64,000 bases of DNA from an uncultured Thermoplasmata archaeon (GTDB taxonomy: Archaea; Thermoplasmatota; Thermoplasmata; Lutacidiplasmatales; UBA184), in NCBI GenBank assembly GCA_963730815.1, contig CAVSTD010000003.1:37570-101569 (forward strand). The letters run 5' to 3'. How positions within the stretch are numbered: position 1 is the stretch's first letter; every line of letters starts with the position of its first letter. Below the pieces are notes generated by a model. It was not told the DNA's origin. It made no database searches and worked only from the letters and a program-made list of their open reading frames with translations. Both the position numbers and the translations under genes were made by a program. Below are positions 1-64,000 of this stretch, piece after piece.

Positions 1-1
1 T

Positions 2-526
2 CCGGAGACGACGGCGAGCGAGGCCGTCGAACGGCTGCGACGGCACGGTCGTCGGATCCATCTCGACGCCGGCGACGAGCGACCCGGGGCCAAGTACTAC
101 CGATGGGAACTCCAGGGCGTGCCGGTACGTCTCGAGGTCGGCCGACGCGAAGCGGCCAGCCGCACCTTAACGGCGGTCGACCGGCTGGGGCGGAAACAGC
201 CGGTCTCGCTCGACACGCTCGAACGGGACGTGGATGCCTTCCTCGAAGAGTTCGACCGGGCGCTCTACGACCGCGCTCTCGGGTCGTTCCGCGACGAGTT
301 CCGAGTCGTGAACTCGATCGCGGACCTGAAGGATTTCGAGCACGTGGCGATCGTCGGTTGGTGCGGAGCGGAGGCGTGCGGCCACGCCATCGAGACGGCC
401 GTGGAGGGCGGACTCCTCGGCACCCCGGAGAGCGAGCTTCCGCTCGAGCTCGGGACTCCGGTGACCTGCATCTCCTGCGGCTTGGGGACGGACGTCCGAT
501 GGGCGCTCGCGGGGCGCCCTCTCTGA
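2..526 (+). CDS. proS: Prolyl-tRNA synthetase, C-terminal part (5' truncated by window)
   Basis: Frame from base 2 reads ...HLDAGDERPGAKYYRWELQGVPVRLEVGRRE (anticodon-binding domain), followed by the archaeal/eukaryotic-type C-terminal Zn domain (WCG...C...CISCG). Confidence 0.9.
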   Translation, partial: PETTASEAVERLRRHGRRIHLDAGDERPGAKYYRWELQGVPVRLEVGRREAASRTLTAVDRLGRKQPVSLDTLERDVDAFLEEFDRALYDRALGSFRDEFRVVNSIADLKDFEHVAIVGWCGAEACGHAIETAVEGGLLGTPESELPLELGTPVTCISCGLGTDVRWALAGRPL

Positions 527-538
527 GGTCGAGGGTCC

Positions 539-799
539 TTAGGGGCTCGGCGCGGGCGGGCTCGGCGGATTCGGCAGCACGAGCCACATCCCCGCGAGCC
601 CGAACAGAAGCAGGGTGATCGTCACGGCGTAGACGCCGTTGTCGATCCAGACCCCGAAGGCGACCCCCCACCAGACGTAGAACGCCACCGCCATGACGAC
701 GAGCGAAGCGAATCCCCAGAAGGAAACCCTCCGACTGACCGACATCCCGCGGTAGGGGGCCGACGGGGGAGAAGGCGCCGGGGGCTCCGCGATGGCCAT
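539..799 (-). CDS. Small membrane protein, two TM helices
   Basis: 86 aa with two hydrophobic stretches; fills the gap between flanking genes. Confidence 0.6.
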   Translation of the reverse strand: MAIAEPPAPSPPSAPYRGMSVSRRVSFWGFASLVVMAVAFYVWWGVAFGVWIDNGVYAVTITLLLFGLAGMWLVLPNPPSPPAPSP

Positions 800-918
800 G
801 GTGCGCCGCCGACCTGGGGCGCGTTAGATAACCCTTGCGGGACGATGTCGGTCCGCCCTCGGAGCGACACGGCTTCGGGGCAGGAGTTTAACTCCGACCG
901 GCGGCTAGCACGGGGGCG

Positions 919-2529
919 ATGGCGGAGCAGGCGTCCGGAATGCGCCCGCGAGGCGGTGGGTCGAACCCTGCGCTCGAGACCCTCTCGCCGGAGCAGCTGC
1001 GCATCCTCGCCTACGCGAGCGCCATCGGGTCGGAGTTCGATTTCTCGCTCCTTGTGGGGGCGATGGGGATCGAGGAGGAAGCGCTCGCGGAGGAGCTCGA
1101 GCGCCTCGTCCACCTCGGGGCGCTCACGGAACGAGCCGGGGGCGAGCGGTTCGCGTTCGCGGAAGAGGAGTTCCGGGCGCGCATCTATCGGTCGCTCACC
1201 GAGAGCCGCCTCCGAGTGCTCCACCGCAAGATCGCGATGGTCCTCGAGAAGATGTACCCCGAGCCCCCGCTCCCGGTCCTCGGAGAGCTGGGCCGGCACT
1301 ACTTCCTCGGGAAGATGCCGGCGAAATCCTACGAGTACAACCGGCGGGCCTCCGAAGCCGCGCGCGCCGCGGACGAACCCGAAGTCGCGGCGCATCATCT
1401 CGAGCGTGTGCTCCTCGACTTGGCCGCGTTGCCGGGGAACCGCCGGAAGGAGCAAGCCGAGGTGGCCGAGTCGTTGGGCGACCTCTACTACGCTCTCGGC
1501 CATTTCGGCGACGCGGACCGGCGATTCACCGAGGCCCTCGAGCGGCTCGGGGCGGAATCCCCCCGGGTCCGCGCTCGACTGCTGCTCGCTCGCGGCGAGG
1601 TCGCTCGGGAGAACCTGGATCTCGACACCGCCGTGGAGCGCGGTCTCGAGGCGCAGCGGATCTTCGAGGATGCGGGAGACTGCGTCGGAAGCGCGCAAAC
1701 CCATCGGCTCCTCGGACGGGTCGCCTTCCAACGGGGGGCGTATCGGGATGCGCTCGAAGAGTGCATGCAGGCGCTCGCGCTCGTCGAGAACCTGGACGAA
1801 CCCCGACTGAAGGGCCGCCTCGCGGTCGACATCGGGAACGCCTTCTCCCTCATGGGTCCCGAGGTCCGGGACGTCGCCATCGAATGGTTCGAGCGGGCCG
1901 CGGACCGACTGCTCGGCGTGGGAGACTGGGTCGAGCTCGCCCGGGCGTACCACAATCTCGGCGTCTCGGTCGGCGAGACCCGGCCCCAGGACGGGCTCGA
2001 ATACCTCGAGAAGGCGCAGCAGGCCGGGGAGCGCGCCCACGACGCCCGGGCCACCGGTCGGGCGCTCATCTCCAGTGTCGAACTGCTCATCGCCCTCGGG
2101 CAGATCGAGGAAGCGGAGCGGGACAACGAACAGGTCGGTCGTCTGTTCGAACGCCTGACGGACGAGCTCGGACGCGAGCAGGTGGAGCTCAATCGCGGAT
2201 TGATCGCCGAGCGCCGGGCGCAGTGGGAGGACGCCGAACGGTCCTTCGAGAAGGCGCTCGAAATGTGCCGTCGCTTCCAGCTCCCCGCGGACGAGTCGGA
2301 GGCGGCGTTCTACCTGTCCCGCCTGCGGTACAAAACGCGCGACCTGGAGGGCGCGCGACGCGCCTACGCCGTCGCCGCCGAGCTGGGCCTCCCCGAGCTC
2401 CGACCGCACCTCGCCGGGCCGTTCTTCGACCTCGCCCATCAGCTCGGCCTCCCGCCCCCGCCCGGATCCCCCTCGAACGGTTCGGCGCCCGCCGGGAAGG
2501 CCGACACCGGCGACGGACGAGGATTATAA
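919..2529 (+). CDS. Winged-helix + TPR protein resembling the C-terminal half of a STAND/AAA_16 ATPase, without the ATPase domain
   Basis: ILAYASAIGSEFDF, YRSLTESRLRVLHRK and ELGRHYFLG parallel segments of the next gene; helical TPR-like repeats follow (ARAYHNLG). Confidence 0.8.
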   Translation: MAEQASGMRPRGGGSNPALETLSPEQLRILAYASAIGSEFDFSLLVGAMGIEEEALAEELERLVHLGALTERAGGERFAFAEEEFRARIYRSLTESRLRVLHRKIAMVLEKMYPEPPLPVLGELGRHYFLGKMPAKSYEYNRRASEAARAADEPEVAAHHLERVLLDLAALPGNRRKEQAEVAESLGDLYYALGHFGDADRRFTEALERLGAESPRVRARLLLARGEVARENLDLDTAVERGLEAQRIFEDAGDCVGSAQTHRLLGRVAFQRGAYRDALEECMQALALVENLDEPRLKGRLAVDIGNAFSLMGPEVRDVAIEWFERAADRLLGVGDWVELARAYHNLGVSVGETRPQDGLEYLEKAQQAGERAHDARATGRALISSVELLIALGQIEEAERDNEQVGRLFERLTDELGREQVELNRGLIAERRAQWEDAERSFEKALEMCRRFQLPADESEAAFYLSRLRYKTRDLEGARRAYAVAAELGLPELRPHLAGPFFDLAHQLGLPPPPGSPSNGSAPAGKADTGDGRGL

Positions 2530-2556
2530 GCTTCGAACGGGCTGGATTCCCGCGTG

Positions 2557-4965
2557 ATGGCGTCGCGGGGGTCCCGTGGAACGTCGCCGCCCCCGGTCTT
2601 CGGTCGCGAAGAGACCCTCGAGGCCGCGGGCCGACTCCTCAGCCGAACTCACGGTGGGGAAGGCACCGGGCTGCTCCTCAGTGGACTCGGGGGCGTCGGC
2701 AAGACCCAGATCCTGAACGCCATCGTGGACCAGGCGGGGAAGAAAGGGTTCACGGTCCTCACGGGACGCGCGCTTCCCGAAGAACTCCCGCCCGCGTTCT
2801 CGCTGTTGCGCGAACTCATCGCGTCGGAACGAACGCAGGGAGCCGGCACGCGGGCCCCGCTGTGGACTCCCACCGGGTCTCCGCTCCTCATTCCTTCCCT
2901 CCCCGAGCATGCCGGTGGGTCGATGGCGGAGGCCGACGGCACGACGAGCGCTCGGGTCGACGACTTCGAGAGAGTCCTCGCACCGCTCGTTCTGGCCGAA
3001 GGATTGGGCGCGGGCCGGGACGAGCTGTTCGCGCGGCTCGAACGGTACCTGCTCGACCGGGCGCGCGAGCGCCCGCTGCTGATCGCCGTCGACGACCTCC
3101 ACTTTGCCGATACCTCGACGCTCGAGTTCTTCCGCCGGTTTGCGAGCGAGCTCCCCAAATCCCCGATCGCGGTCGCGGCCACCCTGGCCGAATCCGCCGA
3201 CGTGCCCGAGCGTACCCGCGATGTGATCGAGGCGATCTCCGCCGCGCCGAGCTTCCTCACGATCCCGATCCGACCGTTGAGCGTTCCCGAGACCGAGGAC
3301 TTCGTCCGCTGGATCCTGGGCGGTCGCATACCGGCCCGGGATGACGTCCGACGCTGGCACGCCCAGACCGACGGCAACCCCCTGTTCCTCGAGCAACTGG
3401 TCCGAATCGCCACCGGATACGGCCCTCCGGCGAGCGAGTCCGGAGGGACCGGACAGGGGGTGACGGAGATGCTCCTCGCCCGCGTCGCGGCGCTGGGCGA
3501 CCGGGAGCGTCGGGTGCTCACGTACGCCGCGGTGCTCGGTAAAGAGTTCCATTTCGCCAACCTCTCCGCGGTCGCCGGCAGCGGGGAGGAGCGCGTGACC
3601 GAGAGCCTCGACCGGCTCGTCCACGACGGGCTCGTCCGGGAAAAAGGCGGGGAGGTCTACGAGTTCGTGAGCGAATCGGTTCGCCGGGACCTCTACGCGG
3701 GCCTCACGGAGACCCGCCGGCGGATCCTCCACGCCAGGGCCGGCCGCGCGCTCGAGGGGTCGCCCGGTTCGAGCGATTCCGAGCTCGCCCGCCATTTCTA
3801 CCTCGGCCGGGACGACCCGAAGGCACTCGACTTCAATTTCAAAGCCGCCCACGCGGCGACCCGCGATTTCGCCTTCGAAACGGCGAGCGTCCATATCGCG
3901 CGGGCGCTCGAGGCCCAACGGCGCCTCCCCACCCGCGACCCGCGCATGGAGATCCGCCTCCTGACCGAACAAGGACGGCTCCTCGAGGAGCTCGGAGTGA
4001 TTCCGCGCTCGGACGAACTCCTGACCGAGGCGGTCAACCTGGCCCGGAGCCAGGAGGGTGCCGACCTCGAGCTCGGGCGCGCGCTCCTCGGGCTCGCTCA
4101 GACGCGTCTCGGCCGGAGCGATTACGAGTCCGCGGCGGCCCTGGCTTCCGAAGCGCTGGGCCGGCTTCAGAAAGGGGGGACGCCGCGGGACCTTATGGCC
4201 GGCCATCGAGTCCTCGGCATGGTCGCCTGGCGCCGGGGGGATTTCGCGGAAGCCGAGGGCCATCAACGGGCGGCGTTGCAGATCGCCGAGCGCGAGGGAA
4301 CTCCCCTCGAGCACGGCCACGCCCTCGTCGACGTCGCGAACACGCTCGTCCCGGTCGGCGCCACCCGGATCGACCCCGCCCTCGAACTCTACAAGGAAGC
4401 CGCTCGGTTGTTCGAGAGCGCCGGGGATTTCGGCGCCCGCGCCCGGGTGCTGATGAACCAGGCGGTGATGGAGTACCATACGGGTCGACCGGAGGACGCG
4501 ATCCGGGACCTCACGACCGCGATCGAATCCGCCGACCGCTCTCGCTCCCCGATCTGGATCGGCTACTGCAACCTGAACCTCGCCCAGTGGCACGCGGAGC
4601 GCGGGCACCCCGAGCTGGCGCGGCCGTCGCTCGCCCGGGCGAGCGCCGCGCTCGGGCCGATTGGGGACCGACTCGGCATGCAGCAGATCGGGATGATCGA
4701 AGGGATCATCGCCGAGGCCGACCGGGACTACCCCGCGGCCGAGGCGCACTACCAGGTCGCGCTCACGCAGGCGCGGGACTTGGGCGTCGCGGCCGAAGTT
4801 TCGGAGATGCTCTTCCGGCTGGCTCACCTCGCTGTGGAGCGGGGCGAACGGGACCAGGCGCGCCGCTGGCTCACCGAAGCTCGGGCGAGCGGGCTCGCGA
4901 ACTTCCGGCCGGATTTCGCGCAGCGGTTGGAACAGCTCGAAAAGGCGATCGCGACCGAAGCGTGA
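2557..4965 (+). CDS. STAND-like AAA_16 ATPase with winged-helix and TPR repeats
   Basis: VFGREE, Walker A GLGGVGKT, Walker B LLIAVDDLH, TDGNPLFLEQL (GxP) motif, TPR-like C-terminus. Confidence 0.85.
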   Translation: MASRGSRGTSPPPVFGREETLEAAGRLLSRTHGGEGTGLLLSGLGGVGKTQILNAIVDQAGKKGFTVLTGRALPEELPPAFSLLRELIASERTQGAGTRAPLWTPTGSPLLIPSLPEHAGGSMAEADGTTSARVDDFERVLAPLVLAEGLGAGRDELFARLERYLLDRARERPLLIAVDDLHFADTSTLEFFRRFASELPKSPIAVAATLAESADVPERTRDVIEAISAAPSFLTIPIRPLSVPETEDFVRWILGGRIPARDDVRRWHAQTDGNPLFLEQLVRIATGYGPPASESGGTGQGVTEMLLARVAALGDRERRVLTYAAVLGKEFHFANLSAVAGSGEERVTESLDRLVHDGLVREKGGEVYEFVSESVRRDLYAGLTETRRRILHARAGRALEGSPGSSDSELARHFYLGRDDPKALDFNFKAAHAATRDFAFETASVHIARALEAQRRLPTRDPRMEIRLLTEQGRLLEELGVIPRSDELLTEAVNLARSQEGADLELGRALLGLAQTRLGRSDYESAAALASEALGRLQKGGTPRDLMAGHRVLGMVAWRRGDFAEAEGHQRAALQIAEREGTPLEHGHALVDVANTLVPVGATRIDPALELYKEAARLFESAGDFGARARVLMNQAVMEYHTGRPEDAIRDLTTAIESADRSRSPIWIGYCNLNLAQWHAERGHPELARPSLARASAALGPIGDRLGMQQIGMIEGIIAEADRDYPAAEAHYQVALTQARDLGVAAEVSEMLFRLAHLAVERGERDQARRWLTEARASGLANFRPDFAQRLEQLEKAIATEA

Positions 4966-4976
4966 CCCCCACCGTT

Positions 4977-5798
4977 ATGGCGCGTCCTCGGGTGGGCGGC
5001 CCGATGGCGCCCCCGGAAGCGGACGGCCCCCGCGCGTCGGACGGCTCCCCGCTTCCCGACCGGTCGCTCCCGAGCTTCGAGCGGGACGTGCGCCGGATGT
5101 TCACGCACATCGCCCAGGGGTACGAGTGGTTCGACCACGTCGCGTCGCTCGGCAACGACCTTCTCTGGCGACCGAGAGCGCTCTGGGACCTGGACCGTTT
5201 CCGAAGCCGGGGCCCGTTGCGCCGGGTCCTCGACCTCGGATGCGGGACCGGGGAGCTCGCCCGCCTACTCGCCCGGCACTACGGCGGCGCCCGGGTGGTC
5301 GGAGCCGATTTCACCCGAGCGATGCTCACGAACGCTGCCGGTTCGTCCGCCGGCCGACCCGAAACCCCCCGCCTCGAGTTCGCGCGGGCGACCGCCCTTC
5401 GGCTGCCGTTCGCGGACGGGTCGTTCGACCTCGTGACGAACGCGTTCGTCGCCCGCAACCTCTCCGACCTCTCCGCCGCCTTCCGGGAGGTGCACCGGGT
5501 ACTCCGGCCGGGAGGGGTCTTCCTGACGCTCGAGATCACCGAGCCCGCCTCGTCCGCCATCAACCGCTTCTTCCACGCGTATTTCGACCGCGTGGTTCCG
5601 TGGTTGGGGGGTGCCGTGGGCAGCGCCGGACCGTATCGCTACCTTCCGCAGTCGCTGCGCTCGCTACCGAACCGGGCCGCGTTTCTCGCCCTGCTTTCCC
5701 AGAATGGGTTCGGGCGCGCGACCGCCCGAATTCAGTCCGGGGGCATCGTCACGACGTTCCTCGCCGAGGTGGGCGACGTTTCCCACCAAAGGCGTTAA
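4977..5798 (+). CDS. menG: UbiE/MenG family quinone C-methyltransferase
   Basis: VRRMFTHIAQGYEWFDHVASLGNDLLWR, VLDLGCGTG, LPFADGSFD, YRYLPQSL; start at 4977 or 5004. Confidence 0.8.
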   Translation: MARPRVGGPMAPPEADGPRASDGSPLPDRSLPSFERDVRRMFTHIAQGYEWFDHVASLGNDLLWRPRALWDLDRFRSRGPLRRVLDLGCGTGELARLLARHYGGARVVGADFTRAMLTNAAGSSAGRPETPRLEFARATALRLPFADGSFDLVTNAFVARNLSDLSAAFREVHRVLRPGGVFLTLEITEPASSAINRFFHAYFDRVVPWLGGAVGSAGPYRYLPQSLRSLPNRAAFLALLSQNGFGRATARIQSGGIVTTFLAEVGDVSHQRR

Positions 5799-5822
5799 GC
5801 CCGCGGTTCCGGTCGCGCGGCC

Positions 5823-6950
5823 GTGTCGACCCCGGCTTCCGATGCGTTCCTGTACGCTCACGCGCATCACGACGAGATCGCCTGGCTGAGCCAGAACACG
5901 AATCACCTCGTCCCGCCGGAGGTCATCCGCTCCGCGCTCGAGAAGACGATCCGCGAACGACGGTACGAAGGCTACCCGCTGGCGACCGGGGACCCCGAGC
6001 TCCTCGAAGCGATCACGAAGGATTTCGGCACCACCGGGCTCACCCCGTTCCTTACCGGCGGCGGGACCGAGGCGCTCTACATGACCGCCCGCGCCCTCCT
6101 CGCGGCCGGGGACGAGGTCATCGCCTCCGACCCGAGCTACCTCATCATCCACCGGTTCGTCGAGCTCAGCGGAGCCACCACGAAGAACCTCGACATCTAC
6201 GCTCCTCCCTACCGACTCACCGCGGACCGGGTCCGGGAGGCGGTCGGTCCACGCACCCGGATGATCCTGCTGATCGACCCGCTCAACCCGCTCGGTTCGG
6301 GATACCCCCGCGAGGAGGTCCGGGCGATCGCCGAGATCGCGCACGACCATCACCTCGTTCTTCTCAATGACGTCACGTACCGGGATTTCTCGGAAGGCCA
6401 TGCGCTCGCCGCCGAGTTCGCTCCCGAGGAGACCGTGACCGTCTGGTCGGTCTCGAAGAACTGCGGGCTCGCCGGCCTTCGGCTGGGGGGTTTGCTCGCG
6501 CGAGCGGACCTTCTCAAAACGATCACGCGCTTCAATACGAACGACCTCGGGGTCAACGTGCTCTCGCAGGCCGCGGCGCTCGCCGCGCTCCGCTCGAAAT
6601 CGCAGTGGATCGACGGCGTGGTCCGGCAGACGAAAGCGAACGGCGCGCGGGTGCGCGACGTCGCGGCCGGCGTCCCGGGAACCTCCCTGCCGGTCTATCC
6701 CTCGCGGGCGAACATGATGGTCATCGACATCGCTTCGACCGGGGCAAAGCCCGAGGCGGTCCAGGAGGAGATGCTGCGCCGCCACGGCGTCTTCGTCCGC
6801 GCCGGCAACTACCTTTCCCCGAAACACGGTGGACGGTTCGTCCGGGTCTCCTTCTCGAACCCGCCGTCGGATATCGAGCGATTCGCCACCGCCTTCCCGG
6901 CGGCGATGAAGACGCTCGCTTCGCCCACGCTGACGCCTCGGACCGCTTAG
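5823..6950 (+). CDS. PLP-dependent aminotransferase, class I/II
   Basis: GGGTEAL, DPLNPLG, NDVTY, SVSKNCGLAGLRLG (PLP lysine), FVRVSF. Confidence 0.9.
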   Translation: MSTPASDAFLYAHAHHDEIAWLSQNTNHLVPPEVIRSALEKTIRERRYEGYPLATGDPELLEAITKDFGTTGLTPFLTGGGTEALYMTARALLAAGDEVIASDPSYLIIHRFVELSGATTKNLDIYAPPYRLTADRVREAVGPRTRMILLIDPLNPLGSGYPREEVRAIAEIAHDHHLVLLNDVTYRDFSEGHALAAEFAPEETVTVWSVSKNCGLAGLRLGGLLARADLLKTITRFNTNDLGVNVLSQAAALAALRSKSQWIDGVVRQTKANGARVRDVAAGVPGTSLPVYPSRANMMVIDIASTGAKPEAVQEEMLRRHGVFVRAGNYLSPKHGGRFVRVSFSNPPSDIERFATAFPAAMKTLASPTLTPRTA

Positions 6951-7827
6951 CGCGGGCCGAGGTGCACGTCGACTACGACGTGATTTCGACCCGGACCGTA
7001 CGGCTTCACGACCCGGACCGGGCTCGCGCCGGCGGGCCGTGACCCGCCCGCTACGACCGAAGCATCCACGCTCGCCGCGGTCTCGCCGGGGGGCGATCCG
7101 AACATCCTCCACGGTGTGAACGTGCAGCCAACCGCCGGCCGCTCGCACGAGCGACACGGCGCGGGGCACCCAGGGGGTCGCGCTCGGGAGGTAGCCCAGG
7201 AAGACGCGGTCGAAGGTGCCTTCGGGCAAGGGGACGCGACGGTTGTCGCCCGGAACGACGGTGATCCGATCCGCTACCCCATTCAACGTCGCGTTCTCCC
7301 GGAGGTAGCGTACCGAGACCGGATTTTTTTCGACCGCCCAGACGCAGCTCGCCCGACCGGGGAGGGCCGCGGGGATCGCGAAGTAGCCAATTCCGGCAAA
7401 GAGGTCGGCGACGAATTCTCCCGAGCGAACCAGCTGCCCCGCGCGGAGCCGCTCGGCCTTGTTTCCCGCGGCGAACATGACCCGAGCCGCGTCGAAATCG
7501 CCAGCGCACGCCGTGCTCGACGACCTCGGTCTCGGTCGTCTCCCCCGCCACTCGGAGAACGCGCGGCGTACGTAGCTCTCCTTCGACAGGTCCGGACTTG
7601 ACGAGGACCGTTTCGACCCCGAGCTCCTCGCACCAGGCGGTCCCGAGGAGCGCATCGAACGGCGCGAGCGCCTCGGGTCGTTGAAGGACGAGGACCCTTC
7701 CGAACCGATGGTAGCCGGACGGCATCGTCGCCGCCAGGCGACCGCCCGCCACGTCGGCGAGTCGGAGTCGGACCCGCTCGGCGGGAGGTTGACGAAGCGG
7801 ACCCTCGGACCGGGAGGGCCGCGTCAC
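6947..7827 (-). CDS. Trm5/Taw2 (TYW2)-family tRNA SAM-dependent transferase, split by two +1 frameshifts
   Basis: VEGELRTP...EHGVRWR|FDAARVMFAAGNKAER, DLFAGIGYF, VEKNP; third frame ends VKPYGPGRNHVVVDVHLGPR*. Extra bases at 7495-7497 (A3) and 7088-7093 (G6). Confidence 0.8.
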
Positions 7828-8579
7828 GGGGTCGGTTCGTCCGGCCCCTTCTCAAGGACCATCTCGAGGAACTGCTTGAGGTGGGCGATCAGGATCGGGT
7901 TGTCGGTGAAGCCGCACGCCTCGAGGCCGGGCGCGGCGAGCAGCGCGTGAGCGCCGTCCGAGAGCGCTTCGGTCGCGCGAAGGTTCTCGCGCTGGACGAA
8001 TTCGACGCCTTCGGGAATCCGCTGGAGAGGGGTCGTGATGAACGTCACGCGGACGCCGCGCTTCACGGCGTGCTGGATCTTCTTCCCGAGCTCGTCCCGT
8101 AGGTCGGCGAGCTGGGGGGTGGTGAGGATGAACGCCTCGGTCGACTGGTCGAGGAGCTCGCCGATCTTCTGGAGGACCTTCTCCCGACCCGAGAGCAGGT
8201 AGACGAGCTGCGGTTCGCCGTGCTCGGCGACGACGCGATGGAGCATCGCGAGCTTCTCGAACACCTCCTGGATCGCGGTCTTCAACGTCTCGGCCACGTC
8301 GAGCGGAGGCGTCGGTCGGAACAGGATCGGCTTGCCTCCCGTGGGGGTGGCGTATCCCTTTTCGGCGAGCGACTCGAGGACCTTGTAGGCGCTCGTCCGG
8401 GGGATTCCCGCGGCCGTGGCGAGCGTCGCGGCATCCCCGAGGCCCCGCGCCACGAGCGCGATGTAGGCTCGGGCCTCGTACTGGGTGAGCCCGACCTTGC
8501 CGAGCACCTCGGCGGCCTTGCGGAACTCGTCCGAGGTCTGGTTGCCGAGAGCGACGGCCGTCTCTTCGATGGTCGCCAT
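7824..8579 (-). CDS. TrmB-family transcriptional regulator
   Basis: GLTQYEARAYIAL, GIPRTSAYKVLESLAEKG HTH, plus a C-terminal effector domain. Confidence 0.9.
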   Translation of the reverse strand: MATIEETAVALGNQTSDEFRKAAEVLGKVGLTQYEARAYIALVARGLGDAATLATAAGIPRTSAYKVLESLAEKGYATPTGGKPILFRPTPPLDVAETLKTAIQEVFEKLAMLHRVVAEHGEPQLVYLLSGREKVLQKIGELLDQSTEAFILTTPQLADLRDELGKKIQHAVKRGVRVTFITTPLQRIPEGVEFVQRENLRATEALSDGAHALLAAPGLEACGFTDNPILIAHLKQFLEMVLEKGPDEPTP

Positions 8580-8635
8580 CGCGTCCGCTTGAGGAGAGAA
8601 TCGGGGGACTTAACCCGGCGGGTGGCGCGACGGTC

Positions 8636-10036
8636 CTATCGGACCGGCTCGGTGAGCTTGAGGAGAGCCGCTTCGCCGAGGAGGGCATCGACCTCTTCTC
8701 GGGTGAGGAGTCCGCGTTCGACCAGGAGCTCCTTCACGGGCCTCTGCGCACGTTCGGCCTCGTGGAGGATCTCCGCGACCTTGAGGTAGCCGAGGCGCGG
8801 CGTGAGCACGGTCGCAAGCGCCGCCGATTCGACCAGGTACCGGTCGAGTCGCAGGCGGTTCGCCGTGATGCCGTCGACGCACGAGCGGGCGAAGACCGGC
8901 AGATAGTGCGTGAGGATCTCGGAAGCGAAGAGAACCTCGTAGGCCGCGAGCGGCATCATCACGTTGATCTCGAGCTGGCCGGCCTGAACCGCGAGCGCGG
9001 TCGCGGTGTCGGCGCCGATCACATGGAAAGCGACCATGTTGAGACACTCGGCGGCCGAGGGGTTCACCTTCGCGGGCATGATCGACGACCCCGGCTGGAT
9101 CTCGGGAAGGCGGATCTCGTCGAAGCCGGTCGCCGGTCCGCTCGAGAGCAATCGCAGGTCGTTCGCGACCCGGACGAGCTCGAGCGCAAGGGTCCGGAGC
9201 CAGGCCGAGGCCGCCCCGAGCGGCCAGCGGCTCTGCATCGTCTCGAACGGGTCCCGGGCGGCACGGAGCGGGAGGTTGGTCAGACGAGCGTACTCCTCGA
9301 CGGCGCGCTTCCGGAACCCGACCACCGAGTTTACCCCGCTTCCAACCGCGCTGCCCCCGAGAGGAATCTCGGCGAGAGCGGTCTCCACGCTCGGGAGCGT
9401 TTCGAGAATGCGTTCGAGGGCGACGGAGTAGGCGCGAATCTCGGCGCCCAGAGTCACCGGCATCGCATCCTTGAGATGCGTGCGACCGGCTTTGGGGAGA
9501 CGCGCGAACTCCTCCCCCTTCCCGCGGAGACTCTCGATCAGCGTGGTCACGGACGCGCGGAGCTCGCGAAGAGCGAGGAGTGCCGCTACCTGGGCGGCGC
9601 TCGGATACGTGTCGTTCGTCGACTGGCCGCGGTTCACGTGGTCGTTGGGACTGATGTACTCGTAGTCGCCGCGCGGTTTCCCGACGATCTCGAGGGAACG
9701 GTTCGCCAGCACCTCGTTCACGTTCATGTGGAACGACGTGCCGGCGCCGGCCTGGAACACGTCCACGACGAACTCGGCATCGAAGCGCCCCGAGGCCATC
9801 TCCTCGGCCGCTTGGGCGATGACGCGCCCTCGCTCGGCGTCGAGACCGCCCTTCTCGACGTTCGCGCGGACGCACGCGAGCTTCAGGAGGGCGTACGCTC
9901 GGATGAGATGCGGTGAGGATCGGAGGCCGCTTACCGGGAAGTTCTCGCGGGCCCGAAGCGTCTGGATCCCCCAGTACGCCGTTTCGGGAACCTCCCGCGT
10001 GCCGAGCGAATCCTTCTCCTGACGCGGCGGTGCCAT
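8636..10036 (-). CDS. Aspartate ammonia-lyase / class II fumarase
   Basis: EKDSLG, YWGIQTLRA, QAGAGTSFHMNVNEV, PNDHVNRGQSTND, GRTHLKDA, GSSIMPAKVNP signature. Confidence 0.92.
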   Translation of the reverse strand: MAPPRQEKDSLGTREVPETAYWGIQTLRARENFPVSGLRSSPHLIRAYALLKLACVRANVEKGGLDAERGRVIAQAAEEMASGRFDAEFVVDVFQAGAGTSFHMNVNEVLANRSLEIVGKPRGDYEYISPNDHVNRGQSTNDTYPSAAQVAALLALRELRASVTTLIESLRGKGEEFARLPKAGRTHLKDAMPVTLGAEIRAYSVALERILETLPSVETALAEIPLGGSAVGSGVNSVVGFRKRAVEEYARLTNLPLRAARDPFETMQSRWPLGAASAWLRTLALELVRVANDLRLLSSGPATGFDEIRLPEIQPGSSIMPAKVNPSAAECLNMVAFHVIGADTATALAVQAGQLEINVMMPLAAYEVLFASEILTHYLPVFARSCVDGITANRLRLDRYLVESAALATVLTPRLGYLKVAEILHEAERAQRPVKELLVERGLLTREEVDALLGEAALLKLTEPVR

Positions 10037-10122
10037 GGGGGCACGATGCGGGACCCGCGACAAAACGTTTAGGCCCCCTCGGTCCCTCGGCCCTTCCCTC
10101 CCGAGAGGAGCGAGCCGGCACC

Positions 10123-11994
10123 GTGGTCGACCCCATCCAGCTCACGAGCGACATCGTGAACGACACCGTCTCCCTGGCCCTTCCCGGCCTCCTCTGGGCC
10201 GTGCTGTTCCTGGTCGCCTGGGAACACGCGCCGTTCGCCGAGAGCATCGGGTTCGGCCGCCGGGCGTTTTGGTTGCTGCTGCCGGGCGCCCTCCTCGCGT
10301 CGTTCGCGCTCCTGCCGATCGCGCCCGTCTCCACGGATTGGGTGGCGGTGAGCTTCGCCGGAGCCGTTTTCCCGCTCCTCGTCGGGCTGCTTGCCTTCGG
10401 CCGGGCCGCCCCACCTCGTTCCCGATCCCTGTCCCGTTACCTACTCCTGCTCGCCATCGAAGGAGGCGTGCTCTTTCTCCTGGTCCTTTCGGGGACGGCC
10501 GGCTTCTCGCACTCCTTCGCGCAGGCGTTCGGCACCACGAATTACGTCGGGAACGAGCTCGCGGTGATGGTGGTCGCGACGGCCTACTGCGCGGTGGTGG
10601 GTGGGGTCGCTCTCGTCTCCCGGGACCTCCTTTTCCGGAAGGTAGCTTTCCTCGTTGCGCTCACCTCAGGGGTACTCGTGGGAACGTTCATTGCGTCGAG
10701 CGCGATCCCTGGAGTGGGGATCGCCGAATCGTTCCCCTTCTACCTCGTTCCCCCCGTGATGGCCGGTTTGATCGCCGTCCTTCTGGCCGGCCGGGTCTTC
10801 CCGAACGAGGAGGGTTATGCCATCCCCACGGCGTTCTTGGCCAGCACCTTCGGGGTACTCCTCGGGGCCGACCTCCTTCGTCAACCTCCGCTGTATGGGT
10901 CCGGCCCGTTGGGGTTGTACACGATCGGGGGCGCCGGGGTGCTCGACCTCGTCTACCTTTCGGGACTGCTCGCCTTCGCCGCGGCGTACGCGGGCCACCG
11001 CCTCACCAGTGGAGGGATGCAAGCGGTGGGTCCGGCTTCCCCCGATCGGACCCTCTCGCCGATGACCCGCCTGTTGCGCGCGTTCCGCTCCGGGTTGGAC
11101 GGACGACTCTCCGACTCCCTCAACGAATCTTCGGCAGCGAGCCACGCGGCCACGGAACAGACTCGACAGCTGTTGGGGTTGGCCCCCTCCGCCGATGGCC
11201 GCTCCTGGCAGGACCTACCCGTGCCGGGCTGGATCGTCTCCGACCAGGCCAATCTCGATGCGGCCGCTCGGGCGGGCACGGGGGACGGGCGCGAGGGGTT
11301 CCGGGCCTGGTTGACCGCCCGCTGGCTCGTCCTGATCGCCCGGGACCTCGGCGTTCGTCGATTCGCCTCCATCGGCGCCCGGGCCGCGGCGTTCGCCGTC
11401 GATCTCGCGCTCGTGACCGCACCGGCGGTGGCGCTCTGGGCGGCGTTGCTCCTGACGATGTCCGGCGGACTCTCGGACGCGCTGTCGAACCTGGCGTTCA
11501 ACGCTGCTATCTTCGGATACATCGCCTGGGCGTTCCTCTACTTCGTCCTGGCCGAGACGTTCGAAGGAACGACCGTCGGGAAGCGTCTCTTCGGACTCGA
11601 AGTTCGGGAGCGGGCGCTCGCTGCCCCGAGCGGGCTCTCGGCTCTGGTTCGCAACTCCACCGTCGTGCCCCTCCTTTCGGTCGTGGGCATCGGGATCGCC
11701 ATCGCCCTCGCCTTCGGACTCAAGAGCGGGGCCTCGGGTACGCTGACACTCCTCGGTGTCGCATTGCCGGCCGGGCTGCTTGCCTTGGTCGGAGTCCTCT
11801 CGTTCGTTCTCGGCGGAGTGGCCCTGCTGGGCGTCGGGGCAATCGCGCTCATCGCCGCGACGTCCGAACGGCAACGGCTCGGAGACCTCTGGGCCGGTAC
11901 GTGGGTGGTCCGACGCGAGCCGTCGGCCGCTACGGGTGGGGCGCCGCCGGCGGTGGCGTCCCCGCCGCCCCCGGAACCGGGCCGGTCCGGTTGA
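10123..11994 (+). CDS. Multi-pass membrane protein, DUF1614-like domain fused to C-terminal RDD domain
   Basis: LLGADLL...IGGAGVLDLVYLSGLL (DUF1614-like); RAAAFAVD, GTTVGKRLFGLEV, RQRLGDLWAGTWVVR (RDD). Confidence 0.7.
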   Translation: MVDPIQLTSDIVNDTVSLALPGLLWAVLFLVAWEHAPFAESIGFGRRAFWLLLPGALLASFALLPIAPVSTDWVAVSFAGAVFPLLVGLLAFGRAAPPRSRSLSRYLLLLAIEGGVLFLLVLSGTAGFSHSFAQAFGTTNYVGNELAVMVVATAYCAVVGGVALVSRDLLFRKVAFLVALTSGVLVGTFIASSAIPGVGIAESFPFYLVPPVMAGLIAVLLAGRVFPNEEGYAIPTAFLASTFGVLLGADLLRQPPLYGSGPLGLYTIGGAGVLDLVYLSGLLAFAAAYAGHRLTSGGMQAVGPASPDRTLSPMTRLLRAFRSGLDGRLSDSLNESSAASHAATEQTRQLLGLAPSADGRSWQDLPVPGWIVSDQANLDAAARAGTGDGREGFRAWLTARWLVLIARDLGVRRFASIGARAAAFAVDLALVTAPAVALWAALLLTMSGGLSDALSNLAFNAAIFGYIAWAFLYFVLAETFEGTTVGKRLFGLEVRERALAAPSGLSALVRNSTVVPLLSVVGIGIAIALAFGLKSGASGTLTLLGVALPAGLLALVGVLSFVLGGVALLGVGAIALIAATSERQRLGDLWAGTWVVRREPSAATGGAPPAVASPPPPEPGRSG

Positions 11995-12271
11995 GTGGGA
12001 TCGCGATCGCCGAAACGTTGGCCTCGCGTCCCTCCCGGTTCACGAGCCGCTCGGTGTCGATCGAGATCGGGCCAATGTTCACCTCGCCCTGCAGGAAGCG
12101 GTGGCGGACCACTTCGACCACGTCCACGGCTTTGCCGATCGCATTCCCTCGAGCCTTGACGACGACCGGTCCGGCGCCCGAATTGAGCTGGCTCACGACC
12201 TGGAAGACATAGGTCATCGTGGGCTTTTGGCCGATGAACACGGTCGCGCCGGTCGGTCCGCGCTCAGTCAT
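11930..12271 (-). CDS. albA: DNA/RNA-binding protein Alba
   Basis: VFIGQKPTMTYV, VVVKARGNAIGKAVDVVE, NVSAIAI. Confidence 0.93.
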   Translation of the reverse strand: MTERGPTGATVFIGQKPTMTYVFQVVSQLNSGAGPVVVKARGNAIGKAVDVVEVVRHRFLQGEVNIGPISIDTERLVNREGREANVSAIAIPLNRTGPVPGAAGTPPPAAPHP

Positions 12272-12351
12272 GGAAAGGCCGGCACCCCGTCCTCGTACAA
12301 GGCCTTTTTCGACCTGGGCCCGGTCCGAGTACCCGGCGCCGGTTCCGTTCG

Positions 12352-12362
12352 TAAAGGTTAAT
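12352..12362 (+). promoter_or_regulatory. Probable BRE/TATA promoter of tRNA-Leu
   Basis: TAAAGGTTAAT AT-rich motif 30-40 bp upstream of the tRNA in a GC-rich background. Confidence 0.5.
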
Positions 12363-12392
12363 GCGGAAACCGAGTAGGCGCGGAAGACCCGT

Positions 12393-12477
12393 GCAGGGGT
12401 GGCCCAGCTTGGTCAAAGGCGCTAGGTTGAGGTCCTAGTCTCGTAGGAGTCCGTGAGTTCAAATCTCACCCCCTGCA
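12393..12477 (+). tRNA. tRNA-Leu (GAG)
   Basis: Acceptor stem GCAGGGG/CCCCTGC, anticodon arm CTAGG-TTGAGGT-CCTAG, long variable arm, T-arm GTGAG-TTCAAAT-CTCAC, discriminator A. Confidence 0.97.
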
Positions 12478-12633
12478 CCTTTCCTCTCGTTCGTTCCGAA
12501 TTGTCGAGCTCCTCTGTCATTCAAGCGTTCGGAATGGGGTGGTTTTCCAAAGCGAGGATTACCCCGGACGGGTGTCGTGCCATCGCGGACCTGTTAAGGC
12601 CAGAGACCGACATCCCGTCCGCCAGGGCTGTCG

Positions 12634-13419
12634 ATGCCGTTCATCACTCGTGAAGGGGTCAAGATCCACTACGAGGTGGAGGGAGAGGGACCGCCTCTTC
12701 TTCTCCATCCTGGCGGTGCCGGCGACCTCGAGTCGTGGCGGCTGGCGGGTTACGCCGATGCCCTCAGGTCCGAACATCGATTGATCCTCATTGATCACCG
12801 AGGACATGGGAAGAGCGACAAGCCGGATAGTCCAACGGCCCATCGAATCGAGGAGTACCGCGATGACGTGCGTGCGGTCCTCGATGCGTTGGGATGTCCG
12901 CGCACGATCTTCGTCGGATTCTCCGACGGTTCGAAGGTCGGGGCTACGCTCGCCGAGAGTGATCCCGGTCGCGTGTTCGCGCTAGTCGACATCGACGGAC
13001 TCGAGCCTCGGGACCTGACCGACCCAAAAAGCCGGGATCGCCAGCAACGGTCCGAACTCGCCCAGTTCATACGACAACGCGGGTGGGCAAAGGCCGCCCA
13101 TGAATGGGCGAAAGATGAAGGCTACCGCGGGCCCGAATCGGTTGTCGAGAACATGGCGGCCACCGACCCCGAAATGTTTGCATTGGAACTCGAACAATGG
13201 AGGCAGTGGGACGGGCCGGCCAGCGTCCTACGTCGTCTGCGGGTCCCGGTTCTCTTGCTCCAAGCCGAACGTAACTATTCCGAAGAGGAACGTGAGGCGA
13301 TGACGCAAATGAATCCCCGATCAAGATCTCGATTGCTCCCCGGGGTCGGCCACCTAGGTGCCTTCGCCAGCGTCGACCGGGTTATTCCTTCCCTGCGGGA
13401 GTTCCTCTCGACCTTGTAG
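12634..13419 (+). CDS. Alpha/beta-fold hydrolase
   Basis: IHYEVEGEGPPLLLHPG, IDHRGHGKSD, nucleophile elbow GFSDG, C-terminal GVGH. Confidence 0.9.
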   Translation: MPFITREGVKIHYEVEGEGPPLLLHPGGAGDLESWRLAGYADALRSEHRLILIDHRGHGKSDKPDSPTAHRIEEYRDDVRAVLDALGCPRTIFVGFSDGSKVGATLAESDPGRVFALVDIDGLEPRDLTDPKSRDRQQRSELAQFIRQRGWAKAAHEWAKDEGYRGPESVVENMAATDPEMFALELEQWRQWDGPASVLRRLRVPVLLLQAERNYSEEEREAMTQMNPRSRSRLLPGVGHLGAFASVDRVIPSLREFLSTL

Positions 13420-13535
13420 CTCCCGACTCGAGATTCTCGTGCCGGACTACGAGATCCTGAAGCTGCACGCGGTTCGGAACGTCCGGAAGGCGCGGAGAGT
13501 GTAGGTTCGGTTCCTCCGCCGGACCGCTCACCCTA

Positions 13536-13638
13536 GTCTAACAGCGGGGTTGTGTAAGGGGCGGATATCTTGTCGAGGACAGGTCGGTTTCTTGCGGTAC
13601 GATGAATTGAACCAAAGGGGGATTCACACCCCCTGCAC
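13536..13638 (+). repeat. Module-end repeat R1 (att-like)
   Basis: About 80% identical to 15189-15290 by manual alignment; ends in CACCCCCTGCAC, identical to 12467-12478. Confidence 0.9.
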
Positions 13639-13700
13639 TTCACCTATCGTCCCAAATGACTTCCGACCCCCCGCGGATTGACGTCTTTGAGAAGGGTGCT

Positions 13701-14915
13701 TTAGGGAAACGGAAACGCCGTCGGCTCCCAACGAGCCGCGAGCAACAAGCTTCCGGCTGTTGAGTGGGTGACCGGCGCTATCGACGTCGTGGGAGCGTTC
13801 ACCAGGGCGACTTCGACGAGCGCACCGGTCCCGTCCTCACCGATGTAGAGGTTCCCCGTGAGGGGGTTGATCGCAATGACACCTGGCAGCGTGCCATTTC
13901 CGAGGAAAATGGATCCCACCACTTGGTTCGTGGATGCATTGATGATCGAGATGTTTCCCGACGCCGCGCACGAAACATACAGGAGCTGCGACGTCGGATT
14001 GTAAGCGTACGCGTCCGGCCAGGTGCCGAGCGTGAGACTCGCGACGATCTGGTCGGTCGCCGGGTTGAGGACCACGGCCTGATTCCCAGGACCCATCCAG
14101 AGCCACCCGCCGAGCATCACATAGACATAACCGTTCAACGGGTCGAAGAATGTGGACGTGGGTCCTTCACTCCCCGGCATCAAAACGCTGTCGAACGGAG
14201 TACCGTTGAGTTCCCCGATCTCCGAGACCGCGTTGTCGCCGCGAGCGGGGAAGTAGATGACGTGGGTGCTCTCGTTGATCGCATACCCGTTCCCGCCGCC
14301 CGGATTCTCGTCGATCGGCAGGACTCGGGTCAAGTTGTAGGTGATCGGGTTGATCTACAAGATGGAATCCGGAGGGTTGTTGGCGAGGACGAGCAATTGA
14401 CCGGTGGAAGGGTCGAGCTGCTCGCCCACCATGTATCCGTACGGACTGTAGTCCCGCGTGGTCTGAATCGTGTTGGTGGTCGTGTTGATCACCGTGAGAT
14501 TGCTCGCATAGTCGTTCGAGACGAACAGGAGGTGATGGGAGGGGTCGAGTACCAATCCTCGTGCGTCGGATCCCGTGCGGATGACCTGGGTTACTTGGAA
14601 CGGACTGGGATTCACGATGGAGACCGTTTGGGAGAACTCCGAGGCTACGTACAGCACCGCGCTTTGGGGGTCGTAAATCACATACTGAGGCCAGAACCCG
14701 ACGGGAACACTGCTCACATTGATCTGGGCGATGGTCGCAACGACCGCATAATGCGCGCTGCCTCCCGCCTTACCGTTGCCACCCGGGGTCGGGGTTACCT
14801 CCTTCCCGTTGCTGCCAGGGCTCGGAGCGCCGACGACATAGAGAAACGTGCCCAGCACGGCGACGACCACCACGGCCACGACCAGCGCTTGCCGCAAGGA
14901 CGGCGACAACGACAT
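13701..14915 (-). pseudogene. Membrane-anchored YncE/YVTN-type beta-propeller protein with one in-frame TAG
   Basis: N-terminal TM helix; repeats YDPQSAVLYVASEFSQTVSIVN and YNPTSQLLYVSCAASGNISIIN; ORFs 14355-15053 and 13701-14333 share a frame and are separated only by TAG at 14355-14357. Confidence 0.75.
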
Positions 14916-15188
14916 CTGCCGCGGGCCCCTTTCCACGCCGCCCGCGACGGGGTACTCCTCCGGCAGTACATGGGGTTTGTCGCTTTGCCTCGTCTTGGGA
15001 AAGTGTCGTTCCGGGCGCCGGTGCGGGAGCGTCTTGGGCCCGGTGCGCAACATGGATTTTCGCTGACAGGGGTCTTCGATTCGGCCGCCACAACTCCGTC
15101 GAATTCGGGTCCACGCGCTAGATCGATCCGGGCGACGAAAGGGGCACCCTGGGTAAGTCGCCCTCCGTTCCCCGGGTGGCCCACCCGT

Positions 15189-15297
15189 GTCTAACGGCGG
15201 GGTTGCGCACGGGGTGGATATCCCATCCGGACGGGTCGGTTTCCTGCAATACGATGAACTGAACCCACGGAGGGTTCACACCCCCCGGACCTTTCCT
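15189..15297 (+). repeat. Module-end repeat R2 (att-like)
   Basis: Aligns to R1; its end CACCCCCCGGACCTTTCCT matches tRNA end plus flank CACCCCCTGCACCTTTCCT (12467-12485) at 17/19. Confidence 0.9.
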
Positions 15298-15391
15298 TTT
15301 CTCTCTACACTCCCGATGAGCGGGCTCGTTCCTGACTGTTGCCGAACTGCTCTATCGATTCTGCCTTCGGCAAGGATGCGGGCAGTACTCA

Positions 15392-16237
15392 CTACCCCTC
15401 GGTGTACGCGATCCAAAGGGGCGTAAGAAGTTGAAGAACACACTGAGATGTATTGTCGTTGTAGAAGACGAAAGTGTAGGTTCCCGGACCGACTAGTAGA
15501 AGGGGGTTTGAGGAGAGAAAGGGCCCTCCTATGCCCCCGCTGGCCTCTATGAACCACGAGAGAACGGTCCAGTTGAACGCCGATTGATTGGCCTGAAAGG
15601 ATGCCCATTGGGAAGGGTCCATGAAGCCTGCGGAGAAACCAGTGTTGACTTTGCCATCTGAATAGAACGCGATTCGGCCGGCGTTAGGTGGAATCGAGAC
15701 GGACCAACTCAGGTAGTGCATTGGGCCGATGACTTGGGTTCCGGCCGATTGGAGCAGAATCGTGGTCCGATCAAACAGCAACTCAACCGGTTGGGTGATG
15801 GTTACTTTGGTGATGTTGGCTGGCCAACTACCGGTCGTGAAGATAAGGTCATACGAGCCCGGAAAAAGCGTCGTATTGTATGATCCATTCAATGAGTCGC
15901 AAGTTTGCACCGGGCAAGTGTAAGTCGACCCTGCGGGGATTACGGCCGTATCCGTCAGCTGGGTAGCGTTCCACGCTCCTAGGAATGTGATCGACTCGTT
16001 GATACAGAAAGGGAAGGCAGCTTCAGCATGTCCGGTTGCATTCGGCGAGACTGTGAAATTGATCCCTTTTGACAAGAGAGTTACTGCCTTGGAGGTATTG
16101 GGGGTGGAGGCGCACTTAGCGGACGGAGGGATCGGGGAGGGGAAGGCTTGAAGGGTGATGACTGAGACCAGAATCAAGGTCGTGGCGGCTGCAACCGTCC
16201 CCGCCACTTTCAGGCTCTTCGGAGACGGGCCTCCCAT
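15392..16237 (-). CDS. Hypothetical exported/surface protein
   Basis: N-terminal hydrophobic anchor, Ser/Thr/Asn-rich with many N-x-S/T sequons, two beta-sandwich-like halves (PGSYDLIF, PGTYTFVF); AT-richer codons. Confidence 0.75.
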   Translation of the reverse strand: MGGPSPKSLKVAGTVAAATTLILVSVITLQAFPSPIPPSAKCASTPNTSKAVTLLSKGINFTVSPNATGHAEAAFPFCINESITFLGAWNATQLTDTAVIPAGSTYTCPVQTCDSLNGSYNTTLFPGSYDLIFTTGSWPANITKVTITQPVELLFDRTTILLQSAGTQVIGPMHYLSWSVSIPPNAGRIAFYSDGKVNTGFSAGFMDPSQWASFQANQSAFNWTVLSWFIEASGGIGGPFLSSNPLLLVGPGTYTFVFYNDNTSQCVLQLLTPLWIAYTEG

Positions 16238-16480
16238 ATCTGACCCGAACTAGTCGGTTTCGACTTATCTGCTTGAGGGGGAGTTGCCCCCACGTGCGAA
16301 TGCTCGCACCTTCGTGAAGCGCCTGAAGAATTGCTTGGTCCGATACCGTGCGATTGGTGCATGGCTCAACAGACGTCCGGATCGCGTCCGAGTTCTCTCC
16401 TCGAGTCAGCTAGTCTTCGATCCTGACCCCTGCCAGCTTGGAGTGCTTTCCGGTTTGGGAGTGGTGAGAACCCGACCGGG

Positions 16481-16519
16481 CGATGAACCAAACGAATCAG
16501 CGATTCGCACCCGCCGCAT
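16481..16519 (+). repeat. Degenerate module-end repeat R3
   Basis: CGATGAACCAAACGAATCAGCGATTCGCACCCGCCGCAT aligns without gaps to 13600-13638 at 27/39. Confidence 0.55.
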
Positions 16520-16619
16520 CGTTCTTCCCGCGCCGCGGGCAAGATAGCGGAGACCTCTCGCCGCTGCCTCCGCAGCAACTCGCGTTTTAAGACCCTGCGA
16601 ACCTGTGTCTCCGAGTCGG

Positions 16620-17609
16620 ATGGCCGAAGTAGGCGTGGTCTGCCCCAAGTGCGGGGCGACGGTCCCCCCGGAGGCACTCGTGTGCCCGGAGTGTCACACC
16701 TTTCTCGATGAGCCGGCGCCCGCCGAGCCCGTGACCCCCGTTGCCATGCCGGAGTCCCGCCCGCCGCGCGCCCCTCCGGCGGCGAGACCTGCACGGACCT
16801 CGAGCCCGGATGCCCAGAACCCTTTTGCCGCCGAGCTCGCCCGCCGTCTCGCCCGCCTCAACCAATGGGCGGACGGGGTCCAACCCCTCGGAGCTCAGCT
16901 GCCGAGGCTGCCCGCGTGGGCCGAGGAGTCCGCACGCACCGCGAGCAATCCCGAACCCTGGGCCGAGGCCGTCCGGGGGGTGGAGCGACTCGCCCAGAAA
17001 CGGGTGGTGGCCGCGTTCGAGGAGTGGGAAAAGCGGACGAAATCTCGCCTCAGTCGTCTCGAGGCTTATTCGGTCGACAGCCGCCTGGAGCGGGACCAGA
17101 TCGAGGACGCGCTCCACTCGGCCCGCACCGGCGACGTCGCCCAGGCGCTTTCTTCCTACCAACAAGTCGAACGAGTCGTTGCGCTCAAGGAACGTCACCT
17201 CGACCAGGCTCGGGAGGAGCTCGAGCGGGTGATCGCCCTCCTGCACGACATGGACGCGCTCGGGATCGAGCCGCCGCAGGATTCGACCGAGGTCGCGGAC
17301 GACCTTGAGAGCGAACTGCGCGCGGGCAAGCTCGCCGCGTTGAAGCAACAGACCCGGGCGATCCGGCTCCAGGCGGTCACGCGCCTGAAGGCGGGTTTGC
17401 CTCAGTACATCTCCGAGTATGGCGATTACCTGCTAGGCGAACGGGCCCACGGGATCGCGACCGAACTCGAGGCAATCGAGCTCGCGCGCGGAGCCCGGGA
17501 ATTCTTCCGGGGGAAACCGGAAGACGGGGTGCGGCGTCTTCGAGCACTCCAGCAACGCCATGGGCTGCCGCCGAACCGACCGGCGCACGCCGCTCCTCGA
17601 GCCCGTTGA
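16620..17609 (+). CDS. Zn-ribbon + coiled-coil hypothetical protein
   Basis: CPKCG...CPECH N-terminus, Pro-rich linker, long helical region. Confidence 0.75.
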   Translation: MAEVGVVCPKCGATVPPEALVCPECHTFLDEPAPAEPVTPVAMPESRPPRAPPAARPARTSSPDAQNPFAAELARRLARLNQWADGVQPLGAQLPRLPAWAEESARTASNPEPWAEAVRGVERLAQKRVVAAFEEWEKRTKSRLSRLEAYSVDSRLERDQIEDALHSARTGDVAQALSSYQQVERVVALKERHLDQAREELERVIALLHDMDALGIEPPQDSTEVADDLESELRAGKLAALKQQTRAIRLQAVTRLKAGLPQYISEYGDYLLGERAHGIATELEAIELARGAREFFRGKPEDGVRRLRALQQRHGLPPNRPAHAAPRAR

Positions 17610-17626
17610 ACGTAACGTCGCGTTCG

Positions 17627-18160
17627 CTAGAGCACTCGCTCGAACAGGGTGACGTCCTCGCCCCACTCGTGCTTGTGGAGCACGCCGGCCTGGGCGAACC
17701 CGAGATGCTGGAAGAGAGCCGTGGCCGGTGCGAAGCGGCTGAGGGAATCGATCCAGATGGCGGTCGCGTTCGATTTCTTGGCCCACTCGACCGCCGCCGC
17801 GACGAGCGATGTGGCCACACCCTGGCGTCGGGTCTCCGGGTCGACCGCGAGGTCCATCATGCGGACGCTGGCGTGCCGGATCTCGCAACCGATGATGCCC
17901 ACGAGTCGTCCGTCCTTGCGGGCCGCAAAGTAGGTGACGCCTTCCATCCAGCTCGTGAACTCGAGCGCGGTGGGTTGCCACGTCTTGACGAAGTCGGCCG
18001 GAACCCCCGGAGGGGCGGGCTCCCAGACCCGTCGGTAGAGGGCGCAGATCGCGGGGACGTCCTGGTGCGTGATCCGTTCGACCAGCACCGCGCCGGGCGT
18101 TTTCTCGGTCGGGGTTCCCGAGCGCTCGCCTCCCCGGACCGGTACCTGCTCTGATGCCAC
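17627..18160 (-). CDS. GNAT-family N-acetyltransferase
   Basis: LAVDPETRRQGVATSL motif A; ALFQHLGF. Confidence 0.85.
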   Translation of the reverse strand: MASEQVPVRGGERSGTPTEKTPGAVLVERITHQDVPAICALYRRVWEPAPPGVPADFVKTWQPTALEFTSWMEGVTYFAARKDGRLVGIIGCEIRHASVRMMDLAVDPETRRQGVATSLVAAAVEWAKKSNATAIWIDSLSRFAPATALFQHLGFAQAGVLHKHEWGEDVTLFERVL

Positions 18161-18259
18161 TCTACGTTCTCCGACGAGCGCGCCAAGTACCGGAGACCCG
18201 CCGGCGCTCTTGAACATTGCCCACGAACGGAGCGAGCGCGGGCAGCGTCGCGCGTCCGG

Positions 18260-19564
18260 TCAGGGAGTGTGGCGAGAGGGGGTCCGAGGGAACGGCGTCG
18301 TGTCGCGGATGTGTTCGCGCCGCAGCATCCAGCGCAGCACCCGCTCGATACCGAGGCCGAAACCCGCGTGCGGGACACTGCCGTGTCGGCGGAGGTCAAG
18401 GTACCACTCGTACTCCTCTATCTTCGCACCGACCTCAGTGATGCGCTCCTTCAACCGGGCGAGGTCGGTCTCGCGGCACGAGGCGCCGACGACCTCTCCG
18501 TACCCTTCCGGTCCAAGGAGGTCCGCCGCTTCGACACAGCGCGGGTCCTCCGGTGAGCGGAGCATGTAGAACGCCTTCAGCTCGCGGGGAAAGTGCGTGA
18601 CGAACAGCGGCGAATGGCTCTCGAGGGTGAGGGCGCGCTCTTCGGCGGTCGCGAGGTCGCTTCCGAAATGAACCGGTAAACCGAGCTTTGAGAGCCGGTC
18701 GATCGCCTCCGCGTAGCGGATCCTCTCGAACGGGGCCCGGATCGCGAGCAGCTCCTCGGGCGGACGGCCGAGCGCCTTGAGCTCCTTCGGCCGACGCTCG
18801 GCGACCGCGTGGACCGCGGAGACCATCATCCGTTCGGTGAAGTCGAGGAGGCTCGCGAGGTCGCACCAGGCGAGCTCGACCTCGAGCATCAGGAACTCGG
18901 TGATGTGCCGGGTGGTCCGGGATTTCTCGGCTCGGAACGCCGGAGTCAGCGAGTAGACCCGCTCGTGCGGGAAGAGCAACGCCTCGAGGTAGAGCTGGGC
19001 GGACTGAGAGAGATACCCGGGGCGACCGAAGTAGTCGATTTGGAACGCTTCCGAGCCGCCCTCCGCGGCATTCCCCGAGATGATCGGGGGCGTCATTTCG
19101 AGGACGTCCTCGTGGTCGAGGAATTCCCGGAACGCCCGCAGAAGCTCGGCTTTCACGCGGAAGATAGCGACGTTCTCCTGCGAGCGGATCGCGAGGTGCC
19201 GTTGGTCGAGCAGGAACTCCTCGGTCTGGTCGGAGAAGATGGGAAACGCTTCCCCGGCGTCGATCACGTCGATCCGGCTCGCTCGGACCTCACGGCCGTC
19301 CGGGGCCCGCCGATCTTCGGCGACCGTGCCCTCGACGGAAACCGCGCCCTCGATCTGGACGTGCTCCGCCGCCGCGAACGCGGCATTGCCGAGTCCGTCA
19401 CGGCGGCCCGTGACCTGGACGACCCCGGTCCGGTCCCTCAGGACGAGGAACAGGATTCCCCCCGAGGAACGGGTCCGCAGCACCCAGCCGCGGAGCCGGA
19501 CCGTTTGGCCGAGCGCGTCGGGGGCGAATGCCCGGGCGACCGGGTCGAAGGAGGGAGCGCTCAC
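18260..19564 (-). CDS. asnS: Asparaginyl-tRNA synthetase
   Basis: OB-fold N-terminus (LRGWV, LRDRTG), YLSQSAQLYLE, FRAEKSRTTRH, YLDLRRHGSVPHAGFGLGIER; GTG start overlaps the TFS stop. Confidence 0.88.
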   Translation of the reverse strand: MSAPSFDPVARAFAPDALGQTVRLRGWVLRTRSSGGILFLVLRDRTGVVQVTGRRDGLGNAAFAAAEHVQIEGAVSVEGTVAEDRRAPDGREVRASRIDVIDAGEAFPIFSDQTEEFLLDQRHLAIRSQENVAIFRVKAELLRAFREFLDHEDVLEMTPPIISGNAAEGGSEAFQIDYFGRPGYLSQSAQLYLEALLFPHERVYSLTPAFRAEKSRTTRHITEFLMLEVELAWCDLASLLDFTERMMVSAVHAVAERRPKELKALGRPPEELLAIRAPFERIRYAEAIDRLSKLGLPVHFGSDLATAEERALTLESHSPLFVTHFPRELKAFYMLRSPEDPRCVEAADLLGPEGYGEVVGASCRETDLARLKERITEVGAKIEEYEWYLDLRRHGSVPHAGFGLGIERVLRWMLRREHIRDTTPFPRTPSRHTP

Positions 19565-19872
19565 GAGTACTCCCGCCACTTGTGGCCGCACTTCGTGCAC
19601 TCGAAGATCCGCGTTTCGGGCTCGTCCGAGCCGCGGGTCTGACGCAGCACCCAGTACGCTTCACCGTTCCCGCATTTGGGACACGTCTCCTCGGTCTTCG
19701 GGAGGGTGACGTGCTTCACTTCGACGACGGCGACCTTTCCGCGTCCGCTCGCGTCGGTCTGGCGGACCTCGACCCCGCGGCCGAGCGGGACCTCTGTGCC
19801 GCACGACGAGCAGCGCCAGACGCCGGCCGCGCGGTCGGGTCGCATCAATCGTTTGCAGTTGGGACAGAACAT
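19561..19872 (-). CDS. tfs: Transcription factor S (TFS/RpoM family)
   Basis: MFCPNC...CSSC and CPKCG...QTRGSDEPETRIFECTKCGHKWRE, with the acidic DE pair. Confidence 0.93.
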   Translation of the reverse strand: MFCPNCKRLMRPDRAAGVWRCSSCGTEVPLGRGVEVRQTDASGRGKVAVVEVKHVTLPKTEETCPKCGNGEAYWVLRQTRGSDEPETRIFECTKCGHKWREYS

Positions 19873-19927
19873 GGGCGGAGTTTCATGAAAGCGGAGGTAC
19901 CGTATTTGACGCTTGGCCGGTCGGGTT

Positions 19928-21333
19928 TCAGCCGATCACCTGCTCGGGCGAACCCGCGCTCGAAGGCGGGGCCCCGGGCGGTGCGACCGAAAGCGGGATC
20001 GGCGAGCTCTTGGCGTTCGGGGCCAGGAGCTTCCGCATGTGCTCCCAACGACGCGCGAGGTCCTCCTTCGTGCCGATGTCGTGGCGCACGTAGTACTGGC
20101 CCTGGACGAAGGCCAGCGCGGCCTCGACACGAGCGCCGGCCTCATGGATTGCGCTTGCCTCACCCACGAGCGCGAGCCCGCGGGAGGTGCTGAGACGCAC
20201 CTTCCCCGGGCCGGCCGCGTCCACGCTGCCGTAGAGGAGATGGACCCCGGCGGCCTCGATCGCGCCGGCGTCGACGGTTAGAATTCCGCCCGGCACCGCC
20301 CGTTCTCCGTACCCGGGGGCACGACGTACTTGACGACCGTCGCCCGACGTCGGAACTGGATCAAGTTCGGGTCGACCTTTCCGGTCGCGACCCCGTACAT
20401 GAACTCCGCGAAGTTTCCTTCCTCGTACAGCGTGAGAGCGTTGATCCCTTCGGGGTCGCCGAGGCGGGCATTGAACTCGAGGAGTCGCGGCCCGTTCGCC
20501 GTGAGCATGAAGCCGCCATAGAGGACCCCCCGGTACGAGAGCCCTTCTTCTCGAAGTGCCCGGACCGTCTTCTCGAGGATTCCGACCGCTCGGTCGCGGT
20601 CGGCCGCGGACAGGAACGGCAGAAGATGGTCCCGCTGGGAGTACGACCCCATCCCGCCGGTATTGCCCCCCCGGTCCCCCTCGAGCGCCCGCTTGAAATC
20701 CTGAACCGCAGGCATCGGGTAGACGCCGGAGTCGGTCACGAACGCCATCTGGCTGAACTCCTCGCCCTCGAGCTTCTCCTCGAGGAGGGCTCGCTGGCCC
20801 TGGACCAGAATCGATTTCGCGTAGACCGCGCCCTCGTTGGCCTCGGCGAAATCGGGCCCTTGAACCCAGACCCCCTTGCCCGCCGTGAGACCGCTCGGCT
20901 TGACGACGAACGGGCCGGAGAACGCCGTTACGGCTCGGTCGACCTCCTCCGGGGTCGCCGGCACGGTGAACTGCGGCTGACCCTCGACGCCGTGGCGTTG
21001 GAGGAGTTCGCGGCAGAACAACTTCGACGTCTCGATCCGGGCCGCGGCGCGGTCGGGACCCACCGTGGGAATCCCCGCGGCTCGGAGCGCGTCGGCAACT
21101 CCCGCACCGAGCGGGGCCTCCGGCCCGATCATCGCGACCTCGACGCGCGCGCTTTGGGCGAACGCGACGACCCGAGCGGCGTCGGTCGGGTCGACCCGGG
21201 CCGACGCCTTCGCAATCCGCTCCAGTCCCGGGTTCGCGTTCGCGCTCGCCACGACGACCTCGGCCTCGGCGCGCTCGAGCGTGAGGGCGATCGAGTGTTC
21301 GCGGGCGCCGCCGCCGACCACAAGGAACCGCAT
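19928..21333 (-). CDS. purD: Phosphoribosylamine-glycine ligase, one -1 frameshift near 20313
   Basis: VVGGGAREHSI, IGPEAPL, GGNTGGMG, EFNARLGDPE; adding one G restores KYVVPPGYG and joins ORF 19928-20296 (YVRHDIG). Confidence 0.92.
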
Positions 21334-21464
21334 GGATGCGCCTCGCAGGAGTCGATGAATGTTATATGAGCGTCGGCGCGGCGGGTCGCCCGGTCGCCCC
21401 GCCCGGCGTTCGTCCCGCCACGCTTAAGAAGCGCTCGTAAGTGGCCGGGCTTCCGGTGCTATCG

Positions 21465-21752
21465 ATGGAGATTCGCGTCGTCGAGAAGGAGCACGACCTC
21501 CTCCGGGTCGAGTTCCCGAAGGGCGAGGAGACCCTGCTCATCCCGCTGGTCGAGGCGCTTCAGCGAGAGGAGAAGGTCATCGAGGCACGCTACTATCTCG
21601 GCCACCCGTACCTCGACCGCCCCACGCTCTACGTCAAGACGAAGGGCGAGAAGCCCCAGCAGGTCCTGAAGCGGGTACTGAAGGACCTAACGGAACTCTA
21701 CGGGGACCTCCTCACCGACTTCGAAAAGAAGGCGGACAAGGTCAAGGCCTGA
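21465..21752 (+). CDS. rpoL: RNA polymerase subunit Rpo11 (L)
   Basis: MEIRVVEKE...GEETLL...ARYYLGHP...PTLYVKT. Confidence 0.8.
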   Translation: MEIRVVEKEHDLLRVEFPKGEETLLIPLVEALQREEKVIEARYYLGHPYLDRPTLYVKTKGEKPQQVLKRVLKDLTELYGDLLTDFEKKADKVKA

Positions 21753-21766
21753 GACGAGCCGGGACG

Positions 21767-22450
21767 ATGCTGAAGGAGTGCGCACAGCACGGGTACTTCC
21801 GGGCGGAGAGTTGCCCGGTCTGCGGCCAACCGGGCCGTTTCCTGATGAACGACCGGGAGCTCGACCACCTCGGACGGGTGCTGACCGGCATCCTTCGGCA
21901 TTTTCCGGACCGCTATCAGCTTCCGATCGAACCCCAGGGCTGGGTCGAGGTCCCCCAGATCGTGCGCGCGATCTCCCAGAAGCATCCCGCGTATCACTGG
22001 CTTCGCCCCCAGCACTTGATCGCCATCGCGGAGACCGACGCGAAGGGACGCTACGAGGTCCGGGACGACCGCATCCGGGCGACGTACGGGCACACGGTCG
22101 ATGTCGAGCTCGACCTGCCCACGGAGAACATCCCCGATTTCCTCTACTATCCCGTCACCGAAGAGGAGGCGGCGATCGTTCTCGAGGTGGGACTGAAACC
22201 CTCGGACCGCAAGAAGGTCCACCTTTCGAAGACGGCCGGCGACGCCCATGCGGCGGGATCCGTCCGGACTCCGAATCCGGTCATCCTGGAGGTCGACGCG
22301 AAGCGCGCCCGGGAGGGCGGTCTCGTGATCATGAAGGCGGGAAAGACCGTCTATCTCGTCGACCGGGTGCCGCCCGAGTACCTCCACCGCTCCGAGGTGC
22401 CCGTCCCGGAAGCAGCGACCCCGGAACCGGAATCGGGATCGGACGCCTGA
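21767..22450 (+). CDS. kptA: RNA 2'-phosphotransferase (KptA/Tpt1)
   Basis: N-terminal Zn knuckle, GILRHFP, DAKGRYE, IRATYGHT, GLKPSDRKKVHLS. Confidence 0.92.
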   Translation: MLKECAQHGYFRAESCPVCGQPGRFLMNDRELDHLGRVLTGILRHFPDRYQLPIEPQGWVEVPQIVRAISQKHPAYHWLRPQHLIAIAETDAKGRYEVRDDRIRATYGHTVDVELDLPTENIPDFLYYPVTEEEAAIVLEVGLKPSDRKKVHLSKTAGDAHAAGSVRTPNPVILEVDAKRAREGGLVIMKAGKTVYLVDRVPPEYLHRSEVPVPEAATPEPESGSDA

Positions 22451-22451
22451 A

Positions 22452-23138
22452 CTACGCGAACCCGTCGTTCGCGACGTTCGAGTTGTAGAGCGTCGTGATG
22501 TACACTCCGACCGTGAGGTGGGTGGACGGCGCGTACGGGTTCGTGAACACGAAGTAGTAGGTGTCGGTCACGAGCGGCGAATACACGAGCTGGGCGTTGT
22601 ACGTGGGACCCACCGTATAGAGCGGGGTTGGGGCCCCTCCCTCGGAGAACTGGGCAAACTCGCTCGAGTTGTAGACCGCAAGACCGATGTTCACGCCCAC
22701 GGGGTGGACGGTCGTGAAGTTCCCCGTGACGAAATCCCCGCCCGTGATGTCGCCGGAGATCACGGTGAAGTTCCCCGGGCCGACCGTGTACGTGCCCGCA
22801 GTGGTAAGAGGGTCCCCGACCAGGTCCGGCGGTCCGCTCAGCTCCGCGGAGAGGACGGCGTAGGCGAGCCCGGCGACGACGGTGATGACGATGAGCGTCC
22901 GGAAACCATGGGTCAGGCGGATCCAGCGGCGGACCTTGGGGGGCGCGCTCTGAGCTTCCGCCGCCGAGAGCGGCTTCGCAGCGCCGCAAATCTCGCACTT
23001 CGTTGCCCCCGGCCGGACCGCCACTCCACAGAAGTGGCAAGTCCCCCATTCATCCGGCGAAGCGCCCGCAGCGGCCACAGGTCCCGCCGTCGACCCCTCT
23101 GTTCCCCTTTTGGGGTTTCGTACGAACCCCGGGGCCAT
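22452..23138 (-). CDS. Zn-ribbon + TM + extracellular beta-sandwich (GOLD-like) protein
   Basis: CHFCG...CEICG, one TM helix, DTYYFVFTN. Confidence 0.7.
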   Translation of the reverse strand: MAPGFVRNPKRGTEGSTAGPVAAAGASPDEWGTCHFCGVAVRPGATKCEICGAAKPLSAAEAQSAPPKVRRWIRLTHGFRTLIVITVVAGLAYAVLSAELSGPPDLVGDPLTTAGTYTVGPGNFTVISGDITGGDFVTGNFTTVHPVGVNIGLAVYNSSEFAQFSEGGAPTPLYTVGPTYNAQLVYSPLVTDTYYFVFTNPYAPSTHLTVGVYITTLYNSNVANDGFA

Positions 23139-23157
23139 TCGAGCGAGGCGCGGCGAC

Positions 23158-24636
23158 CTACGACTTCTTGCGCGACGCCCCGACGTTCACGAGTACGTTC
23201 TTCCGACGTGTGAACGTATCGAGAGCGCGGATCCCCTGCTCGAAGCCCACTCCGCTCGATTTGACGCCGGCGAACGGGGTCTGGGGGTAGGTGGTCGGCG
23301 AATCGTTGACCACGACCATGCCGCTCTCGAGCCGGCGGGCGACCGAGTGGGCGGTGGAAAGGTCGCGCGTCCAGATCGCGGCGAGCAGTCCGTACGGGGT
23401 GTCGTTCGCCATCCGCACGGCTTCCTCGGTGTCGGCAAACGAGGCGACCCCGAGCACCGGCCCGAATATCTCCTCGCGCACGGCCCGGGAGCTCGGGGGC
23501 ACGTCGGCGAGGATCGTGGGGCGGACGAAGTTGCCGCGAGCCAGTACAGGGTCATCGGGCCTCGACCCGCCAACCACGACGCTGCCGCCGCTCTCGCGAG
23601 CGTCCCGCACGTAGTCGAGGACCCTCTCGAGCTGTTCCTTCGAGACGAGCGGCCCCATCTCGACCCCTTCGAGCATCCCCGGTCCGAGCTTCAGGCCCTC
23701 GGCGATCCCGCGAAGCTTCTCGAGGAACGGAACCCGGATGCTCTCGTGGACCAGCAATCGGGAAGCTGCCCAGCACATCTGGCCCGCGTTCCCGAAGATC
23801 CCGTACCCCACCGCCTTCGCCGCCCGTTCCAGGTCCGCGTCCGGAAAGACGAGGACCGGTCCCTTGCCGCCGAGCTCGAGCGTGAGCGGCACGAACCGTC
23901 GGGCGGCGAGCTCGGCGATCCGACGACCGACGTCGCCGCTGCCCGTGAACGTGACGGAGGCGCACCGAGGGTCCTCGATCAGCGCCTCGCCCACCTCGGC
24001 GCCGCTTCCGGTGACCACGTTGAGGATACCGTCCGGGATTCCCGCGTCCTTCGCGAGCCGTGCGAAGGCGACCGCGGTGAGGGGCGTGAGGCTTGCCGGT
24101 TTGAGGACCACGGCGTTGCCGGCTGCAAGCGCGGGGGCGACCGACCGCACGGAAAGGAGGAGCGGATAGTTCCACGGCGCGATGTGTACGGTGACGCCGA
24201 GAGGCTCCCGGATCGTGTAATCGAACCGGGGGCCAGGGACCGGGATCGTTTCGCCCTCGACCTTATCGGCCGCGCCCGCGAAGTACTCGAGGGTCCGGAC
24301 CACGTAGCCGATGTCGCCGCGCGACTCGCGCAGCGGTTTTCCCATGTTCAGCGTCTCGAGCCGTGCGAACGCTTCGGCCTGCCCTTCGAGGGCCGAGGCA
24401 AGACGGTAGAGGGCCTTTCCGCGGCGAGCGCCATCGTCCCCGGCCCAATTCGATTCGCGGAACGCGCGTTCCGCGACCTCCATCGCGCGGTGAGCATCCT
24501 CCCGCGACGCGACGGCCGATTCGGCCATCGGTTGGTTGTTGGCCGGGTCTAGGACCGGTCGATGTTCCCCACGGGCCCCGGGGACTTCCTGACCTCCGAT
24601 GACGAGCTCGAACTTCGTCTCGCTGCGAGCGGCCAT
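23158..24636 (-). CDS. Aldehyde dehydrogenase
   Basis: PWNYP, LKPAS, FTGS, LELGGK, NAGQMC, EEIFGPV. Confidence 0.95.
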   Translation of the reverse strand: MAARSETKFELVIGGQEVPGARGEHRPVLDPANNQPMAESAVASREDAHRAMEVAERAFRESNWAGDDGARRGKALYRLASALEGQAEAFARLETLNMGKPLRESRGDIGYVVRTLEYFAGAADKVEGETIPVPGPRFDYTIREPLGVTVHIAPWNYPLLLSVRSVAPALAAGNAVVLKPASLTPLTAVAFARLAKDAGIPDGILNVVTGSGAEVGEALIEDPRCASVTFTGSGDVGRRIAELAARRFVPLTLELGGKGPVLVFPDADLERAAKAVGYGIFGNAGQMCWAASRLLVHESIRVPFLEKLRGIAEGLKLGPGMLEGVEMGPLVSKEQLERVLDYVRDARESGGSVVVGGSRPDDPVLARGNFVRPTILADVPPSSRAVREEIFGPVLGVASFADTEEAVRMANDTPYGLLAAIWTRDLSTAHSVARRLESGMVVVNDSPTTYPQTPFAGVKSSGVGFEQGIRALDTFTRRKNVLVNVGASRKKS

Positions 24637-24682
24637 GGTCAAACGCGACCACGGTCGCTCGACCACTTAGCCGTTCGGGACG

Positions 24683-25825
24683 CTACGGGCCCATCGGGTA
24701 GGAGCGCCCTTTCCACGCGACGGGTTTGCGCCGGAGTCCGCGGCCGAGGGACGTCGCGATGAGAACGATGTAGTAGCCGACGGCGAGAGGGTAGAGCAAT
24801 CCGTAGGACGGCGGAGCGCCGATCGCACGGGCAAAGACGACGTGCTTGCCGAAGAGGGCGAAGTACAGGAACCCGCCCATCAGGGTCAGGACGAGGGAAC
24901 CCGTCCATAGACCGAAAGGGAGAAGGGCGAGCGGGAGGAGGAAAAGGCCGATCAGACCGGCGATGAACCCGACGAGGCGCACGGCCGAGAACTGGGTCCC
25001 ATGGACGTTCTTGAGGAGTCCCTCGAACATCTCCGTTCGGTTGCGATACATTCGGGTCTGGGCCAACAGGGGGGTCCACGCGACTCGCAACGCGCGTCCC
25101 TGCGCACGGTATCTTCGCGCGATGGCGACGTCCTCGAGGACAATCGACCGCACGGCCTCGTGGCCTCCCGTGGCGAAGTACGTCGCACGAGGGGTGAGCC
25201 AGAACTGCCCGTTCGCCATCGCGGTGTGCGACTTCGGACGGTTGACATGGGGGGTCCGGAAGTAGGTCAAAACCACCTGGACGTAGAACGGAAGAACGAG
25301 TCGCTCCCAGAAGCTCCGCATCTCGACCTTCGGCGCGATCGTCGCGAGGTCGGCCCGCTCCCGTTCGGCCCACTCGAGCGTCGTCCGGACGGTCGCGGGA
25401 TGCGTGCGCACGTCGGCGTCTTCGAACAGGAGCCAATCGCCGGTCGCCGCTTGGGCCCCGTTCCAACACGCCCAGTTCTTGCCCACCCAACCCGGGGGAA
25501 GCGGAGGCGGGTTCACCCGACGGACCCGGGGCGCGCGCGCATCGATCACCCGGCCGGTCCCGTCGGTCGAACCGTCCTCTACGACGAGGATCTCGAGGTT
25601 CGGATAATCCTGGGCGAGCAGGCAATCCAAGGTAGTCGGCAGGTCGAGCTCCTCGTTGCGCGCCGCGATCACTACGCTGACCTGAGGAGGTGCCTCCGGC
25701 GGAGGTCCGGGCGGGGCCGGGTCCAGTCGAGGCATTTGCGCCGCGAGCAACAGCGCGAAGCCCTGATAGACGAGAACGGCGACCGCCGCAGCGAGGAGGA
25801 GGAGCTCGACTTCGAGGGGTACCAT
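24683..25825 (-). CDS. Membrane GT2 glycosyltransferase (CrtQ/HpnB-like)
   Basis: VVIAARNEE, EDGSTD, PPGWVGKNWAC, EDAD, ANGQF, LEDV, RMY; C-terminal TM helices. Confidence 0.88.
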   Translation of the reverse strand: MVPLEVELLLLAAAVAVLVYQGFALLLAAQMPRLDPAPPGPPPEAPPQVSVVIAARNEELDLPTTLDCLLAQDYPNLEILVVEDGSTDGTGRVIDARAPRVRRVNPPPLPPGWVGKNWACWNGAQAATGDWLLFEDADVRTHPATVRTTLEWAERERADLATIAPKVEMRSFWERLVLPFYVQVVLTYFRTPHVNRPKSHTAMANGQFWLTPRATYFATGGHEAVRSIVLEDVAIARRYRAQGRALRVAWTPLLAQTRMYRNRTEMFEGLLKNVHGTQFSAVRLVGFIAGLIGLFLLPLALLPFGLWTGSLVLTLMGGFLYFALFGKHVVFARAIGAPPSYGLLYPLAVGYYIVLIATSLGRGLRRKPVAWKGRSYPMGP

Positions 25826-25886
25826 CGCCCGGCGTAGACGGCCCTTATTAAAGCCGTGGTCGCTGGACGGGCGGAGCACGTCGTCG

Positions 25887-27492
25887 ATGGCCACGGTCGC
25901 GCATCCCCGGGTCCGGCCCGGCCTCCTCGAGGACCGCGTCTACCAGGAACAGATCGCCGAGGTGGCGGTCGCCCAGAACACTCTCGTGGTCCTCCCGACG
26001 GGTCTCGGCAAGACCGCGATCGCGCTTCGGGTCATCGCTGACTTCCTCCTTCGGCGACCGACCGAGTCCGTGCTGTTCCTCGCGCCCACTCGGCCGCTGG
26101 TCGTGCAGCACGCAAGGGAGGTCGCCCGAACCTTGCTCGCACCGGAACCGCTGACGCTCACGGGAGCGATCGCGCCGGAGCGACGGGCGGCGCTCTTGAA
26201 GCCGCCTCAGGTCGTGGTCGCGACCCCTCAGGTGGTCGGGAACGACCTCTCCGCGGGCGACTTCCCGCTGGATACGTTCTCCCTAATCGTCTTTGATGAG
26301 GCGCATCGAGCAGTCGGCGACTACCCGTACGTCGCGATCGCCAAGGCAAATCGCGAAGAGCCGAACGCGCGAGTCCTCGCGATGACGGCCTCGCCCGGCG
26401 GGAGCCGACACCGGATCCGGGAGGTCTGGGCGAATCTCGGGATCGAGCGGTTCGAGTACCCGTACGGAGCTGAGTCCCGATGTGGCGCCGTACATTCATG
26501 GGATCGGAGTCGAAACGGTCGAGGTAGCGGTCCCGGCCGAGGTCCGGCATCTGGCGATCTTACTGCGCGCGGCGATTCAGCGACAGGTCGACGTGCTGCG
26601 GAAGCTCGACCTCTTGCCGGCCGGAGAGGCAGGTCGCCGGGTGCTGCTCGATGTCGGGATTCGACTTCAACGACAGATCCGCGCCGAGGAGACCCAGTCG
26701 GGTTCGGCGTCGGGAATCCTGTGGAAGGCCCGAACGGCTCAGGCGGCGGCCATGAAGGGGCTGCACGCGCTCGAACTGATCGAGACCCAGGGAGTCGATT
26801 CGCTTCGGGAGTACTTCGGTCGCCAACGGCCCGGCGAGGGAAAACGATGGACCCCGGCACTTCGAGCCTTCCTCGGCGACCCGGACGTGGAGGAGGTCGT
26901 GCGTCGCCTCGAATCGCTGACCGTGGAGCATCCGAAGCTCGCGAAGACGGTGGAGATCGTGCGTGCGGAACTCCATCGCAACTCGAAGGCGAGGGTGATC
27001 GTCTTCTCGCAGTACCGCGACACCGTCGACCACATTGTGGAGGAGATCGACCGTCTCCACGACCCCGAGGTTCGACCGGCGCGGTTCGTCGGCCAGGCGA
27101 CCCACGGGGAGGACACGGGGCTCAGCCAGCGCGAGCAAGGCGCGATTCTCGACCGGTTCCGCGCGGGCGAGGTGAACTGCCTCGTGGCCACCTCGGTCGC
27201 CGAGGAGGGCCTCGACATCCCCGCGACCGACCTCGTGGTCTTCTACGAGCCGGTCCCGGACGTGATCCGCACCATCCAACGACGGGGGCGGACCGGCCGG
27301 GCGCGCACGGGCCGCGCGATCGTGCTGGTCGCCGAGGGGACGCGCGATGTGGGACTCAACCGTTCCGCGTCCTCCCGGGAACGTCGGATGCACGAGATGC
27401 TCGTCGAGGTCCAATCCGAGGTCGAGAAAGGTCGCTCGCCACCGCCCCCTGAGCCCAAACGGGTGCAGCGGCTCCTCTCGGAGTTCCGCTAA
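25887..27492 (+). CDS. hef: Hef/FANCM-like DEAH helicase without ERCC4 nuclease domain; one +1 frameshift at 26459-26461
   Basis: RVYQ, LPTGLGKT, DEAHRAVGDY, MTASPG; removing one C gives EYRTELSPDVAPY; then HPK, VATSVAEEGLDIP, IQRRGRTGR. Confidence 0.9.
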
Positions 27493-27932
27493 CGGCCCGT
27501 GCTGCCGAACCCGCCCTGCCGGGACCGGACTCTGTCCACTTTCCCCGGCCGGAAAAGGGCGGGTTCGTTGGAGACCAGACGGACCTGACCGATCCGGTCG
27601 CCCACCTCGATCCGGTACCTGCCCTCGAAGAGGTAGGTGAGGGGAACTCGGACCTCGCCGGAGTAATCGGAGTCGATCGTACCGGGAGCGTTCGCCATCA
27701 GCACGCCGCGGCTGCTGAGTCCGCTGCGCGGTCGCACCTCGAGGAACGTCCCGGCCGGGCAGCGCATCTTGAGGCCCGTTCGTACGAGGGTGACTCGTCC
27801 GCGCTCGAGCTCCACCGCTTCGGCGCTCGCGAGGTCAAAGCATGCCGACCCCCGGGTGGCCCGGGACGGGAGAGGGACCTCGGAGACCCCGGAGACGCGT
27901 TCGACCCGGATCGTGCGCGACCGGCGAGGCAT
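27489..27932 (-). CDS. dut: dUTP diphosphatase
   Basis: SACFDL, RPRSGL, GTIDSDYSGE, GDRIGQ, RQGGFGSTG. Confidence 0.95.
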   Translation of the reverse strand: MPRRSRTIRVERVSGVSEVPLPSRATRGSACFDLASAEAVELERGRVTLVRTGLKMRCPAGTFLEVRPRSGLSSRGVLMANAPGTIDSDYSGEVRVPLTYLFEGRYRIEVGDRIGQVRLVSNEPALFRPGKVDRVRSRQGGFGSTGR

Positions 27933-27957
27933 GCGATTCGGGAGCGCTCTTCTCTCT

Positions 27958-28692
27958 TTACGGTTCCCGCGCGGGCGCTCCGTCGGCCGCCTCGGAGTCG
28001 GGAACCGTTCCCTCCGACGCGAGCCACCGGGCCACGATGCGTCCTTCGGCCCGGCGCAGGACCTTCCCGAGCGCGGGAGCGCTGCGTCCCGTCTGCTGCG
28101 CGAGTCGGGTGAGCGTAATCCGACGCGGAACGGCGTAGTAGCCCATCACCCACGCTCGAGCTAGAAGGCGCGACTGAAGGGGAGTCAACGGAGCGGCTCC
28201 TTCCTCCGGAGCGTACGGCCGGCCCGACGCCCGCACCACCCGGTACGGGAACTCCTCCCGGTCGAGCCGTTTCAGTACGCGACGTAAGGCTCCCTCCTGA
28301 CCGTGGAACGTGGCGATGACCTTCTCCGCCGTGATGCGGAACGGAGCGGTCGGGGAGATCTCCCCGCCGGCGAGCGAGAGGAGACGACGCAGACGATCGG
28401 GATTTCGCTGGCGGACGAGCAGGATGTAGTCGTGGGTCCTCGGCCGTCGCTCGACGAGCTCGAAGCTCTCGAGCCCGTAGAGCGCGCGGATGCGCCGGGA
28501 TTCGCGCTCGAGCTCGGAGGCGGTCTTGAGCGGCCCCCGACGCCGGACCCTCAGGAGCTGGAGGCGCCAGCCCTGTTCCAGGCGAAGCGTTTCCAGCAGC
28601 TCGACCTCTTCGTACTTCTCGAACAGACCCTCGGGGATGAGTCCGAGTACCGCGAGGTCCTCCGTCCGGACCTCGAGCGTCACGGTCTGCAT
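27958..28692 (-). CDS. Bat/HTH_10-type transcriptional regulator
   Basis: C-terminal LTPLQ...AWVMGYYAVPRRITLTRLA...LRRAE. Confidence 0.85.
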   Translation of the reverse strand: MQTVTLEVRTEDLAVLGLIPEGLFEKYEEVELLETLRLEQGWRLQLLRVRRRGPLKTASELERESRRIRALYGLESFELVERRPRTHDYILLVRQRNPDRLRRLLSLAGGEISPTAPFRITAEKVIATFHGQEGALRRVLKRLDREEFPYRVVRASGRPYAPEEGAAPLTPLQSRLLARAWVMGYYAVPRRITLTRLAQQTGRSAPALGKVLRRAEGRIVARWLASEGTVPDSEAADGAPAREP

Positions 28693-28772
28693 CGCGAGCT
28701 CGACCGGAGGTTCCGATATGAACCTTGACCCTCGCCCCTGCGCTTAATAATCCGGGCGGTTCGACGCCCCTC

Positions 28773-30254
28773 GTGGCGTTCGAGTCGCTCGGCGATTTCC
28801 TGACCGCGCTTGAATCGCGCGGAGACCTGGTCCGGGTGACCCGACCCGTTTCACGGGACCTCGAGATCACCGAGGTCACCCAACGGGTCCTTCGAGCCGA
28901 CGGGCCGGCGCTCCTCTTCGAAAACGTCCCCGGAACTCATCTCCCGGTCGTCACCAACCTGCTCGGGTCGCCGCGTCGTATCGCGTTCGCCCTCGGCGCC
29001 GAGACGGTCGAGGAGGTGGCGGACCGGGTCGAGCGGTTGGTACACCTACGCCCGCCGGCGGGGGTTCTGGGGGCGGTGCGCGACCTGTCGGGGACGATCG
29101 AGACCCTCTCGACCCTACGTTCCCTCGCCCCGAAGCGGGTCCGCACGGCGCCCTGTCAGGAAGTCGAGGAGAGTTCGGTGAACCTCGACCAGCTGCCCAT
29201 CCTGAAATGCTGGCCCAAGGACGGCGGAAGGACGATCACGTTCCCGGTCGTGATCACGAAAGACCCTGAGACCGGGGAGCCGCACACGGGGATCTACCGG
29301 CTCCAGCAATATGGCCCGGACACCCTCGGGATGCACTTCCAGGTGCACCGGGTCGGCGCGAACAACTACCGAAAGTGGGCCGCACGCGGTGAGAAGATGC
29401 CGATCGCCGCGGTGATCGGCGCGGACCCGGCGACGGTCTTCTCGGGGCTCGCACCGGTCCCCGAGGGAGTCTCGAATTTCGTCTTCGCCGGATTCCTTCG
29501 TTCGGCCCCCGTGGAGCTCGTCCCCGCCCGCTCGGTCGACCTCGAGGTTCCGGCGAACGCCGAGATCGTCCTCGAAGGGTACGTGGACCCGAGCGAACGC
29601 GCGGTCGAGGGCCCGTTCGGGGATCACACCGGATACTACTCCGCGCCCGAGCCGTTCCCCGTCTTCCGCGTGACTCGGGTCACGCACCGTCGGGCGCCGG
29701 TCTACTTGACCACCGTCACGGGAAAGCCCCCGACCGAGGACGCGGTGCTCGGCAAGGCGGTCGAGCGGGTCTTCCGACCCGTCCTGCGGATAGTCCTCCC
29801 CGAGATCGTCGACATGAACCTTCCCATGGAGGGACTGTTCATCAACGTCGGAATCATCTCGATCCGCAAGGCCTACCCCGACCATCCGCGCAAGGTGATG
29901 CACGCCCTCTGGGGCCTCGGCCAGATGATGTTCACGCGCTACCTCATCGTTGTCGACGAGGACGTGAACGTCCACGACCTCTCCGAAGTCCTGTACCGGG
30001 TCGGCCTGCAGGCGGACCCCGGCCGCGACTTCGAGCTCTCGCAGGGTCCGGTCGACCAGCTCTCGATCTCGAACCCGGTGCCGAACCTCGGGGCGAAGGT
30101 CGGCATCGACGCCACCCGCAAACGACCCGAGGACGGTTTTCCGCGTCCGTGGCCCGAGGAGATCCGCTCGGACCCGCGGGCCGTGGCCGCCGCGGAGCGG
30201 GCGATGAAGGAGGACCCGGTCCTCGCCCGGTTGCTCGGTCGCCCGAAGCCGTGA
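28773..30254 (+). CDS. ubiD: UbiD-family decarboxylase (menaquinone, futalosine-pathway type)
   Basis: GPALLFENV, WPKDGG, EIVLEG, EGPFGDHTGYY, KVGIDATRK. Confidence 0.92.
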   Translation: MAFESLGDFLTALESRGDLVRVTRPVSRDLEITEVTQRVLRADGPALLFENVPGTHLPVVTNLLGSPRRIAFALGAETVEEVADRVERLVHLRPPAGVLGAVRDLSGTIETLSTLRSLAPKRVRTAPCQEVEESSVNLDQLPILKCWPKDGGRTITFPVVITKDPETGEPHTGIYRLQQYGPDTLGMHFQVHRVGANNYRKWAARGEKMPIAAVIGADPATVFSGLAPVPEGVSNFVFAGFLRSAPVELVPARSVDLEVPANAEIVLEGYVDPSERAVEGPFGDHTGYYSAPEPFPVFRVTRVTHRRAPVYLTTVTGKPPTEDAVLGKAVERVFRPVLRIVLPEIVDMNLPMEGLFINVGIISIRKAYPDHPRKVMHALWGLGQMMFTRYLIVVDEDVNVHDLSEVLYRVGLQADPGRDFELSQGPVDQLSISNPVPNLGAKVGIDATRKRPEDGFPRPWPEEIRSDPRAVAAAERAMKEDPVLARLLGRPKP

Positions 30255-31141
30255 CGGGCGACACCGCTCCGAAGAGCGGTCCGGCGCGCGAGCTCGGACG
30301 GTTCCTCGAAATTCAAACCCTCGGGCTGAACCTGCTGTTCGCCCTTGCCTTTCTCCTCCTCGCCTCGAACGGGCGGCCGAGTCTCTGGACCCTCCTCTTG
30401 ATCGTCATCGCCTTCGTCGCCGCGCGCAACGCCGGCCACTCGTTCAACCGATGGGCGGACCGGCACTTGGACGCCGCGAACCCCCGGACTCAGTCCCGGG
30501 CGCTCGTGACGGGACGGATCTCCTCCGCGTTCGCTCTGGGGTTCTGCGCGGCGAATGCTGCGGTCCTAGTCGTCGCCGCCTACTTCCTCAACCCGGTCGC
30601 GTTCGTGCTCGCTCCGGTCGCACTCGCGCTGGTCCTCGGCTACAGCTACACCAAGCGGCTGACGTCGTTCACGACCGCGTTCCTGGGGCTCGTCCAGGCG
30701 ATCACGCCCGCGGCCGTGTACATCGCCGTCACGGGGTCGCTCCCCGTCGTGGCCCTGCTTGCGGTCGGCGGAATGCTCGCGTGGGGAACGGCGTTCGAGA
30801 CGGTGCACAGCCTCGGGGACCTGGAGAGCGACCGCGCGCTCGGCCTCTTCTCGCTGCCGGTCCGCTGGGGCGTGCCGGCCTCGGTACGCCTCGTCCCCGT
30901 ATTGCACGGAACGGCCCTCTCCCTCCTCGCGCTCTTCGGTCTCGAGCTCCACCTCACGACCGCCTACTTCGTCGCCCTTGTCGCGATGGCGGTGGTCGTG
31001 GCGTTCACCGACCGAACGCTCGCCCGGAATCCCTCCCAGGCTCGAGTCCCCTTCCAACGGCACTTCACGCTGAGCGCGCTCTACTTCATCGGAGTGGTGC
31101 TCGCCCTGTTCGTTCCGCTCGGGCCGGCATGGGTTCTGTAG
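30251..31141 (+). CDS. ubiA: UbiA-family prenyltransferase (MqnP-like)
   Basis: FNRWADRHLDAANPRT, YSYTKR, DLESDRALG; multiple TM helices; GTGA overlap with ubiD. Confidence 0.9.
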   Translation: MTGDTAPKSGPARELGRFLEIQTLGLNLLFALAFLLLASNGRPSLWTLLLIVIAFVAARNAGHSFNRWADRHLDAANPRTQSRALVTGRISSAFALGFCAANAAVLVVAAYFLNPVAFVLAPVALALVLGYSYTKRLTSFTTAFLGLVQAITPAAVYIAVTGSLPVVALLAVGGMLAWGTAFETVHSLGDLESDRALGLFSLPVRWGVPASVRLVPVLHGTALSLLALFGLELHLTTAYFVALVAMAVVVAFTDRTLARNPSQARVPFQRHFTLSALYFIGVVLALFVPLGPAWVL

Positions 31142-31209
31142 TCCCAAACGAAGGTTGGGCCGAGGGAACTAGCTCAATACCCCGGTCCGGGTCCTTGCCG
31201 GAGATCGAT

Positions 31210-31560
31210 ATGCCCCAGGTCATGATCGGCCTCTCGGCGCGCGACTACCGAACGACGAACGAGGTCTGGCGCCTCGCGAAGCGCCACCTGAACCCCGCGG
31301 TGCGCCGGCGAATCGGCTGGCGAGGCCGCTCGTCGTTCCTTCGCCAGCTGATCCTGTATGGGTTCGAGAAGGCGAGCGCGGACCCGGCAGAATTTCTGCG
31401 CGATGTTCGGGACACCCACGACCCTCTGTTCGGTCGGCGGGGCCGGTCGGAAGCGGGCGCGGACCGACGCGAAGCGATGGTCGAGAAGTGGCAGGGATTC
31501 TTCCCGAATCCGACTCCGTCCTCGCGCGGGCGACGCAGGACCCCCAAGACCGAAGGATAG
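31210..31560 (+). CDS. Small basic hypothetical protein, possibly ribbon-helix-helix
   Basis: MPQVMIGLS beta strand followed by helices (GRSSFLRQLI). Confidence 0.5.
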   Translation: MPQVMIGLSARDYRTTNEVWRLAKRHLNPAVRRRIGWRGRSSFLRQLILYGFEKASADPAEFLRDVRDTHDPLFGRRGRSEAGADRREAMVEKWQGFFPNPTPSSRGRRRTPKTEG

Positions 31561-31595
31561 ACACTCACGGTCCGAACGCGGAAGGAGCCACGCCG

Positions 31596-33460
31596 ATGTC
31601 TCGAACGGTCGAACGGCTGGAGGGACTCGCCCTGCTCGGTGGAGGCACCCTGGGCGCCGTTTCGCTCGCGACGCCAGCGCTCCTCGAAAGTCGGCTCGAG
31701 GGGGAGACGGGACCCGGACTCTCTTTGCGCGGCGTACCCGCCCCCGCGGGAAAACGGGGTTTCGAGATCTCGGACGCGGTGGCCCGATTCTCGGTCGAAA
31801 CGCCGATCCTCTCGCCGGAGGTCGGCGGAGAGGGAACCGGCGTTTACCCGATCGGACCGGGGGCGTTCCTCGTCCATCCACCCTTTCAATCCGACGCCGC
31901 GGCGGCGGCACGGGCCCAACATCCGGAGCTCATCGTGCTCGGGAACGCGCACGCACTCTGGGCCGATGGCCGGCCCTTCGTCCGAGCCGTCGTCGATCTA
32001 CGAGCCGCATTCGGGGCCGCTCCGTTGGTCTGGGCTCCGCGCGTCGCGCTGCCGCACCGGATCGCCCTGTTGACCTACCTCGGGGTCGACCTCGTCGACA
32101 CTACCGAATCCCACATCGCCGCGGCCCGTGGCGTCTTTCTTGACCCGGTGCTGGGCCCTCGTTCGCCGGCGCCCGCACCCCGCGAGCGGGCGTGTGATTG
32201 TCCGGCGTGTTCGTCCGAACCGCAGGGACCGCTCTCGAGCCACGCCGTGTTCGCGTGTCGCCGGGCCATGAGGGAGGCGGTCGCGGCCGCCCGGGGGGCC
32301 GGTTGCGCGAGCTGGTCGAGTCTCGTCTCGTCACCGAGCCGGCCCTCGCCGAGATGCTGCGCTACGCCGACCGGGAGCTGGGCGGGCTCCTGGAGGAGCG
32401 AGCTCCGGTCGCGTTTTCCGGTTCGCGGGACTACGTTCTCCTCGAGTCGCACCGACGGCCGGAGATGGTCCGTTTCCGCTCACGACTTCTCGAGCGCTAC
32501 CGCCCGCCTCCGTCCAAGACCGTCCTCCTCCTCGTCCCTTGCTCGAAGACCAAGCCATACCGGCGTTCCCGCAGCCACCGCCGCTTCTGGGGGGCGCTCG
32601 AAGGGTTAGGGTCGCTCGAGCGGGTCCATGTTGTTTCCGTCAGCTCCCCGATCGGACTCGTGCCCCGAGAGCTCGAGGACGTCCCTCCCGCCCGCCACTA
32701 CGATATCCCGGTGACCGGGGATTGGGAGGAGAGCGAGCGGGCGTACGTTCGGACGGCCCTCGCCCACTTGCGCGCGACCGGAAACTACCGGTCCATCATC
32801 GTTCATCTGGACGCTCTCGAATACTCGTTCCTCGCAGAGGACCTACCGGTGTCGGAGACGGTCCAATGGACCGTGAAGGACGACCGGACCACCACGAACG
32901 AGGCCGTCGGAGCCTTGCGAGCCGCGGTCGAGCGGGGCCTGCGCGGGGAAATTCCGGTCAAGGGAGGTCCCCTTTCGGTCGTGCGAGAAGAGCTCGAATC
33001 GCTCGCTGGTGTGCAGTTCGGTCCGGACGCCGCTCGGCGCCTGTTTGTTCCTCCGGTGCGCTTGAGCGGACGGCCGTGGTTCCAGCGCGTGACCGACGGA
33101 CGCGCGGACCTCGCCACCTGGAGAGAGGAGCGAGGGCTGTTCCACCTCACCGTCGCCGGGGCGAGACGCCTCTGGCCCGAACCTCCGCTCGCGGTCGAAG
33201 CGGACCCCGGGGTCACGCTCGAGGGCGACCTCTTCGTTCCGGGAGTGCGGCGCGCGGACGAGCGGATCCGAGAGGGGGACGCGGTGGTCCTCGTTCGGGA
33301 CGGCCATCTGGCCGGAGTCGGCGAGGCCGCCCTTCCCGGGCGACTGATGACGGAGCTCTCGCGGGGCCTCGCGGTACGGGTTCGCCATCGGGAGCACGCT
33401 CCGACCGACAGCCCCATGACCGAGGAACGGTCTCCTTCGGACGCGGGGCCGGTAGTCTAG
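31596..33460 (+). CDS. arcS: Archaeosine synthase subunit ArcS (TgtA2), one -1 frameshift at 32293-32298
   Basis: LLTYLGVDLVD, G|RLRELVESR, LLVPCSKTKPYRRSRSH, SPIGLVPRELE...YDIPVTGDW, C-terminal PUA domain. Confidence 0.9.
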
Positions 33461-33518
33461 CGGTGATGACGTCGCGCTTACAACGCGGAGATCGACGGTT
33501 CGAATCCGTCCCGGCCCA
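33446..33518 (+). tRNA. tRNA-Val (TAC)
   Basis: GGGCCGG/CCGGCCC acceptor stem, anticodon loop CTTACAA, T-arm GACGG-TTCGAAT-CCGTC. Confidence 0.96.
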
Positions 33519-33532
33519 CGGTCCGGCTTCGA

Positions 33533-35515
33533 CTAACGGCTAGGCCTCGCTCCCTTCGGCGGGAACGGCCCTCGCTGGATGGGTTGGGCCGGAAGACCCT
33601 CGGCGTGCAGCAGTGCCACGAACCGCGGGTCGCTGCGAATCGAGTCGAAAAAGACCCCTCGGTAGTAGAGCCAGAGCACTCGGTCGCCGTCCCGGGCATC
33701 CTTTTCCAGCAGGTCGAGCGCTCTCAATCGATCCCCGAGCGCGGCATACAGCATCGCGAGGTCGGTATCGGAGTTGTAGGATTTCTCCTCTCCGCGTTCC
33801 ACCCCGAGCGCGAACAACCGGGCCGCCTCGGGCTTGCCTACGAGAGCGTTCAAGAGGGCGTGGTCGAACCGTTCCACGTCATTGGCGCCCGTAACGGGGG
33901 TGTCGGCCTCACGGCGCGCATCCTCCGGCCGCCCCGCGGCCAGGTAGAACATCCCCAAGGCGACGTGCGCGCCGACGGACGAAGGGTCTTCCTCGACTCG
34001 TCTTCGCGCCGTTTCGATTGCAGTATCAAAATTCCCGGACTCGAGTTCCGCCCAAGCGAGCATCCCTCCCAATCCGTCCCTCGGGGCCAATCGGACGAGC
34101 CATCGAAACTCCTCCTTGGCTTCGTCGAAGCGCTCGAAGGCAATGAGGAAGAGCCCGAAGAAACGATGGGCATCTACGTTGCTCGGATTGAGGGCGATTG
34201 CTTTCCGGAACTCCTCCTCGGCGCGCTTCCAGTTATGGTCGAACTGGAAGGCGATGTTAGCGAGCGCTGCGTGGGCGGCGGAGGAGTCCGGATCGAGCGC
34301 CAGCGCTCGGTCCGCGAGCTCTCGGGCCCGCGGCATCACGTCCCGGAAGGCGACCGAAGCTCCCCCGGCGGCGACGTAGACGTTGGCCCACGCGCCGAAT
34401 GCCTCGGCGAAGGTGGGGTCGAGCGTCGTCGCTTGCTCGAAGCACCGAACCGCTTCCTCCAGGGCCGTCGCCGTCATCTCCGTCGACGCCGCCAGCCCCC
34501 GCAGGTACTGGTCGTAGGCGGCGAGGTTGGTCGTGCGTCTCCGAGAGGCGCCAGCCGGATTGGATTTGGTGAACTCGAGGCGCAGGGCCTCGGCCGTGCG
34601 TTCCGCGATGTCGGTCTGGACGGCGAACACATCGCCGATCTCCCGGTTGTAGCTGCTCGCCCAGATGTGTGCCTGGGTGCCGACGTCGACGAGCTGCAGG
34701 GTGATCCGAATCCGGTTCCCCGACTTACGCACACTGCCCTCGAGAACCGTGTCGACCCCGAGCTCGGACCCCACCTGAGCGATGGACTTCTGGGTCGACT
34801 TGTACGGGACCACCGACGTGCGGGCGATGACGCTCAAGTCTCGGACGTGGGAGAGCACCGAGATTAACTCCTCCGTGAGACCGTCCGCGAAGTACCCGTC
34901 GCCTGGGTTGGGGCTAATGTTGGCGAGCGGTAGGACGGCCAGGTGGCGGCCGCCAGTCGGACGTCGGGAACGCACGTCCGGCGGGGTCGACTGCCCCGGG
35001 GCCAGGATCTTGTAAACGCTCATCGGCAGCCGGATGTTCTTGAGGGTGACGGGAGGCATCTTCACGATCGGGACGGAGATCTTGTTCTGGACCTGGTCGA
35101 AAGTCTGCTGAGTGATGCAGATCCCCTCCGGGTCCGCGAGGGCCTCGATCCGCGAGGCGATGTTCACGGCGTCCCCGAGGAGATCGCCGTTCGACTGGAC
35201 CACGTCGCCCACGTGGACCCCGATCCGGATTCGGATTCTCGACTCGTTCGAGGTTGTCGCGTTGTAGACCTGGAGGGAACGCTGCATCTCCACGGCGCAG
35301 CGTACGGCTTCCAGCGCGCTCTCGAATTCGACCAGGAAGGCGTCACCCACCGTCTTGACCTCGCGACCGTGGAATCTCGAGAAGATCGGCCGCAGGAGCC
35401 GGTTGTGCCGGTCGAGGACCTCGAGCGCGGTCGCTTCGTCCGTCTGAGCGAGGGTCGAGTATCCGACCATGTCGGTGAACATGATGGCGGCGAGCCGGCG
35501 GCGGGACCCGGCCAC
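33533..35515 (-). CDS. Class III adenylate/guanylate cyclase + TolB-like + TPR protein
   Basis: [48 protein letters not shown]...[14 protein letters not shown] repeats; GGAGGAG upstream of GTG. Confidence 0.92.
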
Positions 35516-35668
35516 CTCCTCCGAACCTTCCCGCTGCAAGTGCGATCCTCCCCCGGCGCGCACCGGGCCGAGACACACGCGGGGATACCCTTTCAAGATT
35601 CCACCATCGTCATCGTCAGACCCTCCACCCCAGCGGGGGTGTCGGGTAATCGTAAACGGGGTCAGGCT

Positions 35669-36676
35669 ATGTCCGACCCCGTGAAGATGCGGCAGCTGGG
35701 GCGCAACGGGCCCCGCGTATCGGCGCTGGGATTTGGCTGCATGGTGATTTCGGGCTCGTACGGAACGCCCGACGAAACCGAAGGAATCCGGACGATCCGC
35801 CGGGCCCTCGAGCTGGGCGTGAACTTCTTCGACACGGCCGACGTCTACGGGCACGGCCCGCACTCGAACGAGAAGGTCGTGGGCCGAGCCCTGGAAGGTC
35901 ATCGGGATTCGGTCGTGCTCGCCTCGAAGTGCGGACTGCTCTCCTCCCCCCGCGGGGACGGGAAGCGCATCGATGGCTCTCCGAAACACATCCGAGAGGC
36001 GTGCGAAGAGAGCCTGCGACAGTTGAACGTCTCGACGATCGACCTGTACTACCTTCACCGGGTGGACCCCGAGACCCCGATCGAGGAGAGTGTGGGGGCC
36101 ATGGCCGAGCTGGTCAAGGAGGGCAAGGTCCGTTTCCTCGGACTTTCCGAGGCCCACCCAAACACCCTTCGGCGCGCCCATCGGGTGCACCCGATCACCG
36201 CGGTCCAGAGCGAATACTCCCTCTGGACGCGAGATCCGGAGAACGGAATTCTGGCGACGTGCCGGGAGCTCGGGGTCGGGTTCGTACCCTTCAGTCCCCT
36301 CGGTCGAGGTTTCCTCTCGGGCAAGCTCCGGAGCCTCGAGGGACTCCCCGACGACGATTTCCGACGGGACCTTCCCCGGTTTCAGTCGGAGAACCTCGGA
36401 CGGAATCTATCCCTGGTCGACCGTCTCGCGAAGGTCGCCCGGGCGAAAGGATGCACCCCGGCCCAGCTCGCACTCGCTTGGCTGCTCAGCCGCGGAAACG
36501 ATATCGTGCCGATCCCCGGCACGAAGCACGCAAGGTATCTCGAGGAAAATGTCCGCTCGGCGGACCTCGAGCTGTCCGCCTCCGACCTCGAAGCGATCGA
36601 ACGGGCCGTCCGACCGGAAGAGGTCGCGGGAGAACGGTACACCCCCGAGCGATTGGCCCTGGTAGACCGAGGGTAA
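35669..36676 (+). CDS. Aldo/keto reductase
   Basis: [39 protein letters not shown]. Confidence 0.95.
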
Positions 36677-36791
36677 GCGGGGGCCGGAGGGTCGAGCTCC
36701 GCCTCGCCCCGGGCACCCCGCGCGGTCGCGCGCGAGCTCGAACGGAGCGCCGGCGCCAAGGGCTATAGACGGAAACTCGTCTCGAAGGCCC

Positions 36792-38018
36792 GTGGACCCA
36801 GCTCCGGCCTCGACGCCCCGTGCGGACGGCAAGGAACGGGCCGCCGGCGAACCGAAGCGGGGTGCTTCCCTCGCGATCCGAAATGCCCGGATTCTTCCGT
36901 CGCCCGACGCACCGGCGATCGAACCGGGCACTATCCTCGTTCGGGACGGGCGGATCGTCGCGGTGGGACCCGAGTTAGTCATCCCGTCGGACGCGCGGGT
37001 CATCCCGGGAGAAGGCCGGGTCGTGACCGCCGGGTTTTGGAATGCGCACGTGCACTTCACCGAGCCGAAATGGAGGTCCCCGAGGCGCAAGCGGGCGACG
37101 CTCCTTGACGCACAATTCCATGACATGTTCACGAGCCGCGGGTTCACGACGGTGGTCGACACCGGTTCCGACCCCCGGGTCACGCTTCCTCTCCGTCGGA
37201 GGGTCGCCGCCGAGGGGTTGCTCGGGCCCACCATCTATACGGCGGGCCCGAGCGTGTTCCCCCCGCACGGGATTCCCTACTACCTCCGTGGTGCCCTTCC
37301 GTTCTGGCTGCGCCCTTTCGTCCCTCAACCCTCGAGTGCCGCGTCCGCCGCACGGCTCGCCCGGCGGAATATCGCCCGCGGCGCCGACCTGGTGAAACTG
37401 TTCACGGGCTCGTACGTCGAGCGGGGCCGGGTCACCACGATGCCCGAGCCCATCGCCCGGGCGGCCGTCGAGGTGGCCCATGCCCACGGACAGCTGGTCT
37501 TCAGCCACCCCTCGAACCTCGAAGGAACTCGGATCGCCATTCGCTCGGGGGTCGACGTCCTCGCGCACCCACCGGACACGACCGAGGGGGTCGACGATTC
37601 CGTCCTACAGCAGATGGTCGAGCGCAAGATGGCGATGATCCCGACCCTCAAGATGTTCGCCGATACCGCGAGCTCGCGGCGCGAGTACCTGCTGCCGATC
37701 TACGAGGTGGTCCGCCGGTTCCGGGCCCTGGGAGGGCAGCTCCTGTTCGGTACCGACGTGGGCTACATGACCGATTACGCGACCGAGGACGAGTTCCGGG
37801 CGCTCGAGCGCTCCGGGGTCGACGGGCGCGAAATCCTGAGAATGTTGACCACCGCGCCGGCCCATTGGTTCGGAGTCGGCGGGGAGACCGGTTCGGTCGC
37901 CGTCGGTCGACGCGCGGACCTGGTGGTCCTCGAGGCGGACCCGATGCGAGACGTGCCGGCGTTCGCCCGAGTCTACGCGACCCTCCGTGCCGGTCGGGTG
38001 CTCCACCTTCGTTCGTAG
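36792..38018 (+). CDS. Metal-dependent amidohydrolase
   Basis: AGFWNAHVH, GADLVK, SH, AH, FGTDVG, GRRADLVVL. Confidence 0.9.
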   Translation: MDPAPASTPRADGKERAAGEPKRGASLAIRNARILPSPDAPAIEPGTILVRDGRIVAVGPELVIPSDARVIPGEGRVVTAGFWNAHVHFTEPKWRSPRRKRATLLDAQFHDMFTSRGFTTVVDTGSDPRVTLPLRRRVAAEGLLGPTIYTAGPSVFPPHGIPYYLRGALPFWLRPFVPQPSSAASAARLARRNIARGADLVKLFTGSYVERGRVTTMPEPIARAAVEVAHAHGQLVFSHPSNLEGTRIAIRSGVDVLAHPPDTTEGVDDSVLQQMVERKMAMIPTLKMFADTASSRREYLLPIYEVVRRFRALGGQLLFGTDVGYMTDYATEDEFRALERSGVDGREILRMLTTAPAHWFGVGGETGSVAVGRRADLVVLEADPMRDVPAFARVYATLRAGRVLHLRS

Positions 38019-38124
38019 CGTCGTGGCGAAGATCGTGGCCCGGTCCGGGGAAGGGCCGACCGGGCGCGGGGAGCTCGACCGAGCGGGTGGGCGGGCCTCG
38101 CAGAATTTCCCCGCCGAATTCTCC

Positions 38125-38796
38125 TCAACCTTTCGACGAGTTCTTCCGCAACAGTAACTCGTAGTGGAGGAACTCCCGGTCGGCCGCCCATCCGCACGCT
38201 TCGTACAGACCTTGGGCCGGGTTGTCGACGGCGGTCGAGAGCTCGAGGTAGTGGGATCCGGTCGCTCCCCCGTAGGCCCGGGCGGTCTCGAGCAACTTCT
38301 CCCCCACCCCCTTACGGCGCGCGTTTGGAGCCACGAAGAGGTCGTTGAGGAGATGGATGGGCCCGAGGGAGACGGAGGAGTAGAGCGGATAGAGTTGGGT
38401 GAATCCCACGGCGATTCCGTTCTCCTCGGCGACGAACACGACCGACTCGTCGTGCGCGAGCCGATCCCGAAGGAACTGTCGGGAAGCCGCCGGGTCCGCG
38501 GGTTGCTCGTAGAACTGTCGGTAGGCGTCGAAGAGAGGGGCGACCGCATCGAGGTCTTTCGCCGTGGCCCGCCGAACGGTCAGAGCTCCGGCGGGGATGG
38601 CGTGGGTGCGCGGCGCGGGGGGCCGATACGGACCGAGCCGAGGTCGACGGACCAGTTCCCCGGAACAGTTGGGACAGATGTACTTCAGCTGGCGGTAGCA
38701 GGTCGCACAGAACGTGCAGTCGTGCGCGCAGAAGTACGCGGTACCATCGGCACGCAGGGCGACGTGGCAGCGCTCGCACTCGAGTCGGAGCTCCAT
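38125..38796 (-). CDS. DUF1272-like Cys-rich domain fused to GNAT acetyltransferase
   Basis: ELRLECERC...CAHDCTFCATC...CPNCSGELVRRP, then LFDAYRQFY, LNDLFVAPNARRKGVG. Confidence 0.82.
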   Translation of the reverse strand: MELRLECERCHVALRADGTAYFCAHDCTFCATCYRQLKYICPNCSGELVRRPRLGPYRPPAPRTHAIPAGALTVRRATAKDLDAVAPLFDAYRQFYEQPADPAASRQFLRDRLAHDESVVFVAEENGIAVGFTQLYPLYSSVSLGPIHLLNDLFVAPNARRKGVGEKLLETARAYGGATGSHYLELSTAVDNPAQGLYEACGWAADREFLHYELLLRKNSSKG

Positions 38797-38870
38797 GGGG
38801 TACTATCTCCGTGGGCGCCCTTAACGATTTGACCGAGGCCGAGGCGGCTCGTCCGTGCTTCGATCCGGGT

Positions 38871-39440
38871 TCAGGTGATGCGAGCCCCCAACGGATAGCC
38901 GGCGAGCATCAGAATATCGCCGTGTCCTCGCCCGAGGTGGGGAGCCGTGACGAGCCGGGTATCGATGAGTCGGAGTTCCTTGAACGCTGGAGAGTGGAGC
39001 TCCCGGTCCCGAGGCCAATCGGCCCGGAAGAGAAAATCGAGGTCCCAATGCGTCCCGCTTTCCGGGTCGATCCGGGAGGGGTACGACTCCGAGAACACCT
39101 CGGGACCTCGCAGTTCGAGATGCTCGAGCCCGAGCTGCTCTCGGACGACCCGTTCCGCCCCCGCGCGCGGCGTCTCGAACTCGACCAGATGGCAGGCCGG
39201 AAGCAACCACCGGTCCTGGAGCGATTCGAGGTGCGCCGGTTCGAGGCTGCCGATCTCCGTCCAGGCCGCCGAAGATGCGGGTCGGCCGAGAACGACCAGA
39301 TTCGGATTCTTCTGGTCCCCGACGAGGACGAATACAGAAAGGCAAAGCCCCGCGCGGGGAGCTGCCCACATCCGGCGGCCCGCGACCTCGCCTTCGGCGG
39401 GACGATATCGAGCGAACCGGCGGGGGGTCGCCGCGTTCAC
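38871..39440 (-). CDS. NUDIX-like hydrolase with degenerate Nudix box
   Basis: WLLPACHLVEFETPRAGAERVVREQLGL resembles the Nudix box; HWDLDFLF. Confidence 0.65.
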   Translation of the reverse strand: MNAATPRRFARYRPAEGEVAGRRMWAAPRAGLCLSVFVLVGDQKNPNLVVLGRPASSAAWTEIGSLEPAHLESLQDRWLLPACHLVEFETPRAGAERVVREQLGLEHLELRGPEVFSESYPSRIDPESGTHWDLDFLFRADWPRDRELHSPAFKELRLIDTRLVTAPHLGRGHGDILMLAGYPLGARIT

Positions 39441-39463
39441 GCAGTGGGGGATGTTCCCCGCTC

Positions 39464-40192
39464 TTATGGACTCTGCTTCCGGTCGGGCGCCGGTGCGAAG
39501 GCGGCGGCGAGCCCGGAAATCTGAGTCAACGGGATCGGAACTCCCACACGGACACCGCTTTCGGTCGGACTCTTCTCCGGGAAGAGGGAACCTTCTCGCC
39601 AATGGGCCACATCCTTCACCCGAAGCTCGAAGACGAATTCGAACGCCATCCGTCCGGGTCCGGGCGTGCCCTTCGACGCGAAGAACGGCAGCAGAGGGGC
39701 TTCTAGGAACGAGTTCACAATCGGCCGCACGCCCTCCACCGTGGAGGGGTACACTGACCGGACCCGGTCCGAATTGGCAATGGCCAGTGCGTGGCGCGGC
39801 TCGCCGAGCCCTAGTCGGGAGATGATCTCCTGGGCGATGGGGGGGAGGCGGACAAAGTCCGAGAGCCGGGCAATCGAGGCCGCCGATTCGTCCGGCCGGA
39901 CGATGGTGAAGAGCGCCATGTTGGCGACCGCGTCCTGGGGCCTCGCTGATTCCGGTGCCTCGGCGAGAAAAAGGTGGTCTTCGGGAATCCACCCGAGTTC
40001 CACCGGTCCGGGTTCCCCCTCTTCCCGCTCGCGCGGCCGCAGGTCGAGCCACAAGGGTTCCGGGTCGGAGGCACGGACCATCGCGAAAAGAACGCGGTTC
40101 AGGGCCGGCCGCGATTCGCCCCAGAGGAATGTCCCATAGCGGCCCCGCCCCAACGCCGCCAGGTCAAAGGTCGGCTTCGTGGCGCTGGCCAT
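39464..40192 (-). CDS. Hypothetical protein, possibly a degenerate RecA/KaiC-like fold
   Basis: 243 aa ORF with normal composition; FLWGESR at the P-loop-like position without a Lys. Confidence 0.55.
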   Translation of the reverse strand: MASATKPTFDLAALGRGRYGTFLWGESRPALNRVLFAMVRASDPEPLWLDLRPREREEGEPGPVELGWIPEDHLFLAEAPESARPQDAVANMALFTIVRPDESAASIARLSDFVRLPPIAQEIISRLGLGEPRHALAIANSDRVRSVYPSTVEGVRPIVNSFLEAPLLPFFASKGTPGPGRMAFEFVFELRVKDVAHWREGSLFPEKSPTESGVRVGVPIPLTQISGLAAAFAPAPDRKQSP

Positions 40193-40342
40193 CACGTCCG
40201 ACGAGGCGGACCGGGGGAAAAAACCCGCACCCAGGGCGTCTTGTGCGAGGATGGGCAGCCGAGTCCGGTCGGACGACTCCGGCGGACCCGCTGGGGCGAA
40301 ACGCGCCGGGATTCTCGGCGAGCCCCGCGATGAATCGGAGAC

Positions 40343-40392
40343 GTATCATAGCTATAGTACTAACTATAGTCTAAATTGAAATTCTATATATG
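40343..40392 (+). promoter_or_regulatory. AT-rich promoter/operator upstream of phoU with CTATAGT direct repeats
   Basis: CTATAGT at 40352-40358 and 40364-40370, CTATATA at 40384-40390. Confidence 0.65.
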
Positions 40393-40415
40393 AGGTACGG
40401 ACGATTTGAGTGTCG

Positions 40416-41456
40416 ATGAAGACCAGAACGCCTCCGGGAATCGACCCGGGAACCGTCGGGGAGCTTTCCGACGCGCCGATCACTACACCTACATCGAGAG
40501 AACGTCGAGCCGATCCGGTGGCTACGGTACGATCGCCTCTCGGCAGCCGCGGTGTCCCTTCCTCCGCTCGCGAGGATTTCGAGATTGCGAATGTCACGGT
40601 CGGTCGCGGTGAACCGGCCGAGCATGTCTTCCGCCGCCTGCTGGGCGCCTACCTCGCCGGGGCCCGCGAGTTCTCGGTCCGCGAACGACCCGGCCTGAGC
40701 GCCGGCACGCGCGAGGTCGTCCGGTCGTTCTGCCGAAGGACCCGTCAGCCCGAGGTGATCTCGGACGAGGCGGGAGTCCTCTACCTGCGCGACCTCGCCT
40801 TCGAAAGCCCGATCCCGCTCGACCAGCGACTCGCTCGGATGGGGCGGCTCGTGCTCGAGTTTCATCGTGAGGCCGTCGACAGCTGGTCCCATCTCCCGTT
40901 CAGTGAGGACGGTTACTGGGAGCGTCGAGATGACGAGATCGACCGGGAGGCCTGGTACGTGGAGCGGGTCGCCGCGATCCGTCTCGATACGGTCGGTCGC
41001 CGACCCGAGTGGCTCGGACTCTGGACGACCGCGCGAAGTCTCGAGAGGATCGCCGATCACGCGGTCGGGCTCGGCGAGGTAGGACGCCGCTTGGTGGACC
41101 TGCCCTACGGGAGCGGCCCGGTGACCTCCCTCCGGCAGTTCCATCGACAAGCGATGGAGCATCTCGAAGGGGTGCTCGCGGCCTCGGACGGAGGCGCGGC
41201 CAACGACCTGCTCGACCTGGGGGAGGCGCTGCTCTCCTCCGGCCGTTCGCTCTCCGACCGGCTTCTTCCCGCCGTCGGAGGCGGGACGATGCCGCCCGCC
41301 ACCGCGGCGGCCGTCGCTCGCATCCTCGAGTCGATCGGTCGTACGATTGCCTACGCTCAGGACATCGCTCAGGTCACCCTCGACCGATCGGTCCCGAAGG
41401 CGGAGTCGGACGGCAAGACTCCCGCGCGGCGGGTCGCCGTATCTCCGACCCCATGA
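40416..41456 (+). CDS. phoU: Archaeal PhoU-family phosphate regulator
   Basis: RRLLGAYLAG, RDDEIDR, ARSLERIADHA, ARILESIGRTIAYAQDIAQV. Confidence 0.85.
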   Translation: MKTRTPPGIDPGTVGELSDAPITTPTSRERRADPVATVRSPLGSRGVPSSAREDFEIANVTVGRGEPAEHVFRRLLGAYLAGAREFSVRERPGLSAGTREVVRSFCRRTRQPEVISDEAGVLYLRDLAFESPIPLDQRLARMGRLVLEFHREAVDSWSHLPFSEDGYWERRDDEIDREAWYVERVAAIRLDTVGRRPEWLGLWTTARSLERIADHAVGLGEVGRRLVDLPYGSGPVTSLRQFHRQAMEHLEGVLAASDGGAANDLLDLGEALLSSGRSLSDRLLPAVGGGTMPPATAAAVARILESIGRTIAYAQDIAQVTLDRSVPKAESDGKTPARRVAVSPTP

Positions 41457-41515
41457 CTATAGCAAGCGGAGGGGTTTTCTACCCCGACGCCTGCCTCCGG
41501 ACCCCTTACCTTTCC

Positions 41516-42052
41516 GTGTCGAAAAAAAACGGCGGAACCAAGAACATTCGGGTCATCGCCGTGCGGCATGGCCCCGCGGAGGTCCGCGACCCGGCGCGCT
41601 GGCCCGATGACGACCAGCGACCGTTGACACGCAAGGGTGAGGCGGAGACGCGTCGCGCGGCCCGGGGCCTCGCGAGCGTCGTGGGCACCGCCGACCGTCT
41701 CGCGACCAGCGCGGCGGGCCGGGCCCTGCGGACCGCCGAACTGATCCACCGGGAGCTCGAGGCCGCGCCCGCTCCCGAGACGTGGGAGGAGCTCGCTCCG
41801 GGAAACCTCTCGACCCCGATCTTCGACCGCATCCGTCGCTCGGCGCGCGCGCACGAGACCGTCCTCCTCGTGGGGCACGAACCGACCCTTGCGGAGTTCG
41901 TCGGCGAGGCGCTCACGGGAGAAGGGCTCTCGGTCGTGCACCTCACCAAAGGTGGTGCCGTGTGTCTCGAATTCTCGAACTCGGTCCGCCCGGGGGCGGG
42001 CCGGCTCGTCTGGCTGCTTACGCGGAAGCAGCTCGCCGCGGAACACGACTGA
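41516..42052 (+). CDS. sixA: SixA-type histidine phosphatase
   Basis: VRHGPAE, DDQRPLTRKG, RALRTA, LLVGHEP. Confidence 0.9.
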   Translation: MSKKNGGTKNIRVIAVRHGPAEVRDPARWPDDDQRPLTRKGEAETRRAARGLASVVGTADRLATSAAGRALRTAELIHRELEAAPAPETWEELAPGNLSTPIFDRIRRSARAHETVLLVGHEPTLAEFVGEALTGEGLSVVHLTKGGAVCLEFSNSVRPGAGRLVWLLTRKQLAAEHD

Positions 42053-42782
42053 CCGACCGCGGAGGGCTTTCGGACGGACGTCGCGGTGCGACGAACCGTC
42101 GACCGTAGAGCGGGGCCACCAACCGCTGCACTTCCTCGTGCACCGTCTCCGGAGCGCGGTTCGCGTCCACGGCGTGGAACGCGTACTCACTCGACATCCA
42201 CTCGAACTCCCGCGAGAGGAGTGCCTGGTAGAGGAAGAAGCTCTCGAAGAGGTCCCGCGAGAGGCAGAGGTCCATACCCGACTCCCAGTAGTCGAGGGAG
42301 CCGTACTTTCCGATCGACCGGTGGAGCAGGATCTCGGCGCGCGCGTCGAGGAAGATGACGAGGTCCGGACGCAAGGCGAACCCGTAGAGCTGGCGGGCGT
42401 ACTCCCGGGAGGCACCGCGGACGATGGCTCGCGCCATGAGCGTGTAGATGTAGCGGTCCGCGAGGACCGTGCTGCCGGCGGAGAGGGCGGGAACGATCTT
42501 GTTCTCGAGTTGGTCCGCGAAGTCCGCCGCGTAGAGCAGCGCCATCGTCGTGGCCGCGAGCGTGTGCCCTTGCTTCGCCTGGTCGATCTCGCCGCTCACG
42601 AGGTCGGAGCGACGCAGGCCCGTATCCACGACCGCGTGCCCTTCCACTTCGAGCCATTCCTTCAGCAGCGCGACCTCGGTCGTTCGCCCCGAGCCGTCTG
42701 CCCCCTCCACGACGATCAGCTTGCCCGCGGGGATCTCCTTGGGAAGGCCCGGAAGCCGGGTCCCGTACGTCCTATCCGTCAT
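42018..42782 (-). CDS. Thymidylate-kinase-fold protein 2 (putative polyP kinase subunit)
   Basis: VEGADGSGRTT (Arg in place of Walker A Lys), LLYAADFADQ, LADRY, YWESGMD. Confidence 0.85.
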   Translation of the reverse strand: MTDRTYGTRLPGLPKEIPAGKLIVVEGADGSGRTTEVALLKEWLEVEGHAVVDTGLRRSDLVSGEIDQAKQGHTLAATTMALLYAADFADQLENKIVPALSAGSTVLADRYIYTLMARAIVRGASREYARQLYGFALRPDLVIFLDARAEILLHRSIGKYGSLDYWESGMDLCLSRDLFESFFLYQALLSREFEWMSSEYAFHAVDANRAPETVHEEVQRLVAPLYGRRFVAPRRPSESPPRSVSRVPRRAASA

Positions 42783-43470
42783 GCATCAGACGCTCCCCCG
42801 TCGGGAAGTTCGCCAGCATCGGCTTGAGGTCCTTCCGCAGCTCGGCCTGGATCGACTCGACCGGCCGGGTCGCGTCCACGACCCGGAAGTGGTCGGTGGT
42901 GGAGATGCGGTCGTATTCGCGTTTGAGCCGGCCTTGGAACCGCTCGTAGCTCTCGACGAGGTCGTCCGAGAGCCCGAGGTCCATGCCGGCCTCGTAGTAG
43001 TTCATCTTGAGGCGGGAGGAGAGCTTGCGCTTCAGGGTCACCGCGACCGGGACCCGGAAGTAGAAGACCCGGTCCGGCCGGGGGGCGAACGAGTAAATCG
43101 TCCGGACCCAGGCGGGGTCGCAGCCGCGGGCCGCATCCCGGACGAAGGCCGTGTACGTGTAGCGGTCGCAGACCACGAGGTAGCCCGCCCGCAGCGGCGG
43201 GAGGATCTTCCGCTCGAACCGGTCGGCGAAATCGGTCGCGTGCAGGAGCGAGAACGTGGTGGGAGTGAGGAGGCCCTTCTTCTTGCCGCGCCGGATCGTG
43301 TTGGAAACGAGTTCGGAGGAATTCCACTCCGTGAAGAATACGCGGTAGCCGTTCGATTGGAGCCACTTGCCGAGCAGGGCGGCCTGCGTCGACTTGCCGC
43401 TTCCGTCCAGTCCCTCAAAGACGAAGAGGCGGCCGGGGAAACCGTGGTTCGGAGACGGAGTATCAGGCAT
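42772..43470 (-). CDS. Thymidylate-kinase-fold protein 1 (putative polyP kinase subunit)
   Basis: FEGLDGSGKST, TEWNSS, LLHATDFADR, VCDRY, YYEAGMD. Confidence 0.85.
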   Translation of the reverse strand: MPDTPSPNHGFPGRLFVFEGLDGSGKSTQAALLGKWLQSNGYRVFFTEWNSSELVSNTIRRGKKKGLLTPTTFSLLHATDFADRFERKILPPLRAGYLVVCDRYTYTAFVRDAARGCDPAWVRTIYSFAPRPDRVFYFRVPVAVTLKRKLSSRLKMNYYEAGMDLGLSDDLVESYERFQGRLKREYDRISTTDHFRVVDATRPVESIQAELRKDLKPMLANFPTGERLMHDG

Positions 43471-45019
43471 CACGGTAGCGCACCTCGAGGTCGAAGACCC
43501 GTTCCATCAACTTGCGAACCTTCTCGGCCCAGCGGGGGGGAAGGGTCGTATCCCTCGTAGAAGAAAAGCTCACCGAGAGAACCTTTCCCTCCGTCGCGAG
43601 GGAGAACCGCGGTCGAAGCGCGGCGAGGTATTCGGCAGCGCCCAGGACCGCGCCGAGGCGGACGGCGGTCTCGAGATCGGGCGGCCGGATGATGGGCAGG
43701 AATCCCTTCTTCCATTCGGACGGCAGGCTGTTGCCCTCGTGGAGGTACGCGGCCATCGCCGCGAGGAGGACTTCCCGCTGGTCGAGCCCTCGGATCGGGT
43801 AGTTCTGGATCAGGTACGAGGAGTGCCGGGCGTGGTTCCATAGGTCGATCGCCACCCCGGAGTCGTGCATCCAGGCGGCCACACGGAGCGCGAGCGCTTC
43901 GCTCGGACCCCCCTCGAACCGAGCGGCCAGGGTCTGGAAGAGGCTGGTGGCCGTCTCGGCGACCTCTCGGCCGTGGTCGAAATCGAACGCGAAGGAACCG
44001 GCCGCCGCCGCTGCCGACCGCTCGGCGAGGACCTCGGCCGGAACGGGGAGCTTCACGCCCAGCGCCTCGAGCGCGATCCCCTCCCGGATCCCGGTCCCCG
44101 AGACGACGATCCTCTCCGCCTTCACGGCTCGGAGCAGTTCGGAGAAGACGACGATTCCCGCCAACACGACGTCGGTTCGGTCGCTGCCGATGCCGGGGAC
44201 CACGCGCCGACGAGGGGCGGGCATCTCGCCGAGGAGTTCGCGCAGGGCCTCGATGTCGTTTCCGTAGAGAGGGTAGCCGTGCACGCGTCGGACCGGGAAT
44301 TCGCGGATCTCGATCGCGGCCCGGGCGAGCGACCGCACGGTCCCGCCGATACCGAAGAGGCGGTACGGTCCCCCGCCGAACGCTTCGAGGACGGAGGAGA
44401 TTGCCTCCCGGACGTGCTCCCGCAACGCGTCGAATTCTCGCCGCTTCGGTGGGTCGTGCTCGAAGAATCGTTGGGACAGTCGGAGCGCTCCGAGGGGCAG
44501 GCTGACGGAGTTGTGCAGCGCTCCTTGGCGTACCTCGGCCAACTGGAGCGAGCCGCCCCCCAGGTCGCAGACGAGGTCGTTCGAAAGCTCCCAGGCGCTC
44601 GCGATCCCGAGGTAGGCGTACCGAGCCTCCTGGGTTCCGGAAATGATCCGCAGCGACACCCCGGTGGCGCGCTCGACGTCGCGGATGAAGTCGGGGCCGT
44701 TCGGCGCGTCCCGTACGGCGCTGGTGGCGACGGACACAGTCTTCGGAACCTTGAGGGAGCGCATCGTTCGGGAGAACCGTCGCACGGTGGCGATTCCGCG
44801 GACGACCGCTTCCGGGGAGAGACTGCCGTCCGCGCTGGTGCCCGAACCGAGTCGGGGCGCGTCCTTCGTCTCGTAGATCGGCCGGACGGTGCCGGCCGCG
44901 GACGTTTCGAAGACGACGAACCGAGCGGTGTTCGACCCGATGTCGACCACTCCGAGGGTGGAAACGGCCCGGTTCCCCGAGCCTTCTCGCTCGAGGTCCG
45001 CGAGCCGGGCCCGGTGCAT
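43463..45019 (-). CDS. ppx: Exopolyphosphatase Ppx/GppA with HD domain
   Basis: VDIGSNT, VATSAVRDAPN, ISGTQEA, DLGGGS, GIGGT, GIREG, AWMHDSG...HARHS. Confidence 0.93.
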   Translation of the reverse strand: MHRARLADLEREGSGNRAVSTLGVVDIGSNTARFVVFETSAAGTVRPIYETKDAPRLGSGTSADGSLSPEAVVRGIATVRRFSRTMRSLKVPKTVSVATSAVRDAPNGPDFIRDVERATGVSLRIISGTQEARYAYLGIASAWELSNDLVCDLGGGSLQLAEVRQGALHNSVSLPLGALRLSQRFFEHDPPKRREFDALREHVREAISSVLEAFGGGPYRLFGIGGTVRSLARAAIEIREFPVRRVHGYPLYGNDIEALRELLGEMPAPRRRVVPGIGSDRTDVVLAGIVVFSELLRAVKAERIVVSGTGIREGIALEALGVKLPVPAEVLAERSAAAAAGSFAFDFDHGREVAETATSLFQTLAARFEGGPSEALALRVAAWMHDSGVAIDLWNHARHSSYLIQNYPIRGLDQREVLLAAMAAYLHEGNSLPSEWKKGFLPIIRPPDLETAVRLGAVLGAAEYLAALRPRFSLATEGKVLSVSFSSTRDTTLPPRWAEKVRKLMERVFDLEVRYRDA

Positions 45020-45158
45020 GGTTTCCGAGAGGCTCTCGGCTCTAATAGGAGTGGGGTCGAATCGACCGAGGCGGTCGCTCGCTCCGAATGGTTTACGTGG
45101 GGGACCCGACCTGCCCGCGGGAGAGAGACCGATGGACCGGACCGGCGGCCAGAGCACC

Positions 45159-46019
45159 ATGCGACCCGAGCGCGTCGCGCGCGAGGTCGCCAGCATCCTC
45201 GACGAGGTGACCCGGGCTGTCGACCAGGTCGTCGCGGCGGCCCATCCCTCGGCCGGAAGCCTGCATCGTCTGCATCGGCAAATGCGCCGGCTCCGGACCG
45301 GCCTCGCCCTCTGGGAGTCTTTGCTCCCGAGCGCCGAGCGGGAGCTCCTCCACCCGCTCGACGTACGGATCAAGCGCCTTTCGCGCCTCGTCGGTCGGAT
45401 CCGCGACCGCGACATCGCCCTCTCGTTGCTGCAACGATTCGACGGAAGACGGGCCAGCCATCGCGACCTCGAGCGGGTCACCCGCTACCGGATCCGCGTC
45501 CAGGACGACGCGCGCACCGGCCGTGAGCTCCTGAGGGCTTTCCTTCGCTCGGAGCGTCAGGCCCGTCTCCTGGACGATGTCGGAGAACGGCTGCGCAGCC
45601 TGCCTCGGTCCGGGTCGTTTCGCGACGCTCATCGAGCTGTGACGCTGGCCCACACGCGCTCCCATGCCCTGCTCCAGCAGGCGCACCGCAAGGCCCGGCG
45701 TCGGCCCACGATGGAACGCCTCCACCGGCTTCGAATCCGCATCCGTCGGGCCCGACAGGTCTCCGACCTCGCGGTGGCGCTCGACCCTCAGCACGAACGG
45801 GGGTTCGCGACCTCGCTCGCCCGCCTCCAGAAGAATCTCGGAGACCTTCACGACCTCGACATGATCCTGGTGGGGCTCGATGACGAGGTCCGCAAGACCG
45901 CGTGGGCGAAAGAGCTGCGCGACGAACGTCGGCGACATCGGCGGGAGATCCTGAAGTCGCTCAAGTCGCCCGTCGCTCTCCCCCCGCAGAACCGGCCCTC
46001 GCGCGCGAACGCGGCGTGA
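45159..46019 (+). CDS. CHAD-domain polyphosphate-binding protein
   Basis: LHRLHRQMRRLR, GRIRDRD, LHRLRIRIRR, LQKNLGDLHD; alternative start 45132. Confidence 0.9.
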   Translation: MRPERVAREVASILDEVTRAVDQVVAAAHPSAGSLHRLHRQMRRLRTGLALWESLLPSAERELLHPLDVRIKRLSRLVGRIRDRDIALSLLQRFDGRRASHRDLERVTRYRIRVQDDARTGRELLRAFLRSERQARLLDDVGERLRSLPRSGSFRDAHRAVTLAHTRSHALLQQAHRKARRRPTMERLHRLRIRIRRARQVSDLAVALDPQHERGFATSLARLQKNLGDLHDLDMILVGLDDEVRKTAWAKELRDERRRHRREILKSLKSPVALPPQNRPSRANAA

Positions 46020-46062
46020 CCCCGGTCGTTCCGTTATTACCTCGGCCCGCCCTCCGATTCTC

Positions 46063-47574
46063 GTGGCGAGCTCGGAGGCAACGGACCTCACCGGAGCCGT
46101 CCGCGGCGTCCTCGGCGAGACGGGCGCGATGGGCGCCACGGTCCGTCAGATCGCCTCGCGGCTCGACGACCGCGCCGAGCGAATCGCCGAGGTGCTGGAC
46201 ACGCTTCGGAGCCGCGGGGACGTCCTGCAGATGGGACGGGGCCTCTTCGTCCTGCGGGCGTTCGAACGGCTCGCGGAGCGAGAGGACTTTGTCGACCCCG
46301 CCGCGTTCGTCGAACGGTTCGAGCGGGAGAACGGCATCTCTCTGGGTCGGTACGCCGGACCCATCACGTTCCGGTCGAACGAGACCCTTCCCGTTCATCG
46401 GTGGTGGCCGTACGTGCAGGGATATTCCGCGGAGTTCGTGGCCGGCGTGCTCACCGCCGCCGACCTGGCCCGCGGAGCGACCGTCCTCGACCCCTTCGCC
46501 GGCAGCGGCACCACGCTGGTCGAAGCCCGTCGCGCGGGCGCACATGCGGTCGGCACCGAGCTACTCGCCCCGGCGGTGCTGGCAGCCCGGGTGAAGACGC
46601 ACTTCGAACTCGACTCGGAAACCCTCACCCGCGCGGCGGGTCGAGTCCTTCGACGGGCCGAGGGACGAAATGCCGGGAAGCTCCCCTTCCTTCGGGAAAC
46701 TCGGCGACAGTTCGCCCCCAGGGCGCTCGCCGACCTCACCCGTTTGCGCGATGCATTGCCTCCGGAGGGCGACCCGACCGCCGATGCGGTACGCCTCGCC
46801 TTCGGGCGGATCCTGATCCCCTCGAGTCGGCTCCACCGGTCTCCGTGCCTCGGCTACGGGAAGCGGTCGAGCGACTCCGCGGTCCCGGTGTTCGAGAGGT
46901 TCCGGAGCGCGGTCACCGAGATGTCGGAAGACCTTTCGAAACTCTCGAACGAAGCCTCGGTCTGGGGCCCCCCGGCGGAGGTCGTTCCGCGCGATGCCCG
47001 CGTCGGGAGTTGGCCGGCTCGCTCCGTTCACCTGGCCGTGACGAGTCCGCCGTACGTCAACGGCATGGACTACGTGATGAACTACAAGGTCGACCTGGCT
47101 TGGCTCGGCTACGCCCGGTCGTACTCGGACCTCGTGGCCCTGCGACGCGCGCAAGTGGCCTGCGACAACCTGCCGCGACGAGAGACCGCCCCGTACCTCG
47201 ACACGAGCTCGGTCACCGACCCGTGGCTTTCGGAGATCCTGTCGCGGATCCGCGAAAACCTCGCGCGCAAGGGAACGTACCGTCGCGACGACATGCACGC
47301 GGTGGTGCATCGCTACTTTGCGGACCTGCGCCCGGTCCTCGACGGGGTCTTCCGGGCGCTCGTTCCCGGAGGACGATTCGTCGTCGTGGTCGGCGATTCG
47401 TTGCTGGCCGGGGTGTACGTGCCGGGGGACCTTCTCCTTGCCCGGCTCGGCGTCTCGTGCGGGTTCCGACTCGCGTCGGTCGAGGTGGCCCGGCCCCGGC
47501 GAAGCGGCCAGCGGCGGAGCTTCGAGCTGAGGGAGTCGATCGTTACGCTCGAACGACCTCGCGCCGCCCGGTGA
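46063..47574 (+). CDS. Amino (N4-C/N6-A) DNA methyltransferase with N-terminal HTH-like extension
   Basis: HRWWPYVQGYS, motif I LDPFAGSGTT, motif IV VTSPPY, LVPGG...VVGDS. Confidence 0.88.
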   Translation: MASSEATDLTGAVRGVLGETGAMGATVRQIASRLDDRAERIAEVLDTLRSRGDVLQMGRGLFVLRAFERLAEREDFVDPAAFVERFERENGISLGRYAGPITFRSNETLPVHRWWPYVQGYSAEFVAGVLTAADLARGATVLDPFAGSGTTLVEARRAGAHAVGTELLAPAVLAARVKTHFELDSETLTRAAGRVLRRAEGRNAGKLPFLRETRRQFAPRALADLTRLRDALPPEGDPTADAVRLAFGRILIPSSRLHRSPCLGYGKRSSDSAVPVFERFRSAVTEMSEDLSKLSNEASVWGPPAEVVPRDARVGSWPARSVHLAVTSPPYVNGMDYVMNYKVDLAWLGYARSYSDLVALRRAQVACDNLPRRETAPYLDTSSVTDPWLSEILSRIRENLARKGTYRRDDMHAVVHRYFADLRPVLDGVFRALVPGGRFVVVVGDSLLAGVYVPGDLLLARLGVSCGFRLASVEVARPRRSGQRRSFELRESIVTLERPRAAR

Positions 47575-47617
47575 GCGCCGCTAGCTTCTTGGTGGAGGGC
47601 GGCGCTACCGTCCCCGA

Positions 47618-47905
47618 ATGTTCTGTCCCATCTGCGGCCGCGTCATGACCGGACCCTCGTCCCCCACGGTCTCCTTTCCCATGTTCGTCTGCGGACACGA
47701 CGGGGTGGTCTACGACCGTAAGCGCGACACCTGGAACGGCCTGCCCGAGGTCGGAGCGAAACTCTGCTGCCCGATCTGCGGAAACCCGATGGAGGTCGAA
47801 CCGAAGGAACCTCCGCACCGGGTCTTCTTCTGCTTCCAGTGCGGCACGACGTTCGATAAAGAAACGGGAGTCTGGTACGGCCTCGCCTACCACCTCGCCC
47901 CCTGA
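47618..47905 (+). CDS. Small double Zn-finger protein
   Basis: Two repeats: CPICG..M...C..../CPICG.PM...CFQC, each followed by (Y/F)D...W.GL. Confidence 0.75.
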   Translation: MFCPICGRVMTGPSSPTVSFPMFVCGHDGVVYDRKRDTWNGLPEVGAKLCCPICGNPMEVEPKEPPHRVFFCFQCGTTFDKETGVWYGLAYHLAP

Positions 47906-47985
47906 CCGGACCGACCGACGGTTCCGCTCGAAGCAAACGCTTAACGTGTCCGGGCGCCCGCGTTCTCCCTAGCCACGGAGGGGAA

Positions 47986-48738
47986 ATGCCACCCCCAGGG
48001 TCCCAGCCGAAATTCTTGGAGCCATTGCTCGGGATCGTGTTCGACCTCGACGGGACGCTCGTTCTCTCGCACCACGATTTCGGAAGGATGCGCGCGGAAG
48101 TGATCCGCCTCGCGGAGCACTACGGAGTGACCCCGGGCCACCTTTCGGTCCAGCAACCGATCCACCGGATCGTGGAAGCGGCGCGCGAGGAGCTGAGGAA
48201 CTCCGGGGCCCCGGACGGGGTCTACTACCGTTTCGAAGCGGAGTACCAGAAGCGGATCGACGCGATCGAACTCGAAGCGCTCCCGCGGACGATTCCCCGG
48301 CCCGGCGCGAAGGAGCTTCTGAAGATCCTCTCCGTCCGCGGGTTCCGCATCGGCCTCCTTACCCGAAGCTCGGAGGCCTTCGCTCGCCAAGCCCTGGTTC
48401 GAACGGAGCTCGCACCCTACTTCCAGTATCTGCGAAGCCGAAGCGCCTCCGGCCCGTCGAAGCCCTCCCCCGAGGCTCTCCTTCTGCTCCTCGGCGAGAT
48501 GGGCGTGCCGATCGACCGCGCCCTGTTCGTGGGAGACCACCTGATCGATGCCGAATGTGCGACGCGCGCGCAGGTGCGTTTCTACGCGGTGATGCCGGAC
48601 CCGAGCGAGGCCGCGAACACCGGCTCCACGATGAGCGAGGACCGTTTCTTGGCGGCCGGCGCTTCCGCGATCGCGAACGACCTACCCGAGCTCGCTCGCC
48701 ATCTCACCGTCGCGAACTCCCCGCCAGTCCCGGGGTAG
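47986..48738 (+). CDS. HAD-superfamily phosphatase
   Basis: FDLDGTL, LLTR, KPSPE, FVGD...D. Confidence 0.9.
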   Translation: MPPPGSQPKFLEPLLGIVFDLDGTLVLSHHDFGRMRAEVIRLAEHYGVTPGHLSVQQPIHRIVEAAREELRNSGAPDGVYYRFEAEYQKRIDAIELEALPRTIPRPGAKELLKILSVRGFRIGLLTRSSEAFARQALVRTELAPYFQYLRSRSASGPSKPSPEALLLLLGEMGVPIDRALFVGDHLIDAECATRAQVRFYAVMPDPSEAANTGSTMSEDRFLAAGASAIANDLPELARHLTVANSPPVPG

Positions 48739-48751
48739 CGGCAGCCGGCCC

Positions 48752-49747
48752 TTACAGGTACGACGCCCAAGCGTGGACGACCGCCCGCTCCGCCGTGGCC
48801 CACGCTTCGGGGATCTGATTCCAACCGTTCCGCTGGTCCCCCACGCAGTAGAGACCGGGGATCGGTTCCCCCGTGGCGTCCGCGAGCGCTCGGCAGTCGT
48901 CGTCCGTGACAACATAACCGTCGGCGTCGAACCGGCACCCGAGCGACCGGGGGATCGCGTCGTGCATGTCGTACCAGCCGAGAGCACTGAACCCTCGGTC
49001 GTAGGTGCGGTGACTCCCGTCGGCGAACCGAACCCCAAACACCTTCTCCCGGATCCCATCGAAGCCCACCATCTCGGTCGTGACCGCGGGGACACCCCGC
49101 TCCGCCAGGGTCGCGGCCAGCGTGGACCGCTCCGGCTCGGGAACGCCGTCGAGGAGCGGGTGACCGTGCGTCAGCAACTCGACCGATTTCGGTCGGAACG
49201 AAAGGACGTCGAGGACGGTGCGGGCCGCGAACGCGTCATGGCCGACCACCGCCACCGACCGGTCCACGAGGTCCCAACCGTCGCACAGGATGCAGAAGTC
49301 GACGATCGCCTGGTTGGCCCACGGGAAGATGGTGTCGATCTTTCCTTCCACCGCCGGGATCCGGTCGACGACTCCCATCGCGAGGACGACGGCGCGACCG
49401 CGCGCGACCTGGGTCTGCTTGAGCCAATCGAACGTCACCGCGAAGCCGTCCGGGGTCTTCTCGACGGAAGTCACCGCGGCCGGCGTGAAGTAGCCGATTC
49501 GATCTTCGTGGGCGCGCACCGCGGCAATCTGCTGGTCCAGGAGGCGGTGCCCGGACACTCCGTCGGGAAAACCGGGGATGTTCACCATGTGCGGGGCGTA
49601 GTACGAGCGCGAGTACTTCGGCCCCCGGTCGAGCAATGCGACCGAGTGCTGAAGGAGAGCTCCTTTGAGGGCTGCCTGGAGCCCGGCGTGCCCGCCGCCG
49701 ACGACCACGATATCGTAGCTCGGCGCGAGGCGGGGGAACCCGGGCAT
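48752..49747 (-). CDS. Thioredoxin-reductase-like FAD/NAD(P) oxidoreductase
   Basis: VVGGGHAG, NIPGFPDG, CILCDG redox motif, PGLYCVGD. Confidence 0.88.
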   Translation of the reverse strand: MPGFPRLAPSYDIVVVGGGHAGLQAALKGALLQHSVALLDRGPKYSRSYYAPHMVNIPGFPDGVSGHRLLDQQIAAVRAHEDRIGYFTPAAVTSVEKTPDGFAVTFDWLKQTQVARGRAVVLAMGVVDRIPAVEGKIDTIFPWANQAIVDFCILCDGWDLVDRSVAVVGHDAFAARTVLDVLSFRPKSVELLTHGHPLLDGVPEPERSTLAATLAERGVPAVTTEMVGFDGIREKVFGVRFADGSHRTYDRGFSALGWYDMHDAIPRSLGCRFDADGYVVTDDDCRALADATGEPIPGLYCVGDQRNGWNQIPEAWATAERAVVHAWASYL

Positions 49748-49859
49748 CCCGGCGAGCAGCCGGCCGGGGCATTTGATGCCTCGCCGCGCGCTCGGGCGCG
49801 ACGCCGCGAGATGCACTCTCCCGCGCGACGGTAAATGTTAAGGCCGAACCGCTTCCTCG

Positions 49860-51029
49860 GTGGCTTTCGGGTTGTCCAAGGCCGTGCCGAATCGCCTCGG
49901 AGGGGCTCGCCTCCGGGGGACGCTTTTTCTCGAGGACGGGACTCGTTTCGAGGGCGAGGGGCTCGGAGCGAGCACCCGCCGCGTGGGCGAGGTCGTGTTC
50001 ACGACCGGCATGGTGGGATATCCGGAGTCCCTTACCGACCCGTCGTTCCGTGGCCAGATCCTGACCTTCACCTATCCGTTGATCGGAAACTACGGGGTGC
50101 CCCGGCGCGGGGCCCGCGATGGCTGGGGCCTTCCGGTCCTCGAGAGCGAGGAGGTCCAGGTCCGGGGCGTCGTCGTCCGCGGGACGACCCGTCCGAACCA
50201 CTGGGCGAGCCATCGTACCCTCGATGAGTGGCTCGCCGACGAGGGTGTTCCCGGAATCGCCGGGGTCGATACCCGGCGGCTCACCGAGCATCTGCGCTCA
50301 GGGGGCGTTTTGCGCGGGGTCCTACAGGTGAGCGAGGACGACCACTCCCCGAGCGAAGAGGAACTTCGGCGGGCCATCACGAACGCGCCGGCCTACGCCG
50401 AGGAGAACTACATGGCGGAGGTCGCGCCGAAGCGCCCGATCCTGCTCGGCCCTCCCACCGGGCCTCTCGTGGCGGTACTCGATTGCGGAGTGAAGGCGAG
50501 CATCGTCCGAGCCCTGCTCGACCGGAGCGTGGGCGTGCTGCGCCTGCCGTACGACGAGGCCGTTCCCGCGAAGTGGGACGGCCGGCGGGTCTCGGGCCTC
50601 GTGGTCGGCAACGGACCGGGAGACCCCGCCGAGCTCGGCGCGACCGTCGCCGAGCTCCGGCGACCGTCGACCCGGGCCCTCCCGACCCTCGGGATTTGCC
50701 TCGGTCACCAGCTTCTCGCCCTCGCGCGGGGGGCGACGACGTTCAAGCTCAAGTACGGCCACCGCGGGCAGAACAAGACGATCTGCTTCGCGGACGGCCG
50801 GGCGCTCATCGTCAGCGAGAACCACGGGTACGCGGTCGACCCGCATTCGCTGCACGGGGCCGGCATCGACCTCTGGGCCACCAATCCGGACGACGGGACG
50901 CTCGAGGGGTTCCGCGACCGTTCCGGTCGCTTGCTGGCCCTCCAGGGCCATCCCGAGGGGCACCCTGGTCCCCAGGAAGCAGGGTTCGTCTTCGACCGGT
51001 TCGTGGGCAAGGTGAAGCGCCGCGCATGA
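49860..51029 (+). CDS. carA: Carbamoyl-phosphate synthase small subunit
   Basis: GEVVFTTGMVGY, TDPSF, NGPGDP, GICLGHQ, HPE. Confidence 0.96.
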   Translation: MAFGLSKAVPNRLGGARLRGTLFLEDGTRFEGEGLGASTRRVGEVVFTTGMVGYPESLTDPSFRGQILTFTYPLIGNYGVPRRGARDGWGLPVLESEEVQVRGVVVRGTTRPNHWASHRTLDEWLADEGVPGIAGVDTRRLTEHLRSGGVLRGVLQVSEDDHSPSEEELRRAITNAPAYAEENYMAEVAPKRPILLGPPTGPLVAVLDCGVKASIVRALLDRSVGVLRLPYDEAVPAKWDGRRVSGLVVGNGPGDPAELGATVAELRRPSTRALPTLGICLGHQLLALARGATTFKLKYGHRGQNKTICFADGRALIVSENHGYAVDPHSLHGAGIDLWATNPDDGTLEGFRDRSGRLLALQGHPEGHPGPQEAGFVFDRFVGKVKRRA

Positions 51030-54000
51030 CGCTCTCCCTGCCGAGAAAAGTCGTCCTGCTCGGCAGCGGGGCCCTCAAGATCGGGGAGGCCGGGGAATTC
51101 GACTACTCCGGCAGCCAGTGTCTCAAGGCGCTCGAGGAGGACGGGGTCTACGCGGTGATCGTGAACCCGAACATCGCGACGTTGCAGACCGACCCCCCCA
51201 AGCACGGACGGGTCTACTTCCAACCCCTCACTCCGGAGTTCGTCGCGCCGATCCTGGAAGCCGAGCGGGCCGACGGGATCCTACTTTCCTTCGGGGGTCA
51301 GACGGCGCTCAACTGCGGGGTCCAGCTCTCCGACCAGGGAGTCCTTCGCCGCACCTCGACGAAGGTGCTCGGGACCCCGCTCGCGGGGATCCGAGCGACC
51401 GAGGACCGAGCGAAGTTCGTGCGCACGATGGGAAAGGCGCGCGTGCCGACCCTTCCGAGTCGGGCGGTCTACTCCTACGAGGAGGCGCTCGAAGCGGCCG
51501 AGGTGCTCGGCTTTCCGGCGATGGTCCGCGTCGCGTTCACGCTCGGAGGCAAGGGCGGGGGGGTCGCGCGGACGAAGGAGGAGCTGCGCGAGGTCGTCGC
51601 GCGCGGCCTGCGGGCGAGCCCGGTCGGCCAGGTCCTGCTCGAACGCTACGTCGGTGAGTTCAAGCAGCTCGAGTACGAGGTCGTTCGCGATGCGAAGGGG
51701 AATACGCTCACCGTCTGCAATATGGAGAACGTCCTCGGGATGCGCGTCCATACCGGGGACAACATCGTCATCGCGCCCAGCCAGACGCTGACCGACTTCG
51801 AGTACCAGATGCTGCGCCAGGCCGCGTTGCGGGCGGCGGAGGCCTGCGGGATAGTGGGCGAGTGCAACATTCAGTTCTGCCTCGACCCGCAGAGCGAGGA
51901 GTACTACGCCATCGAGGTCAACGCCCGCCTCTCTCGGTCGAGCGCGCTCGCGAGCAAAGCGACGGGCTACCCGCTCGCCTACGTCGCCGCGAAGTTGGCG
52001 CTCGGCTACACGCTGCCCGAGCTCAAGAACCGCATCACGGGCGTGACGACCGCGGCGTTCGAACCGGCTCTCGACTACGTCGTCGTGAAGCTCCCGCGCT
52101 GGGACCTCGACAAGTTCGAGCGCGCCGACCGTCGGCTCGGCCCGGCGATGAAGTCGGTCGGCGAGGTGATGGGGATCGGCGCGTCGTTCCCCGAGGCGGT
52201 CTCGAAGGCGGTCCGCATGAGCGACCCGCGCTCGGACCTCGTGCCGCCCCCCGAGGTCCGTTCCCGCGAGGAGATCTGTCGGGACCTCGCGAGTCCCACG
52301 CCCGAGATCCTCGTGCGGGTGCTCGAGGCGCTCCGCGCCGGAATCCCTTCCGACGAGGTGAGCCGCATTTCCTGGATCGACCGCTGGTTCGTCGACGCTC
52401 TGGGGGAGATCGAGGCGGTCGACGCGACGATCGGCTCGGCCGCGGGTTCGACGCTGCCGAACGAGCTGCTGCGCCGGGCGAAGGAGCTCGGCGTGTCCGA
52501 CCGAGCGCTGGCCCGGACGGCCCGGCTCGACGAAGAGGAGGTCCATCGGCGACGGCTCGAAGCGGGGATCCGGCCGCGCGTGCGGATGATCGACACCCTC
52601 GCCGGCGAATGGCCCGCGCGCACGAACTATCTCTACCTCACGTACCGCGCGGACGCCGACGACGTACGGCCGATGCCGAGCGGCTCCGTACTGGTCATCG
52701 GCGCCGGACCGTATCGGATCGGCTCGAGCGTCGAATTCGACTGGTCGACCATGAACCTCGTGGCCGGGTTGAAGGCGGAAGGGGTCCCGGGAGTCGCGGT
52801 CCTCAACTCGAACCCGGAGACCGTGTCGACCGACTACGACCGCTCCGACCGGCTCTACTTCGAGGAGATCACCCTCGAACGGGTCCGGGACATCCACGAT
52901 TTCGAATCGTTCGGCGGGGTGGTCACGTGCGTCGGCAGCCAGCTCGCCCAGAACCTCACGCCGCTCCTTCACATGTGCGGGATCCCGATTCTCGGGACCG
53001 CGTCCGAGTCGATCGACGCGGCGGAGGACCGCGCGCGGTTCTCACGGCTGCTCGAAACGCTCGGGATTCCCCAGCCCGCGTGGCGGGCGTTCACGACCGT
53101 GGACGAAGCGAGCGGATTCGCCGACGAGGTCGGCTATCCGGTCCTGGTCCGTCCGTCGTACGTCCTCAGCGGGCAAGCGATGCGCGTCATCGCCGGTCGT
53201 ACCGACCTCGGCCGATTCCTCTCCGAAGCGGCGCGGGTCTCGCCGGAGCACCCGGTCGTGATCACGAAGTTCATCGAGGGCGCGGACGAGGTCGAGCTGG
53301 ACGGGGTTTCCGACGGGACCCGGGTGCTGGTCGGAGGGATCCTCGAACACGTCGAGCGCGCCGGGGTCCATTCGGGAGATGCGATCTTCTGCCTTCCCCC
53401 GAGGCACACGCCGCCCGAGGTCCAGAGCCAGTTGCTGGCCGCGGCCGGCGAGCTCGCTCGGACCCTACAGATCCGCGGTCCGTTCAACGTCCAGTTCCTC
53501 GTCAAGGACCTCGCCTACCAGATCATCGAGCTCAACCTGCGGGCGAGCCGTTCGCTGCCGTTCCTCACGAAGGCGACCGGAGTCCCCCTCCTCCGCGAGG
53601 CGGCGCGGGCGATGCTGGGTAAACCGCTCTCGCAGGAGGGCGTCGCCCGACTCCCTCCGGGCCGGTGGGGCGTGAAGGTACCGCAGTTCTCCTTCCTGCA
53701 GCTCTCGGGCTCCGACCCGCTCCTCGGGGTCGAGATGCAATCGACCGGGGAGGTCGCGTGCTTCGGGCCGACGTTCTCGGACGCCCTCGTGAAAGCGCTA
53801 GTCGCGACGGGCGTCAAGCTCGTCCCCCGCCGAGGGACCGCGTTCCTCTCGGTGGGCGGCCCGGTCCTTAAAGAACAACTCCTGCCCATCGCCGAACGGC
53901 TGCGGGCTCTCGGCCTCGGGATCTCGGCGACCGAGGACACCCAGGCGTTCCTCACCGCCCGAGGGGTCCGCGGCGCTCGGGTCCTGCACAAGGTCTCCGA

Positions 54001-54346
54001 ACCCGACCGGCACCCGAACGTCCTCGAGGCGCTCGACCGCGGCGAGATCGACCTGCTCCTCAACGTGCCGCTCTCGCTCACCCAGGAGAAGCTCGAGCGG
54101 ATGCTCGAGGATGAGTATGTCCTGCGCCGGCGAGCGGTCGAGCTCGGGATCCCGCTGTTCACGAGCCTCGAGGCGTTCGCGGCCTACGTCGACGGCGTCG
54201 CCTGGCTCGAAGAGCACCCGCTCACGGTGGACGCCCTCTACGGAACGCCCGAACCCGGGGTCGCGGCCGCCGAGCGACGCTCGGGGATCCCGGTGGTGCC
54301 GCGTCGCCAGCGCGGGCGCAAACGGCGCGCGCGACGCACGGCGTGA
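51026..54346 (+). CDS. carB: Carbamoyl-phosphate synthase large subunit
   Basis: LGSGALKIGEAGEFDYSG, HTGD, EVNARLSRSSALASKATGYP, second ATP-grasp domain, MGS domain. Confidence 0.97.
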   Translation: MTLSLPRKVVLLGSGALKIGEAGEFDYSGSQCLKALEEDGVYAVIVNPNIATLQTDPPKHGRVYFQPLTPEFVAPILEAERADGILLSFGGQTALNCGVQLSDQGVLRRTSTKVLGTPLAGIRATEDRAKFVRTMGKARVPTLPSRAVYSYEEALEAAEVLGFPAMVRVAFTLGGKGGGVARTKEELREVVARGLRASPVGQVLLERYVGEFKQLEYEVVRDAKGNTLTVCNMENVLGMRVHTGDNIVIAPSQTLTDFEYQMLRQAALRAAEACGIVGECNIQFCLDPQSEEYYAIEVNARLSRSSALASKATGYPLAYVAAKLALGYTLPELKNRITGVTTAAFEPALDYVVVKLPRWDLDKFERADRRLGPAMKSVGEVMGIGASFPEAVSKAVRMSDPRSDLVPPPEVRSREEICRDLASPTPEILVRVLEALRAGIPSDEVSRISWIDRWFVDALGEIEAVDATIGSAAGSTLPNELLRRAKELGVSDRALARTARLDEEEVHRRRLEAGIRPRVRMIDTLAGEWPARTNYLYLTYRADADDVRPMPSGSVLVIGAGPYRIGSSVEFDWSTMNLVAGLKAEGVPGVAVLNSNPETVSTDYDRSDRLYFEEITLERVRDIHDFESFGGVVTCVGSQLAQNLTPLLHMCGIPILGTASESIDAAEDRARFSRLLETLGIPQPAWRAFTTVDEASGFADEVGYPVLVRPSYVLSGQAMRVIAGRTDLGRFLSEAARVSPEHPVVITKFIEGADEVELDGVSDGTRVLVGGILEHVERAGVHSGDAIFCLPPRHTPPEVQSQLLAAAGELARTLQIRGPFNVQFLVKDLAYQIIELNLRASRSLPFLTKATGVPLLREAARAMLGKPLSQEGVARLPPGRWGVKVPQFSFLQLSGSDPLLGVEMQSTGEVACFGPTFSDALVKALVATGVKLVPRRGTAFLSVGGPVLKEQLLPIAERLRALGLGISATEDTQAFLTARGVRGARVLHKVSEPDRHPNVLEALDRGEIDLLLNVPLSLTQEKLERMLEDEYVLRRRAVELGIPLFTSLEAFAAYVDGVAWLEEHPLTVDALYGTPEPGVAAAERRSGIPVVPRRQRGRKRRARRTA

Positions 54347-54347
54347 C

Positions 54348-55040
54348 CTACGAGATCGGGAACTTCGTCAGCGAGTACTCGGGCACGATCGTCGACGTGT
54401 CGAGGACCTCGGGGATGCCCCGGATCCGCTCGGTCACAAAGTCGAGGACCCGCCGCTTGTTCGCCGAGCTCGGAGGGAAATCGAGCACGACCAGGATGTC
54501 CCAATCGCCCGTCAGGAAGTGGAGCTCCTTGACCTCGGTGAACGTCTCGAGCAGGCGCTTGATCTTGTCCAAGTCGCCGCCGCGCACCTTGAGGTAGGTG
54601 AACGCCCGGACGCTCTTCAAGTCGGCCGGCATGATCGCGGCGAGGTCTTCCTCGGTGAACATCTCGACGCCTTCGAGACGGCGGCCGAGCGGGGAGATGA
54701 GGACCGGGAACTTCTGGACCCCGCGCAGGTGCTCGGTGACGAGCCGCTCGAGGCGGCCGACCTTCTCGATGTCGACCACCCGCACCATGTAGCCGCGTTG
54801 GGTGGCGATCTCCTCGACCATCGCCTGGCACCGGGCCTGGTCGTCGGAGAGGAAGTAGACCGGATGGTCGCCGACCGAAGTGGCGTCGCCGGCGTTCGAC
54901 GAGATGGACGCGGGCCGGCTCGTGTTGGCGATCGTCGCTTCGGGACCGGCGTTGGCGGACGGCGTCGAGGGTCGGAAGAACGTCGTGACCGCTTTCTTCG
55001 ACTGCACGTAGAGGGTCAGTTCGTGGGAATCGTCGGGCAT
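54348..55040 (-). CDS. Thioredoxin-like domain + Lrp/AsnC ligand-binding domain protein, no HTH
   Basis: C-terminal EVKELHFLTGDWDILV...IRGIPEVLDTST; middle region VRVVDI...QKFPVLI. Confidence 0.7.
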   Translation of the reverse strand: MPDDSHELTLYVQSKKAVTTFFRPSTPSANAGPEATIANTSRPASISSNAGDATSVGDHPVYFLSDDQARCQAMVEEIATQRGYMVRVVDIEKVGRLERLVTEHLRGVQKFPVLISPLGRRLEGVEMFTEEDLAAIMPADLKSVRAFTYLKVRGGDLDKIKRLLETFTEVKELHFLTGDWDILVVLDFPPSSANKRRVLDFVTERIRGIPEVLDTSTIVPEYSLTKFPIS

Positions 55041-55151
55041 GGATGTGTCGGCGCAAGTACCGGCACGCCTATTAAACCAAGTGCGCGGGCGGCCCCCGCC
55101 CTCTCGGGCGGGGGAAAGGGTTCGCTCGAATCGGGGCCGAAGCTCGGACGC

Positions 55152-55676
55152 TCAGTAGCGCTTGTAGGAGTCGGAGCGCTCGCGCCCTCCGCCCCCGCTG
55201 CCGCCACCGCCGCCGCCGTAGCCGCCGCCACCGCCGCCACCGCCACCGTAGCGACCGCCACCGCCGCCGCCACCGCGGTCACGGTAACCGCCGCCGCCGA
55301 ACGACCGGCGCTCGCTCTCGAACTCTTGCTGGCTCATGTCGAGGGAGTTGTTCACTTCGGGGATCGCCTCGGTCGACTTCGACAGGTTCCCGTACCGGCC
55401 CACGTTCAGGCGCATGTGGCCGCGCACGAGGGACACGTAGCCGTTGTCGACGAGGATGACCTCGTCCTTCGCAATGGAACCGATCTGCTCGTTCCACAAC
55501 GAGAGGATGATCGTCGCCGTGTCGTCGCCGACCACGGCCTCGCAGACCTTCCTCGGGTCGCCGAACTTGCCCATGACCTCTTTGGCCTCGCCAACGTTGA
55601 TCACTTTGGCCAGCACGTTCACTTGCTTCGAGTTCGGCGTTAGGTCTCGCACTTTCGTCAGGGGTTTGTCTACCAT
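55152..55676 (-). CDS. ssb: Single OB-fold ssDNA-binding protein with Gly-rich tail
   Basis: KVRDL, VNVLAKV, VGDDTATIILSLWN, NGYVSLVRGHMRLNVGRYG. Confidence 0.9.
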   Translation of the reverse strand: MVDKPLTKVRDLTPNSKQVNVLAKVINVGEAKEVMGKFGDPRKVCEAVVGDDTATIILSLWNEQIGSIAKDEVILVDNGYVSLVRGHMRLNVGRYGNLSKSTEAIPEVNNSLDMSQQEFESERRSFGGGGYRDRGGGGGGGRYGGGGGGGGGYGGGGGGSGGGGRERSDSYKRY

Positions 55677-55944
55677 CTCTCTGGTCGCCTCTTCTTTCGC
55701 GTTTCGCGTTTTCTTGAGGAGTCGGGGCACAACCCTACTCTCGCGAACACTCGTCGCAGAAATAGGACGGGCGGGACGCTCGAATCGGGCTGGGCTCTGG
55801 GATTCCTCGGACGGCTGACGCCGGGGGGGGCATATAAAGCCGCGCCCATGCGCCGGTTTCGCTCGGCGGAGGGTGAGAACCCGCCTGCGGTTCGGACGGC
55901 AGGCTTTTCCGTCCCCTGCGCGTTTGCGCGGCCGGGTACCGGGT

Positions 55945-56727
55945 GTGACCCATCGCTTCGATATCGCCGTTCACTACTTCCTGCGGCGCGAGTACGAGAG
56001 CGCCGCGACGGCCTTCCGAGAGGTCGTCGGGGAGAGTCCCGCCGACCCCGCCGCGTGGGCCTACTACGGGATCTCGCTCGCCCATCTCGGGCGGGCCACC
56101 GAGGCCGAGGGGGCCCTGAGCCGGGCGATCGCGCTCGCCCCCGAGAACTCGGAGGCCTGGTTCCATCTGGGCGTCGCCCGTTCGCTTCGGGACGAATGGG
56201 CCTCCGCAGCCCAGGCGTACCGTCGAGCGGTCGCCCTCTCCCCGGGCGACCTAGTTGCCTGGCATCGGCTCGGGGTCGCCCTCGCCGAGTCCGGGGACGA
56301 GCCGTCGGCGTCCGCGGCGTTCGAGCGCGCCCTCGTCCTTTCCCGCGAGACCACCCCGGCCGTGGAAGTTCCCGAACCCGAAGGCCCCGCCGCCCCGCGA
56401 CCCGCCGCACCCCCCGCGGCCGCCCCCGAAGGGGACGACCATCTCCAAGAGACGGGCGAGCGCGAAGGGGCCCGGGAAGCGAAGAGCTGGCTCGACCTCG
56501 CGCTCTCGCTTCTGAGCCTCGGGGACGAGGAAGAAGCGGTGGCCGCCTACGAACGGGCCTACACGCTGGACCCGGAACGGGCCTCCCGCTCACTGTTCCG
56601 CCCGATGCTTCGATTGGTCACGGCCGTCCAGGACGAGTCGCCCGAAGCCGAGAGCCCGTTCCCGAACGACCCGCGCCGCCCTCCGGGCGGACCCCGTCGT
56701 TCTCCGCCCCGACCCGAGGTCGGCTGA
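55945..56727 (+). CDS. TPR protein
   Basis: AWAYYG, AWFHLG, AWHRLG and SWLDLA TPR units. Confidence 0.85.
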   Translation: MTHRFDIAVHYFLRREYESAATAFREVVGESPADPAAWAYYGISLAHLGRATEAEGALSRAIALAPENSEAWFHLGVARSLRDEWASAAQAYRRAVALSPGDLVAWHRLGVALAESGDEPSASAAFERALVLSRETTPAVEVPEPEGPAAPRPAAPPAAAPEGDDHLQETGEREGAREAKSWLDLALSLLSLGDEEEAVAAYERAYTLDPERASRSLFRPMLRLVTAVQDESPEAESPFPNDPRRPPGGPRRSPPRPEVG

Positions 56728-56728
56728 A

Positions 56729-57877
56729 CTAGATCGGCTTCGGCGCCGCCGTCACGATCGTCGACTCAGCCCAGCTCTTGACCCGCTCCCGGGCCTCGTT
56801 GTGGTACCGGTAGAATTTGTGGACCCGTTCGAGCAATTGCCCCTTGCACTCCCCGCAGAGGAGGGCGCCCGACCGACAACCGGCGGTCACCTCTTGGAAC
56901 TTATCTTCCGATTCCGCGAACCGGGTCCGCCAGAGGGCCCAGATCGAGCAGACCTCGGGCGTCGCGCCGAGGCGCCGCTGCTCCTCGACCGTCGCGCGCC
57001 CGCCGGTGAACGCGTTGCGCACCTTCCGGTCCACCGTCTCGGGCGGGTCGTTGAGGAAGAGCGCGTTGTCGGGCCGGTCGCCCGAGGTCGACATCGCGGC
57101 GTCTCCGAGAAGGCCCGTCACCATCTGGCTGTGCATCAGCGAGGGTTTCGGATACCCGAGCCCCTCCGCGATGTCCCGAGTGACCCGAAAGTGCGGGTCC
57201 TGGTCGATCCCGCAGGGGATGAGGCACGGAACGGAGTGGCCTTCGGCCCAGGAGGGCCAGAAGCACGGGACGGTCTGCAGCGCGGTATAGAAGACGAGGC
57301 CGATGTTGGTGCTCGGCTCGAACCCGAAGACCGCCTTGACGGTCGAATACGGGATCTTCCGAGCGACGCGGATCGCGAGCGGGTAGAGGGCGGCGATCGA
57401 GCGGGAATCGAAGAAGACGTGGGTTCGTTTCGGGTCGAACCCGAGGGCGAGGATGTCGTAGAGGTTCTCAAGCCCCCAGGAGGCGGTCTCCTCCCGCGTG
57501 AGCCCCGAACGGGCCCAGTACTTCTCATCGTCCGTGATCTGGATGTACATCGGTACGCCGAGACGCCGCTGGAGCCACTGGCAGAGGTCGAAGGGAACGA
57601 GATGGGACGTGTGCAGCGGCCCCGAGGGGCCCCGGCCAGAGTAGAGGAAGAACGGCTTCCCGTTCGCGAACCCGTCCAGGATCGGGGCCAAGTCGCGGTG
57701 CGAGTAGTAGATGCCGCGGGTCAGCAGCGGGTGAAGGTCGCCGCCGGTGAGGTGGTGGAGCTTCGCGAGGAGCTCGGCGGTGAGCTCCTGGGTGCCGAAC
57801 AGCTCGCGCAGGCGGGCGTAGTCGATCCGTCCCCGGACCTCGTACGGGGTGACGACGAATTCGTCCGGCTCGGGCAT
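56729..57877 (-). CDS. trpS: Tryptophanyl-tRNA synthetase (archaeal type)
   Basis: VTPYEV, YSGRGPS, HTSH, TDDEK, GIDQDPHFR, AMSTS, AFTGG. Confidence 0.95.
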   Translation of the reverse strand: MPEPDEFVVTPYEVRGRIDYARLRELFGTQELTAELLAKLHHLTGGDLHPLLTRGIYYSHRDLAPILDGFANGKPFFLYSGRGPSGPLHTSHLVPFDLCQWLQRRLGVPMYIQITDDEKYWARSGLTREETASWGLENLYDILALGFDPKRTHVFFDSRSIAALYPLAIRVARKIPYSTVKAVFGFEPSTNIGLVFYTALQTVPCFWPSWAEGHSVPCLIPCGIDQDPHFRVTRDIAEGLGYPKPSLMHSQMVTGLLGDAAMSTSGDRPDNALFLNDPPETVDRKVRNAFTGGRATVEEQRRLGATPEVCSIWALWRTRFAESEDKFQEVTAGCRSGALLCGECKGQLLERVHKFYRYHNEARERVKSWAESTIVTAAPKPI

Positions 57878-57892
57878 TCGGTGAGTTCCCCG

Positions 57893-58201
57893 TCAGCCCT
57901 CGGGGAACGTGATCTTGGAGAGAATCGCCTCACGTTCGGCCATCGGCACCCCGGCCGCGCTCAACGCCGAGGCGAAGCACTGTCGGGAGTGCTCGAAATT
58001 GATCGTATGACCGCACGCCGGGCAGCTGGCCCATCCCTGGATGAGACTTCGGAGCCCCTCCCGGGACGTCGACGTGTCCCGGCGGGCGAACCGCTCGACG
58101 AGAATCGCCCCCCCCGCGGCGTTCTCGAGGTTCGTGAGCGGGACGCGCACCGGAGTATTGCAGATGGGGCAACGCGCGGAGTTGCGGCAGGTGCACACCA
58201 T
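57893..58201 (-). CDS. Small Cys-rich Zn-binding protein
   Basis: CTC...CPIC...CPACGH...C. Confidence 0.55.
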   Translation of the reverse strand: MVCTCRNSARCPICNTPVRVPLTNLENAAGGAILVERFARRDTSTSREGLRSLIQGWASCPACGHTINFEHSRQCFASALSAAGVPMAEREAILSKITFPEG

Positions 58202-58303
58202 GAGCCCACCGGTACCTGTCGAGCGGGCCTAAAAGACCGCCGCCCCGACTTCGGGCCGCTCGAAGGATACGTTCAAATGCTACCGGCGGAAATCGCTGCG
58301 CGG

Positions 58304-58642
58304 ATGGCACTCTCCCCCTCCGACGCGGCGAACGAGCTCGGTTCCGAGCTCCTCGAGATCCTGAAACAGCTCAACCGCTCCGAGATGGAGGATACCCAGG
58401 ACCCCGGCCTCGAGGTCGAGGAGCTCCACCATTTGCTCGGCCGTGGCCCGCTCCCGCAGGTCACCAGCCCCGAGGTCGAAAAGGCCGTGCAAGTCCTTCT
58501 CGGGAACGGTTTCGTCCGGCTCGTCGACACGCCCGAATACTCCTGGGAGCGGGGCCGCGTCGTCACGGTCCGCTATACGATCACCACCGAGGGGAAGGCG
58601 TTCTTGGTCGCCCGTCTCGGCCGGACCGGACGCGTCGAGTAA
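58304..58642 (+). CDS. Small winged-helix-like protein (paralog 1)
   Basis: LLEILKQLNRSE...VLLGNGFV...YTITTEGKAFL; alternative start 58277. Confidence 0.75.
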   Translation: MALSPSDAANELGSELLEILKQLNRSEMEDTQDPGLEVEELHHLLGRGPLPQVTSPEVEKAVQVLLGNGFVRLVDTPEYSWERGRVVTVRYTITTEGKAFLVARLGRTGRVE

Positions 58643-58702
58643 GGGCCGAGTCGCCCGAGCGGAACCGTTTAAGTACCGGGCGCCCGCGTAATCCTACGCT
58701 CC

Positions 58703-59047
58703 ATGCCGTCGGACGACACCCAAACCGACCCGACCCGCGCGACGCTCATCGCGATCCTGCAGCAGCTCAACCGCGTCGAATCGATCCACGAGGGCCGGGA
58801 CGACCGGCAATCGCTCGAGCTCAAGGAGATCGAGCGTCTTCTATCCGATTTCTGGGCGGTCAAGCTCGACCAGGTCAAGGTCCCGCTCGCACTCGGTCTC
58901 CTGGTCCGCAACGGGATGGTCGAAGGGAAGATCGACCGGCCGCCGCCCGGCTCCCGACGGCCCGTGCCTCCCGCGGCCTACCGGATCACGTCGGAAGGCA
59001 AACGGTTCTTGGTCGATTCGTCCCACCAAGCGGACCGCATCCGCTGA
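58703..59047 (+). CDS. Small winged-helix-like protein (paralog 2)
   Basis: LIAILQQLNRVE...LLVRNGMV...YRITSEGKRFL; TTTAAGTA box at 58668. Confidence 0.75.
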   Translation: MPSDDTQTDPTRATLIAILQQLNRVESIHEGRDDRQSLELKEIERLLSDFWAVKLDQVKVPLALGLLVRNGMVEGKIDRPPPGSRRPVPPAAYRITSEGKRFLVDSSHQADRIR

Positions 59048-59128
59048 CGAGAGAACGACCGTTTCCTCCTCGGTGAACGCCGCGCGCGCGCGAACCCTTA
59101 TGTAGCGGTCGGGTGTCCCCGCGAATCC

Positions 59129-59584
59129 ATGTCGCGGATCCACTCCGGGCACAAGGGACGCGCCGGTTCGCACCGGCCCTATCCCCTCACGAAACCCGAG
59201 TGGGCGACCACGACCCAAGAGGAGCTGGTCGCCCAAGCGGTCCAGCTTTCGAAGACCGGACTTTCGGCCGCCCAGGTGGGCCTGAACCTCCGGGACGCCT
59301 ACGGGGTACCCTCGGCTCGCGCCGTGACCGGAAAGCGCCTGGGCGTTCTCCTCCGCGAGAGCGGTATTTCCCCCGAAATCCCGGACGACCTTCAAGCGCT
59401 CCTGAAGCGCGTCGTCCACATGCAACGTCACCTCGAGACCCACCCGAAGGACCTCTCGAACCAACGCGGCCTCTCGCTGATGGAGTCTCGGATCCGCCGG
59501 CTCGCCCGCTACTACCGGCAACGCAAGCGGATCCCCGAAACGTGGCGGTACACGGCCGCCGCGGCAGCACTCCAGGTGGAGTGA
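59129..59584 (+). CDS. rps15: 30S ribosomal protein uS15
   Basis: MSRIHSGHKGRAGS, IPDDL, HPKD, ESRIRRLARYY. Confidence 0.97.
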   Translation: MSRIHSGHKGRAGSHRPYPLTKPEWATTTQEELVAQAVQLSKTGLSAAQVGLNLRDAYGVPSARAVTGKRLGVLLRESGISPEIPDDLQALLKRVVHMQRHLETHPKDLSNQRGLSLMESRIRRLARYYRQRKRIPETWRYTAAAAALQVE

Positions 59585-60981
59585 TGCCTTCGGGCCCCGA
59601 CGGATTCGTTTCCGACCCGCACTACTCAGCAGAGTTCGAACGGGCCCGCGCCCTCCTGCTGGCTCACCCCCGACGCTGGCGGATCATCTATCACTACGAC
59701 GGCGACGGGATCGCGGCCGCGTCGTGCGCCGTCCGGGCGCTCGAGCGTCTCGGCTATCCGTCGCAAGCGACCGCGCTCGTTGGGGTCGAGCGCGACCGCG
59801 TCGCGGCCCTTCTCGGCAGCACGGCCGGTCCGGTCCTCGTGGTGGATACGGGAGCGAGCTGGCTCGACCTGTTCGCGGAGCATCGCGCTCCGGTCGTCGT
59901 CCTGGACCACCACAAGTACCCGGGAGTCCCGAACCCCCCGCCGCTCCCGGAGCACGTGGCGTTCGTCAACCCGCTCGATTGGGGCGTCGACGGGATGAAC
60001 GAGTTGTGCGCCGCGACCCTTACCTGGCTCTACACGGTCTTCCTCGACCCCCTGAACTGGGACAACGCGGCGTGGGGCCTTTCCGGAGCGATCGCCGACC
60101 GCCAGCACGTCGGGGGATTCCGGGGATTGAACGGCGTGCTCGTCCAGGAAGCCCTCCGCCGCTCGCTCGTCGTCCGTCGGCCCGGGGTCGCCCTCTTCGG
60201 CCCGAGCGTCGGCGAGGCGTTGTCGGGCAGCATCGACCCGTTCGTGCGGAATCTCTCCGGACGCCCGCCCGCAGTGTCCGAGTTCCTCCACCGGCTCGGG
60301 CTCGACCCGGGCCGGCGCCCCTCGAAACTGACCGAGGAGGAGAACCGACGCCTGGTCGCTGCGCTCAAGGAACGAATGTCGGAAAGCGGAGTCGCCCCCG
60401 AGGCGGCGAATCTCCTCGACCAGGAGCGTTGGTTCGTGCCGTCCCTGGGCCTCGACGCAGAGGAGGTCTCGAACCTCCAGAACGCCTCGGGACGCGCGGG
60501 CGTCCCCGGAGTCGGGGTGGCGTACGCCCTCGGCGATACGCGCGCGGCCGATCGGGTCCGGGCCGCGGAGAGCGAGTGGCGCTCGGGCATCCTCCGGGGC
60601 CTCCTGCGGGTCGAGAACGACGGCGTTAACTCACTGCGATTCCTTCGGTGGTTCGAGAGCCCCGAGACCACGCTCGCGGGGACTCAAGCAGGCCTCGCGA
60701 TGAACTATCTGCTCCCACCCGACCACCCGGTGTTCGTCTTCTCCGAGGGCGGACCCGGACCGACCAAAGTGAGCGCCCGGGGGACCCTCCGGCAGGTCGA
60801 CCGGGGCCTCGATCTTTCGGCCGCCTGCCGCATCGCGGCGGGGACCGTGGGAGGGGAGGGAGGCGGCCATCGTGTGGCGAGCGGCGCCACGATCCCGACC
60901 GGCGCTCGGCCGGCGTTCCTCGAGGCGGCGGACCGCGTGCTCGCCGATCAGCTGGGCCCAAGCGAGGGAGGGAACCGATGA
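59584..60981 (+). CDS. DHH/DHHA1 phosphoesterase (RecJ-like)
   Basis: [30 protein letters not shown]; typical rps15 neighbour. Confidence 0.9.
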
Positions 60982-63632
60982 GCACCCCGCCCCCGGCCGT
61001 CCCCGAGGAGCCGGTCGACCGGATCCACGACCGCACGCTCGAGGTGGAGATGCACCGCTCCTACATCGATTACGCGATGAGCGTGATCGTCGGTCGCGCG
61101 CTCCCGCTCGCCGGCGACGGGTTGAAGCCGGTGCATCGGCGGATCCTCTGGTCGATGTGGGAATCGGGAGCCACCCACGACCGGCCGTTCCGCAAGTCCG
61201 CGCGCACGGTTGGGGACGTGCTCGGGAAATACCATCCGCACGGCGACATGGCCGTCTACGACGCGCTCGTCCGGATGGCGCAGTCGTTCAGCCTTCGCTA
61301 TCCGCTCATCGAGGGCCAAGGGAACTTCGGTTCGATCGACGGCGACTCCCCGGCCGCGATGCGCTACACCGAGGCCCGCCTTTCGGCGATCGCGGAGGAG
61401 CTCCTCCTCGACATCGAGAAGGAGACGGTCGAGTGGATCGACAATTTCGACGGCACCCTCAAGGAACCGCTCTTGCTTCCCTCGAAGGTACCCAATCTCC
61501 TGGTCAACGGCTCCGCCGGGATCGCGGTCGGCATGGCGACCAACATGCCGCCGCACAACCTGGGCGAGGTCGCGGACGCGCTCCTCCTCGTCCTCGCGCA
61601 CCCCGACGCGTCGTTGGACGACGTGATGAAGATTCTCCCGGGCCCGGATTTCCCGACGGGCGGCTACCTCTCGACCGAGGGAGTTCGAGAGGCCTACGAG
61701 ACCGGGCGCGGCATGATCCATCTCCGCGGCTCCACGGAGATTCGGGAACGCGGTGGAAAGGACGAGATCGTCATCACCGAGACCCCGTACGAGGTCAACA
61801 AGGCGGCCCTCCTCGAGCTGATCGCCGACCTCGTGAAGGGAAAGCGCATCGACGGGATCACCGACCTGCGCGACGAGTCCGACCGACACGGTACGAGCGT
61901 GGTGCTCGAGCTCCGTCGGGACGCTCCCTCCGAGATCGTCCTCAATCGGCTCTACGAGCACACGCCGCTCGAGACCAGCTTCGGCGTCATCAACCTCTGT
62001 CTCGTCGAGGGCCACCCGAGGGTCCTTTCGCTCCTCGAACTGCTCGCCCTGCACCTCGACCACCGCCGGACGATCCTCACCCGGCGAACGAAGTTCGACC
62101 TGAGGAAGACCGAGGAGCGCCTCCATCTGCTCGAAGGGTTCCTCACCGCGATCGACCACATCGACGAGGTGATCCGGATCATCCGCCGCTCGAAGGATGT
62201 CGCGGTCGCGGAGACCAACCTGATGGGAAAGTTCCTGCTCTCGAGCGAGCAGGCGAAGGCGATCCTCGACATGCGCCTCGCTCGCCTCACCGCGCTCGAG
62301 CGCGAGGCGGTCGAGAAGGAGAAGGCAGAGAAGGAGGCGCTCGCGAAGCACTTGAAGGCGATCCTCGCCTCGCCGAAACTCCTCGACCAGCTCATCGCGG
62401 ACGAGCTCGCGGAGTTGAAGAAACGCTTCGGCGACCCGCGCCGCACGCGGATCGTCCCCGCGTTCACGGAGCGCACGCTCGAGGACCTGATCCCCGACAT
62501 GGACGTGGTCGTCCTCGTCACCCGGGACGGCTACGTGAAGCGCCTGCCGCTCGACCAGTACCGGCGGCAGCGGCGCGGCGGCCGAGGGCTGATCCAGATG
62601 GAGACGAAGGAGGAGGACTTCGTCATCCGCACGTTCGTGACGCGGACGCACGACGACGTGCTCTTCCTCACGAACCTGGGCCGGGTCTACCGGCTCAAGG
62701 CCTACGAGCTGCCCGAAGGCAGCCGCCACTCGAAGGGGAAGGCGGTGATCAACCTCCTGCCCAAGCTCAAGGACGGGGAACGCGTCCAGACCCTGCTTCC
62801 GCTGCGCGACCTCGCGACGGAGGGTTCCCTCGTCTTCGCGACCCGTCGGGGCCTCGTGAAGCGCACGACCCTCGACCAGTACCAGAACATCCGGACGAAC
62901 GGGATCCAGGCGGTACTCCTCGAGGAAGGAGACGAGCTCGTGGACGTCGTCCTCGTAACGAGCGAGGCGACCGAGGTCGTGCTGGCGACCCTCGCGGGCC
63001 AGCTCGTACGGTTCCCGCTCTCGGAGGTGCGTCCGATGGGACGCGCCACCTACGGGGTCATCGGCGTCCGCCTCTCCGCGGCGAAAGAGGACCGCGTGGT
63101 CGCGATGGCGATCGTCAGCGAGCGGTTCCCAATGCTGCTCTCTCTCACCACCACCGGCTACGGCAAACGCAGTCCGACCGCCGATTACCGCCGGACCCGG
63201 CGCGGCGCGAAGGGCGTACGGACGATCAAGACCGGCGGCCGGAACGGGTCGGTGGTCGCCGTCCTTCCCACCACCGACGCCTCGGAAGTGCTCGTGACGA
63301 CCCAACACGGCATCACCATCCGCATGGCGGTGAAGGGAATCCGTTCGCAGGCCCGCAATACGCTCGGCGTCCGGGTGATCCGCCTCGACGAGGGCGACAC
63401 GGTCCGCGATGCCGTGATCCTCGAGCCTCCGATCGAGACGAACGGCGCCGAAGCGACGTCGGACAAGGCCGCCCCGAGCGAAAACGGTCCCGGGATTCCC
63501 GAGCCGCCGGCGGACGAACCCGAGACCGACGAAGAGGACGAGACCGAGGAGCCCGAGAAGAAGCCGGGCGAGGACGACGACTCCGAGGACGACACGGAGG
63601 ACGACGGTGCGGCGCCGCCCGAAGCGGGGTAA
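60978..63632 (+). CDS. gyrA: DNA gyrase subunit A
   Basis: [40 protein letters not shown], GyrA-box QRRGGRG, acidic tail. Confidence 0.97.
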
Positions 63633-63792
63633 GACCGTCCTCCTCTGCCCGAAGTGCGGTTCGATCCGGATCTCGATGGTGGCCGGGTCGATCATCGGCC
63701 AGGTCTACCACTGCCAGAAGTGCGACTACGTGGGCTCCCTGATCCTCGAGACCGACGTCGCGGACGACGGGACGCCGCTCTCCGGAAGCTAA
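63607..63792 (+). CDS. Small Zn-ribbon protein
   Basis: CPKCGS...[10 protein letters not shown]. Confidence 0.7.
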
Positions 63793-63793
63793 G

Positions 63794-64000
63794 TTACGCG
63801 TCGGGCTCAGACCCCGTCAGGTCGTGCGGGGCGGCCGGCGGCGCGTTCGCGAACTTCTGGGCCGCCCGCACGAGCGCGAGCGCGCGCACGGTGGCGCCGA
63901 CATCGTGGGTCCGCACGACGGCGACCCCCCGCTCGGCCGCCACCACGGCCGCGGCGATTCCCCCCTCGAGCCGGTACGCGGGGTCGTCCGAACCGAGCGC
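63794..64000 (-). CDS. folP: Dihydropteroate synthase, C-terminal end (truncated by window)
   Basis: Manual translation RLEGGIAAAVVAAERGVAVVRTHDVGAT (RxHDV signature), TAA at 63794-63796. Confidence 0.85.
   Translation of the reverse strand, partial: ALGSDDPAYRLEGGIAAAVVAAERGVAVVRTHDVGATVRALALVRAAQKFANAPPAAPHDLTGSEPDA

What the first reader, a model, noticed from the sequence alone, without database searches (positions are those of the whole stretch)
12467..16519. tRNA-Leu-anchored array of single-gene cassettes, each closed by a conserved att-like end (integron-like system with no local integrase)
Seen: three consecutive modules follow tRNA-Leu (12479-13638, 13639-15290, 15291-16519; about 1.16, 1.65 and 1.23 kb). 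Each carries exactly one unrelated accessory gene (hydrolase on +, beta-propeller on -, surface protein on -), and each ends in a related non-coding repeat that finishes with a copy of the tRNA 3' end. R1 and R2 are about 80% identical over ~103 bp, and only the last 12-19 bp derive from the tRNA locus. There is no integrase, transposase or replication gene. Established: tyrosine integrases target tRNA 3' ends and duplicate them as attR, and integrons stack single-gene cassettes. Inference: small circular cassettes with a shared attP arm are inserted serially at the tRNA by a recombinase acting in trans, giving a tRNA-based gene-capture array that I do not recognise as described.
Basis: partly seen in the sequence, partly recalled or inferred. 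Interest (0 to 1): 0.88.

Follow-up and report, generated by a model that had tools for sequence, protein, structure and literature searches.

The report
tRNA-anchored array of integrase-less gene cassettes
Next to a leucine tRNA gene of an uncultured soil archaeon lie three small one-gene inserts, each ending in a copy of the tRNA's tail, and relatives show that such inserts come, go and move between species without carrying their own insertion enzyme.

Summary
tRNA-Leu(GAG) (12393-12479) is followed by three modules of 1.16, 1.65 and 1.23 kb. Each ends in a related non-coding arm plus a copy of the tRNA 3' end. R1 and R2 are 80% alike over about 108 nt; R3 is degenerate.

The site is a true insertion point. 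It is empty in 9 of 19 measurable relatives, including the closest one, and holds 1.8-11.2 kb of unrelated accessory genes in the other 10. No recombinase gene was found in any island examined.

Module 1 behaves as a unit. It is 99.5% identical between two species whose flanks are 77-82% identical, and the similarity stops at the tRNA and at the core.

The same hydrolase cargo with a related arm sits in a tRNA-Thr(TGT) array in another species. In this genome, Lys, Thr, Arg and a second Leu tRNA gene also carry such small arrays: 11 same-strand downstream 3'-end copies against 0, 0 and 1 in three control placements.

It is not an integron. The arm has no attC-like fold, the genes are not co-oriented, and no integrase is adjacent.

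Best reading: serial site-specific insertion of integrase-less cassettes by a recombinase encoded elsewhere. That recombinase was not identified and circular forms were not tested. I rate it a new variant of tRNA-anchored tandem islands.

The parts
12393..12479 (+). tRNA-Leu(GAG) gene. Its last 12 nt before the final C (12467-12478, CACCCCCTGCAC) are the sequence repeated at the module ends, so this is the attL-side core.
   Evidence: ARAGORN; Rfam RF00005, 50.8 bits; repeat family D1.
12480..12537 (+). Left arm (P') of module 1. About 68 nt after the tRNA are shared with G003, G123, G157, G008 and G163, although the cargo that follows differs. This stretch is absent from the empty site of G121:C48.
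   Evidence: Island all-against-all BLAST; junction sequences.
12538..13480 (+). Cargo of module 1: an alpha/beta hydrolase gene (CDS 12634-13419) with its own flanks. It is 92% identical to G003, whereas the flanks are 76-84.5% identical. It is 78-79% identical to copies at other, mutually non-syntenic loci in G122, G008 and G168.
   Evidence: Pfam.
13481..13641 (+). R1: right arm (P) of module 1 plus core. It contains the dispersed arm element (motif at 13536-13561), the box GAATTGAACC, a small hairpin GGGGG-ATTCACA-CCCCC, and the core at 13623-13638. Homology between G000 and G003 stops at 13641.
13639..15171 (-). Module 2 left end and cargo: a YncE-like beta-propeller gene (13701-15053) with a nonsense TAG at 14355-14357. 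Homologues at 74-82% identity lie at non-syntenic loci in G007, G105 and G072.
15172..15290 (+). R2: right arm of module 2 plus a degenerate core (15276-15290, TCACACCCCCCGGAC). The arm-element motif is at 15189-15214.
15291..16477 (-). Module 3 left end and cargo: a 281-aa gene (15392-16237) with no Pfam family. It has an N-terminal hydrophobic anchor and many N-glycosylation-type sequons.
   Evidence: There is no DNA match in 150 genus genomes apart from one 142-nt stretch at 69%.
16478..16519 (+). R3: degenerate arm end plus core-like sequence (16505-16519). It sits in the same position as the terminal junction of G123.
16569..17609 (+). Conserved right flank: promoter-like TTTTAAG region and zinc-ribbon protein gene. 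In distant relatives this gene follows the tRNA almost directly.

Best explanation
The stretch is a genomic islet built at the 3' end of tRNA-Leu(GAG) by repeated site-specific recombination of the tyrosine-integrase type.

Each of the three modules is a small cassette without an integrase. It consists of a left arm, one accessory gene and a right arm. The right arm ends in a 12-17 nt sequence shared with the tRNA 3' end, so each internal boundary reads right arm - core - left arm of the next module, which is an attP-like junction.

New cassettes enter next to the tRNA or at an existing junction and push older ones outward. The recombinase is encoded elsewhere in the cell or on a helper element. 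The cassettes belong to a genus-wide pool that also occupies other tRNA genes. Older cassettes decay: module 2 has a nonsense codon, and R2 and R3 are degenerate.

Shown here:
- the anatomy of the array;
- the empty site in relatives;
- variable content among relatives;
- absence of recombinase genes in all islands examined;
- transfer of module 1 as a unit between species;
- the same cargo and arm type at a second tRNA.

Inferred:
- site-specific recombination as the mechanism;
- a circular intermediate;
- action of the recombinase in trans.
For: 1. **Same-strand 3'-end copies.** Direct copies of the tRNA 3' end lie downstream at 1160, 1652 and 1229 nt spacing, with related arms.

2. **Empty sites.** The closest relative (G121:C48, about 88% identity) has tRNA, 155 bp, then the downstream gene. 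Eight more distant relatives are also near-empty. Ten loci hold 1.8-11.2 kb.

3. **Breakpoints at the core.**
   - G000 and G003 share the tRNA, module 1 and R up to window 13641, then differ completely.
   - G123 has the tRNA, module 1, R and about 45 bp before the downstream gene. It lacks the 636 bp that G003 and G157 carry there.

4. **Transfer of module 1 as a unit.**
   - G123 and G003 are 77% (upstream) and 82% (downstream) identical in the flanks.
   - Module 1 has 5 mismatches in 965 nt (99.5%). Mismatches are dense up to 7 nt before the tRNA, and similarity is lost right after the core.
   - G000 against G003: cargo 92%, flanks 76-84.5%.

5. **Same ends, different cargo.** G157 has the same 68-nt left end and the same right arm as module 1, but 10.6 kb of other genes between them.

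6. **No recombinase in the islands.**
   - None of 23 PF00589 places in G157, G008, G168, G163 and G126 lies in an island.
   - 0 of 40 island ORFs scanned hit an integrase, transposase or replication family.

7. **Generality.**
   - A related arm followed by a copy of the local tRNA end closes 2.2-3.5 kb modules at a tRNA(CAT) gene in G141 and G005 and at tRNA-Leu(CAA) in G141.
   - The hydrolase cargo with a related arm lies in a three-junction tRNA-Thr(TGT) array in G122.
   - In G000, 11 downstream same-strand copies of tRNA 3' ends were found against 0, 0 and 1 in three control placements, over 31 tRNAs. The junction arms of the Thr(GGT) array are 84% alike over 128 nt.

8. **Read data.** These are contigs only. 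One run holds a contig matching G000 up to 13650 and then continues differently. Another continues at 13638 as G003 does.
Against: - **No recombinase could be tied to the arrays.** The Int327-type tyrosine recombinase family is common but patchy (110 of 150 genomes). It lies in non-syntenic places and is not listed for G121, G004 or G135. No arm element lies next to a PF00589 hit in the loci examined.
- **No circular form or excision junction was seen.** Only contigs could be laid, and the single read-laying run is used.
- **The near-perfect G003/G123 tract ends about 25 nt before the core.** There are 4 mismatches in the last ~20 nt of the arm. This fits a crossover inside the arm (homologous recombination or gene conversion between arms) better than a simple attP x attB event.
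- **The hydrolase cargo sits at two tRNAs with different cores.** One site-specific enzyme with one core does not explain that.
- **Many occupied islands show no core copy.** Of 15 occupied relatives' islands scanned (10 measurable, 4 cut by a contig or fetch end, and G141:C63), 9 show none; one of the 9, the G123 contig, ends before R. These are G008, G168, G063, G121:C10, G141, G126, G167, G173 and G123:C26.
- **About half of the arm-motif copies are far from a tRNA.** 10 of 22 have no tRNA within 5 kb.
- **Assembly caveat.** All genomes are metagenome bins, so misassembly at repeats is possible.
Confidence: 0.55

Rival explanations
1. Eroded relics. Three larger integrase-bearing elements (plasmids or viruses) integrated one after another at tRNA-Leu(GAG). 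Each later lost its integrase and backbone by deletion. What remains is immobile, and differences among relatives come from deletion and ordinary recombination.
For: - Tandem integration at one site and loss of the integrase after integration are described for archaea (passages of PMC8371274; PMC6563490).
- Partial tRNAs and degenerate remnants fill Prochlorococcus islands (passages of bioRxiv 10.1101/2020.12.28.424599).
- Decay is visible here: a nonsense codon in module 2 and degenerate R2 and R3.
- 9 of 15 occupied relatives' islands scanned have no recognisable core.
Against: - No integrase fragment was found by six-frame search in any island.
- Modules keep both arms with one gene between them.
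- Module sizes of 0.7-3 kb recur at many tRNAs.
- Module 1 is 99.5% identical, with the same two ends, in two species that are 77-82% identical in their flanks. That would require identical deletions twice, or transfer of the already reduced unit.
Confidence: 0.22
2. Cassette exchange by homologous recombination. The cores were made long ago by integrases. Today the conserved tRNA gene on one side and the shared arm element on the other serve as portable homology, so that incoming DNA from relatives replaces or adds modules without any dedicated recombinase.
For: - The tRNA is 100% identical among relatives.
- The arms are 80-96% alike over 100-160 nt.
- The G003/G123 identity tract ends inside the arm, about 25 nt before the core.
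- The arm element is dispersed and lies beside the same hydrolase at two different tRNAs and at non-tRNA loci.
- Islands around Int327 genes are mosaics of 0.4-1.1 kb pieces that are scattered in G000.
- This reading explains why no integrase is found.
Against: - It does not explain how each module gets its own copy of the local tRNA end, at several different tRNAs.
- It does not explain the strict same-strand, downstream placement: 11 against 0, 0 and 1.
- It does not explain the break at the core between G000 and G003, where nothing downstream is shared until 16575.
Confidence: 0.18
3. Assembly artefact or local duplication. On this view the repeats come from misjoined contigs of co-occurring strains, or from tandem duplication of the tRNA flank.
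For: - All genomes are metagenome bins.
- Several related populations co-occur in the same runs. In run X7, depth on module 1 is about 30 against 2-5 on modules 2 and 3.
Against: - Contigs of another run span the R1/module 2 boundary (13211-14117, 2 differences) and the R2/module 3 boundary (15238-16187, 0 differences) (records 12 and 15).
- The cargo genes are unrelated to one another.
- The same architecture recurs in independent assemblies of other species.
Confidence: 0.05

Closest known systems
Tandem accretion at a tRNA or other att site with integrase-less cis-mobilizable elements (CIMEs) beside ICEs/IMEs in Streptococcus. The definition is recalled; of the papers listed I saw only the listing and abstract starts.
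   Same: - Elements are bounded by att repeats and carry no recombination genes.
- They sit in tandem at one site.
- They are thought to move when a related integrase is supplied.
   Different: - No cognate integrase-bearing element sharing the arm was found in the genomes searched.
- The modules here are single genes of 0.7-3 kb.
- The host is an archaeon.
- Several tRNA genes are used, with a related arm family.
Prochlorococcus tRNA-anchored genomic islands and tycheposons (bioRxiv 10.1101/2020.12.28.424599; passages read, supplements not seen).
   Same: - Islands lie next to tRNA genes.
- Partial tRNA copies separate neighbouring elements.
- Newcomers push older elements into the island.
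- Remnants and cargo genes lie outside functional elements.
   Different: - Tycheposons are defined by their own tyrosine or large serine recombinase and often by replication genes. None is present here.
- The units here are mostly one gene, and they share a conserved non-coding arm element.
Integrons (features recalled, not taken from a call).
   Same: - Stacks of single-gene cassettes at one anchor.
- Each cassette is closed by a recombination site.
- The cassettes carry no recombinase of their own.
   Different: - No adjacent intI.
- No attC-like folded hairpin.
- The genes lie on both strands and have their own upstream regions.
- The anchor is a tRNA 3' end.
Archaeal integrated elements at tRNA genes (SSV-type and pNOB8-type integrases, with 'gene capture' after integrase loss). 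Passages of PMC8371274 were read; PMC7253208 was seen only in the listing.
   Same: - The tRNA 3' end is the target.
- Direct repeats of the tRNA end flank the inserted DNA.
- Tandem integration and loss of the integrase are both known.
   Different: - No split int(N)/int(C) fragments: PF16795 gave no hit and PF00589 gave none at the locus.
- The arm is non-coding, with stops and 1-nt indels between R1 and R2.
- The units are far smaller than the smallest element quoted there, 2.6 kb with an integrase.

Membership tests
Integron | An IntI-type tyrosine recombinase gene adjacent to the array, with attI and a common promoter | tested here: not met
   There is no PF00589 match in window 12480-16575 or its flanks. 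The four genomic hits are on contigs C8, C4 and C9.
Integron | attC sites: imperfect palindromes that fold as single strands | tested here: not met
   DNA folds of R1 and R2 on both strands give z-scores of 0.64, -0.04, 1.14 and 0.22. RNAalifold on 23 arm copies gives no consensus structure. A local hairpin is present in only about 10 of the 23 copies.
Integron | Cassette genes co-oriented and read from one promoter | tested here: not met
   The hydrolase is on the + strand; the propeller and the 281-aa gene are on the - strand.
Site-specific integrative element at a tRNA 3' end (tyrosine-integrase type) | Same-strand direct repeat of the tRNA 3' end at the far boundary of the inserted DNA | tested here: met
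   (11 downstream same-strand copies against 0, 0 and 1 in the control placements).
Site-specific integrative element at a tRNA 3' end (tyrosine-integrase type) | An unoccupied site in relatives | tested here: met
   The site is empty in G121:C48 (155 bp) and in 8 further loci, out of 19 measurable.
Site-specific integrative element at a tRNA 3' end (tyrosine-integrase type) | The element encodes its own integrase | tested here: not met
CIME-like (cis-mobilizable, integrase-less) element | Flanked by att sites and lacking recombination and transfer genes | tested here: met
   together with the island scans cited above.
CIME-like (cis-mobilizable, integrase-less) element | A related integrase-bearing element with the same att arm that can mobilise it | tested here: inconclusive
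   Not found in G000 or in the five relatives searched for PF00589. The arm-motif scan of viral contigs gave 0 hits. The bins are 53-100% complete, and plasmids may be unbinned.
Tycheposon | Hallmark tyrosine or large serine recombinase, with or without a replication module, inside the element | tested here: not met
   The same scans as above. The only serine recombinase of G000 is at C3:11337-11765, outside the array.
Casposon | Cas1 casposase, terminal inverted repeats and a target-site duplication | tested here: not met
   There is no Cas1 (PF01867) in G000. Only weak end-proximal inverted repeats were seen: 18 nt at 78% in module 1 and 13 nt at 85% in module 3.

The most novel reading that the evidence does not exclude
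This soil Thermoplasmata genus runs a gene-cassette system anchored on several tRNA genes. Small circular one-gene cassettes carry a shared ~100-160 nt arm and a short core matched to a tRNA 3' end. A chromosomal or helper-borne recombinase acting in trans inserts, excises and reshuffles them among the Leu, Thr, Lys, Arg and CAT-anticodon tRNA sites and between species. In function this would be an archaeal counterpart of integrons, built on attP/tRNA chemistry instead of attC hairpins.
Probability: 0.3. Interest if true: 0.85.

Novelty: new variant of a known kind. Interest (0 to 1): 0.66.

Why it matters
How archaea without plasmids, conjugation genes or obvious proviruses gain and swap accessory genes is poorly understood.

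Here a whole genus of uncultured soil archaea appears to keep its flexible genes in short stacks beside tRNA genes. These genes include hydrolases, beta-propellers, cyclase-TPR proteins, methyltransferases and surface proteins. At least one single-gene unit has moved between species with exact ends and no recombinase of its own.

If a trans-acting enzyme is found, three things follow:
- a compact new site-specific recombination system with programmable tRNA-end targets;
- a direct handle on pangenome turnover in soil archaea;
- a natural parallel to integrons and to the tRNA islands of marine cyanobacteria.

If instead the units are relics shuffled by homologous recombination, the locus still shows how tRNA genes and a dispersed arm repeat act as portable homology.

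Tried and rejected
**Structured RNA or attC-like site**
- Rfam (E up to 1) found only the tRNA in 11500-18000, apart from one chance-level snoRNA hit.
- An Rfam gathering scan of 14 arm-bearing loci found only tRNAs and one RNase P gene.
- Folds are not better than shuffles.
- RNAalifold on 4 copies gave -24 kcal/mol with little covariation. On 23 copies it gave no structure.

**Coding arm (a split SSV-type integrase).** The arm has stops in all + frames. One minus-strand frame is open for 34 codons, but R1 and R2 differ by a 1-nt indel while DNA similarity continues beyond it (my reading). PF16795 gave no hit.

**Casposon.** There is no Cas1 and no convincing terminal inverted repeats.

**Link to the Int327 recombinase family**
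- Seven loci around Int327 genes were fetched. Only the gene itself is shared, at about 72% identity.
- No arm element lies beside any of them, except ~10 kb away in G170.
- No tRNA 3'-end repeats were found at the G170 tRNA(CAT) or the G007 tRNA-Cys sites.
- I do not claim this enzyme acts on the array.

**Searches elsewhere**
- The arm-motif scan of viral contigs gave 0 hits.
- The junction pattern in metagenome contigs gave only 3 loci.

**Read data**
- Only Logan contigs were available.
- Parts without cover in runs X8 and X10 prove nothing.
- The joint 12477->17157 in X7 (one contig, 'between: not known') probably comes from a relative.
- No circle junction could be sought.

**Other**
- The Atlas search for the module 3 protein returned unnamed clusters only.
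- Supplements of the tycheposon preprint, which hold its tandem examples, could not be seen.

**Unpublished genomes.** G159, G019 and G160 were flagged as unpublished. They enter only the tallies. No specific claim rests on them.

**ORF selection.** Island ORFs were picked greedily: the longest ORFs of 90 aa or more, excluding overlaps. 30 of the 48 ORFs listed, plus 10 of G157, were scanned. Small genes could have been missed.

Full report
**What is there**

ARAGORN and Rfam place tRNA-Leu(GAG) at 12393-12479 on the + strand. The tRNA 3' end recurs three times downstream on the same strand, at 13624-13650, 15276-15302 and 16505-16531. Identity to the tRNA copy over 27 nt is 81, 78 and 70%.

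Upstream of the first two copies lies a shared non-coding arm. R1 and R2 are 80% alike over 69 nt and 78% over 51 nt, or 79.6% over 108 nt. In the 1.88-Mb genome this arm matches only itself and R2 (E 2.3e-20).

R3 shares only the last ~45 nt: CGATGAA..AAC..GATTCGCACCCGCCGCA. It lies where the terminal junction of relative G123 lies, 70-95 nt before the TTTTAAG box of the downstream zinc-ribbon gene.

The three modules carry:
- an alpha/beta hydrolase on the + strand;
- a YncE-like beta-propeller on the - strand, with one nonsense TAG where three homologues have Ser;
- a 281-aa protein on the - strand with no family, a hydrophobic N-terminus and many N-x-S/T sites.

No recombinase family matches inside the array.

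**The site in relatives**

The organism belongs to a large genus of soil 'Thermoplasmata archaeon' bins (record titles). The upstream gene plus tRNA is found in 147 of 150 genus genomes. I fetched 23 loci from 22 genomes. In 19 of them the distance from the tRNA to the downstream gene can be measured.

- Nine loci are near-empty. They include the closest relative, G121:C48 (about 88% identity, 155 bp). In distant relatives the zinc-ribbon gene starts within about 20-130 nt of the tRNA.
- Ten loci hold 1.8-11.2 kb.
- The islands carry unrelated accessory genes: P-type ATPase, PPK2, pilin, SnoaL, cyclase-AAA-TPR, POR subunits, a pyruvate-kinase-like gene, Kelch and NHL propellers, methyltransferase, glyoxalase, regulators and a PKD protein.
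- 0 of 40 scanned ORFs hit an integrase, transposase or replication family.
- None of 23 PF00589 places in five of these genomes lies in an island.

The exact core TTCACACCCCCTGCA occurs six times in 150 genomes, always at this locus: in G000, G003, G123, G157, G004 and G135. One-mismatch hits elsewhere are no more frequent than hits to the reversed control pattern, which gave 9.

**Evidence that modules are units**

G000 and G003 share the tRNA, module 1 and R up to window 13641. After that they share nothing until 16575.

G123 has tRNA, module 1, R, about 45 bp, then the downstream gene. G003 and G157 have an extra 636 bp there.

G157 is 95% identical to G003 in both flanks. It has the same 68-nt left end and the same right arm, but 10.6 kb of other genes in place of the hydrolase.

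The most telling comparison is G123 against G003:
- The upstream flank is 77% identical and the downstream flank 82%.
- Module 1 differs at 5 of 965 positions.
- Mismatches are dense up to 7 nt before the tRNA, nearly absent through the module and most of the arm, and similarity ends right after the core.

G000 against G003 shows the same pattern more weakly: cargo 92%, flanks 76-84.5%.

So a 1.16-kb, one-gene, recombinase-free unit has moved between species into the same site.

**The phenomenon is wider than this tRNA**

The hydrolase cargo (window 12538-13480) has 78-79% identical copies in G122, G008 and G168, at mutually non-syntenic places. G008 and G168 share only a 1148-nt unit, at 90.7%.

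In G122 the hydrolase copy lies in the first module of an array at tRNA-Thr(TGT), which has three downstream copies of that tRNA's end. There it is followed by a related arm that ends in the Thr core. The propeller cargo is likewise found at non-syntenic places in three genomes.

The 5' ~100 nt of the arm is a dispersed element with the motif [GT]TCTAACGAGGGGGTTGTGTAAGGGG. It gave 22 hits in 15 of 150 genomes, against 0 for the reversed control. By my count:
- 11 of the 22 lie in an island directly downstream of a tRNA gene. Seven of these are the same Leu(GAG) locus in related genomes, so they are not independent.
- One lies 7 kb from a tRNA.
- 10 have no tRNA within 5 kb.

In G141 and G005 the element closes 2.2-2.4 kb modules at an intron-bearing tRNA(CAT) gene. 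In G141 it also closes a 3.5-kb module at tRNA-Leu(CAA). Each time it ends in a copy of the local tRNA end. The cargo is of the same kinds and includes no integrase.

In G000 itself, a scan of 31 tRNA genes for copies of the last 16 nt (up to 2 mismatches, within 15 kb) gave:
- 11 downstream on the same strand;
- 0 upstream on the same strand;
- 0 downstream on the opposite strand;
- 1 upstream on the opposite strand.

The arrays found in G000 are Lys(CTT) with three copies, Thr(GGT) with three, and Leu(CAG) and Arg(CCT) with one each. The Thr junctions share arms at 84% over 128 nt. Their cargo is cyclase-TPR, methyltransferase, GrpB, an AbiEi-like regulator, a deaminase and a surface protein.

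**What the arm is not**

- It is not an attC-like hairpin or a known RNA.
- It does not look like a fragment of a split integrase gene. The evidence is my reading (stops in the + frames, a 1-nt indel between R1 and R2) plus (no PF16795 hit).
- Its end holds a short inverted repeat (TGAACC..GG(A)TTCA) that overlaps the T-loop-like part of the core. I read this as a possible core-type binding site. That is an inference.

**Mechanism**

Four observations together fit serial site-specific recombination of the tyrosine-integrase type at the tRNA 3' end, with internal boundaries that are attP-like junctions:
- the same-strand, downstream-only copies of tRNA ends;
- the empty sites in relatives;
- breaks at the core;
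- unit-level transfer of module 1.

Because no island holds a recombinase, the enzyme must act in trans or be gone.

G000 has four tyrosine-recombinase hits:
- a XerA-like gene;
- a 404-aa gene (the 408-aa open frame at C8:12519);
- a 314-aa 'Int327' gene;
- a fragment at a contig end.

It also has one small serine recombinase. The Int327 family is in 110 of 150 genomes. It is patchy, non-syntenic and often at contig ends. I could not link it to the arrays.

Points against the simple model are reported in full:
- The near-perfect G003/G123 tract ends about 25 nt before the core.
- One cargo sits at two tRNAs with different cores.
- 9 of 15 occupied relatives' islands scanned have no core.
- Nearly half of the arm copies are away from tRNAs.

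These points fit a share of homologous exchange between arms, which I keep as a rival, and decay, which is visible in module 2 and in R2 and R3.

**Read data**

Seven runs hold 72% or more of the sampled words. Three of them may be the source sample. Only contigs could be laid.
- Contigs of X6 span the R1/module 2 and R2/module 3 boundaries.
- One X6 contig leaves at 13638 into the G003-type continuation.
- One X10 contig matches G000 up to 13650 and then differs.
- In X7 a 94% variant of module 1 is several-fold deeper than modules 2 and 3.

This agrees with module-level differences among co-occurring populations, but it shows no circles.

**Comparison with the known**

Tandem integration at one site and integrase loss are known in archaea (passages of PMC8371274 and PMC6563490). 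tRNA-anchored islands with partial tRNA copies and remnants are described for Prochlorococcus tycheposons (passages of the preprint). Integrase-less CIMEs in tandem with ICEs are known in streptococci (recalled; only a listing seen).

None of the passages I read describes arrays of single-gene, recombinase-free cassettes with a shared arm family spread over several tRNA genes of an archaeal genus. I cannot exclude a description in papers outside the library or in supplements, which were closed.

**Verdict**

The integron likeness does not hold.
- The recombinase and the circular form remain to be shown.
- I rate it a new variant of a known kind, with interest 0.66.

Noticed in passing
window 13536-13561 and 15189-15214; also G000:C6:2818-2934 and C11:157019-157088; loci L049-L061: A genus-specific dispersed element of about 100 nt carries the motif [GT]TCTAACGAGGGGGTTGTGTAAGGGG. 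It gave 22 hits in 15 of 150 genomes and none for the reversed control. It often lies just downstream of unrelated genes (TetR, ICMT methyltransferase, hydrolase). It has no Rfam match and no alignment-wide fold, but a local hairpin CGAGGGG..CCCTCG with some compensatory changes occurs in about 10 of 23 copies.
   Followed up: partly
G000 contigs: C8:23546-29648 (tRNA-Lys CTT), C8:119516-123170 (tRNA-Thr GGT), C3:232495-234739 (tRNA-Leu CAG), C8:543679-545835 (tRNA-Arg CCT): Four further tRNA genes of the same genome carry 1-3 small modules (0.7-3.1 kb). Each module is bounded by same-strand copies of the tRNA 3' end and none contains an integrase. The cargo includes two cyclase-TPR genes, a methyltransferase, GrpB and an AbiEi-like regulator.
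   Followed up: partly
G000 tRNA-Lys and tRNA-Leu(CAG) arrays; L030 (G135); L050 (G141); L019 (G008): Adenylate/guanylate-cyclase-plus-TPR genes of about 640-670 aa (1090 aa with an AAA domain in G008) recur as cargo of tRNA-side modules at four different tRNA genes in four genomes.
   Followed up: no
window 14355-14357: The beta-propeller gene of module 2 has an in-frame TAG at a position where three homologues have a conserved Ser. It is a recent nonsense mutation or a sequencing error. Nothing suggests that the codon is recoded.
   Followed up: yes
L021 (G121:C48) 1277-2724: The closest relative has an empty site downstream of the tRNA. It also has about 1.45 kb of extra DNA between the upstream gene and the tRNA that the window lacks.
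   Followed up: no
L073, L074, L076 (around Int327-type integrase genes in G003, G157, G149): The neighbourhoods of these integrase genes are mosaics of 0.4-1.1 kb pieces whose G000 counterparts are scattered over contigs C1, C2, C3, C6, C7, C8 and C11. This suggests that single-gene-sized shuffling is common in this genus.
   Followed up: no
L019, L022, L023, L025, L026, L027, L031, L079: A 2.1-kb segment with a pyruvate-kinase-barrel-like gene sits directly before the downstream gene in seven genomes and one metagenome contig. Variable DNA lies between it and the tRNA. In L079 it follows an arm-plus-core junction.
   Followed up: partly
G000:C3:11337-11765 (outside the window, about 26 kb to its left): This is the only serine recombinase (resolvase type) of the genome. 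It lies about 4 kb downstream of tRNA-Arg(CCG), whose 3' end has a 2-mismatch copy 14.4 kb downstream. It may mark a larger integrated element.
   Followed up: no
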